From an uncultured Muribaculaceae bacterium (GTDB lineage: Bacteria > Bacillota_I > Bacilli_A > RF39 > UBA660): a stretch of 42,847 nt of DNA. Below are positions 1 through 42,847 of the stretch, piece after piece. The DNA lies in contig CAZWST010000005.1 of the NCBI GenBank assembly GCA_964636965.1, positions 1 through 42,847 on the forward strand, read 5' to 3'. Every line of letters starts with the position of its first letter. The first letter of the stretch is position 1. The translations under genes were made by a program, and so were the position numbers. The notes under the pieces are model-generated. The model saw only the letters and a list, made by a program, of their open reading frames with translations. It had not been told where the DNA came from and did no database searches.

Positions 1-659
1 TAAAGAGTTATAATACAAATTTAGATTCACATATGATGAAAAATACTGAGTGGGGTGCAGCAGCATATCTTTCACATTCAGTATATGGAATAAATACAGA
101 GGTAAGAATAAATAATAATTCAAATTATTTAACAGGATATGCAGCAGTAGATGGAACAGATCAAAGTAGTTATCCAGGAACGTATGGAACAGATTCAACA
201 AAAACTCTTCCATATAATACAACAACTGGATATAAAGCAAGTACAACTGGAAATATAACTGGAATATATGATATGTCAGGTGGTGCTTGGGAATATATGG
301 CAGCATATATGGCAACAGGAAGTAGTGGATTCACGGCTTCTGAGTTGACAGCAAATGCTAAATACTTAGATGTATATCCAAGTAATAGTACAATAACTTC
401 ATTTAACAATAGGATCTTGGGAGATGCAACAGGGGAGATGGGGCCATTCTATTATTATAAAGACAAGGACAATAATCAACGCTGCCATAATAATTGGTAC
501 GCTGACGATTCGTACTTCGTGGGCTCTACTGACCCATGGTTCGGTCGAGGCGGCTACTACGATGCTGGCGTTCTTGCTGGCCAGTTCAACTTCTCTAGGG
601 GCACTGGTGCAGCCGGCAGCTACGGTACGGCTCGCCTTGTTCTTGCACCAACAAATTAA
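1..659 (+). CDS. C-terminal part of a C-type lectin/FGE-sulfatase-fold protein, probable DGR target; 5'-truncated by the window edge
   Basis: The frame is open from position 3 (KSYNTNLDSH-MMKNTEWGAAAYL), so the ATG at 33 is probably internal. Motifs EWGAAAYL, GIYDMSGGAWEY and a C-terminal PWFxRGG...G...RLVL are typical of CLec-fold DGR target domains. Confidence 0.8.
   Translation, partial: KSYNTNLDSHMMKNTEWGAAAYLSHSVYGINTEVRINNNSNYLTGYAAVDGTDQSSYPGTYGTDSTKTLPYNTTTGYKASTTGNITGIYDMSGGAWEYMAAYMATGSSGFTASELTANAKYLDVYPSNSTITSFNNRILGDATGEMGPFYYYKDKDNNQRCHNNWYADDSYFVGSTDPWFGRGGYYDAGVLAGQFNFSRGTGAAGSYGTARLVLAPTN
480..650 (+). other. Putative DGR variable region (VR)
   Basis: Hand count gives ~57% GC over 481-640 versus ~25% at 61-120 of the same ORF. 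Many NNC/NNT codons (GCT GAC GAT, TAC, GGC, ACT GAC, GGT, TAC TAC GAT GCT, GGC AGC TAC GGT) lie between fixed W/F/RGG/G codons. Confidence 0.7.
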
Positions 660-671
660 TTGTTGATTATT

Positions 672-702
672 AAAGCAAACTTAAATTATTAGTTTGCTTT
701 TT
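672..702 (+). terminator. Hairpin downstream of the putative VR gene (terminator and/or DGR homing hairpin)
   Basis: AAAGCAAACT-9 nt loop-AGTTTGCTTT, a perfect 10-bp inverted repeat ending in a T run. Confidence 0.65.
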
Positions 703-725
703 ATATACGTATACTTTAAAAAATA

Positions 726-754
726 TTGCATATTTTAAATATCTATATTATAAT
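726..754 (+). promoter_or_regulatory. SigA-type promoter of the ABC transporter operon
   Basis: TTGCAT-17 nt-TATAAT. Confidence 0.65.
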
Positions 755-770
755 GATTAAGACATTTTAC

Positions 771-821
771 AAAAGAGCTGAATACTCTTAACCCCGTGTG
801 GGAAGAGTATCCGGCTTTTTT
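771..821 (+). promoter_or_regulatory. Leader terminator-like hairpin (possible attenuator)
   Basis: AGCTG/CGGCT, ATACTCTT/AAGAGTAT and CCC/GGG stems followed by T6, located between the promoter and the RBS of the ABC ATPase. Confidence 0.55.
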
Positions 822-845
822 GCGTGGAAGGAAGGTGTTTTATAA

Positions 846-1826
846 ATGTCAATCATCGAGGTTAATAACATAAGTAAATCTTTCAAAGTCGTGAAGAAAG
901 AAAGTGGAGTTAAAGCTTCAATTAAATCATTCTTTAAAAGAGAATATAAAGTTATTGAAGCCGTTAATAACATATCTTTTTCCATTGATGAAGGAGAGAT
1001 TGTAGGTTACATCGGACCGAACGGAGCAGGTAAAAGTACCACGATAAAAATATTATCTGGAATACTTACTCCAAACGATGGGAAGTGTAGTATTAATGGA
1101 TTTACTCCATGGCTAGACAGAAAAAATTATGTTAAACAAATCGGCGTAGTCTTTGGGGCTCGCAGTCAATTGTGGTGGGATATCCCAGCAATTGATACAT
1201 TTAGTTTACTTAAGGATATTTATGACATAAGTGATGAAGATTATAATCGTGTTTTAAACGAACTAATTAAAGAACTTAATCTAAAAGATATCTTAAATGT
1301 ACCAGTAAGACAACTGAGTTTAGGACAAAGAATGCGTCTAGAGATTGCAGCATCACTTATTCACGAACCTAAAATACTTTTTCTAGATGAACCAACAATT
1401 GGTTTAGATGCAGTATCAAAGCAGTGTGTAAGAGAATTTATTAAAAGAATTAATAAAGAAAAACATGTTACGATAATCCTTACAACACATGATATGTCTG
1501 ATATAGAAGCATTAGCAAAAAGAATTATATTAATTGGGAAGGGTAGAATTCTTTATGATGGCTCTTTAAAAAAACTAAAGAATAAATATTCTAATAAAGT
1601 AAACATTGATGTAGTTACTAAGGATAAAATTAATATTAAGAAGAAAGGAATATTAGAGTCTTTAAAAACTATGGATGGATACCATTTCGTGATCAATAGT
1701 AAAGAATTAAATATTTCAGAATTTTTAAATATTATAAGTAAAAAGATAAGAATAGAAGATATAGAAATTGAAAGTGAGAATACTGATGATTTAATTGTAA
1801 AATTATATGAGGAATTCGGTATATGA
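846..1826 (+). CDS. ABC transporter ATP-binding protein (ABC-2/drug-efflux type)
   Basis: Walker A GPNGAGKST, signature LSLGQRMR, Walker B ILFLDEPTIGLD, H-loop TTHD. Confidence 0.95.
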   Translation: MSIIEVNNISKSFKVVKKESGVKASIKSFFKREYKVIEAVNNISFSIDEGEIVGYIGPNGAGKSTTIKILSGILTPNDGKCSINGFTPWLDRKNYVKQIGVVFGARSQLWWDIPAIDTFSLLKDIYDISDEDYNRVLNELIKELNLKDILNVPVRQLSLGQRMRLEIAASLIHEPKILFLDEPTIGLDAVSKQCVREFIKRINKEKHVTIILTTHDMSDIEALAKRIILIGKGRILYDGSLKKLKNKYSNKVNIDVVTKDKINIKKKGILESLKTMDGYHFVINSKELNISEFLNIISKKIRIEDIEIESENTDDLIVKLYEEFGI

Positions 1827-2623
1827 AAGCCTATATATCATATTTTAGATTAAAGTTTATCGCGTCATTACAATATCGTGTATCAGCATTAAGTAGCATA
1901 TTAACTCAATTCTTTTTTGGTCTAGTATATATACTTGTATTTATCGCATTTTTTAAAACAGATGCAGAAACTCCATTAACATTAAGTGAAACAATTACTT
2001 ATCTTTGGCTAAATCAATCATTCTTTGCACTAATTTATCAATTTTATCGTGATGAAGAAATACTTGATTTAGTAAGAAGTGGAAATATTTCATATGAGTT
2101 AACTCGACCAAAAGATTTATATTTTATGTGGTATTTTAAAATATTAGCATCACGTTTAGCTAATGTTACATTAAGATTTTTACCAATAATAGTGGTTGCA
2201 TTTTTATTACCTAATCCATACAAAATGCAATTACCATGTAGTATAGAAGGATTTTTCTTATTCTTATTAACATTAATATTAGGGGCATTTTTAAGTACTG
2301 CACTTGCAACATTAAATCCAGTAATTGTACTAAAAACATTAAATGAAAAAGGGGTTTCTAGTCTATTAATAGCTGTTGCTGATATCTTAAGTGGTCTAGC
2401 AATACCAATTCCATTTTTACCTGCAATAATAGGTAATATATCATCAATTTTACCTTTTCAATATGTTAGTGATTTACCATTTAGAATATATATAGGTAAT
2501 ATAAGTGGACCTGAAATATTAACTGGTATAATGATGCAAATTATCTGGACAATTTTAATCATTTTAATAAGCCATATACTACTAACTAATTCATTAAAAA
2601 GAGTAGTATCTCAGGGAGGTTAA
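1823..2623 (+). CDS. ABC-2 family permease (DUF990-like)
   Basis: Multiple TM helices; VRSGNISYELTRP motif; ATGA overlap with the ATPase gene. Confidence 0.85.
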   Translation: MKAYISYFRLKFIASLQYRVSALSSILTQFFFGLVYILVFIAFFKTDAETPLTLSETITYLWLNQSFFALIYQFYRDEEILDLVRSGNISYELTRPKDLYFMWYFKILASRLANVTLRFLPIIVVAFLLPNPYKMQLPCSIEGFFLFLLTLILGAFLSTALATLNPVIVLKTLNEKGVSSLLIAVADILSGLAIPIPFLPAIIGNISSILPFQYVSDLPFRIYIGNISGPEILTGIMMQIIWTILIILISHILLTNSLKRVVSQGG

Positions 2624-2624
2624 A

Positions 2625-3401
2625 ATGAAACTATATTTAAAATCTTTAAAGATGCACTTAATGAGTGAATTAGAATATAAATCATCTTTTATATTATCTT
2701 GTATTTCACAAACTATAACTTTATTTTCTTATATCTTAGTAATTATTTCTTTATTTGGAAGATTTTCCTCAATTGCTTCATTTAACATGTATGAAGTTCT
2801 TATAAGTTTTTCAATTATTCGTTTTGGTGTTAGTTTTAATGAAATATTTGCAAGAGGAATGGATAAATTTGATAATTTAATAGTAAAAGGAACTTTTGAT
2901 CAATTGTTATTAAGACCTAAAAATATAATCTTACAAGTACTTACAACAGATTCAAATTTTGTTAAGTTTCCCAAGTTAATCGAGATATTATTAATTTTAA
3001 TATTTGCAATTATAAAACTAAATATCAAATTAACATTCTTAAAAATACTTACTTTATTTCTTATGATATTATCATCAATTGTTATATTTTTTGGAATATT
3101 TTTACTAGCAGCATCTTATTGTTTTCTTACAATTCAAGGACTTGAAGTTAGAAATATATTTACTCATGGTGGAGCAGAAATGGCTCAGTACCCAATAAGT
3201 ATTTATAATAAACCATTCGTTTTTATATTTACGTTTTTAATTCCTTATGCATTTATCAATTATTATCCACTCCTATACTTTATAGGAAGATCAAATAATA
3301 TACTTTATGCGTTAAGTCCATTAATTGTCTTTATTTATTTAATTCCATGTTTTATAGCATTTAATATGGGTGTAAAAAAATATACTAGTACAGGGTGCTA
3401 G
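2625..3401 (+). CDS. ABC-2 family permease (DUF990-like), second subunit
   Basis: TM helices; GTFDQLLLRP and QYPISIY motifs; ends YTSTGC, like the usual Y.S.G. terminus of this family. Confidence 0.85.
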   Translation: MKLYLKSLKMHLMSELEYKSSFILSCISQTITLFSYILVIISLFGRFSSIASFNMYEVLISFSIIRFGVSFNEIFARGMDKFDNLIVKGTFDQLLLRPKNIILQVLTTDSNFVKFPKLIEILLILIFAIIKLNIKLTFLKILTLFLMILSSIVIFFGIFLLAASYCFLTIQGLEVRNIFTHGGAEMAQYPISIYNKPFVFIFTFLIPYAFINYYPLLYFIGRSNNILYALSPLIVFIYLIPCFIAFNMGVKKYTSTGC

Positions 3402-3406
3402 TAAGT

Positions 3407-3501
3407 AATCAAACATTTTTCTCAAGTATCGTTAATTTTTACTAGACAAAGTATAGTTAACCATATATAATAACACTTATAAATTGGGGAAATGTTTGAT
3501 T
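3407..3501. repeat. Inverted repeat enclosing a promoter
   Basis: AATCAAACATTT (3407-3418) and AAATGTTTGATT (3490-3501) form a perfect 12-bp IR, extendable to ~18 bp with G-U pairs, followed by a T run. Confidence 0.75.
3443..3471 (+). promoter_or_regulatory. SigA-type promoter of the 3549-9161 operon
   Basis: TAGACA-17 nt-TATAAT. Confidence 0.65.
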
Positions 3502-3548
3502 TTTTTTATGAAAATCACCTGATTATAGAGAAAGAAGGAAAAGAATAA

Positions 3549-4838
3549 ATGGAAACAAAAGTAATTGATGGTGTAGTTTATCAAGCTGTAGGTCAAGCTT
3601 CTACACCACTTGAAAAAGTAGAAGGAGAAATAGTTGAAGGTCCAAAAGAAACTCCTGTAGTTGTAACTGAATCAACACAAATTAAACTTTCAAATGGTCA
3701 AAATTTTAAAGTTGAAGATGTTAATATTAATGATCCTAGATCAGTTATTACTTATGGAAGTAATATTCAACAACAAATTAGTTCAATCTTAGAAAGTACT
3801 GCTCAAATGACAGTTCAACAACAAAAAACATTCTTAAGTGATGAAACATTAGATAAGATTGTATCTTTTGAAGATTCACTTGATGAAGCTAATGCTAAAG
3901 CTCAAGAAAAAGTTGGTATTTTAAAAGGTTTAATTAACAAAATAAGAATTGGTTTACATGATGAAGAAGCAACAAAAGAAGACGCTATGAAGACATACCA
4001 AGGAAGATACAAAGACTATACAGATAACCTTAAATTAGTAAGTGATAACATGGCTGCTATAGCTCAAGATGCTTTAATTGATATTAATCAAAGATCAGAA
4101 TTAGCTAAAGAGCTTACTCCAGTAATTGAAATGTTAGATTTTACAATAGCTAAAGGTAAAGATAGACTTGAAGAATACAATACTGAAACAGCATCAATTG
4201 GTGAAACTGATAAAACTCCAGATGGACAAGCAATTGTTACACGTCGTACACAATTATCTAATGCATTCTTAAGACAATTAAATGGTTTAGATAAAGCATT
4301 AACTTTATATAAATCACAAATACAACAATACTTACTTCAACAAGATTTATCTATGACTACTGTTCAAGTGGCATATGACTTTGTTGATAAACAAAAACCT
4401 GTATTACAATTTAATGCTAGTGTATCAATTTATAATCGTTTAGAAAACGAAAGATTAAGTGGTATTTTAGATGTTTCGAATGCTGCCAATAGAGCAATTG
4501 AAGAAGGTGCTCAAGGAACTGTTGAAAACTTAAGACTTGCAAATGAAGTTGCTGAACAAAGTGGATTTACACTTGAGTCTATTGAAATTGTTATGAGCGC
4601 TTTAGAGGAAGGTGTTAGTTTAATAAAAGAAAGAAAACAAGCACTTATTGAAAGAGATCACAATGAACAAGTTGCTTTAAAAGATATTAAAGAAAGATTA
4701 GACAAACAAAAAGATGAAATTTTAGGTTTAATCGAAGATGAATCAGTTGCTTTCATAGATACAAGTAGCAACAGAGGAAAATCAGGCCGTTCAAGATATT
4801 TAACAACAAATAATTCAAGAACTGGTAGAAGAAAATAA
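3549..4838 (+). CDS. TelA/KlaA-like (toxic anion resistance family) helical protein
   Basis: INDPRSVITYGSNIQQQISSIL resembles the TelA N-terminal 'D...i..yG...Q..is' segment. All-helical coiled-coil composition and a size (~430 aa) that fits the family. Confidence 0.55.
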   Translation: METKVIDGVVYQAVGQASTPLEKVEGEIVEGPKETPVVVTESTQIKLSNGQNFKVEDVNINDPRSVITYGSNIQQQISSILESTAQMTVQQQKTFLSDETLDKIVSFEDSLDEANAKAQEKVGILKGLINKIRIGLHDEEATKEDAMKTYQGRYKDYTDNLKLVSDNMAAIAQDALIDINQRSELAKELTPVIEMLDFTIAKGKDRLEEYNTETASIGETDKTPDGQAIVTRRTQLSNAFLRQLNGLDKALTLYKSQIQQYLLQQDLSMTTVQVAYDFVDKQKPVLQFNASVSIYNRLENERLSGILDVSNAANRAIEEGAQGTVENLRLANEVAEQSGFTLESIEIVMSALEEGVSLIKERKQALIERDHNEQVALKDIKERLDKQKDEILGLIEDESVAFIDTSSNRGKSGRSRYLTTNNSRTGRRK

Positions 4839-6088
4839 TGAATGCAATAGAAGTAAAGATATCGCAAATTAAAAATCTTAATTTGGTTTACTTGTATAAT
4901 GTTGATAATGTAGTTTCTAAAAATAATAAGAAATACTTGGGATTAAAAGTAGTTTATGATGATAATCAAAACTATATAAGCCTAGATTATAAAGAAAAAG
5001 AATTTGCAAGTTTAGTAAAAAAGACAATAAGTCTTTATAATCAAGAAAAGGATAATAGAGATATTATCCTTTTAGGCAATTTATCAAAGAAAATGTTTGA
5101 AGATAAAGAATTGATTTCTGCTCTTGAACGTACAAGCGAATTTAGTAACGAAGGAATAGGGTTATTTAATACTTCAAATGAGAAAATAAAAAAGTTTAAA
5201 CCATACTTAAGTGAAGCCTTAAAATATATTTTAGAATATAAAAGAAAAATGGATGGCATTGAAATTGATGATATTAAAGGTTTTAATAAAAAATATATCG
5301 TGACTTATAAAGTAGGAGATAATCCCTTATCTTTTCCAATTATTATAAATGTTATTAATGATAATGAAGCTACCTTTAAAATTGGAGCTATTGAAGGAAA
5401 AGATGTTGGTATTGAAGGTACTATTATAAATAAAATCGATGAAGTATTAGTATCTTTTAAAGGGATAGAAGATCCTTTCTATGGCTTAATTTCCTATAAT
5501 GTTAAGACTTCTGAAGTTCAAAAACAAATAGATATAGGTAGGGATACTTTATATCATTCAACAGAATTAGATACAGTAACTGATGAAGACATTAATTTAG
5601 TTAGATTTTATTTAGCATTATTTAATATAAACTTCAGTGGAGAAATAATAAAAACAAGTGCTTCTAACTTTATTTTAGGTAATAAAGTTAGAGTAGCTAA
5701 AGATAGTGAAGCTGAAGTAATAAATGATACAGCTATTCAATTATTCATAGAAGATGAAAGTGTAACAATTAATTATCGTATATCTAGTGTAATAAATAAA
5801 TTAGCACACTTAGTAACTATTCCACTAGATCAAGAAAATTACACTATTACAATGAAACTTAAACGTTTAAATCAAAAAAATTATATTATATGTGAACTTA
5901 AATCTTCTAATGAATTTGGACAAAAGTATGACTATGTTGCATTTAAAATAGATGATATAGATTTACATCATCCATTTGATGCATCAATTAAATATGATTT
6001 TGATGGTATAAAGTCTATTTATGATTTAGAAAAGAGATTAATCTTAAAAGAAACAATTATATCAGACGAAAATGGAGGCAATGATTAA
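4838..6088 (+). CDS. Hypothetical protein (416 aa, beta-rich)
   Basis: Long ORF, translationally coupled to both neighbours by TAATG overlaps; no recognisable motif. Confidence 0.8.
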   Translation: MNAIEVKISQIKNLNLVYLYNVDNVVSKNNKKYLGLKVVYDDNQNYISLDYKEKEFASLVKKTISLYNQEKDNRDIILLGNLSKKMFEDKELISALERTSEFSNEGIGLFNTSNEKIKKFKPYLSEALKYILEYKRKMDGIEIDDIKGFNKKYIVTYKVGDNPLSFPIIINVINDNEATFKIGAIEGKDVGIEGTIINKIDEVLVSFKGIEDPFYGLISYNVKTSEVQKQIDIGRDTLYHSTELDTVTDEDINLVRFYLALFNINFSGEIIKTSASNFILGNKVRVAKDSEAEVINDTAIQLFIEDESVTINYRISSVINKLAHLVTIPLDQENYTITMKLKRLNQKNYIICELKSSNEFGQKYDYVAFKIDDIDLHHPFDASIKYDFDGIKSIYDLEKRLILKETIISDENGGND

Positions 6089-8277
6089 TGGGAATGTTTA
6101 AAAAAACAAAAGGTTCAGAATTAAAACTAAATATATTTATAGAAAAGTTAAACATTACAACTTCTTTAGATGAATTACAAAATTTAATAAACAGATTTGG
6201 TGATGAAGATTTATTTTATAAATATGTTGAAGAGGTGTTATTTAATAATCGAGCTTCTTTAAATGAACTTATTAAAGTTAGTTCAATGTTAAGAAGTGAT
6301 GAAGACTTTTTAGCTTTAACAAAATTAGTGGCTATATACCCACAATTATTAAATACAAATATTATTACAAATGCTATTTATTCTTTCTCTGATAAAAAAT
6401 TGGTTATTGAAGTATTAACATATATTATTAATCTCTATAGAAATAATGAAACTGGAAAAGTTGAAATAGAAAATATTAGTACACTAGAAAGAGTAGTAGG
6501 ATATTTAGTTTCTGCAAGAAAACATTATGTAGATGATCGTTCTTTATTTGCATCCTTTATTTCTTTAGTTAATGATTTAGATATAAACTCTTTAAGATAT
6601 GCAAGTATTGAAGAAATTGATAAAGTTATTGCATCCCACATAAAGGAAGATAAAAGATCAAATGGAGACTATGACATTAGCCATGAAGAACTTGAATATT
6701 TTAGACAAGTCGTAGAAGAATTAGGTGTAAAATCGGAACAATTAAAAACTTTAATCAGTTTATCTGATAAAAACATTCATGATACAAAAGAGGCTTATAC
6801 AACTTTAAAACAAGATGTTACTGAATATGCCAAAAGAGAGTTAGGTAAACTTGAAAGTCAATCAACAACAGTTTTAAGCGAATTTAATCAGAAATACCAA
6901 GAATTACTTAATGCCGAAAAAAACGGAATATTAGAAGACAAGGATATGCTTCTTCGTTCATTAGAAGCTTATTTAGGAGAGAAAAGAGCTGAATTAGTAT
7001 CATTTGCTAATAAAATTAAAATGTCTTGTGATAATGATTTATCTAACTTAAGAAAAGAGCAAAGAGGAATACTTGAAAGTATTGATTCTTATATTGAAAA
7101 CAGTCAATCTTTACAAACTTTAATCGCGTCAACTACAAGTGATGAAGCTTTCCTTGAACGTATTAAAAATATTGAAGGAATAGCTGATGAAGTTGCTAAA
7201 AAATTACAAGATGTTAAGATTATGACTCAATCTAGTGCTCAAGTTGGAACTCCTCAGTCAGCTTCCGAAAACTCTAATATAGTAGTTCCAGCAAAACAAA
7301 TAATTGTTGCAAATCCAAGCATTCAAATTGAATCTCCAACTGATTTTACTCCTGTATATTTCTTCGACCAAAGTACATCTTATAAAAAAAGATTTGATAA
7401 GTTAATGGAAATAAAGAAAAAACTTAAGGATGAAGGAGAAATATTCCATGAATGTTTTGATGATGTATTAACAATTCTTATTCATAATGATGTTCCATAT
7501 ATTTATGGTCCATCAGGAACAGGTAAGACTCATATGGTTGAAAATCAAATTTCCAAAATATTAGGTATTGATGTTATAACTAGTGGATATATTCAAATTG
7601 AACAAGATATTTTAGGTTATAACAATGCTGGTGATGGTGGATATGTTCCAAGTAACTTCTATCGAGCTTTCGTTTTAGGAAATATTATTTTCTTTGATGA
7701 GCTTGATATATCTAACCCTGAAGCAGTTCCAGTATTAAATGGATTCTTTACTGGTAAGAAAAGAAATACTTATACATTCCCAAATGGAGTACCAGTTAGA
7801 AGACATCCAAATTTCCGTATTGTAACAGCTGGAAATACAAAGGGTGAAGGTCGTACTACTGAATATTCATCAAGACATAAAATGGATGAATCAGTTCTTC
7901 AAAGAATCTGGGCAGTTGAATGTAATTATCAGTCAGATATTGAAGAAATTATTTTAAAAGATCATGAAATTTGGTATGAATTTTCTCAAAGCTTCCGTAA
8001 AGCAATTGAAGATATTAAACTATCTAATGAATCTGGTGTTAACTCATTTGGTACATTTACAACAAGAGATGCTGCTGACGTAGTTGAATATCTAGAAGAT
8101 GAAGCATTCAATTATAAGAAGATAATAAAATATAAGTTTGTTCAAACAAAAGATGCTGATTATTTAGCATTAATCTATTCGAACATGTTAAAAGACTCTG
8201 AAAATTATCAACATAAGGATACAAAGAAATTATTAAAAGAATTTGAATATCAAATGAAAGCAAGAAAGAACGCATGA
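6088..8277 (+). CDS. N-terminal helical/coiled-coil protein with C-terminal MoxR/CobS/dynein-related AAA+ ATPase domain
   Basis: Walker A YIYGPSGTGKT, Walker B IIFFDELD, HPNFRIVTAGNT (sensor 1), MDESVLQR (Arg finger) and TTR sensor-2-like motif. Confidence 0.85.
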   Translation: MGMFKKTKGSELKLNIFIEKLNITTSLDELQNLINRFGDEDLFYKYVEEVLFNNRASLNELIKVSSMLRSDEDFLALTKLVAIYPQLLNTNIITNAIYSFSDKKLVIEVLTYIINLYRNNETGKVEIENISTLERVVGYLVSARKHYVDDRSLFASFISLVNDLDINSLRYASIEEIDKVIASHIKEDKRSNGDYDISHEELEYFRQVVEELGVKSEQLKTLISLSDKNIHDTKEAYTTLKQDVTEYAKRELGKLESQSTTVLSEFNQKYQELLNAEKNGILEDKDMLLRSLEAYLGEKRAELVSFANKIKMSCDNDLSNLRKEQRGILESIDSYIENSQSLQTLIASTTSDEAFLERIKNIEGIADEVAKKLQDVKIMTQSSAQVGTPQSASENSNIVVPAKQIIVANPSIQIESPTDFTPVYFFDQSTSYKKRFDKLMEIKKKLKDEGEIFHECFDDVLTILIHNDVPYIYGPSGTGKTHMVENQISKILGIDVITSGYIQIEQDILGYNNAGDGGYVPSNFYRAFVLGNIIFFDELDISNPEAVPVLNGFFTGKKRNTYTFPNGVPVRRHPNFRIVTAGNTKGEGRTTEYSSRHKMDESVLQRIWAVECNYQSDIEEIILKDHEIWYEFSQSFRKAIEDIKLSNESGVNSFGTFTTRDAADVVEYLEDEAFNYKKIIKYKFVQTKDADYLALIYSNMLKDSENYQHKDTKKLLKEFEYQMKARKNA

Positions 8278-9161
8278 AAAAGTCTATTACAAATCAACAA
8301 GGAAAAACCGTTTATAATTTAAAATTCTTTGGTGTAAAAGACTTATATGATTATCTTAAATCCAATCCGGAAGTTAATACACGAATATTTTCTGAGCAAG
8401 CAAGCTTAAGAGAAGATAGAAACTTTAGTGGAGAACCATTAGACGTTTCTATTGAATATTTATTGAATGGCTATGTTAAAGACTTTGAAAACTTTTTGCA
8501 AGCTAATAAAAAATTGCAAAATGGTTTAACAGAATATATTGAAACATATAAAATGGAAAGAAGCATGTTTGTTGGAGCTCCAATCGCTCCTTTAGTTGCA
8601 GCTAATGTTCCAAAGTGTCGATTAGCTATGAAACCAGTTCATGAATTAGAGGTTAGAAATATTTATTATAATTTATCTTACCCTCATAAGGCCCAAACAG
8701 ATCAAATAAGGAATCGAGGTTTAATTACATTATTTATAATCCAAGCTCTTGAAGCAAGAGGTGTCATGGTTAACTTTAAAGCTTTTGAATTATCTAAATG
8801 TGGAAATGAAATCTTCCATCTTAGTCTTGATTTAAAAAAACAGGGAGAAGAAGTATTAAATATTCAAAAATGTTATTTTATTATGGTAGCAAAAGAATTT
8901 TTAAGAAGAATACTTTTTAGAGTTTTAGAATCATCTGATGTAACTGATCTTGAATGGGGAGATGGTTATGGAGAATCCTTTAATAAATTAGAATGTAAGG
9001 AATTTTTAAATGCTAAAGACCATGATATTATTATAACGAGACCTCGTGAATTAAATATTATGGGCGAAGATTTATACGAGGATACTTTAAATATGATAAA
9101 TGCACTTAACCTTGAAGATGATTTTGATGTTAAGAAACTAAGAAAACTATGTGGTAGATAA
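8274..9161 (+). CDS. Degenerate vWA-like partner of the AAA+ ATPase
   Basis: The beta-alpha-beta segment RNIYYNLSYP...IRNRG...IIQALEARGVMVNF, plus LKK, FLRR.LFR and GYG motifs, resembles CobT-like vWA proteins found next to CobS-like ATPases. The MIDAS DxSxS appears as NLSYP. ATGA overlap with the ATPase. Confidence 0.55.
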   Translation: MKKSITNQQGKTVYNLKFFGVKDLYDYLKSNPEVNTRIFSEQASLREDRNFSGEPLDVSIEYLLNGYVKDFENFLQANKKLQNGLTEYIETYKMERSMFVGAPIAPLVAANVPKCRLAMKPVHELEVRNIYYNLSYPHKAQTDQIRNRGLITLFIIQALEARGVMVNFKAFELSKCGNEIFHLSLDLKKQGEEVLNIQKCYFIMVAKEFLRRILFRVLESSDVTDLEWGDGYGESFNKLECKEFLNAKDHDIIITRPRELNIMGEDLYEDTLNMINALNLEDDFDVKKLRKLCGR

Positions 9162-9250
9162 GCCATATAGTTTTTTTAACTTTTAATTGTTTTTACTTTC
9201 TTAATTATAAAAAATGTATTACAATATAAGTAGACTAAAGAGGTGTAGCT

Positions 9251-9484
9251 ATGGTTGATAACAATTCTATTGAAGTATTAATTGATGGCATAAAAGAAAA
9301 AGCTAAATTAATTGATGTTATTGTTTATAAACAAGAAAGATATGCTATATATTCTCTTTTAAAAGAAAATGAACTTAATGATATTTATATTTCTAAAATC
9401 ATAAGTACTAAATCAGGAGATAAATTAGTTAATAATATAGAAGATGAAGCAAAGGAATATATATTAAATATTATAAATAACTAA
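9251..9484 (+). CDS. Small DUF1292-like protein
   Basis: RBS GAGGTG; pattern 'A.lI.......rYaiYsl.......iYiSKI', shared with 10227..10634. Confidence 0.55.
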   Translation: MVDNNSIEVLIDGIKEKAKLIDVIVYKQERYAIYSLLKENELNDIYISKIISTKSGDKLVNNIEDEAKEYILNIINN

Positions 9485-9504
9485 AATAGAAAGGAAGTAA
9501 TAAT

Positions 9505-10218
9505 GTGGACCCATTAAAAGAGTTACAACAGGAATACAATCAGGTTCGTTCTAGTAAAACAGGCTTATCTAGACATTTAGAACTATTACTAGCATCAGTA
9601 AAAAAAGAAATAGTTTCTTTTGATGAGTCATCATTAACTGCTAGTAAAACAGAGGAACCAGTTTATTATAAAACTAGTTCAAAAGAAATAATTACTATAC
9701 CAACATTTTTACTTCCAAGTATAATAGAAGAACTAAAAAATAATAAAGATATTTTAAGAAACTCTATAAAGACTTTAACTGATGAAGCTACAAAAGTCTT
9801 TAATGTTCCTATTATAGAAAGAAGTGAAAAAAGAGTAAGTACTAGGGAACACACCAAAAATACTCTTATTAAATCTTCAAGAAAAGCTAAAAAAAGAATA
9901 AATGGATTTGAAGAAAGATTAGCTTTAAACCAAGAAAAAAGAATAAAATTAAATATATGTGATTCTGAAGAAATAACACCTCAAAATATACTTTTAAAAG
10001 GTGTAACAAAAAGTGCCTTAGCTGATATTAAGAAAAAACTAAGGCATCTTGAAGGAACTACTCTAATAAATGTTCCAGGAATAAAGAAAATTGCATCAGC
10101 TAGAATTAGTGATTCACTTAAAGAAGCTGAATATAAAGCTAGAAGAACTAGTATAATAGATGAAATGATAACCAATTTAAAAAGAGAAGACGGAATATTG
10201 GAACAAATAAAAAGGTAG
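9505..10218 (+). CDS. Hypothetical basic helical protein
   Basis: 237-aa ORF with GTG start after AAGGAAG RBS. Confidence 0.7.
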   Translation: MDPLKELQQEYNQVRSSKTGLSRHLELLLASVKKEIVSFDESSLTASKTEEPVYYKTSSKEIITIPTFLLPSIIEELKNNKDILRNSIKTLTDEATKVFNVPIIERSEKRVSTREHTKNTLIKSSRKAKKRINGFEERLALNQEKRIKLNICDSEEITPQNILLKGVTKSALADIKKKLRHLEGTTLINVPGIKKIASARISDSLKEAEYKARRTSIIDEMITNLKREDGILEQIKR

Positions 10219-10226
10219 GTTAGGCT

Positions 10227-10634
10227 ATGAAAGAAAATGACTTAATTGAAGTTGAAATAAATGGTGAATTAAAACGTGCCCAAGTAGTTTCGATTTTGAC
10301 AAAAGATAATGAACATTTTTGCCTTTACAGTGTTAATGAACATGAAGAAAGTAGTCTTTATGTATCAAAAATAATAGAAGAAAATGGAAGTACTAAATTA
10401 ATTGATACAAATGATTCTGAAATACAAAATTATGTATTAAAATTAATATCAAAAAAAGTTAAGTCTATAGAGAATGCTAATAAGAATAAAAGTGAGATAA
10501 AAAAGTATACTCAAAATAGTTTTATAAGTAAAGATATTATTAATGCAAGCATTCTTGAAAATACCAAAGTAACGGAAAAGAATATGGAAGATGCAATAAA
10601 TATAATGCGTGAGTGGAGAGAAGAAAATAAGTAG
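10227..10634 (+). CDS. DUF1292-like N-terminal domain protein, paralog of 9251..9484
   Basis: IEVEINGELKRAQVVSIL...FCLYSV...LYVSKII...KLI aligns with IEVLIDGIKEKAKLIDVI...YAIYSL...IYISKII...KLV. Confidence 0.6.
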   Translation: MKENDLIEVEINGELKRAQVVSILTKDNEHFCLYSVNEHEESSLYVSKIIEENGSTKLIDTNDSEIQNYVLKLISKKVKSIENANKNKSEIKKYTQNSFISKDIINASILENTKVTEKNMEDAINIMREWREENK

Positions 10635-10651
10635 GAAAACCTACTTTTTTT
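10629..10651 (+). terminator. Intrinsic terminator
   Basis: AAGTAGG-AAAA-CCTACTT followed by a T run. Confidence 0.75.
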
Positions 10652-10698
10652 AATTCTTAAAAAATACAATATCACATACAATTTTTATAGGTGATATT

Positions 10699-12606
10699 AT
10701 GTTTCAGGATAATTATGAATCTCGAATTTTAATTATATTTTTAGTAGTAGTTATCTTATTTATACTTGTTATAGCAAAAATATTCTATATTCAAGTAATA
10801 GATTATGACAGACTAAATGATTTAGCTAATGATTTATGGAGTAGAAATTTACCCATCACGGCTGATAGGGGAAAAATAACGGATCGCAATGGAATAGTTT
10901 TAGCTGATAATATTACGACAACTTCACTAGTTGTTGTACCAAACCAAATTGAGAATAAAGAAGTAGTTGCAGCATCCCTTTCAGAAATACTAAAAACTGA
11001 TTATAATAACATGCTTGCCCATTTAAATAAAAAGACCAGTATTGAGCGAATTCATCCAGAAGGAAGACAGTTAAGTTATGAAATAGCAGATAAAATAAAT
11101 TCACTTAATTATGATGGAGTATATTTACTTAAAGAATCAAAAAGGTATTATCCTCATGGCAATATGCTTTCACATGTCTTAGGTTATGTTGGAATTGATA
11201 ATCAAGGATTATCCGGTATTGAAAGCTATTATGATGAATATTTATCTGGAGAAGATGGTATGATTAAGTACTTTTCAGATGGTAAAGGAAAACGAATAGA
11301 TAAATCATCAAGTTACACATCCCCTCAGGAAGGTTTAACAATTAATTTAACAATAGATTTTAATATTCAAACTATAATAGAACGTGAACTTGATAATGCT
11401 GTTGCTAAATATAATCCAGAACAAGCACTTATTGTAGCAGCAAATCCGAAAACTGGTGAAATACTTGGTATGGCAAGCCGTCCAAACTTTGATCCAAATA
11501 ATTATAAATCATATTCCACAGAAGTTATTAATAGAAACTTACCAATATTTAATACCTATGAACCCGGAAGTACATTTAAGGTTATAACATTAAGCAGTGC
11601 TATTGAAGAAAAAAAGATTAATCTTTTTGAAGATCATTATTATGATTCAGGTTCAATTAATGTAAATGGTTCAAGAATTAAATGTTGGAAAGCAGGAGGA
11701 CACGGAGCAGAAACTTATCTTGACGTTGTTAAAAACTCTTGTAATCCCGGGTTTGTTGTTATGGGAGAAAAATTAGGTAAAGAAACCCTTATGAAATATA
11801 TTAAGGATTTTGGATTTGGTGAAAAAACTGGAATTGATCTTTCAGGAGAAGAAAATGGAATTTTATTTAAACCAGAGAATATGGGACCAGTTGAAACAGC
11901 TACCACCGCATTTGGTCAAGGTGTATCTGTAACGCCTATTCAGCAAGTAATGGGAGTTTCAGCTGCTATAAATGGCGGTCATCTTTATACTCCTCATTTA
12001 TTAAAATCAATTTCTAATCCTGAGACATTTGAAATTTTAAAAAGTACAGAACCAGTTGAAAAAAGAAGAATAATAAATGATGATACTTCTAAACTTGTTA
12101 GATTTGCCCTTGAAAGTGTTGTTGCCCAAGGGACTGGAAGAAACGCTTATATAAACGGACATACTGTCGGAGGAAAAACTGGAACTGCTCAAAAGGTAAA
12201 AAATGGTGCATATATGGATGGCAATTACATACTTTCATTCATTGGTTTTACTCCTGCAGATGATCCCGAAATAGTTGTTTATGTTGCAATTGATAATCCA
12301 AAAGGTGTCGTTCAATATGGAGGAACAGTTTCAGCACCAATTGCAAAATCTGTTTTAGAAGGAGCAATAGATGTTTTAGGAATAGAAGAATCAAAAAGTG
12401 AAGTTACTCGTGAGTATGAACTATGGGATATTAAATATTATGAAGTTCCCGATTTAACTGGTTTAACAAAAGAAGACGCCAGAAAACAACTTTATCCAAA
12501 TCTAAGTGTTGAATATTCTGGCAATGGGGACGTAGTTATTGCTCAATCACCAAAAAAAGGGACATTCCTTAAAATGGGTGAAAAAGTTAAATTAATGCTT
12601 AATTAA
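10699..12606 (+). CDS. spoVD: Class B penicillin-binding protein with C-terminal PASTA domain, SpoVD/FtsI-like
   Basis: N-terminal TM; RGKITDRNG, RYYP and GLSGIE dimerisation-domain motifs; EPGSTFK (SxxK), SCN (SxN) and KTGTAQK (KTG); PASTA VPDLTG. Confidence 0.85.
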   Translation: MFQDNYESRILIIFLVVVILFILVIAKIFYIQVIDYDRLNDLANDLWSRNLPITADRGKITDRNGIVLADNITTTSLVVVPNQIENKEVVAASLSEILKTDYNNMLAHLNKKTSIERIHPEGRQLSYEIADKINSLNYDGVYLLKESKRYYPHGNMLSHVLGYVGIDNQGLSGIESYYDEYLSGEDGMIKYFSDGKGKRIDKSSSYTSPQEGLTINLTIDFNIQTIIERELDNAVAKYNPEQALIVAANPKTGEILGMASRPNFDPNNYKSYSTEVINRNLPIFNTYEPGSTFKVITLSSAIEEKKINLFEDHYYDSGSINVNGSRIKCWKAGGHGAETYLDVVKNSCNPGFVVMGEKLGKETLMKYIKDFGFGEKTGIDLSGEENGILFKPENMGPVETATTAFGQGVSVTPIQQVMGVSAAINGGHLYTPHLLKSISNPETFEILKSTEPVEKRRIINDDTSKLVRFALESVVAQGTGRNAYINGHTVGGKTGTAQKVKNGAYMDGNYILSFIGFTPADDPEIVVYVAIDNPKGVVQYGGTVSAPIAKSVLEGAIDVLGIEESKSEVTREYELWDIKYYEVPDLTGLTKEDARKQLYPNLSVEYSGNGDVVIAQSPKKGTFLKMGEKVKLMLN

Positions 12607-12689
12607 TCTTTTGTAAATCATAGTTAAAAGTGTAAAATTTCTTTAAAATATAAGATATTTTTGATATGATTATGATAGTAGGTGATTAT

Positions 12690-14489
12690 ATGGCAGTTAA
12701 TATGGATAGTTTTAGAAGTTCATTTGAAATATTTGATACTAGTTTACGCAATGATTTATATGAACAAATAATTAGTGAAAAGGGTCTTATTTCTTCAACT
12801 ATAACTGAGGCAATATTAGATGAATTTACTATAAAAACATCATTGATTGAAGATTTAATAAATAATTATTTAATGCATCCTCTTGAGTTTTCTCAAAATG
12901 AACTTGCAGATTTAATTTCAGAAAAAGTAAATAATGTAACAAGATTAATTTCTAGATCTTTTGATGATGCAAAAAAGAGAAAAACTGAGTCTGAATTAAC
13001 TGTACTCTTAAACGAAATATCACGAGTATATAATGGTAACAACATCTATAATATAAAAGCTGATTTTATGAAATCTCTTTCAGACTTCTTATATCGCCAT
13101 GGTGTAACTAACTTTTTAGAGCCAGAAGAAGACAAATTTAAAATTAATACTTCATTAGATGCCGTAAATAGATTCTTAGATAGAAAATTTGAAGAAATAG
13201 TTAAAAAAGCAAAAGAAATAATAAGAGAGGCAACTGATACTTATCGTGCATCATTAAAATTTGATAAAAAAGCTGAATTTAGCCCTGAAGATTTAAAGAA
13301 CAGGATGTTCTTAGGTGCAATGAGCAATTATCGTCTTAAAACTATAGAAGGTTCAATCGCCTTTGTTGATGAAACTACAAATGAAGTAATTAAAGCTACT
13401 AAAAAGGACGATAACACATTTGTTTCATTTGATGGAACACTAGAGTTTAGTTATGGAGATAAGTCATGGTCTTTAAAAGAAGGAAATAATGTAGTTACTC
13501 TAGATAATGCTTATGTTTCCCTTGGAACTTTAGATAATCCAAATAGCATGAAAATTGAATTTGGCTTTGATGATGCAACATTTATCTATAATGGAAAGAA
13601 GTCTAATGATCCTGAAACAATAAAATTCATATGTGCAGAATTTAAACGACTAGCACCAGTTTTATACGAAAAGCAACTAGCAAAAAATCCAGCAGTAATT
13701 GAAGCTGAACAAAAGTCCAATATTTCATCAATTAACAATGAAAAATTTATTATAGATGAAAATGGAAGAGCACATATTAACAACAACAATAAAGAAGTAT
13801 TAGATAGTTATCTTGAATCTATTGGTTACAAAGCCGAAGAAAGAGAAGATGGAGTATATCTAACTGATGCAAATGGATTAACAAAAAAAGCTACAATTCA
13901 AGGATCTTCAATAAACTTAGAAAATGGGGAACGTATTGTTGTTGATCTATATAGATTAATTGATAAAGATAAATCACAAGGACCAGAAATCTATTATTAT
14001 AATCCTTCTAAAGAAATATCTGCGTATATTAAAACAGATTTTACTAAAATTAGTGTATTTATTAATGGAGATCTTTATGCAATGCGTATTAACAATGGAA
14101 TTATTGAAGCACGTGCTTCAAGAAATGGTGAAAAGACTTCTGATATAAATTTAGTTACAAATAAGATAAAAGAATATTTTCCAAATGCTATAAGTAAGAT
14201 GGAAAGTTTAGTTGCACCTATTTCTAAAAAAGAAGAACCAGATATAAATAATCAAATAGATAAATATAGTGAATTACTTGCTGAAGTTGAAGCAGATTCA
14301 AATGAAGCTATAAAAACATCAGAAGGACCTGCATTAGAAACTAATCAAGAGATGATTGAAATGATTGATAACAGAATATTTGAATTATCACAAGATCCAA
14401 GAGTACAAGAATATTTAGAATTAGTTAAAAAAGCAGAAGAATTAAGAAATATTGATGTCCAGAAAAACCCTTTAGGACCAATATTATAG
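12690..14489 (+). CDS. Hypothetical protein (~600 aa)
   Basis: Long ORF; the ATG at 12690 follows an AGGTG RBS; no motif recognised. Confidence 0.75.
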   Translation: MAVNMDSFRSSFEIFDTSLRNDLYEQIISEKGLISSTITEAILDEFTIKTSLIEDLINNYLMHPLEFSQNELADLISEKVNNVTRLISRSFDDAKKRKTESELTVLLNEISRVYNGNNIYNIKADFMKSLSDFLYRHGVTNFLEPEEDKFKINTSLDAVNRFLDRKFEEIVKKAKEIIREATDTYRASLKFDKKAEFSPEDLKNRMFLGAMSNYRLKTIEGSIAFVDETTNEVIKATKKDDNTFVSFDGTLEFSYGDKSWSLKEGNNVVTLDNAYVSLGTLDNPNSMKIEFGFDDATFIYNGKKSNDPETIKFICAEFKRLAPVLYEKQLAKNPAVIEAEQKSNISSINNEKFIIDENGRAHINNNNKEVLDSYLESIGYKAEEREDGVYLTDANGLTKKATIQGSSINLENGERIVVDLYRLIDKDKSQGPEIYYYNPSKEISAYIKTDFTKISVFINGDLYAMRINNGIIEARASRNGEKTSDINLVTNKIKEYFPNAISKMESLVAPISKKEEPDINNQIDKYSELLAEVEADSNEAIKTSEGPALETNQEMIEMIDNRIFELSQDPRVQEYLELVKKAEELRNIDVQKNPLGPIL

Positions 14490-14491
14490 TC

Positions 14492-14517
14492 AGAACAACT
14501 TATGTTGTTCTTTTTTT
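14492..14517 (+). terminator. Intrinsic terminator
   Basis: AGAACAAC-TTAT-GTTGTTCT followed by a T run. Confidence 0.8.
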
Positions 14518-14557
14518 ATGTTATAAAATTAAATAATTTACATAAAATAATAATATA

Positions 14558-14584
14558 TTAGCACTTTGTATTGACAAGTGCTAA
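14558..14584 (+). promoter_or_regulatory. CIRCE element (HrcA operator) overlapping the -35 box
   Basis: TTAGCACTT-N9-AAGTGCTAA versus consensus TTAGCACTC-N9-GAGTGCTAA; TTGACA(14571)-17 nt-TATTAT(14594). Confidence 0.9.
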
Positions 14585-14627
14585 TTAACGTAGTATTATT
14601 AAATTATCAAGAAAGGAAGTGACTGAA

Positions 14628-15023
14628 ATGTTACCAAGCAGAATTTTTTTAGATGATTTCTTTGATGATGTAGAAAAGAATAGCAGATTTGAAAAAATGA
14701 TGAAATGTGATGTCTATGAAAAAGATGACCAATATGTTATCGAAATGGACTTACCTGGAGCTAGTAAAGAAGATATAACACTAGATATCGAGAAAGGTTA
14801 TTTAACAATTACCTATACTAAAAACGACTCCGAAAGCGATGAAAGTGATAATAAAAAATATGTTCGTCGTGAAAGACATTCATTCACTAATTGTTCTCGT
14901 CAATTCTATGTAGGTGAAATTGATGAAGAAATGATTAATGCTTCTTTTAAAGATGGTATTTTAACTATTACAATGCCAATCAAAGAAAAAGAAACTACAA
15001 AAAGAACAATAAATATAGACTAG
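14628..15023 (+). CDS. Hsp20/alpha-crystallin small heat-shock protein
   Basis: MKCDVYE...IEMDLPG..KEDI, YVRRER, ASFKDGILTITMP; the ATG at 14628 is well spaced from the AAGGAAG RBS. Confidence 0.93.
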   Translation: MLPSRIFLDDFFDDVEKNSRFEKMMKCDVYEKDDQYVIEMDLPGASKEDITLDIEKGYLTITYTKNDSESDESDNKKYVRRERHSFTNCSRQFYVGEIDEEMINASFKDGILTITMPIKEKETTKRTINID

Positions 15024-15041
15024 TGTATATACACTAGTTTT
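15019..15041 (+). terminator. Palindromic hairpin between hsp20 and clpB
   Basis: ACTAGTGTATATACACTAGT perfect palindrome followed by TTT. Confidence 0.55.
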
Positions 15042-15070
15042 ATTAAGTAATAAAGAAAGGAAGTAGAGTT

Positions 15071-17161
15071 ATGAATCCAAATAATGAAAATGTCTTAGAA
15101 AAATTTGGACGTGATATAACAGCACTTTATAAAGATAATAAAATTGACCCTGTTATTGGTAGGGATGAAGAAATTCGTAATTTAATTAGAATTCTCTCTC
15201 GTAAGACTAAGAATAATCCCGTACTTATTGGTGCCCCTGGTGTTGGTAAAACTGCAATAGTTGAGGGATTAGCTGGTAGAATAGTAAAAGGGGATATACC
15301 TGATACATTAAAGAATAAAATAGTTTGGGAACTAGATCTTTCAGCTCTTGTTGCAGGCGCTAAATATCAAGGGGAATTTGAAGAAAGATTTAAAGCTGTT
15401 TTAGAGGAAGTTGAAAAATCAAATGGAGACATTATCATGTTTATTGATGAAATACATATGATAACGGGTGCTGGTTCAAGCTCTTCAATGAATGTTGGTA
15501 ATATGTTAAAACCAATGTTAGCTCGTGGTATTATACGTTTAATTGGAGCAACTACTCTAAATGAGTATCGTGAATACATTGAAAAAGATGGAGCACTTGA
15601 AAGAAGACTTCAGAAAATAAAAGTATCAGAACCAAATGTAGTTGATACTTTAACTATTCTTCGTGGACTTAAAGAAAGATTTGAAATATTCCATGGAGTA
15701 ACAATAAAAGATTCAGCTTTAGTAGCTGCCGTTAACTTATCTGATAGATATATCACTGATAGATTCTTAACAGATAAAGCTATTGATTTAGTAGATGAAG
15801 CTTGTGCCACAATTAAGATGCAAATGAATTCTGTTCCAACCGAATTAGATGAAATGAATCGAGAATTAATGACTCTTGAAATAGAAAAAGAAGCCTTAAA
15901 ACGTGAAAAAGATCCAAAGTCAGTCTCTCGTGTTAATGAAATAGATGAAAAAATGTCTACTCTTAAAGTTAAAGTTGATGAATATCGTAAAGTTTGGGAA
16001 GAAGAGAAAAAATTAAAAGATTTAATAAATTCTAAGAAAGAAAAACTAGAAAGATTAAGATTTGAACTAGCTCAAGCTGAAGATTCATACGATCTTGAAA
16101 CTGCTGCACGTTTAAAACATGGAGAAATACCAAATTTAGAAATGGAATTATCACAACTTAAATTAAGTATGTCTTCATCTGTTTTATCAGATGTAGTTGA
16201 TGAAGAAGATATTGCGAGCATTGTTAGTAAATGGACGAATGTTCCAGTAACTAAATTAGTCGGAGGAGAAAAAGAAAAACTACTTAATTTAAAAGAAAAT
16301 TTAAGTAAACGTGTAAAAGGACAAGAAGAAGCTATTGAATTAGTATCTAATGCTATTATACGTGCAAGAAGTGGTATTAAAGATCCTCTAAGACCAATCG
16401 GCTCATTTATCTTTATGGGACCAACTGGAGTAGGTAAAACAGAAATAGCTAAAAGTCTAGCTTATGAACTATTTGATGATGAAAGACATATGATAAGGAT
16501 TGACTGTTCAGAATACATGGAAGCATTTAATGTCTCTCGTCTTTTAGGAGCACCTCCAGGATATGTCGGATATGAAACTGGTGGAGAATTAACTGAAGCA
16601 GTTAGAAGGAACCCTTATTCCATTGTTTTATTTGACGAAATAGAAAAAGCTCACCCTGATGTATTTAATATCTTACTTCAGATATTAGATGATGGAAGAA
16701 TTACAGATTCCCAAGGAAGAACAATAGATTTTAAAAATACAATAATAATTATGACTTCAAATTTAGGAAGTGATATTATCTTAAATAATGAAGATAATCG
16801 TGATGAATTGATGATGAGTATTTTAAAGAAAACCTTCCGTCCTGAGCTTATTAATCGTATAGATGAAATTATTTGCTTTAATTCTATTACCAAACCAGTT
16901 GCTTATGAAATATTAGAAAGATTAATTGGAGATTTAAATAAACGATTAAATCAAATATCAATAAACATAACTCTTACTGATAATGCAAAAGTAAAAATTA
17001 TTGAAGAATCATTTGATAAAGAATTTGGTGCACGTCCTGTAAAAAGATATTTAACAAAATATATAGAGAATAAAATATCAAAATATATACTAGAAAACGA
17101 AATAAATGAACAAACTGAATTAACTATAGATGTAGATAATAATGAATTTGTTATAAAATAG
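15071..17161 (+). CDS. clpB: ClpB disaggregase lacking the N-terminal domain
   Basis: Two AAA modules (GAPGVGKT...FIDEIH; GPTGVGKT...LFDEIEKAH), coiled-coil M domain (AARLKHGEIP) and GAPPGYVGY pore loop; the protein starts directly at LEKFGRD. Confidence 0.92.
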   Translation: MNPNNENVLEKFGRDITALYKDNKIDPVIGRDEEIRNLIRILSRKTKNNPVLIGAPGVGKTAIVEGLAGRIVKGDIPDTLKNKIVWELDLSALVAGAKYQGEFEERFKAVLEEVEKSNGDIIMFIDEIHMITGAGSSSSMNVGNMLKPMLARGIIRLIGATTLNEYREYIEKDGALERRLQKIKVSEPNVVDTLTILRGLKERFEIFHGVTIKDSALVAAVNLSDRYITDRFLTDKAIDLVDEACATIKMQMNSVPTELDEMNRELMTLEIEKEALKREKDPKSVSRVNEIDEKMSTLKVKVDEYRKVWEEEKKLKDLINSKKEKLERLRFELAQAEDSYDLETAARLKHGEIPNLEMELSQLKLSMSSSVLSDVVDEEDIASIVSKWTNVPVTKLVGGEKEKLLNLKENLSKRVKGQEEAIELVSNAIIRARSGIKDPLRPIGSFIFMGPTGVGKTEIAKSLAYELFDDERHMIRIDCSEYMEAFNVSRLLGAPPGYVGYETGGELTEAVRRNPYSIVLFDEIEKAHPDVFNILLQILDDGRITDSQGRTIDFKNTIIIMTSNLGSDIILNNEDNRDELMMSILKKTFRPELINRIDEIICFNSITKPVAYEILERLIGDLNKRLNQISINITLTDNAKVKIIEESFDKEFGARPVKRYLTKYIENKISKYILENEINEQTELTIDVDNNEFVIK

Positions 17162-17225
17162 TATATATAAGACTATATTGTTAATAATATAAATGTGGTT
17201 ATAAAAATAATCACAGATTTCTCTT

Positions 17226-17257
17226 AAAAAGGTATACATAAAATGTATGCCTTTTAA
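17226..17257. terminator. Terminator hairpin after clpB
   Basis: AAAAGGTATACAT-AAA-ATGTATGCCTTTT (one G-U pair). Confidence 0.65.
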
Positions 17258-17301
17258 AATGTAATTAATTTTGATAAAATACTTAAGTAAGAGGCGAGAC
17301 T

Positions 17302-17610
17302 ATGAAATATGATGATAGATTTAAATATTTAGTGGGAGGATACTTTGGAATCAAGTCAATGGATGAGTATCAATCTAAATTATATATCTTAAAAGATGTT
17401 GAAAACTATATAAGAGATTATTGTTCTAAAAGTGATGAAGACTTAGACTATAAAAGTATATCAGAAGAAATATTTAAAAGTACATCTTTAAAGGAAAAAT
17501 TACAAGATAGTCTAATTCTTCTAAACGATATAAAAGGCCCAATCGAGCTTGTAATAATGATAAAACAAAAAATAAAAGAAATAAAATATAATGAAGATCA
17601 TCAAAGATGA
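17302..17610 (+). CDS. Hypothetical protein (102 aa)
   Basis: ORF with GAGG RBS. Confidence 0.65.
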   Translation: MKYDDRFKYLVGGYFGIKSMDEYQSKLYILKDVENYIRDYCSKSDEDLDYKSISEEIFKSTSLKEKLQDSLILLNDIKGPIELVIMIKQKIKEIKYNEDHQR

Positions 17611-17695
17611 TCTTTTTTAATTTAAAAAAATCTTCCAAATTTGACAAAATCAACATATTTTGGTAACATATACCGCAATTCAAGGGGGAATTAAA

Positions 17696-18172
17696 ATGAG
17701 ATTAGATAGAATTATGGGGGTTATTCTATCCATCTTAGTTATATCATTCATTGGAGTAAAGTATTTTAACAATGAAGAAGGAAAAGATAATCCATTTGAA
17801 TTAATTGGTGATAATGGGACTATAGCTAATTCAGAAGTAAAGTTTGCTAACCAAACATTTGATTCAAACAAAAAGAATGTTGAAATTATTGAGTATACAA
17901 ATACCTTTAATCATCCAGTAGAAATAAAAAATAATGACATAATAATTACTTGTACTGGATCTAGCGAAACAAAGGCTTTTGACGAAGAATTAGCACGAAA
18001 GAACTATAGCATAAATGCTAGGTTCTCAACAAAAAAAGATAGTGAATTATTTAGTACATTATCAGTTGCTGTAAACCAAACAGTTTATATTCATGTTATA
18101 TCGGAATATACTGGGGAATTACCACAAAATCCTGTAGAATGTCAATATAAACTAAATGTGACATCAAGCTAA
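17696..18172 (+). CDS. Hypothetical membrane-anchored/secreted protein with a small beta-sandwich-like domain
   Basis: ATG at 17696 after a GGGGG RBS; N-terminal hydrophobic helix; two Cys; promoter TTGACA(17641)-17 nt-TAACAT. Confidence 0.7.
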   Translation: MRLDRIMGVILSILVISFIGVKYFNNEEGKDNPFELIGDNGTIANSEVKFANQTFDSNKKNVEIIEYTNTFNHPVEIKNNDIIITCTGSSETKAFDEELARKNYSINARFSTKKDSELFSTLSVAVNQTVYIHVISEYTGELPQNPVECQYKLNVTSS

Positions 18173-18259
18173 TTTGACAAAATAGGCATAATTTGGTATT
18201 ATATGCCACATAAGTTTGGAAGATTACAGGCTTAAAAGAATAAAAAGGGGGCCATATTA

Positions 18260-19234
18260 ATGAGCAGAAGACCATTGAAAAGCGCTCTAAAGTTTGCTCC
18301 ATCAATCGCGATGTTAGCATTAGCTGGTGGGATAATCATTCATTCATTTGGTGGTGAATTAGAGGAAGCTATTAATTGTACTCAAGAAGAAAAAGAACTT
18401 GATGATATTAATACTGAACAAGAATTCGTAATGCCTGTCTTTGATGATATTACTGTTATACCAGAAAAAGAGGAAAGCGAAGAAGAATTACCCGATGAAG
18501 AAGAATATGAGGAGGAAGACCCAATTACTATAGAGAGTCCTCATATAAGTGATGAATTACTAACAAGTGGCTACGAATTTCAAGATATTAATTTTGATGA
18601 ATTAATAGAAAAAAATAGTGACGTAGATGCTTGGATAGAAATTCAAGGTACTAAAATTGATTATCCAGTTATGCATGCACCAGAAAAAGATAATCCAGAA
18701 ACAGGAGATTATTATTACTTACATCATGATATGAATGGAAATGAAACAACATCTGGCGAAATATTCTTATTTAGTGGAAATAGGTCACTAAATAATAATC
18801 AAGAAGATCTTAGTACAATATCATTAATTTATGGACATCATATGCGTTATGGAAGAATGTTTGCTCAAATATTTAATTATACTAATCAATCATTTTATGA
18901 TGAACATCCATTTGGAGTTATATATACACCTGATGGATATGCTTTCAAAGTATCATTCTTTGCAGGAGTTGTCACTGGACCAAAAACTAGTGAATCAATC
19001 GATGTAAGCACAGAAGAATTATTTAATGAATATGTAGCAAACGCAATAAACAATTCCACATTCCAAAGTGATGTAGAAGTAAATTATGGAGATAAGATAG
19101 TTGTTTTAAATACCTGTGAATATACAGCTGGAAACAACTCTAAATATCAATTATATGGTGTTGTTGAAAAACAATATACAAATGAATTACAAATTAGTAA
19201 CAACGATGAAATAGAAATTCATCGTTCAAGATAA
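18260..19234 (+). CDS. srtB: Class B sortase
   Basis: N-terminal TM and acidic linker; NSDVDAWIEIQGTKIDYPV, YYLHHD, IYGHHM...MF and LNTCEY (catalytic His and Cys). Confidence 0.9.
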   Translation: MSRRPLKSALKFAPSIAMLALAGGIIIHSFGGELEEAINCTQEEKELDDINTEQEFVMPVFDDITVIPEKEESEEELPDEEEYEEEDPITIESPHISDELLTSGYEFQDINFDELIEKNSDVDAWIEIQGTKIDYPVMHAPEKDNPETGDYYYLHHDMNGNETTSGEIFLFSGNRSLNNNQEDLSTISLIYGHHMRYGRMFAQIFNYTNQSFYDEHPFGVIYTPDGYAFKVSFFAGVVTGPKTSESIDVSTEELFNEYVANAINNSTFQSDVEVNYGDKIVVLNTCEYTAGNNSKYQLYGVVEKQYTNELQISNNDEIEIHRSR

Positions 19235-19247
19235 TGGAGGGAAAGAA

Positions 19248-19949
19248 ATGAAAAAAATTAGATTTTATGCACCAATGTATTTATTAGCTGCAGGGTTAGC
19301 ATTCACTTCTCCTAGTATGACTGTACATGCTGAAGAAGAGGAAGAAGAAGAAGTTTTATATGAGGAAGAAGAAGATAATTATCAATTAGAAGATATAGAA
19401 GATAATTCCGAAAAAACTCCTGAACAAATAGCAGCAGAAGAACAAGCCGAGAAAGAAAGAGAAGCTCAAGCAGCAGCAGAAGCTGAAAAAGCAAGACAAG
19501 AAGCAGAAGCAATTGAAGCAGAAAAAGCAGCTCAAGAAGCTATTATCGGAAGTACAGAAATCGATGCTGAAGATCAAGGATACAATACAGGAAGAGATTC
19601 AATTCCTGATTCAGTTCAAACTGAAGCTGAAAGAAAAGGTATACCTAAAATACCAGAACAACCTGGACAACCAGAACAACCTGGGCAACCAGAACAACCT
19701 GGACAACCAGCACAACCAGCACAACCAAATGATAGTTCAACTACTCCAAATGATACAATTGAGATTCCAGTTGCTCCAAAAACAGGAATTGATTTCAAAA
19801 GATTAGCTATGGGTGGAGCTGGTATAGGTCTTGCAGCTGCCGGTGTAAGTGTTGCATTTGGTGTTGCTAAAGAATCATCAGCAGAAAAAAAAGTTGTAGG
19901 TTCTAAAAAGAAATATAGAAAAAGAAAAAATAAAAAACGTAGTAGATAA
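19248..19949 (+). CDS. Sortase-anchored surface protein (APKTG sorting signal)
   Basis: Signal peptide ending VHA; acidic and EAA-rich helix; PEQPGQ repeats; VAPKTG, hydrophobic segment and KKKYRKRKNKKRSR tail. Confidence 0.8.
   Translation: MKKIRFYAPMYLLAAGLAFTSPSMTVHAEEEEEEEVLYEEEEDNYQLEDIEDNSEKTPEQIAAEEQAEKEREAQAAAEAEKARQEAEAIEAEKAAQEAIIGSTEIDAEDQGYNTGRDSIPDSVQTEAERKGIPKIPEQPGQPEQPGQPEQPGQPAQPAQPNDSSTTPNDTIEIPVAPKTGIDFKRLAMGGAGIGLAAAGVSVAFGVAKESSAEKKVVGSKKKYRKRKNKKRSR
19653..19724 (+). repeat. Coding tandem repeat: 3x18 bp (PEQPGQ) plus 2x9 bp (PAQ)
   Basis: CCAGAACAACCTGG(A/G)CAA x3, then CCAGCACAA x2. Confidence 0.9.
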
Positions 19950-19984
19950 AAAGAGAAATTGATTATTTCAATTTCTTTTTTTTT
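19949..19984 (+). terminator. Intrinsic terminator
   Basis: GAAATTGA-TTATT-TCAATTTC followed by a long T run. Confidence 0.75.
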
Positions 19985-20086
19985 ACTTATTTACATATAT
20001 TAATAGTAAACTATGTTAAATACTTTACATAAATACTTATTAACAAGGTTTTAGTGTAGTATAATAATGCCATAGGCGGTGATTAT

Positions 20087-21079
20087 ATGCTAATATTAGC
20101 AAAATCAATTTTAGGATTAGCATTAGGGTTTGTATTAGCTATTGTTGTTGGGTTAGTAATAATTCCAGTATTAAAACAACTTAAAGCAGGCCAAAGTGTT
20201 AGTAGACTAATAAATAAAAGACACTTAAAAAAGGAAGGAACACCAACAATTGGTGGACTTATATTTATAATTCCTCCAATAATAGCGCTTTCAATGCTCG
20301 CACTTAGGGGAAGTGTAGAAATATCTCCTAACCTTATTATTGTCATATTTGTATTTTTAAGTTATGCACTTTTAGGATTTGTTGATGATTTTTTAAAGAT
20401 TAGATATCATAATAATAAAGGTTTATCAACTATGACAAAACTAGTTGCTCAATTATTAATAGCTGTAGTTTTTTATACAATTTATAAACATAATGGTGGA
20501 ACAACTACGCTTGAAATAACTTTATTTAAATTTAAATGGGATATGGGTTGGATTTATGGAATATTTATCTTATTCCTTCTTGTAGGTACAACCAATGCAG
20601 TTAATATAACTGATGGACTTGATGGTCTATGTGGTGGACTTTCTGTAATGGCTTTTTTAAGTTATGGTGTTATAACATGGGGTAGTGATTGGATTCCAGG
20701 TTATGAAGGAATGGCAATATTCTCATTTATTCTTGTTGGATCACTTTTAGGATTTTTACTATTTAATTCACATCCAGCTCGCGTATTTATGGGAGACACA
20801 GGATCTCTTGCGTTAGGTGGAGCACTTGCAACAATTGCAATACTTACACATCACGAACTATCTCTTGCCTTAATTGGTGGAGTATTCGTTATTGAAACAT
20901 TATCAAGTTTAATTCAAATAATATCAATAAGAAAATTTAATAAAAAGGTATTCTTAAAAGCACCAATTCATCATCACTTTGAAGAATTAGGCTGGGAAGA
21001 AACAGACATTGTTAAAATATTTTGGACAATTGGATTCTTACTAGCTATGTTTGGTGTAATTTACGGTGTATGGTTATAA
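20087..21079 (+). CDS. mraY: Phospho-N-acetylmuramoyl-pentapeptide transferase
   Basis: KEGTPTIGG, GFVDD, NAVNITDGLDGL, FMGDTGSLALG and APIHHHFE. Confidence 0.97.
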   Translation: MLILAKSILGLALGFVLAIVVGLVIIPVLKQLKAGQSVSRLINKRHLKKEGTPTIGGLIFIIPPIIALSMLALRGSVEISPNLIIVIFVFLSYALLGFVDDFLKIRYHNNKGLSTMTKLVAQLLIAVVFYTIYKHNGGTTTLEITLFKFKWDMGWIYGIFILFLLVGTTNAVNITDGLDGLCGGLSVMAFLSYGVITWGSDWIPGYEGMAIFSFILVGSLLGFLLFNSHPARVFMGDTGSLALGGALATIAILTHHELSLALIGGVFVIETLSSLIQIISIRKFNKKVFLKAPIHHHFEELGWEETDIVKIFWTIGFLLAMFGVIYGVWL

Positions 21080-21105
21080 AGAAGTTAATATTTAACTTCT
21101 TTTTT
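21078..21105 (+). terminator. Hairpin between mraY and ftsW
   Basis: AAAGAAGTTAA-TAT-TTAACTTCTTT followed by a T run. Confidence 0.6.
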
Positions 21106-21118
21106 CATACACTTTAAT

Positions 21119-22201
21119 ATGAGAAAGAATATTATATTAGGAATAACATTGTTTTTAACTTTTTTTGGAATACTTATGATTACATCATCATCAAGCATAT
21201 GGGCTGAATACAAATTTAATAATCCTTATAAATTTACAATTCATCAAAGCTTATTTGCATTAGTAGGATTAATTATTATGATGATAGTCAGTAAAATAGA
21301 CTATAAATCATACTATAAGCATGCCAATAAAATATTATTTATATCAATAATTCTTCTTATTCTTGTACTTATTCCAGGAATAGGTATGGTAAGAAATGGT
21401 AGTAGAAGTTGGTTTGGGATTGGTTCGTTTGGAATACAGCCGAGTGAGATTGCTAAGGTTTCACTTATCATATTTGTATCTAAATATTTAGCTAAGAATA
21501 ATCGTGACATGGATAAAGTTGTCTCTTACTTTTTACCAATATTAGTTGTTATTCTAGGTACTTTTTTACTAATTTTACTTGAACCAGACTTTGGAAGTGG
21601 AGCAATAATTGTTCTTTCATTAATTGTTTTAATATTTACATCTAATGTTAAAATATCTTTATTTGTAAAACTTGGAATCTTAGGCATTGCTGGAATAGTC
21701 GGACTTATATTAATTGCACCATATCGAATGGCGAGAATTGTTGCTTATCTAAATCCTTGGAGTGATCCTTTAGGAAGTGGATTTCAAATAATTCAAAGTT
21801 TATATGCAATCGGACCTGGAGGTTTATTCGGTTTAGGATTAGGTAACTCTATCCAAAAACACTTTTATTTACCAGAACCTCAAACGGATTTTATTTTTGC
21901 AATAATATCTGAAGAACTTGGTTTTATCGGAATAGTTATTTTAAGTACCTGCTACATAGTTTTATTTTATAATGTAATAAAATTATCTCTTGAAACGAAA
22001 GATCTATTTGGTAAATACTTATCTTTTGGACTTATCATTGAATTAGTTTTACAAACTCTTTTAAATCTTTTAGTAGTAGTAGGTCTAATTCCAGTTACAG
22101 GTGTAACTCTTCCTTTTTTAAGTTATGGTGGGTCATCTTTATTAACATGTCTTTTAATGGTAGGTATTATTTTAAATATTAATAACAATGGTAAAGAATA
22201 A
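21119..22201 (+). CDS. ftsW: SEDS peptidoglycan polymerase FtsW/SpoVE
   Basis: NGSRSW, IQPSEIAK, EPDFG, GFQIIQSL, YLPEPQTDFIFAII.EELG and GVTLPFLSYGGSS; the PEPQTDF form is SpoVE-like. Confidence 0.92.
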   Translation: MRKNIILGITLFLTFFGILMITSSSSIWAEYKFNNPYKFTIHQSLFALVGLIIMMIVSKIDYKSYYKHANKILFISIILLILVLIPGIGMVRNGSRSWFGIGSFGIQPSEIAKVSLIIFVSKYLAKNNRDMDKVVSYFLPILVVILGTFLLILLEPDFGSGAIIVLSLIVLIFTSNVKISLFVKLGILGIAGIVGLILIAPYRMARIVAYLNPWSDPLGSGFQIIQSLYAIGPGGLFGLGLGNSIQKHFYLPEPQTDFIFAIISEELGFIGIVILSTCYIVLFYNVIKLSLETKDLFGKYLSFGLIIELVLQTLLNLLVVVGLIPVTGVTLPFLSYGGSSLLTCLLMVGIILNINNNGKE

Positions 22202-22273
22202 ATAAAAACAAGTTAAAATGGTGCATACTATAAAATAAACGTGTTATAATCGAATTATAAAGGATGGTAACAT

Positions 22274-23236
22274 ATGAATATAAAAAAATTAAAAAAAGTT
22301 GAATTGCATGTTCATTTAGATGGTTCAGTTGACGTTGAAACATTTTCAACACTTACTAAAGTAGATCTAACTGATGCAAGAAAACTATTAAGTGTAGGAA
22401 ATAATTGCCAAGATTTAAATGATTATTTACGTTGCTTTGATGCTCCGGTTAAATTTATGCAATCATCTTCTATTCTAAATCTTGTTGCAAAAAAACTAGT
22501 TTCTTCTTTAGAAAATGATAATGTAATTTATGCTGAAGTTCGTTTTGCACCCAATAAACACATTGATAATCTAAAAATAGAAGAAGTAATTGAATCTGTA
22601 TTAGAAGGATTAAAAAGTGATAAAGTTAAGGTTAATTTAATACTTTGTATGATGCGTGGAGATAATTTTGAAGACAATTTAAGAGTAATTGATATGGCTA
22701 ATAAATATCGTGATAGTGGAGTAGTAGGAATTGATCTTGCAGGTGCAGAATCCCTTTATAAAACAAAGGATTATGAAAAATTATTTAAATATGCAGAAAG
22801 TTTAAAGATACCATTTACTATACATGCTGGGGAAGCTGATGGAGTAGAAAGCATTAATTCAGCAATTTCCTTCGGAGCAACAAGAATTGGACATGGAGTT
22901 AGATCTTTAGAAAGTGAAGAATGCTTAAATTCTATAAAGAATAAAAATATTTTATTAGAAATATGCCCAACTAGTAATATTCAAACTGGTATTTGTTCAA
23001 GTATATTAACTCATCCGATTAAAAAATTGTTTGATATGGGTATATGTTTAAATATAAATACAGACAATAGAACAGTATCTAATATAACTCTTAATGAGGA
23101 ATATACATTATTAGAAAAAACTTTTAATTTTACCGAGGATGATTTTAATAATATGAATATTGAAGCTATAAAGCATGCATTTATTTCTGAAGATGAAAAA
23201 AAAGAACTAATAAAAAAAATAGAGGAAACAAACTAA
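22274..23236 (+). CDS. add: Adenosine deaminase
   Basis: ELHVHLDGS, YAEVRFAP, GIDLAG.E, TIHAGE, RIGHG, EICPTSN and NTDN. Confidence 0.95.
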   Translation: MNIKKLKKVELHVHLDGSVDVETFSTLTKVDLTDARKLLSVGNNCQDLNDYLRCFDAPVKFMQSSSILNLVAKKLVSSLENDNVIYAEVRFAPNKHIDNLKIEEVIESVLEGLKSDKVKVNLILCMMRGDNFEDNLRVIDMANKYRDSGVVGIDLAGAESLYKTKDYEKLFKYAESLKIPFTIHAGEADGVESINSAISFGATRIGHGVRSLESEECLNSIKNKNILLEICPTSNIQTGICSSILTHPIKKLFDMGICLNINTDNRTVSNITLNEEYTLLEKTFNFTEDDFNNMNIEAIKHAFISEDEKKELIKKIEETN

Positions 23237-23250
23237 TCTGTTTCCTTTTA

Positions 23251-23871
23251 TTATTTAATTAATTTTCTTGAGTATTTATCTACTAAATTTTGTCCAGTTT
23301 CTAAGTCAACCGCTAACCTTTCAAGATAATCATCTATATCATTATGATTTGCAATAACTATATTTGTTTTTACAGTTGCTTGGTTAATTTCAGGTTTTCT
23401 AAAGTTTCTTTTTATATACATTTGATTGTATCTATTAATACGTTCAACTAATCTTATATAATCTATAACATCTTTACCTTTAGCAGATATTCCATAGTTT
23501 CCGATAGTTTCTAGATTAGCTGCATATAAACCATCTTTATCAAATAAAGGCGCACGCATTTCTTCAAGTTGTGTTGAAATACCGAATGTCTTTATAAATA
23601 ATTTATGAGCTTCTTCATCAAAACTACTATCTAGATCTTCTTTTACAAATATTCTATTTAATAATGAGTAATCCGAGATAGAAACATATAATCCACTTTC
23701 AGTTCTAAACATTAAATCTTTTTTATTTCCAATAATTAGTCTAGGCTCTTTTTTTGAAGAAGTTGTATTAAGAGCAAGTACTTTATTTCCAATAAATATA
23801 TTTTCTGATTTTCTATTAGTAAAACCCGTTATTGGGTTTGTTGTTGCACGACTTTCAATAATCTTTTTCAC
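23251..23871 (-). CDS. Hypothetical protein (206 aa)
   Basis: TTG start after a GAAAGG RBS; converges on add with a shared hairpin at ~23221-23249. Confidence 0.7.
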   Translation of the reverse strand: MKKIIESRATTNPITGFTNRKSENIFIGNKVLALNTTSSKKEPRLIIGNKKDLMFRTESGLYVSISDYSLLNRIFVKEDLDSSFDEEAHKLFIKTFGISTQLEEMRAPLFDKDGLYAANLETIGNYGISAKGKDVIDYIRLVERINRYNQMYIKRNFRKPEINQATVKTNIVIANHNDIDDYLERLAVDLETGQNLVDKYSRKLIK

Positions 23872-23962
23872 AATTATATTCCTTTCTTCATTAGTACATA
23901 TTATAACCTTTAAGTTTAGGCTTAGTCAATTAAAAAGAGTAGATTTTATCTACTCAGGTATC

Positions 23963-24595
23963 TTAATTAAAATGAATGGAATTAATAACTTTAGTCATTT
24001 CTAGTTGGATTTTTGTACTTTCTAAAGTTTCATCTAAAAGATAATTTACTACGATACTATAGTATGAATCTTGATATGCTAAAATATGTTCATATTTTTT
24101 TTCAGTAGCACTTGTATTTGTTTTTATATTGTTTAATGAGCTTTCATCTTTAAATTCATTATTAATTTTTTTAGTATATTCATCCATGCTTATTTCTTTT
24201 ATCTCGATATTATAAGCATTATTATCTTTATAAAATATCGTGCTTTTTGATGCTCCAAATAAAGATGATGGATAAGAAAAATTGATTTTATTCAAAGTAA
24301 AAGTTTTATCGTTATCCAAATCTTTATTTTCTTTTGACTTTTGTATAGATTCATCAATTGATTTAGAATCATTAATTATATAAAAAGATGCACCGCCGAT
24401 AATTAAAATAATAAGTAAAATAATTATACTTTTCTTAACTTTCGTTTTATTTTCTTCAAGTTTAAATTTTTGGGGGTTAATATTTATCTCTTTAGTTTCT
24501 TCTAAAGTATCAGTAACTTCACTGTTATCATATCCACATATATCACAAACGAATTTACCATCTTCCATCAAAGTATTACATTTTTTACAATACAT
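23963..24595 (-). CDS. Zinc-ribbon membrane protein
   Basis: MYCKKC...FVCDICG zinc ribbon, a single TM helix and an extracellular C-terminal domain; GAGGTG RBS. Confidence 0.8.
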   Translation of the reverse strand: MYCKKCNTLMEDGKFVCDICGYDNSEVTDTLEETKEININPQKFKLEENKTKVKKSIIILLIILIIGGASFYIINDSKSIDESIQKSKENKDLDNDKTFTLNKINFSYPSSLFGASKSTIFYKDNNAYNIEIKEISMDEYTKKINNEFKDESSLNNIKTNTSATEKKYEHILAYQDSYYSIVVNYLLDETLESTKIQLEMTKVINSIHFN

Positions 24596-24767
24596 AATAT
24601 CACCTCTATTATTAAGTTAATTATAACAATTTTTCTAAAAGAAATTCAATAATAAGTTATATCAATAATTTACAACGAATTGGGCATAATAAATGGTGAC
24701 AAAGAGTATATGAAGTATTTACATAAAAACTTGATAATGCTATAATTTAATTATAGGATGTGAAAAT

Positions 24768-27700
24768 ATGAAGAAGTCAAAGTATGCATTATTATCACTA
24801 ACTTTAATATTTAGTATGACTATACTTGCTATTGGTATTAGCATTTCTAAAATAGATAAAACAAAAGGAGCAGTTGCCGTAGAAAATGACGTGCTTTATG
24901 CATGCTCTCCCGGTCCAGCTGTAGCTTATAAAACCACTGGAAATTTTAACTTAAGAACTAGTCCTTCAACAAGTGGCACTATCATAAAAACAATACAAAA
25001 AGGAAAAACCATTAATGTACTTTGTATTACAGGAGATTGGGCTTATGCAAGTCATGGGACTGACAAAGGATATATTTCTTTAAGTGGAATTGAAGAGCTA
25101 CCTGTATCTGTAAATGTTGGAAATATCACCAAAAACCCAAGTACTTTTTATCGAAATAACAACTATGAAGGAACTTTAAATGTTTCTACTAGTAATTTAC
25201 CAAATGAAGGCGCAAGTAGACTAAAAATAACTATCAAGAAAAATGGGAATAATGCTGAAGAAGACTTTAATATTACCAAAAATGGACTTAGTAATGGAAA
25301 AGCTTCAATTCATTTTTCACGTAAAAACGCAACAGTCTATGGAAATTATGTTATTGAAGTAACACTTGATGGAGTAACAAAAGGAACTAAAGAATTTAAA
25401 GTAGAAAAAAATGAATTTAATTTTAATGTTGGAAAATTTGAGGCAATTTCAAATGTAGCAGCAAACGAACAAGGGGAATGGCATTTTTCTATTAATAACC
25501 AAATACCATCATCTCTTTCAATTTCAGATTTTAATTATACAATTAAGAAAAACAATCAAGATGCAACAAACTATTTTGACGTATCTATACAAAACGGAAC
25601 TTTAATAGTAAGAAATAAACCTATGAATATTGGTTTTAACTCTTCTAATCTTAAATGGGAAATTTTAAATGAAAATTCATATACAAGAGAAGGAAATTAC
25701 TCAGTAACTTTTACGCTTAAAAACCAATCTGAATATTCAGATATAAATGGATTTTCAAAGTCTCAATCATTTAGCATATCTCAAAAACGTGCTACAATGG
25801 CCGAAGATCCAGCTGCTGGAAGTACAGCAAGATATCAAATAGATTATACGAATTCGGCATTCAATGTTGATATCATAGGGGTTGCAAATAATAGAGGAAT
25901 AACTATATATGTTTTAGATGAACATCTTTCTTCTGGTACCAACAGAGTTACATATTCAGAGGCGGAGATGCGACAAATTTATCCAAATATTCAACTAAGT
26001 ACTATTAATACAGATTCTCGCTTCCATTATTATGATGAAACTCTTGCATTAGAAGTATATCCAGTTATCGTTAATTATAGTGATACTGTTTTTATAACAA
26101 ATTATACACATGCATCATCTACACCTACTGTAACTTATTATGAAGGATTATCTTCATCAACTACAGTAACTAAATCAGTAGCAGACTTTCAAGCAGAAAA
26201 TCCATCAGCTTATGAAAAATTAACATCTACTAGCTATATATATGGGTCAGACGGAAGCATTAAAGTCCATGAAACTGGAAAAGATAAGGTAATAAAACAT
26301 ATCACCACTATGCCAGATAAAAAACCACTAGCAGTAACCGGTGGTGAGATTAAAACAGCTCTAAAATTCAGCGGATATATAGATAGTGAACTTCAAAACT
26401 TTAAGGCTAGATTGATTAGAAGAAGTAATAATAACACTCTTGTTGATACAGAAGGTAATGCTATATATGATCCTAACTTTGAACTTATTATAGACACTAC
26501 AAAACTAAATACAGGTTATGTATATATCTTAACTAAATATAAAGATAACAATGCTTCTTATATTGGAGAGTATAAGCTTCAATATGGGTTTGGCAATTAT
26601 AACAATGAGTCCTCATTTTCTTTAGAGGATGGTAACACTGACTATACAATATTCAGTGAAGTTGATCCTAAGGGAATAAATGGAGAAGAACTAATTGGGG
26701 CAAATCCTGGAGCAAATGAAAAATTTGATTATAACATAGGTTTATACTTAAAAAAATCTCGTACAGATTACTACAATGTTAACTTAGATTCAATTAATTA
26801 TATTATTTTAGATAAAAGAGTAGATAAAGATACAAATGGTAACTATTATTTCTACGATGAAGTTGAATATATTACAAGAGTTAATAGAATTTATGATGGT
26901 AAAGTATACTTTGACTTAAGTGTAGATAATGGTGGCTCTTATGTTAATAATCAAGTATTAACAATTAATGAATTCAAAACAACTTATGCCGAAGCTTATG
27001 AATTATTTAAAGATTATACTGCTGGTGCAACAAAGTTAACTAATTATAATTTAGATGCTAATGGCTATATTATAAGTGATAATTTTCCAATTCATCCAGT
27101 TCGTAATTATGCTCTTACTAGTGATGCAACAGATATGACTTTAGATTATAAAGATGCATCTGGTGAGGATCATACAGTACTTATGGATACAGCTTTCAAA
27201 CGTGCAAATGTTGATATGTATAAATTAATACTTACTAAATTTGGCTATGACAAAAATGGTTATTATATTTTAGGTGCTGTAAGTGGACGAAGAAAAGTAA
27301 ATATTGACACTACTAGTACATTAGAAAGCCATAATGTAACTGATTTATTCTTCGTAAAAAAATCAGCTAAAATAAATACTAATGATGAAGAAGAACAAGA
27401 AAAGCTTTCTAAGAAAACTTTAACGGTTTTACCTAAAACTGAGGTAACTCCAGGGGAGTACTATGTATATGTTTCACACGATAACGCTGAGGCAATTGGT
27501 TTTATTTATACTGATGATAGTATTGATTCAGCCTTTGAACTTGCTATTTATCCAGAACTTTATAATCGTAATATTCATATGACATCAATAAACTACAATA
27601 AAGCAAATTATACTATTTCAATTGATGATGCAATAGCAGAAAATACCGTTAATGATATGCCAATCGTGTATGCTAATGTTGAAAGTTCTTTAAACTTCAA

Positions 27701-30700
27701 TATGAAATTAAACTATATTTATAATTTAGATAATTTAAGCTATAGAATTGAATATAAGAATAATAAGGGTGCTTGGATTAATGCAGATAATTATTTTAAT
27801 ATAAATTCTCAATTACATCCTAGTTCATCAATTACTGATGATAATTATAATAATAGGGGCTTAACAGATTCTTCTATGTTATTAACTACTATTCCAGGGG
27901 TTACTAAAAAAGGAGATTATCGTATAGTGTTTAATTACTCAAATAATGGAGCAAATATGACACCAGTAGTAAAAGAGTTTTCTATTAAAGCTAACTACTA
28001 TAGCATTCAAGTTAATCCTGATGAAGTAGTTAGATTAACAAGTGAAGGAAATGTTAAATTTACAAACTTTTACAGTAATCAAAGATATGATATAGCAATA
28101 CCTATACATTTATATAGCGTTGATCATCCAGAAAATCTTGAATTTGAACTTCTTCATAAAACATCTGGAAGTATCGAGCCTTGGAATTCGGATAGAAAAG
28201 AGTTTAGAAGTTTCCGAGATAATTCAGTTGTCGATTTTAAATATAGCTATACATTAGATGTTATTGATCAAGATGAATCATTATATCTTATGAGATTTAG
28301 TAATTATGTAGGAACAGATATACCTAAATCTGCTCTAGGTAATTATGTCCTAAGCATTAGATACCATGAAACAGGTGGAGAAACTGTTGAAACAACTTTC
28401 AAGTTTGCTGTAAACGAACCACAAAAAGAATTTAAATCAATAAAAGATAAGGCAATATCAACACCTGATGAGATGTATATAACAAGAAATATGGAATCCT
28501 CTTATATAATTGGTTCTCGTTTAGTTAGTGATGAAATATCTTATTCAATTGAAATGTGGGATGGAAGTACTTATGTTGATGTTTCCAGTGAAAATGCGGA
28601 TACAAGATATTTCACAATTGATATGAAATGGAAAGATACTGATGTAATAGACAGAGTAAATTATTATGGTGATATGAAAGTAAACCTAGCAGTTGACAAG
28701 GTTGAAAGAATATATGAATTAAGCGATGAAAAAAGATTTTTAATGATTGTAACTCTTTCAGGTGTAAGATATGAAGTTGAGATGCCAAACATTCGTGAAT
28801 TATTCAAGTGGGAAATTAGTAATGTTAATATTTCTGGTGAAGTAGAAAGTGAAGGGAAAACTATACCTGTAACTGGATTTTATAATAATGCAAAACCTGA
28901 AATAGCTGTCGATTTAGTAACACCACATTTAGAAAATGCTAAATTCGCTATTACTCAAGAATGTTCCGGAAATGTATGTAATCCTAATGAAGATATGATT
29001 AACTATAATGATAGATTTGATGTTATAACTCATACAAACGAAAAAATAGTTTTAAAACTAAAAGAAAACTTAGCACCAGAATTAAAACTAAAAATTGGTT
29101 CATATCAATTAGTTGTATATTATAATCAAACTGACTTTGATATTTATAGATTTAGAGTAAGAAATGAATATTTATCAATTGATTTAGGCGAAGTAGAAAT
29201 TAATACTCCTGTCAAAAATGGAATATCAAATGATTTATTTGTTAATAAAACTTCAACTATTAATATACCTGTAAGTATCATTGGTTCTCGATATGAAGAT
29301 GTAACAATAGATATATCTAATAATGATCAAACTATTAACTACAATCATTTATTCGAAATAAACTTGGAAAAATTTTATAAAGACCATGTCCTTGAAATAA
29401 CGTATGATAAAGATAAAGATATAGAAGCAAAAGATTATCTAGTGATGGTTCATAAAACAATAGATGAAGAAACTGTTGAAGATCATGCAATATTAAAATT
29501 TAATGCAACATATTTTAATTATATGGTTACAAATGTAACCTATGATCCAACACCAGCCGTACCAAATTATGAACATGGTGGAACAATAACTTTTGATATT
29601 TCAACTGATGAATTAATGACTGGAGATGTATTTACTGATCGTGAAATTAAGCGTTCATTCATAGATAATCTAACCATTAATCATTCAGAAGTTATTGAAA
29701 ACTTAAATGATTATTTTGAAATAACTTATCAAGATACATCTGATATGAATAATTTTAAAGTTATATTAAGATATGGTAATGAAAATCCTATATACCCAGG
29801 GTCTTATACGGCAACATTCATAGCGACAAAAGAGACATTTACATTACAAAAAAGACAAGAGTTCACTGTTGGAAATTTCGAAAGAAGAATTACTATAAAT
29901 GATGTAACAATTGAATCAAATACAAAAGATAACCTTATTCATAAAAATACAGGTGGTACCTATAATGTTAATTACACATCAAATTATGAAATAGATATTT
30001 CTAATTTATATGTTAAAGTAACTGACAACGAAGATAATGATGTAACTGACAAATTTATAATAGATAAATCTAATTTAGGTATAGTTAAATTAACTTTTGA
30101 TCCAGAATTACATACAATAGATTTTGGTACTTATAAAGTTACACTTACATACACTGATCCATCAACTAATCGTGATGATGTTAATTCAGTAGATGTAATC
30201 ATGTATGGAGATTATAAAGAAATAACTTTAAAAGATATGACTCCAAGTACAACACCAATAATTGCTGAAAATGAAGGACAATATTATAACTTCAACTTGG
30301 ACACATCTAATTTAACTTCCGAGGAAATTGGTAAGATGAAGATTCGTATATATGATATTTATGACAATATTGTTTATTCCAATATAGAATCAGATAATAT
30401 CACAAATTCTTTTGAAGTTGTAAAGGGTGAAAATCCTAGTAGTTATCGCATAAATATTATGCCTTATAAAGCTAGAGTAGGTTCATACTTTATCGAGTTT
30501 ATTTTACCAGCATCATATGATCCAAATAATCTAGGATTAGAAAATATTTCAAATAAGCTTGAATTAACTATCGATGATACTCTTTACTATGTAAATGTAG
30601 ATTCTAAATCAACTATAACTACTCAAACAAGAGTAAATAATAAAGATGATTTATATGATTATATTGGCGTTAATGGTAATTTTAAATTTACATCAACTTC

Positions 30701-31595
30701 ACCAATAAAAGATGAATATTCTATTAAGATATTTAATAAACTTAAACTAGTAAAAGAATTGAGTATTGAAGAGTATCAAAATGGAACATTCGAAAGTTTT
30801 AAATTTAAGAGTGATGAAATATCTAATGGAGATGTTGAATTTGCATTATGTATAAGAGGATTACCTTATGCATCAATTACTAAAAATGTTTTAGAGTACA
30901 TAAAGATAACAGACTTTAGTATTATATTAAATCATCAAGATATTGAAAGTGAATTAACGTTAGATCCAGGAGATGAATTAGAGTTTGATCTTATCACCAC
31001 TCCAGATAATGCAACTGATAAGAATTTAGTATTTAAATCAAGTGATGAAAGTATTGCAACATTTGATAATAAAACTATTAAGGTTAATAGTTCTGGTGAA
31101 ACTACAATAACAGTTGGAAATAAAGAAATAAGTAAGACATTTACACTTAAAGTATCAGAACAGTTAGATTCTCTTACCTATGAAATAACTCAACCTGAGA
31201 ATGGAAAAGCTGGAACAATATTTGTAAGTTCCTTAAAATCAAAAACATTTACCAAAGAAGAATTTATAAATAATTTATTACATGTAACAGATGGCTATAA
31301 AATATATGATGGTGATGATGTAGATGTTACTTCAACTACCAATGTAATAGGTACAGGTTATAAAATTAATAATGGTAATATGCGTTATGTAATTATCGTT
31401 ATTGGAGATGTAAATGGTTCTGGAACGATAGATTTCGGAGATGCAACTCAAACATTTAGAGCATACCGAGGTACATATGCATTAAGAGGAGTATACTTAA
31501 AAGCAGCTATTGTATCAAAGAGTGGAGAAAGGGTAAACTTTGGAGATGCAACAACACTATTTAGATTCTATCGAGGATATATAAATGAAATATAA
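24768..31595 (+). CDS. Giant secreted protein: SH3b domain, ~11 divergent Ig-like repeats, Big_2-like domain and C-terminal dockerin-like domain
   Basis: Signal/TM N-terminus; NLRTSPSTSGTII...GDW...GYI (SH3b); recurring D.T..F....G.Y motifs; TPDNATDKNL.FKSSDESIAT (Big_2); GDVNGSGTIDFGDATQTFRAYRG...VNFGDATTLFRFYRG (duplicated dockerin segments). Confidence 0.8.
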   Translation: MKKSKYALLSLTLIFSMTILAIGISISKIDKTKGAVAVENDVLYACSPGPAVAYKTTGNFNLRTSPSTSGTIIKTIQKGKTINVLCITGDWAYASHGTDKGYISLSGIEELPVSVNVGNITKNPSTFYRNNNYEGTLNVSTSNLPNEGASRLKITIKKNGNNAEEDFNITKNGLSNGKASIHFSRKNATVYGNYVIEVTLDGVTKGTKEFKVEKNEFNFNVGKFEAISNVAANEQGEWHFSINNQIPSSLSISDFNYTIKKNNQDATNYFDVSIQNGTLIVRNKPMNIGFNSSNLKWEILNENSYTREGNYSVTFTLKNQSEYSDINGFSKSQSFSISQKRATMAEDPAAGSTARYQIDYTNSAFNVDIIGVANNRGITIYVLDEHLSSGTNRVTYSEAEMRQIYPNIQLSTINTDSRFHYYDETLALEVYPVIVNYSDTVFITNYTHASSTPTVTYYEGLSSSTTVTKSVADFQAENPSAYEKLTSTSYIYGSDGSIKVHETGKDKVIKHITTMPDKKPLAVTGGEIKTALKFSGYIDSELQNFKARLIRRSNNNTLVDTEGNAIYDPNFELIIDTTKLNTGYVYILTKYKDNNASYIGEYKLQYGFGNYNNESSFSLEDGNTDYTIFSEVDPKGINGEELIGANPGANEKFDYNIGLYLKKSRTDYYNVNLDSINYIILDKRVDKDTNGNYYFYDEVEYITRVNRIYDGKVYFDLSVDNGGSYVNNQVLTINEFKTTYAEAYELFKDYTAGATKLTNYNLDANGYIISDNFPIHPVRNYALTSDATDMTLDYKDASGEDHTVLMDTAFKRANVDMYKLILTKFGYDKNGYYILGAVSGRRKVNIDTTSTLESHNVTDLFFVKKSAKINTNDEEEQEKLSKKTLTVLPKTEVTPGEYYVYVSHDNAEAIGFIYTDDSIDSAFELAIYPELYNRNIHMTSINYNKANYTISIDDAIAENTVNDMPIVYANVESSLNFNMKLNYIYNLDNLSYRIEYKNNKGAWINADNYFNINSQLHPSSSITDDNYNNRGLTDSSMLLTTIPGVTKKGDYRIVFNYSNNGANMTPVVKEFSIKANYYSIQVNPDEVVRLTSEGNVKFTNFYSNQRYDIAIPIHLYSVDHPENLEFELLHKTSGSIEPWNSDRKEFRSFRDNSVVDFKYSYTLDVIDQDESLYLMRFSNYVGTDIPKSALGNYVLSIRYHETGGETVETTFKFAVNEPQKEFKSIKDKAISTPDEMYITRNMESSYIIGSRLVSDEISYSIEMWDGSTYVDVSSENADTRYFTIDMKWKDTDVIDRVNYYGDMKVNLAVDKVERIYELSDEKRFLMIVTLSGVRYEVEMPNIRELFKWEISNVNISGEVESEGKTIPVTGFYNNAKPEIAVDLVTPHLENAKFAITQECSGNVCNPNEDMINYNDRFDVITHTNEKIVLKLKENLAPELKLKIGSYQLVVYYNQTDFDIYRFRVRNEYLSIDLGEVEINTPVKNGISNDLFVNKTSTINIPVSIIGSRYEDVTIDISNNDQTINYNHLFEINLEKFYKDHVLEITYDKDKDIEAKDYLVMVHKTIDEETVEDHAILKFNATYFNYMVTNVTYDPTPAVPNYEHGGTITFDISTDELMTGDVFTDREIKRSFIDNLTINHSEVIENLNDYFEITYQDTSDMNNFKVILRYGNENPIYPGSYTATFIATKETFTLQKRQEFTVGNFERRITINDVTIESNTKDNLIHKNTGGTYNVNYTSNYEIDISNLYVKVTDNEDNDVTDKFIIDKSNLGIVKLTFDPELHTIDFGTYKVTLTYTDPSTNRDDVNSVDVIMYGDYKEITLKDMTPSTTPIIAENEGQYYNFNLDTSNLTSEEIGKMKIRIYDIYDNIVYSNIESDNITNSFEVVKGENPSSYRINIMPYKARVGSYFIEFILPASYDPNNLGLENISNKLELTIDDTLYYVNVDSKSTITTQTRVNNKDDLYDYIGVNGNFKFTSTSPIKDEYSIKIFNKLKLVKELSIEEYQNGTFESFKFKSDEISNGDVEFALCIRGLPYASITKNVLEYIKITDFSIILNHQDIESELTLDPGDELEFDLITTPDNATDKNLVFKSSDESIATFDNKTIKVNSSGETTITVGNKEISKTFTLKVSEQLDSLTYEITQPENGKAGTIFVSSLKSKTFTKEEFINNLLHVTDGYKIYDGDDVDVTSTTNVIGTGYKINNGNMRYVIIVIGDVNGSGTIDFGDATQTFRAYRGTYALRGVYLKAAIVSKSGERVNFGDATTLFRFYRGYINEI

Positions 31596-32097
31596 ATTGC
31601 TAATTATTTGTCTATTACTTCTCCCACTAAAGTGTTTTGCTTTAGAAAGAGTGGATGTATCTTGTGATAAGACAAATGACATTTATGATTGTAGGTTAAG
31701 TGCAAATATAGATTATGCCATAAGCGGAATTGATTTTCACTTTTCCTTACCTTCATCAGCTAAATTAATTAGTTATGAATTAGATTCAAAATGGGAAGGA
31801 ACAGCTGATGATTTTTGGGTATCTGTATATTCAGAAAAAGACGTAACTGGCGAAACCCCCATATTAACATTGAAAATAGAATCAACTAAAAAATTAAAAA
31901 ATACTGATATAGAAATTAAAGATTTACTTATAATTGATTCTAAATATAAAGAACATAAAGTAAACATAAATAAGGACAAAAAAGAAGTAAATAGTAAACA
32001 ATTTGACATCATGAAGTTACTAATTATAACAATATGTGTTATTATTATATTAAGTATAATAGTAATAATAAAGAAGTTGAAAGGAGATTCTAAATGA
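31585..32097 (+). CDS. Small cohesin-like domain protein with C-terminal TM anchor
   Basis: Signal peptide; ISGIDFHF...LISYE...W...ILTLKI...IEIKDLLIID resembles cohesin beta-strands; C-terminal TM plus KK; overlaps the upstream gene by 11 nt. Confidence 0.55.
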   Translation: MKYKLLIICLLLLPLKCFALERVDVSCDKTNDIYDCRLSANIDYAISGIDFHFSLPSSAKLISYELDSKWEGTADDFWVSVYSEKDVTGETPILTLKIESTKKLKNTDIEIKDLLIIDSKYKEHKVNINKDKKEVNSKQFDIMKLLIITICVIIILSIIVIIKKLKGDSK

Positions 32098-33638
32098 AAA
32101 GATTAAGTATTACAATTATTGGAATCTTTCTATTAATATTATTTCCTATAAAAGTAGATGCTGCATCTTTAAGTGTATCATTATCTTGCTCGAATACAAC
32201 TGCAGGAAAATCCACAACTTGTACTTTAAGAGGAAATGCAACAGATGATGGTATTACGGGGTTTGAAGCTTATGTAAATATTACAAATGCTGCAATTACA
32301 AGTATCGCTCCAGGCGGGGGATTTGAAGCTATGCCAGGTAATAATAATACATACATTGCATATTATTCTGGGGACTCTAAAGTTGGCTCATTTACAATTG
32401 CTACAATGACTATTAATACATCTTCCCCTGGAAATGCAAATGTATCAATTCCAAGTATTACCTATGTTGACTCAAAAGGAAAAACAACCTCGGGAGCTAC
32501 GGGGACTTCTAGAAGTTTTACAATAAGTCCAGCAGCAACGCAACCTCCTCAAACACAAGCACCAAGACCAACTACTAAGGCAACAACTAGAGCAACTCAA
32601 GCTCCAACAACTGCACAACCAACTGCACCAGTTGGAACAGAATTAAAACTTGATAGTGTCAAAGTAGGAGACTTTGAAGTAAATTATCAAGAAGGTAAAT
32701 ATTATGTAACAGTTAACTATGATACAGAAAGCGTTAATGTTGAAGCAACGGCTAATCCTAATCTAACACTTATTGGTGGTGGAATTAGAACACTTGCTGT
32801 TGGTAAAAATGTTGTTGAAATAATCATAAGAAATGAAATAAATCAATCAGCAACTGCTCAAATAATAATAACAAGACCAGAAGATACGAATGATTATAGT
32901 ACAAATTTATCGGATCTTAAATTAGTTGATTATGATCTTAAATTTAATAAAGACATACTTGAATATACTGTCTATGTACCATCAAACGTCAAAGAAGTAT
33001 ATGTTATAGCTAAAAGTGAAAATGTTAATGTTTCAATAATGGGAGATGGCTTACAAACTTTAACTAACGGTAACAATGATATTCATGTTAAAGTTCAATA
33101 TGGAAATAAAGCAGAAACTAACTATGTAATACACATTAAAAGAAGTTATAACTCTATAATAATGTGGGGAGTTATTGCAATACTTTCTACTTTTGTAATC
33201 GGAACAATCTTCTATTTTAATGATAAACTTAAAAAGGTTAAAATTTCCAATAAAGAAGAGAAGAGTAAAATATTAGCTGAGGCAAATAGAACTGTTGCTG
33301 AAAGCAAAGAAAATGTTACTTTAAATGGACAAAGTGTTGTTTCACCAACATCGGTCTCAAATATACCTGTTCAAAATAGAGTACAAGCACAAGTACAGCC
33401 TCAAAGAAATATTGGACAAAGTAATCAAAATAATAATACTCAAGTTGTTGAAAAAAGAGTACCAACAAATCCTGTAACTGTTGCAACTTCTACTGTTTCA
33501 CCAACTCAAGTATCTCCTCAAGCACCAACCCAAGTTAAATTAGTTCAAACATTAGATAGACAACCAATAAAAGTTAATAGAACGCCAATTAAAACGAATG
33601 GTGCAAGACAAGTTGTAATTAATACTTCTAAAAAATAA
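32094..33638 (+). CDS. Cohesin-like domain, P/T linker, two cadherin-like beta-sandwich domains, TM and Q/V/T-rich cytoplasmic tail
   Basis: Signal peptide (VDA); ITGFEAYV...GSFTIATMTI...GNANVSI..ITYVD; TQAP repeats; LKFNKDILEYTVYVP...V.VIAK...L..GNN.I.VKV...YVIHIKR (cadherin-like). Confidence 0.65.
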   Translation: MKRLSITIIGIFLLILFPIKVDAASLSVSLSCSNTTAGKSTTCTLRGNATDDGITGFEAYVNITNAAITSIAPGGGFEAMPGNNNTYIAYYSGDSKVGSFTIATMTINTSSPGNANVSIPSITYVDSKGKTTSGATGTSRSFTISPAATQPPQTQAPRPTTKATTRATQAPTTAQPTAPVGTELKLDSVKVGDFEVNYQEGKYYVTVNYDTESVNVEATANPNLTLIGGGIRTLAVGKNVVEIIIRNEINQSATAQIIITRPEDTNDYSTNLSDLKLVDYDLKFNKDILEYTVYVPSNVKEVYVIAKSENVNVSIMGDGLQTLTNGNNDIHVKVQYGNKAETNYVIHIKRSYNSIIMWGVIAILSTFVIGTIFYFNDKLKKVKISNKEEKSKILAEANRTVAESKENVTLNGQSVVSPTSVSNIPVQNRVQAQVQPQRNIGQSNQNNNTQVVEKRVPTNPVTVATSTVSPTQVSPQAPTQVKLVQTLDRQPIKVNRTPIKTNGARQVVINTSKK

Positions 33639-33664
33639 TACAAGCTAAAACTTGTATTATTTTT
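33635..33664 (+). terminator. Intrinsic terminator of the surface-protein operon
   Basis: AATAATACAAG-CTAAAA-CTTGTATTATT followed by a T run. Confidence 0.8.
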
Positions 33665-33717
33665 ATTTATATAAGATGTATAATATGATATACTTTTATA
33701 TAGTAGGGAGCTAAATT

Positions 33718-34299
33718 ATGATAAGTTTACTAGTGTTGATTCCAATTATTTGTATATCATTTACGCTTTATATAATGAGTTTAATAGACTTTATAATTAA
33801 TAATAATCTTGATATTATTTTAATTTCCCTTGGAGCATTTATAAGTATTATTATTTCTTTTTTTGCACTTAAAGTATTTATAAGAAACAATAGGAACATA
33901 CCAGTTATTATGAATATGGATGAAAGGTCTTCTTCTATTCATGGCTACTTTTCTTTTATAATCATGTTTCTATTTGGTCTTTCCTTAGTTTTAAATTCAA
34001 TTATTTTTAAAATTAATATATTTAATTTAACAATCGGTTTAATAGTTATAGTTTTATTTATTTTTATAACAGTAGAGTACATTATAAAAAGTTCTAGAAT
34101 TATTCTTTTATTAATAGATATAGACGATATAGATTCATCTTTTAGATTATTAGTATTTGAAGATGAAAGTGGGGGTATATATCAATATTATGTAAGTAAA
34201 AAACACCCATATACAGTAAATAAACACTATTTATGTAAGATACAAAAAAGTAGTAAATATATTAAAAAAATAATAAAAGAAGTAATAGATATAGATTAG
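33718..34299 (+). CDS. Hypothetical membrane protein (4 TM)
   Basis: Four hydrophobic segments; GGGAG RBS. Confidence 0.7.
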   Translation: MISLLVLIPIICISFTLYIMSLIDFIINNNLDIILISLGAFISIIISFFALKVFIRNNRNIPVIMNMDERSSSIHGYFSFIIMFLFGLSLVLNSIIFKINIFNLTIGLIVIVLFIFITVEYIIKSSRIILLLIDIDDIDSSFRLLVFEDESGGIYQYYVSKKHPYTVNKHYLCKIQKSSKYIKKIIKEVIDID

Positions 34300-34309
34300 A
34301 GGAAATTTT

Positions 34310-35164
34310 ATGAATAATGAAAATAATAACAACAATAATCAAAATAATAATTATGTAAAACCACAAAATGTTGATTTATCAAACGTTAATATAGATAAAA
34401 GTAATGAAAATGCCTTAAATCGTGAAAGAGATAATATAATAAAAGCGTCTGTTCAAGCAAATAACTCTGTAAATGAGACTCAAGCAAAAATTGTAAATAA
34501 TACAATTAAAGTAAAGAAGAGAAATCCAATTGTTTCTTTTCTTATCGGAGCTTTTTTTATTACAATAGCTGGTGTACTTGCCTATTTTGGATTTAGACTA
34601 CTTAGAACTTACATAACTTATGATGATGCTAAACATACAACAACGACTACAACTACTCAAAAAGTCAATTATTTTGCAAATTATACATATGACACAACTA
34701 AGTTAAGAAGATTCCAAAATGACTCAAGTATTCTTTTTATAATGCCTTCAGGCACTAGTTCTAAAGCTAGATATATTTATGTTGAATATTCTAGTGATGG
34801 AAGTCTAAAGGAAGAAAGTGGAACATATAATATAAAAGATAGAACCATTACCCTTGTAAGTGACAATGCAACTCAAAAAATATATGATATTGAGTCGTCT
34901 AATCTAAAGAGTGGAGATACTTATTTAAATATGAGTGATCAAGAATATAAATATTATTCTAACAAATCAGGAGATACTGAAAGTATTTTAATAGTTAATG
35001 CATCAGTAAATAAAACTTTTGCTTATTTCTATGATACAAATAATAATATATTTACAAACTTTAAAGAGACTACTTCATCTATAGATCTAGAAAATGGTAT
35101 GCTATTTACAAAATCAGGAAATGATTTAATTTATAATGGTTTAACATATAATTACATACAATAA
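34310..35164 (+). CDS. Hypothetical single-pass membrane protein
   Basis: Asn-rich N-terminus, TM helix, poly-Thr linker and beta-rich extracellular domain. Confidence 0.75.
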   Translation: MNNENNNNNNQNNNYVKPQNVDLSNVNIDKSNENALNRERDNIIKASVQANNSVNETQAKIVNNTIKVKKRNPIVSFLIGAFFITIAGVLAYFGFRLLRTYITYDDAKHTTTTTTTQKVNYFANYTYDTTKLRRFQNDSSILFIMPSGTSSKARYIYVEYSSDGSLKEESGTYNIKDRTITLVSDNATQKIYDIESSNLKSGDTYLNMSDQEYKYYSNKSGDTESILIVNASVNKTFAYFYDTNNNIFTNFKETTSSIDLENGMLFTKSGNDLIYNGLTYNYIQ

Positions 35165-35311
35165 ATAGACAAATAAAAGAATATATTGTATAATTATTGA
35201 GGTTTATGAAAAAGTGTATACCAAATAAATTTTATTATACATAAATACACATTAGTTAGTTTATTTATGTTATAATTTACTAGTACTACTAATATTGGAG
35301 GTTATTAATAT

Positions 35312-35833
35312 ATGAAAAACGATTTAAGTTTTGATTATATTTCTAAAGATATATTAAAAAATAGAAAGTTTCAACGTATTGCTTATGAATCACATCACGG
35401 TATAACTAGAATGGAACATTCAATGCGTGTTGCTAAATATGTATATAAGATATCAAAGAAATTGAATATGGATTATGTATCAGCTACAAGAGCTGCTATA
35501 TTACATGATTTCTTTACAAATGCTGAATTTGGAGAAAATCATGGATTAATACAAGGTGTAGTTCATCCACATATTGCACTTCAAAATGCCAGTGGTGAGT
35601 TTGACCTTAATGAAATTGAAAAAAATGCTATTGAAGCACATATGTATCCACTTTGTTGTACAATGCCAAAGTATAAAGAAAGTTGGGTATTAACAGGTGT
35701 TGATAAAATAGTTGCAATATATGAATATTTAAGTTATAAATTTAGTTATACCAAACTCACTAGCAAGGTTAACGGAAAATTGAACTTAGCTGTAATATTA
35801 TCGTTTTATTTAATAACAATGGGAAGAAAATAG
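35312..35833 (+). CDS. HD-domain phosphohydrolase
   Basis: HHGITRMEHS..VA, AAILHDFF, VHP, HMYP and VDK. Confidence 0.88.
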   Translation: MKNDLSFDYISKDILKNRKFQRIAYESHHGITRMEHSMRVAKYVYKISKKLNMDYVSATRAAILHDFFTNAEFGENHGLIQGVVHPHIALQNASGEFDLNEIEKNAIEAHMYPLCCTMPKYKESWVLTGVDKIVAIYEYLSYKFSYTKLTSKVNGKLNLAVILSFYLITMGRK

Positions 35834-35851
35834 TCTCATTGTTATTTTTTA

Positions 35852-35860
35852 TGGTATAAT
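35852..35860 (+). promoter_or_regulatory. Extended -10 promoter of tRNA-Arg
   Basis: TGGTATAAT, 8 nt upstream of the tRNA. Confidence 0.6.
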
Positions 35861-35868
35861 ACTTATAT

Positions 35869-35945
35869 GTTCTCGTAACTCAGTAGGATAGAGTATCCGC
35901 CTCCTAAGCGGAAAGTCGGCAGTTCGATTCTGCCCGGGAACACCA
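35869..35945 (+). tRNA. tRNA-Arg(CCT)
   Basis: Acceptor GTTCTCG/CGGGAAC, anticodon arm TCCGC-CTCCTAA-GCGGA, T arm GGCAG-TTCGATT-CTGCC and encoded CCA. Confidence 0.96.
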
Positions 35946-35950
35946 TATAA

Positions 35951-35978
35951 AAATAACTACGCATTATGCGTAGTTTTT
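35951..35978. terminator. Bidirectional terminator
   Basis: AACTACGCA-TTA-TGCGTAGTT flanked by A and T runs, between convergent genes. Confidence 0.8.
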
Positions 35979-36972
35979 ATAATTTTGCTTGATATTTTTC
36001 TATAAGTTTTAAAACCTTATTAGATTTATCTACATTATTAGTATCATGTAAAGAATCTTCTATTGAATCTAGTAGTTCAATTGCCATATCTTCACTAGAA
36101 TCAATAACCCTTAAATATGTTATAACATCTTCAATAGATGCATTATATCTAAAATCAAGTAATTTGTTATTAAGTAGTGTATTAAGCTTTTCTCCTAATT
36201 TTGGATAAACACACTCATAAGAATTTTTAGTCATAAGTAAGCATCTATATTCGTTAGCTATTTCTTCTAAGGCTTTCTCATTATATTTAAATTTATTAAA
36301 TATTTCATCAATTGTGTTATATAAAACTCCATCTTCTGTAGCAATTGGCTTGAGCCTAATCGCGTTATGAGAAAAACCAGTATATATATACAAAGTATTA
36401 TTATTAGAATCCAATACTTTTGAAGTTGCTTCCATATGACCAACTTCATGTAGTGATGCATTTAAAATAATTCTTTTTATATTCTCATCTAAATATTTCC
36501 AGTTTAAAGAATCGACGAAAAAACCAATTTGATTAGTTATAGATTCATATGAAGCTGTAGTAAAGTCTTCTATACATCCATGAAGTAAAGTAGTATAATC
36601 TCCAATATAATTAATTGCTAGATAAGAACTATTATCTAATAGATTTTTAGAATCTCTATTAGTTGCTTCATTATATTTTTGATTTAAAGTTATATTATCT
36701 TTAACTGACTTAACTAATTCATCTGGTAAAATTGATGTATTAGTTCTTATAAATCCGCCAAAAATAAAGTGATCATTTATAAAATAATCTGGATCTTGAA
36801 TAGATGGGTCAAATTCGTGAAGTATGTTTGGTGTATATACATCTTCTTTAGTATAAAAAGAAAAATATTTTATTTCTTTTGTATCGTAGTCTAAAGCTTG
36901 ATATCCAAATATTTCACCATCAGCTGCATCTTTGTATTCTTTTAAGGCAATATATTTCTTTTTATTTTCCAT
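35977..36972 (-). CDS. Hypothetical protein with HExxH zinc-metallopeptidase-like motif
   Basis: SLHEVGHM with a downstream ALEEIANE (possible gluzincin third ligand); GGGAG RBS. Confidence 0.6.
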   Translation of the reverse strand: MENKKKYIALKEYKDAADGEIFGYQALDYDTKEIKYFSFYTKEDVYTPNILHEFDPSIQDPDYFINDHFIFGGFIRTNTSILPDELVKSVKDNITLNQKYNEATNRDSKNLLDNSSYLAINYIGDYTTLLHGCIEDFTTASYESITNQIGFFVDSLNWKYLDENIKRIILNASLHEVGHMEATSKVLDSNNNTLYIYTGFSHNAIRLKPIATEDGVLYNTIDEIFNKFKYNEKALEEIANEYRCLLMTKNSYECVYPKLGEKLNTLLNNKLLDFRYNASIEDVITYLRVIDSSEDMAIELLDSIEDSLHDTNNVDKSNKVLKLIEKYQAKL

Positions 36973-37062
36973 ACAGTAACTCCCTTTTTTGTAGGGATTA
37001 TTATAGCAAATATGCCTTTATTTGTAAAATATCCAATAAAAAAAGAAAATATATGAATTTTC

Positions 37063-37449
37063 TTATTTTAAATCACTTTCATCAAATGGATGAGGACATA
37101 AGTCACTTACTAGATAATCAGTATAGTTTCCATCAGTAGAGTAACATCTAATTAAAGTATCATCATCACATAATTCCGTAATCATTTGTCTACAAACAAA
37201 GCATGGAGTAGAAATACTACCACTTCCAACCATAATATGGATACTTTCAATCATACCTTTCTTTAATCCATCAGTTATACCTGCAAATAAAGCATTACGT
37301 TCTGCACATACTCCAGCCCTTAGTGAGGCATCTTCAACATTAACACCCTTATAATATTTACCATCTTTTGTTACAACTATGGCAGCAACTGGAAAATTAC
37401 TAATAGGTGTATAGGCCATATTTAATAATTTTTTTAATTCTTGAACCAT
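37063..37449 (-). CDS. cdd: Cytidine deaminase
   Basis: AYTPISNFPVAA, GVNVE, CAERNA and PCFVCRQ (tetrameric CDA with three Cys ligands); likely start MVQELKK. Confidence 0.93.
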   Translation of the reverse strand: MVQELKKLLNMAYTPISNFPVAAIVVTKDGKYYKGVNVEDASLRAGVCAERNALFAGITDGLKKGMIESIHIMVGSGSISTPCFVCRQMITELCDDDTLIRCYSTDGNYTDYLVSDLCPHPFDESDLK

Positions 37450-37534
37450 ACAATCTCTTCTTTCTAACAATATTTTATCATATATTGCAGTTTTTTAAAC
37501 ATTTTGTTAAAATAACTATCACTTAGGTGATGTT

Positions 37535-38383
37535 ATGAAATATTCAAAATATGTAAAAATGCTAATAAAAAAAGATATATTAGAAAGAAAACCAAATATG
37601 GATTCAGATTCACTTGAAAAGGAAGTAAATGATACCTTCAATACTATTTTAGAAGAAGCTTTATACAATTCAGAATTGGCTCGTTTAAGTGATGATGATC
37701 CATTAAAAATGAAAGAACTAGAAGAAAGTGAAACATTCATGGACTTACATCCAAATGCTTATAGACATGAAGATATCTTTTTTCCTTATGATTATTTATA
37801 TCATGGAGTTCGTTTCGATGATGATCATTCACACTTTGCTAGTATTTTGATGGACCAAGCAATAAAGTGTGGTGAGATGCTTAAAGATTATTGCCGTTAT
37901 GGAAGTGATAATTGTAATGAAGGAAAGTTTGTCTCTTTAGCGCATTATACGGGGGATGAATACGACATCGAATTTAAAACATTCATTGAAGAAAATGTAA
38001 CATTCATAATTTCTCCTACACTTAATCCTGTAAAATGTAAATATTTACCATTTGAAGAATGGGATAAAATAAAAGAAAAAATTACTAAAACCAAACATCG
38101 TTATAGTTATGCTAGATGTGAATATCAATACAAAAAAGAAATACCTTTTTATTTTGTTAGAGGAATCCTTTATCCATACTCTTATTATGAGCATGTAAAG
38201 GGATATTTTAAAACTAAAGATGATTTTATCTTTATAAAAGGTCTTTTAAGTGCTTATGGATGTTCTTATTTACCAATATATGATCCAACAGATGGTTTTA
38301 AGGATATAAGTCATTTAGGAGAAGAGTTCAATAGAATTGCCATAGATAGAAGTAGAATAAATATAACTAAAATTACAAAGTAA
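37535..38383 (+). CDS. Hypothetical protein, possible ADP-ribosyltransferase-like fold
   Basis: YLYHGV...SIL...AIK, FVSL and CEYQYKKEIP...GILYP follow the H-S-E order of ART-like folds. Confidence 0.45.
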   Translation: MKYSKYVKMLIKKDILERKPNMDSDSLEKEVNDTFNTILEEALYNSELARLSDDDPLKMKELEESETFMDLHPNAYRHEDIFFPYDYLYHGVRFDDDHSHFASILMDQAIKCGEMLKDYCRYGSDNCNEGKFVSLAHYTGDEYDIEFKTFIEENVTFIISPTLNPVKCKYLPFEEWDKIKEKITKTKHRYSYARCEYQYKKEIPFYFVRGILYPYSYYEHVKGYFKTKDDFIFIKGLLSAYGCSYLPIYDPTDGFKDISHLGEEFNRIAIDRSRINITKITK

Positions 38384-38415
38384 TATGTTATAATTATTTA
38401 GGCAGGTGATTTCTT

Positions 38416-39252
38416 ATGGTAAAAGTATTAAAAAAATATCAAGAAGTCGAAAAAAGTATTATAAAGACCTATCGTAAAGAAATATGGGCAAAATTTATAA
38501 AAGCTATAAATGACTACGAACTTATTAAAGATGGGGATTCCATTATGGTTTGCATAAGTGGAGGTAAAGACTCATTCTTACTTGCTAAATGTATCGAAGA
38601 AGTAATGAAACATGGTAAAGTTCATTTTAATGCAAGATACGTTTGTATGAATCCAGGATATAATGAAGCTAATTTAGAACTCATTAAGAAAAATGCCAAA
38701 TTATTAAATATTAACTTAGAGATATTTGAATCGAATATTTTTGAATCTGTCGAAGTAATGGATGCTAAAAGTCCATGTTACATGTGTGCAAGAATGCGAA
38801 GAGGTTATCTTTATAGTAAAGCAAGTGAACTTGGATGTAACAAAATTGCTTTAGGGCATCACTTTAATGATGTTATTGAAACAACTCTTTTATCGCTTTT
38901 TTATGGTTCTGAAATAAAAACAATGATGCCAAAACTTCATTCCGATAACTTTAAAGGTATTGAATTAATTAGGCCATTATTTTTAGTACATGAAGAATAT
39001 ATAAAAGCTTGGTGTACACATAATGACTTACACTTTATTAACTGTGCTTGTAAGTTTACTGAAAGTGTTTCTAATAAAGAAGAAGAGAGTAAAAGAAAAG
39101 AGATGAAAGAGTTAATAAAAGAGTTAAAGAAATATAATAAAGAAATTGATAATAATATTTTCAAGGCTTTAGATAATGTAAATCTAAATTGTGTTTTAGG
39201 AACAAAAAAGAATGGAGAATATAAAAGTTTTTTAGACGAATATGAAGATTAA
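38416..39252 (+). CDS. ttcA: tRNA 2-thiocytidine biosynthesis protein TtcA
   Basis: PP-loop SGGKDS, PCYMCARMRRG, KIALGHHFND.IET, MMPKL and IRPL. Confidence 0.9.
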   Translation: MVKVLKKYQEVEKSIIKTYRKEIWAKFIKAINDYELIKDGDSIMVCISGGKDSFLLAKCIEEVMKHGKVHFNARYVCMNPGYNEANLELIKKNAKLLNINLEIFESNIFESVEVMDAKSPCYMCARMRRGYLYSKASELGCNKIALGHHFNDVIETTLLSLFYGSEIKTMMPKLHSDNFKGIELIRPLFLVHEEYIKAWCTHNDLHFINCACKFTESVSNKEEESKRKEMKELIKELKKYNKEIDNNIFKALDNVNLNCVLGTKKNGEYKSFLDEYED

Positions 39253-39270
39253 CAACAGGAGGTAACACTT

Positions 39271-39768
39271 ATGGATAAAATTAAATTAAAAAGAAAACTT
39301 CTTATCTTATGTATTTCATTTATTTTATACAGTGACACCTCTGATATATGTTTATATGAACCCAACTATGAAGTACTAGATGAAGAAAGTGATGCATATG
39401 GAACTTACTCTGATGGTTTAATTTATATTGGTAAGAGTGAATATCTCCGAAGTATTATCAATAAAGTTGATGAAGGAGACATCCTTGTATTAGATAGAAG
39501 GAATTCCTTGGATTCAGATATGCAAATAATCGATTCATACAAGATAACCAATCCAAATGACATAAAGGATATACTTTCTTGTCTCTTAGAATATGAAAGA
39601 GAAAATCCAACAAATTGGAATAGAACACTTTCATCAATGGAAGTAGAATGGCAAGTTCATAATATATTATATAGACTACATTATCAAAGGTATAGAACTG
39701 ATGATGTAGATTTAAATAATGCTGATGAAAACGTATATAATAATCATATATTAAAAAAACTATTTTAA
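39271..39768 (+). CDS. Hypothetical protein with N-terminal hydrophobic segment
   Basis: GGAGG RBS; WNRTLSSMEVEWQVHN...DVDLNN looks like a conserved motif, but the family is not recognised. Confidence 0.7.
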   Translation: MDKIKLKRKLLILCISFILYSDTSDICLYEPNYEVLDEESDAYGTYSDGLIYIGKSEYLRSIINKVDEGDILVLDRRNSLDSDMQIIDSYKITNPNDIKDILSCLLEYERENPTNWNRTLSSMEVEWQVHNILYRLHYQRYRTDDVDLNNADENVYNNHILKKLF

Positions 39769-39851
39769 ATAAGTAACCTAAGTGTAAAGATAAGTCATTA
39801 AATTACTAACTTTAATTAAACTTATAGTAAAATTAATGTAGAGGTGCCGAT

Positions 39852-40547
39852 ATGGAGATATTTAAAGTAGAGTCGAATATAGCAAACTTAATTAATGAAT
39901 TTAATGTATCATCATTCAATAGTGTATCATCTATTCTATCTTGGTTTAATAAAGCTATTAATTATAAAGGAATATTTGAAAGTGAATTTGGTAGATCTTT
40001 AGTAAGTAGTCTTAAAAAACTTGGATATTCTGGATTAACTAGTCCTCATGAAGAATTAGAACATTATAAAAAACTTATGCATACAAGCACTACTGAAAAT
40101 GCTGAATCTATTGGTTACACATTAATATCTTTAATTATTAAATCTATAGAAGACAATAATTCTTTATCACCATATCTAGAGCAACTAATAGCTATTTATA
40201 ATCAAAATTATAATAAAGAAAAAACATTTAATGATATGATGGATTCTCTTACAGCATCAATTGGTAATTATGTTGTATTTGTAATAATAAGAGATGGATC
40301 AGTAAAACTATTATCTGGTACTCTAAATGGAATAGTTCCATATCAAAGGGTAGTAATAGATGGAATTGAGTATCCTTTTATTGGTTTTAATATAGAAATA
40401 AATAAAATAACTTCAAATGATGGAAAAGTATTATATAGTAATATATTATCTTCTCCCAAAGATGATTTAACAGATTATAGTGTAATAGAAAAGATGAATA
40501 ATAAATTATTCGGAGAAAAATATAAAGATAAAACTAAACTACTATAG
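39852..40547 (+). CDS. Hypothetical protein (231 aa)
   Basis: GAGGTG RBS; no motif recognised. Confidence 0.7.
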   Translation: MEIFKVESNIANLINEFNVSSFNSVSSILSWFNKAINYKGIFESEFGRSLVSSLKKLGYSGLTSPHEELEHYKKLMHTSTTENAESIGYTLISLIIKSIEDNNSLSPYLEQLIAIYNQNYNKEKTFNDMMDSLTASIGNYVVFVIIRDGSVKLLSGTLNGIVPYQRVVIDGIEYPFIGFNIEINKITSNDGKVLYSNILSSPKDDLTDYSVIEKMNNKLFGEKYKDKTKLL

Positions 40548-40556
40548 TAGTTTTTT

Positions 40557-40631
40557 GCCTACTTAGCACAGTGGTAGTGCAACGCCCTCGTAACGCGTAG
40601 GTCGCTGGTTCAAATCCGGCAGTAGGCACCA
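40557..40631 (+). tRNA. tRNA-Thr(CGT)
   Basis: Acceptor GCCTACT/AGTAGGC, anticodon loop CTCGTAA, T arm GCTGG-TTCAAAT-CCGGC and CCA; C31-C39 mismatch. Confidence 0.93.
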
Positions 40632-40713
40632 TTTTTAATTAAAAAAACATATCTATTAAAAAAAAATATATGTTAATATAAAAATAATATACTTATAAGG
40701 AAGAAACTTAATT

Positions 40714-41304
40714 ATGAAAAAAACCATATTATTTAGAATAATTTTATTAATATACTTAATTTTACCAATATTAATACTTGTTTTTCCAATGCTTTTTCAA
40801 TATAAGTTTTATATATTAACCATTGTAGGTATATCTATTTATTTTATTTTAAAAACAAATAAAGTATCCAATGATTTATTAGGTATAAAAAAAGAAAATA
40901 TAATAAGTTCTATAAAAAGGAATTTACCTATTATAATATTAGGTATAGTAACTATTATTTTACTTAGAACATTTAATCTAAATAAATATAAACCAACAGA
41001 AACAATACCCTTTTATATTTTTTATATTTTTATATCTTGCCCAATTCAAGAATTTCTATATAGGAGTGTATTTGGTTATTTTGATGATATTTTAATTAAA
41101 AATAAATATATAACAATATTATTATCTAGCATAAGCTATTCATTTATACATATTATTTATAAAGATGTACTAACTTTAGTTTTAACATTCTTATTTGGTT
41201 TAATCTTGTACTATGTATATCAAAAAGATAAAAATATATTTGGTGTCGCAATAAGTCATATTATTATTGGTATACTAACTATATATCTTGGAATTATAAA
41301 CTAA
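40714..41304 (+). CDS. CPBP family (type II CAAX/Abi) intramembrane metalloprotease
   Basis: Multi-TM; PIQEFLYRS (EExxxR variant), YSFIH and AISH motifs. Confidence 0.8.
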   Translation: MKKTILFRIILLIYLILPILILVFPMLFQYKFYILTIVGISIYFILKTNKVSNDLLGIKKENIISSIKRNLPIIILGIVTIILLRTFNLNKYKPTETIPFYIFYIFISCPIQEFLYRSVFGYFDDILIKNKYITILLSSISYSFIHIIYKDVLTLVLTFLFGLILYYVYQKDKNIFGVAISHIIIGILTIYLGIIN

Positions 41305-41312
41305 CTTTTTAT

Positions 41313-41386
41313 GCCGAATTAGTACAGTGGTAGTACAGATGCATGGTAAGCATCAGAGGGCAGTTCAATTCTGCCATTCGGCACCA
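41313..41386 (+). tRNA. tRNA-Thr(GGT)
   Basis: Acceptor GCCGAAT/ATTCGGC, anticodon arm GATGC-ATGGTAA-GCATC, T arm GGCAG-TTCAATT-CTGCC and CCA. Confidence 0.95.
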
Positions 41387-41430
41387 GAAGTGGATACATT
41401 CGAACTCTTAAAAAGAGGTCGAATTTAATC

Positions 41431-41464
41431 AATCAACTTTCTTTAAAAAGAGGTTGATTTTTTT
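41431..41464 (+). terminator. Intrinsic terminator after tRNA-Thr(GGT)
   Basis: AATCAACTTTC...GAGGTTGATT (with G-U pairs) followed by a T run. Confidence 0.65.
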
Positions 41465-41521
41465 AATCGCTAAAAAATAATCTAGAGGTTCTAATCATTA
41501 ACTCACAATTATTTTAATTCC

Positions 41522-41635
41522 TCTATTAGACAACAGGAACCCACTTATAATTCTTTTTTTTAACGTGCTAAAACAAAAAATATTTTTGCTTTAGCAAATA
41601 AGCATTACGAATTATAAGTGCCTATTGTCAATAGA
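41522..41635. repeat. Long imperfect nested inverted repeat
   Basis: TCTATTAGACAACAGG/CCTATTGTCAATAGA, CACTTATAATTC/GAATTATAAGTG (perfect 12 bp) and TGCTAAAACAAAAA/TTTTTGCTTTAGCA. Confidence 0.8.
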
Positions 41636-41756
41636 TTTCCTCAAAATAACGGCAAACATGAATGGTCATTATTTTTATTTTTTAAAAAATGCAAGTCATC
41701 ACTTTTTTTCCAATCTCTTAAAAACATCACATATTTTTGAATGGGCATAAGAGTTG

Positions 41757-41926
41757 GACACCACAAATCTATTTTACACTTGTAAAATGGGCCTTTCTCG
41801 TGGTGTCACTTCTATTTTTGCACTTGCAAAAATGGCGACTACGCCATAAAATTTGACTACGCCTATTTTAGAACCCTTATAAATGCTAGAGTTGTGAGTT
41901 TAAAGTGACAACTTATAGTGACTACT
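41757..41926. repeat. Cluster of palindromes and short direct repeats
   Basis: GACACCAC/GTGGTGTC enclosing CTATTTTACACTTGTAAAATGG; a second copy CTATTTTTGCACTTGCAAAAATGG; GACTACGCC x2; AGTGAC(A/T)ACT x2. Confidence 0.75.
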
Positions 41927-42042
41927 TTTCAAATAATTTGCAAAAACTTATTAAAAAAAGTGACGATTTGATAATGAAAAGAATGCAAAAATACAGTATA
42001 ATTATAAATGTAAATATTTCGTTTTCAGAAAGGAATTTGTTT

Positions 42043-42847
42043 ATGGAACAGTTAAAAAATGAAGATTTATTTGGAAATTATTATAACAAAATAAATGAAT
42101 TAATTTTAAAAGCAAAACATAATGTTATTAAAAATATTAATGTTGAAATGGTGGAACTTTATTTTGAAATAGGCTCTACTATTAATGAACTTATAGAAAA
42201 ATATAATTTGGAAGCATCACAAAATGAAATAATAAAATCTTTTTCAGAAAAATTAACTAAAGAATTTGGTCAAGGTTTTAGTGTTCCGAGTTTAAAGAAA
42301 ATGAAAAAATTCTATTTAACTTATAATAGTGGTTCCACACTGTGGAACCAGTTAAGTTGGAGTCATAATCGTTTAATAATGAATATAGAAGATGAAACTA
42401 AAAGGAACTTTTATCTAGAAGAATCTATTAAATCAAATTGGAGTGTTAGGCAATTAGAAAGACAAATTAATAGTTTTTATTACGAAAGATTATTATCAAC
42501 TAGTAATCACACTAAAGAGGCAGTTAAAAATGAAATTAATACTTTAGAAAAAAAAGAAAAAGTACAGGATTTTATTAAAGATCCATATATTTTAGAATTT
42601 TTAGATATTAAAGATAGAAGATTTTTAGAAAAAGATTTGGAATCTAATTTACTTGAACATATTTCAGAATTTTTATTAGAATTAGGTAGAGGATTCTCTT
42701 TTGTTGCAAGACAAAGAAGAATTGATGTTGACGGGGATAATTTTTATATAGATCTAGTTTTTTATAATTACGTGTTGAAGTGCTTTGTATTAATTGATTT
42801 AAAATTAGATAAATTGACTCATCAAGATATTGGACAAATGGATTTTT
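42043..42847 (+). CDS. yhcG: DUF1016/YhcG family PD-(D/E)xK nuclease, 3'-truncated by the window edge
   Basis: Read manually (absent from the ORF track because it has no stop): LYFEIG, GQGFS...LKKM, LSWSH, WSVRQLERQI, IKDPYILEFL, FLLELGRGFSFVARQ, IDLVFYN and IDLK...DIGQM. Confidence 0.92.
   Translation, partial: MEQLKNEDLFGNYYNKINELILKAKHNVIKNINVEMVELYFEIGSTINELIEKYNLEASQNEIIKSFSEKLTKEFGQGFSVPSLKKMKKFYLTYNSGSTLWNQLSWSHNRLIMNIEDETKRNFYLEESIKSNWSVRQLERQINSFYYERLLSTSNHTKEAVKNEINTLEKKEKVQDFIKDPYILEFLDIKDRRFLEKDLESNLLEHISEFLLELGRGFSFVARQRRIDVDGDNFYIDLVFYNYVLKCFVLIDLKLDKLTHQDIGQMDF

What the first reader, a model, noticed from the sequence alone, without database searches (positions are those of the whole stretch)
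24768..33638. Candidate non-cellulosomal dockerin-cohesin surface complex encoded as one operon
Seen: three overlapping genes ending at one terminator. The first is a 2275-aa secreted SH3b/Ig-repeat protein ending in a duplicated dockerin-like segment, whose second Ca-loop is degenerate while the FGDAT..FR.YRG helices are conserved. It is followed by two signal-peptide proteins, each with an N-terminal cohesin-like domain and a C-terminal TM anchor, one short and one on a P/T linker plus cadherin-like stalk with a long cytoplasmic tail. No glycoside hydrolase domain is recognisable. Established: dockerin-cohesin pairs assemble cellulosomes, and SH3b domains bind peptidoglycan. Inference: a membrane-tethered giant adhesin with the dockerin at the base and a cell-wall-binding SH3b at the distal tip, possibly for attaching to other bacteria, with two alternative anchors.
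Basis: partly seen in the sequence, partly recalled or inferred. Interest (0 to 1): 0.72.

Follow-up and report, generated by a model that had tools for sequence, protein, structure and literature searches.

The report
Giant surface fibre on cohesin-dockerin anchors
Three overlapping genes, conserved across a genus of uncultured small-genome gut bacteria, encode a 2,275-residue secreted chain of Ig-like domains ending in a dockerin "plug" and two membrane proteins tipped with cohesin-type "sockets" that likely fasten it to the cell surface, a non-enzymatic reuse of the cellulosome connector whose binding target is unknown.

Summary
Confirmed: three overlapping ORFs (2275, 170, 514 aa) followed by a terminator-like hairpin. 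The giant's C-terminus is a divergent X-module-dockerin (ortholog profile hits solved dockerins, E 3e-8). The N-terminal domain of gene 3 has a cohesin fold (Z 15.3). Gene 2's domain is its paralog (HHalign 98%). No catalytic domain was found. The giant is present in 18-19 of 22 genomes of the genus, and dockerin-gene-then-cohesin-gene pairs recur across the family, including a second pair in this genome. Binding is inferred, not measured. Gene 2 is absent from one genome. The scan has reported similar non-cellulosomal cohesin-dockerin pairs on other DNA many times. Verdict: a real, new variant of a known kind; interest 0.45.

The parts
24768..31595 (+). Giant secreted protein, 2275 aa: signal peptide, SH3b, a chain of about 12-14 Ig-like domains (count inferred from motifs) with two inserted arms, Big_2, X-module, dockerin
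   Evidence: 26 full-length orthologs including a near-identical copy
24948..25082 (+). SH3b (SH3_3) domain, aa 61-105; absent from 7 of 30 orthologs
25896..26018 (+). Arm repeat copy 1 (aa 377-417, most divergent copy), in the insert of the Ig domain spanning about aa 343-623
26121..26273 (+). Arm repeat copy 2 (aa 452-502)
26895..27083 (+). Arm repeat copy 3 (aa 710-772), in the insert of the next Ig domain (about aa 624-945)
27129..27281 (+). Arm repeat copy 4 (aa 788-838)
30951..31148 (+). Big_2 Ig-like domain, aa 2062-2127
31155..31403 (+). X-module preceding the dockerin (aa ~2130-2212), shared with X-dockerin proteins across the family; fold not predicted
31404..31592 (+). Dockerin, aa 2213-2275: intact first calcium loop, degenerate second loop, two near-identical recognition helices (10 of 13 residues identical)
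31585..32097 (+). Gene 2, 170 aa: signal peptide, cohesin-like domain (aa ~20-130), short linker, C-terminal TM segment
32094..33638 (+). Gene 3, 514 aa: signal peptide, cohesin (aa ~23-146), P/T linker, two cadherin-like domains (first weak), TM segment (aa ~351-376), ~135-aa cytoplasmic tail with conserved motifs
33631..33672 (+). Terminator-like hairpin and U-rich run
   Evidence: z -4.8; not listed by the consensus scan
24718..24746 (+). Best sigma-70-like site in the region (11 of 12, with TG); site counts overall are at chance level (79 found vs 86 in shuffles)

Best explanation
The operon encodes a giant secreted Ig-domain fibre ending in a dockerin and two co-encoded single-pass membrane proteins tipped with cohesin-type domains, and the fibre is likely held on the cell surface by its dockerin binding one of those cohesins. 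Shown: the domains, the cohesin fold of gene 3, the gene order and its conservation. Inferred steps: (1) all three proteins are exported through Sec by their signal peptides; (2) genes 2 and 3 stay in the membrane by their C-terminal helices, with the gene-2 cohesin close to the membrane and the gene-3 cohesin lifted on a P/T linker and two cadherin-like domains; (3) the giant, which has no TM segment or LPxTG of its own, is captured by its C-terminal X-dockerin. Gene 3 is the likely main anchor because it is kept wherever the giant is, while gene 2 can be lost. (4) The mirrored recognition helices point to two binding orientations even though the second calcium loop has decayed. (5) The Ig chain would project tens of nm, with a non-catalytic adhesive or coating role carried by the conserved arm repeats and a swappable N-terminal tip (SH3b in most orthologs). 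The ligand is unknown.
For: Dockerin: profile hits to solved dockerins, E 3e-8. Cohesin: the top 16 VIA rows are all cohesins, best Z 15.3, rmsd 2.0 over 122 residues, and the top Foldseek hits are cohesins. Gene 2 vs a profile of gene-3-type domains: HHalign probability 98.3, 109 columns. An ortholog of gene 2 draws Cohesin clusters in the Atlas at 0.82-0.86, a lead only. Order giant-g2-g3 in 17 of 18 loci with an intact junction, out of 21 fetched, several of them the same species. In the genus: giant-type X-dockerin in 18 of 22 genomes plus one cut at a contig end, gene 3 in 21 of 22 at E<1e-30, gene 2 in 17 of 22 at E<1e-20. Family-wide, the gene after an X-dockerin gene encodes a signal-peptide cohesin-like protein in 23 of 25 loci where the motif was found, out of 30 examined (judged by eye; a profile from 19 of them matches the genome's C43 cohesin at E 1e-18 and the gene-3 profile at 99%). 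The genome's C43 pair passes the Pfam Dockerin_1 and Cohesin cut-offs in adjacent genes. Mirror symmetry: the two repeats share 3.61 of 6 recognition positions within a protein vs 1.74 across proteins, with no such excess in the loop; mirrored signatures lie on separate branches. Symmetric dockerins are known to support dual binding (PMC12484212, passages). The model of aa 339-1088 is Ig-like domains with inserts.
Against: The dockerin and the gene-2 domain are too divergent for Pfam, and gene 2's own profile finds no cohesin in the PDB. The profile used contains five non-orthologous family cohesins and the reciprocal g2-profile hit on gene 3 is weak (E 0.036). The second calcium loop is degenerate in 22 of 26 orthologs, so the domain might fold or bind atypically. 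Other cohesin-like membrane proteins exist in the genome (C43, C20, C58, C12) and could be the real partners. Only aa 339-1088 of the giant were folded, and the inserts were barely tested by the fold search, so a hidden catalytic or lectin domain is not excluded. Related sequences inflate the permutation statistic.
Confidence: 0.7

Rival explanations
1. One reading: the fibre is an interbacterial adhesin whose distal SH3b grips the peptidoglycan of other bacteria, suiting a scavenging or epibiotic lifestyle.
For: SH3_3 lies at the distal N-terminus, and SH3_3 is listed as a peptidoglycan binder (PMC5817068, passages). The N-terminal 340 aa are the most variable part. RF39 is predicted to need scavenged muropeptides (PMC10868615, section 20); placing this genome in RF39 rests on relatives' record titles and recall.
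Against: SH3b is missing from 7 of 30 orthologs that keep the rest of the protein. It is a single copy. The same N-terminal SH3b sits on the genome's other dockerin protein. Nothing tested here separates foreign from own wall.
Confidence: 0.12
2. The giant is a structural coat or envelope brace rather than an adhesin: tethered at the membrane by dockerin-cohesin and optionally to its own wall by SH3b, it packs sideways through the arm repeats into an S-layer-like or reinforcing layer over a thin wall.
For: Near-universal retention in the genus at a fixed chromosomal site beside ftsW and an adenosine deaminase gene in several loci, unlike a variable adhesin. No SLH domain was found in the genome (85% complete). 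The arm repeat also occurs in a separate conserved membrane protein. A thin wall is predicted for these lineages (PMC10868615, section 20).
Against: Fold matches to S-layer proteins are generic multi-Ig matches with TM-scores of 0.11-0.13. There are no data on abundance or lattice formation. This reading shares the anchoring mechanism with the best explanation and differs only in role.
Confidence: 0.12
3. The dockerin has lost cohesin binding or binds a cohesin encoded elsewhere, and genes 2 and 3 are co-transcribed surface proteins with another role.
For: Degenerate second calcium loop. Several other cohesin-like membrane proteins in the genome. Gene 2 is lost in one genome.
Against: Recognition helices stay mirrored while the loop decays, with synonymous differences at 4 of 10 identical residues. 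Dockerin-then-cohesin adjacency holds in 23 of 25 family loci. Dockerins with one calcium loop can be functional (PMC12270676, abstract).
Confidence: 0.12
4. The giant carries an unrecognised enzymatic or glycan-binding activity, making this a minimal cellulosome-like enzyme display.
For: Adjacent single cohesin and dockerin genes form an enzyme complex in Cellulosilyticum lentocellum (PMC13487519, abstract). Most of the giant was not folded here.
Against: No Pfam CAZyme, NCBIfam or PDB sequence hit. Conserved residues are mostly aromatic, Gly and Asn core positions of Ig type rather than a catalytic cluster. No GH5 or GH9 found in the genome (85% complete).
Confidence: 0.06

Closest known systems
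Single-cohesin anchoring proteins of cellulosomes (C. thermocellum OlpA, OlpC, SdbA; R. flavefaciens ScaE with X-dockerin partners)
   Same: A cell-attached cohesin captures a secreted protein by its C-terminal (X-)dockerin. The gene-3 domain superimposes on the OlpA and OlpC cohesins at Z 12.8-13.2. SdbA and SLH anchoring as described in PMC5817068 (passages); ScaE details partly recalled.
   Different: The anchor is a transmembrane helix, not SLH or sortase; the cargo is a non-catalytic 2275-aa Ig fibre; there is no multi-cohesin scaffoldin; there are two paralogous anchors in one operon; the cohesins have a conserved Cys pair.
Minimal ClcC/ClcD cohesin-dockerin pair of Cellulosilyticum lentocellum (PMC13487519, abstract seen)
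   Same: Adjacent genes, one dockerin and a single-cohesin partner.
   Different: That pair is a cellulase complex; no CAZyme domain was found here, and there are two membrane-anchored cohesin-type proteins.
Non-cellulosomal cohesins: C. perfringens glycoside hydrolase cohesin modules (2vo8, 2w1n) and the A. fulgidus cohesin (2xdh); cohesin/dockerin adhesin candidates of syntrophic SRB and ANME (PMC10553843, passages)
   Same: Best structural matches of the gene-3 domain (Z 15.3, 14.2, 13.2). In SRB, adjacent cohesin/dockerin domains with Ig proteins are proposed as adhesion factors.
   Different: Different lineage and architecture; the arm repeat and the mirrored dockerin with one decayed loop are not described in what was read.
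XMod-Doc:Coh catch-bond complex of Ruminococcus champanellensis (PMC7456326, abstract seen)
   Same: X-module plus dockerin at a C-terminus, dual binding modes, load-bearing adhesion in the gut: a model for how the anchor could resist shear.
   Different: The X-module here was not shown to be homologous beyond weak profile overlap with CipA X-dockerin chains, and the cargo is not a cellulose-binding scaffoldin.

Membership tests
Dockerin (type I-like) | Sequence homology to solved dockerins, duplicated ~22-residue loop-helix motif | tested here: met
   Ortholog profile hits 2ccl_B at E 3e-8 across both repeats; P0019 passes the Pfam Dockerin_1 cut-off
Dockerin (type I-like) | Two intact calcium-binding loops | tested here: not met
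   Loop 1 keeps 4-5 of 5 positions in 26 of 26; loop 2 keeps 2 or fewer in 22 of 26, including the window protein, and 3-4 in 4 of 26
Dockerin (type I-like) | Internal symmetry of recognition residues (dual-binding signature) | tested here: met
   3.61 vs 1.74 of 6 positions, 0 of 20,000 shuffles reach it, though kinship inflates this; mirrored signatures on separate branches of a quick tree. Position numbering is recalled from the dockerin literature.
Cohesin (gene 3) | Cohesin beta-sandwich fold | tested here: met
   Model pLDDT 94.6; Z 15.3, rmsd 2.0, 122 aligned; top 16 rows are cohesins
Cohesin (gene 2) | Cohesin beta-sandwich fold | tested here: inconclusive
   Not folded. Homologous to gene-3-type domains (HHalign 98.3; HMM E 5e-13); Atlas lead to Cohesin clusters at 0.82-0.86; no direct PDB sequence hit
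Cohesin-dockerin pair | Measured high-affinity, specific binding | not testable with these tools
   Needs ITC or pull-down
Cellulosome | Multi-cohesin scaffoldin | tested here: not met
   Each cohesin-like protein found in the genome has one such domain (genome 85% complete)
Cellulosome | Dockerin-bearing plant-polysaccharide CAZymes | tested here: not met
   No CAZyme in the giant; no GH5 or GH9 found in the genome; the GH48 search was uninformative; only two clear dockerin proteins plus a weak third at C58
Fibrillar adhesin | Secreted, tandem Ig-like stalk with a cell anchor at one end | tested here: met
   Signal peptide, Ig-like folds for aa 339-1088, Big_2, C-terminal dockerin
Fibrillar adhesin | Adhesive domain with a demonstrated ligand | not testable with these tools
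   SH3b is optional; the arm repeat has no known relative
S-layer protein | Self-assembly into a lattice, high abundance, SLH or equivalent anchor | tested here: inconclusive
   No SLH found; only generic multi-Ig fold matches; abundance not testable

The most novel reading that the evidence does not exclude
These minimal gut Bacilli use an addressable cohesin-dockerin code as a general surface-display system. Each cargo gene is coupled to its own membrane cohesin with orthogonal specificity. In this genus a one-calcium, two-fold symmetric dockerin switches a giant fibre between a low and a high anchor, while a new ~50-aa arm module on the fibre and on a separate membrane protein cross-links them into a previously undescribed envelope layer or adhesion apparatus.
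Probability: 0.15. Interest if true: 0.75.

Novelty: new variant of a known kind. Interest (0 to 1): 0.45.

Why it matters
This is an abundant but uncultured small-genome gut lineage whose surface biology is almost unknown. X-dockerin matches occur in 131 of 301 genomes of the family, so cohesin-dockerin display appears to be one of its main ways to attach proteins. The cohesins are too divergent for standard annotation. The small domains can be expressed in E. coli, which makes three things directly testable: orthogonality between the C5 and C43 pairs, whether a dockerin with one calcium loop keeps dual binding, and what the new arm repeat binds. New orthogonal pairs would also be useful for designer scaffolds. 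The principle itself (non-cellulosomal cohesin-dockerin anchoring) is already known, which caps the surprise.

Tried and rejected
Complex prediction of the X-dockerin (aa 2130-2275) with the gene-2 domain: no answer, scores 0.14 and 0.19 against a mark of 0.32, controls not folded. It is not counted either way, and the gene-3 pair could not be run (one job only). Sequencing runs: no RNA holder listed; contig lays show presence only. Pfam, NCBIfam and PDB sequence searches of the giant gave nothing beyond SH3_3 and Big_2. Fold searches of aa 339-1088 returned only generic Ig matches (Z up to 9.0) and barely tested the inserts, so no claim of a new fold is made. The arm-repeat profile found no solved relative. 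In the 1.84-billion-protein library 41 of 73 hits had no homolog in this genome; 39 of these match only part of the profile, mostly a short hairpin motif (DUF4176 and DUF7507 proteins among those scanned), and were set aside. The weak G064 hit is an RHS-like protein and was rejected. In-frame stops and splits flagged in gene-2 orthologs were normal stop codons or assembly gaps, not pseudogenes. Sortase replacement as an explanation was rejected, because the genome has four sortase-domain genes. The GH48 search rang in no control and is uninformative. Pfam Glucosaminidase did not match the C43 cargo, so its middle domain stays unassigned. The promoter scan was at chance level. Literature: no paper held 'dockerin', 'cohesin' and 'RF39' together; searches listed none describing this operon or lineage; Peer et al. 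2009 on non-cellulosomal modules was not held and may bear on novelty, as may subscription papers. No supplements were read.
Full report
Context. The window is contig C5 of a 1.49-Mb, 27% GC genome bin, 85% complete. Relatives carry record titles such as 'uncultured Bacilli bacterium' and 'Firmicutes bacterium CAG:582'. Placing these in order RF39 is from my recall. An independent contig spans 24721-35304 with 149 substitutions and no gaps, so the locus is real.

Observation. The three ORFs exist at the stated coordinates and overlap by 11 and 4 nt. A hairpin with a U-rich run follows gene 3 (z -4.8), although the consensus scan did not list it. The giant has only an N-terminal hydrophobic segment and no LPxTG. 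Genes 2 and 3 each have a signal peptide and one C-terminal TM segment. Pfam finds SH3_3, Big_2 and Cadherin-like domains but no dockerin, cohesin or CAZyme.

The dockerin. A profile of 11 orthologous C-termini hits solved dockerins (best 2ccl_B, E 3e-8), and one ortholog passes the Pfam cut-off. In 26 full-length orthologs the first calcium loop is intact in all, and the second is degenerate in 22 and largely kept in 4. This places the window's form as a decayed dockerin rather than a look-alike. The two recognition helices are more alike within a protein (3.61 of 6 positions) than across proteins (1.74), with no such excess in the loop (1.30 vs 1.42 of 9); 23 distinct pairs were counted. Kinship inflates the p-value, but a quick tree built from the upstream region shows different mirrored signatures on separate branches (the careful search did not finish). 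In the window, 10 of 13 helix residues are identical and 4 of those use different codons. Symmetric dockerins support dual binding (PMC12484212, passages), and one-loop dockerins can be functional (PMC12270676, abstract). I infer maintained, probably two-way, cohesin binding.

The cohesins. The gene-3 N-terminal domain folds with pLDDT 94.6 and matches cohesins: Z 15.3, rmsd 2.0 over 122 residues, with the top 16 rows all cohesins. Gene 2 was not folded. It is homologous to gene-3-type domains (HHalign 98.3%, with a profile that includes five non-orthologous family members; HMM E 5e-13), an ortholog draws Cohesin clusters as a lead only, and its own profile finds no PDB cohesin.

Conservation. 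The order giant-g2-g3 holds in 17 of 18 loci with an intact junction, of 21 fetched, some redundant. L033 lacks gene 2 with the junction contiguous. Among 22 genomes of the genus the giant-type X-dockerin is in 18 (plus one cut at a contig end), gene 3 in 21 and gene 2 in 17. Apparent breaks in gene 2 were ordinary stops or gaps. Across the family, X-dockerin matches occur in 131 of 301 genomes. In 23 of the 25 loci where the motif was found, of 30 examined, the next gene encodes a signal-peptide cohesin-like protein (judged by eye and supported). Cargo lengths vary from under 400 to over 4000 aa. This genome has a second, canonical pair on C43 (SH3b...dockerin followed by cohesin-cadherin-TM) with different recognition residues. 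All 22 genus genomes have at least two X-dockerin matches.

The giant. Residues 339-1088 fold confidently (pLDDT 90.1) into Ig-like domains, two of which carry large inserts (a single Ig match spans model residues 5-285 with about 100 aligned). Each insert holds two copies of a ~50-aa strand-strand-helix-hairpin repeat (HHalign 93-96% among copies 2-4, weaker for copy 1), present 3-4 times in all 26 orthologs. A profile trained only on the giant finds one more copy in a separate membrane protein on C12 (E 2.5e-8). In 1.84 billion representatives, 13 of 73 hits are giants or their fragments, 19 are C12-type proteins, and 41 have no homolog in this genome, nearly all partial motif matches. In the family the repeat was found in 6 of 301 genomes: five in two genera and one rejected. 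It has no Pfam or PDB relative. I did not show its fold to be new. The rest of the giant was tested by sequence only.

SH3b. The N-terminal region is the least conserved (mean identity 0.27-0.34 vs 0.41-0.52 over the last 900 residues). SH3b is absent from 7 of 30 orthologs: five of these form one clade, one has a clean deletion and one has a different insert. SH3_3 is listed as a peptidoglycan binder that may also bind proteins (PMC5817068, passages). That model stays possible, since RF39 is predicted to scavenge muropeptides (PMC10868615, section 20).

Not a cellulosome. There is no multi-cohesin scaffoldin and no GH5 or GH9 in the 85%-complete genome. Sortases are present and SLH was not found.

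Mechanism and odds. Most likely (0.70) the fibre is displayed by dockerin-cohesin capture on gene 3 and/or gene 2, with a non-catalytic adhesive or coating role. The refinements and rivals are an SH3b-driven interbacterial adhesin (0.12), an envelope coat (0.12), a dockerin not partnered with these genes (0.12) and a hidden enzyme (0.06). The first two share the anchoring step with the best explanation, so the figures are not exclusive. Binding, expression and ligand are all inferred.

Comparison and novelty. It works like the single-cohesin anchors of cellulosomes and the minimal ClcC/ClcD pair (PMC13487519, abstract), and the X-dockerin recalls the load-bearing complex of R. champanellensis (PMC7456326, abstract). 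Cohesin/dockerin adhesin candidates are described in syntrophic SRB (PMC10553843, passages), and dockerin-rich giant proteins in Omnitrophota (bioRxiv 2023.11.21.568195, passages). It is not a cellulosome member. Searches listed no paper on this operon or lineage; one key review was not held. Earlier unchecked notes of this scan report similar pairs in other genomes (41 notes match the words), but none on this sequence. Verdict: a new variant of a known kind, interest 0.45.

Noticed in passing
L062:2258-5502 (G000:C43:10757-14004): Second, canonical pair in the same genome: SH3b plus unassigned middle domain plus X-dockerin (592 aa), followed by cohesin-cadherin-TM (486 aa). Its recognition residues differ from those of the window's dockerin, suggesting orthogonal pairs.
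   Followed up: partly
L061:1218-2759 (G000:C12:7717-9261): Membrane protein with an unassigned N-terminal domain, two cadherin-like domains and one copy of the giant's arm repeat just outside the TM segment. Orthologs sit downstream of a radical-SAM-like gene in G011, G057, G222 and G257; G257's fetched X-dockerin giant is of a different type.
   Followed up: partly
L063 (G000:C58:4777-7182): An 801-aa ORF with a weak cohesin match at the N-terminus, a TM segment, a second hydrophobic segment and a weak dockerin-like motif in the middle. It looks like a cohesin gene and a dockerin gene in one frame.
   Followed up: no
L064 (G000:C20:17110-18669): Orphan cohesin-like, cadherin, TM protein with a Q/N-rich tail, downstream of the gatAB-like genes and with no adjacent dockerin gene (E 3.5e-6 with the family cohesin profile).
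   Followed up: partly
L057 (G058:C11:12500-26000): Three tandem ~780-aa dockerin proteins with near-identical recognition helices, followed by one cohesin-like anchor gene: several cargoes for one socket.
   Followed up: no
window:33222-33635 and 34310-35164: The cytoplasmic tail of gene 3 has motifs conserved across orthologs. The downstream single-pass protein (284 aa) is syntenic in most loci and may be a partner.
   Followed up: no
window:3549-9161: Four overlapping ORFs, two without a family hit, then a 729-aa AAA_5 (MoxR-like) ATPase and a DUF7192 protein; this resembles a MoxR-vWA-type operon (resemblance recalled).
   Followed up: no
window:18260-19234: Weak Sortase-domain match (21.5 bits, below cut-off) upstream of the mraY-like and ftsW genes.
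   Followed up: no
window:41905-42846: YhcG/DUF1016 PDDEXK nuclease-like gene running off the contig end.
   Followed up: no
P0073, P0075-P0077, P0087 and similar: A family of DUF4176 proteins carrying 4-10 tandem short aromatic-D-x-x-G hairpin motifs in a low-complexity tail, surfaced by the repeat profile.
   Followed up: no
L081:5006-11116 (G064): A 2036-aa RHS/YD-like protein followed by two paralogous ORFs, resembling a polymorphic toxin with immunity genes (resemblance recalled).
   Followed up: no
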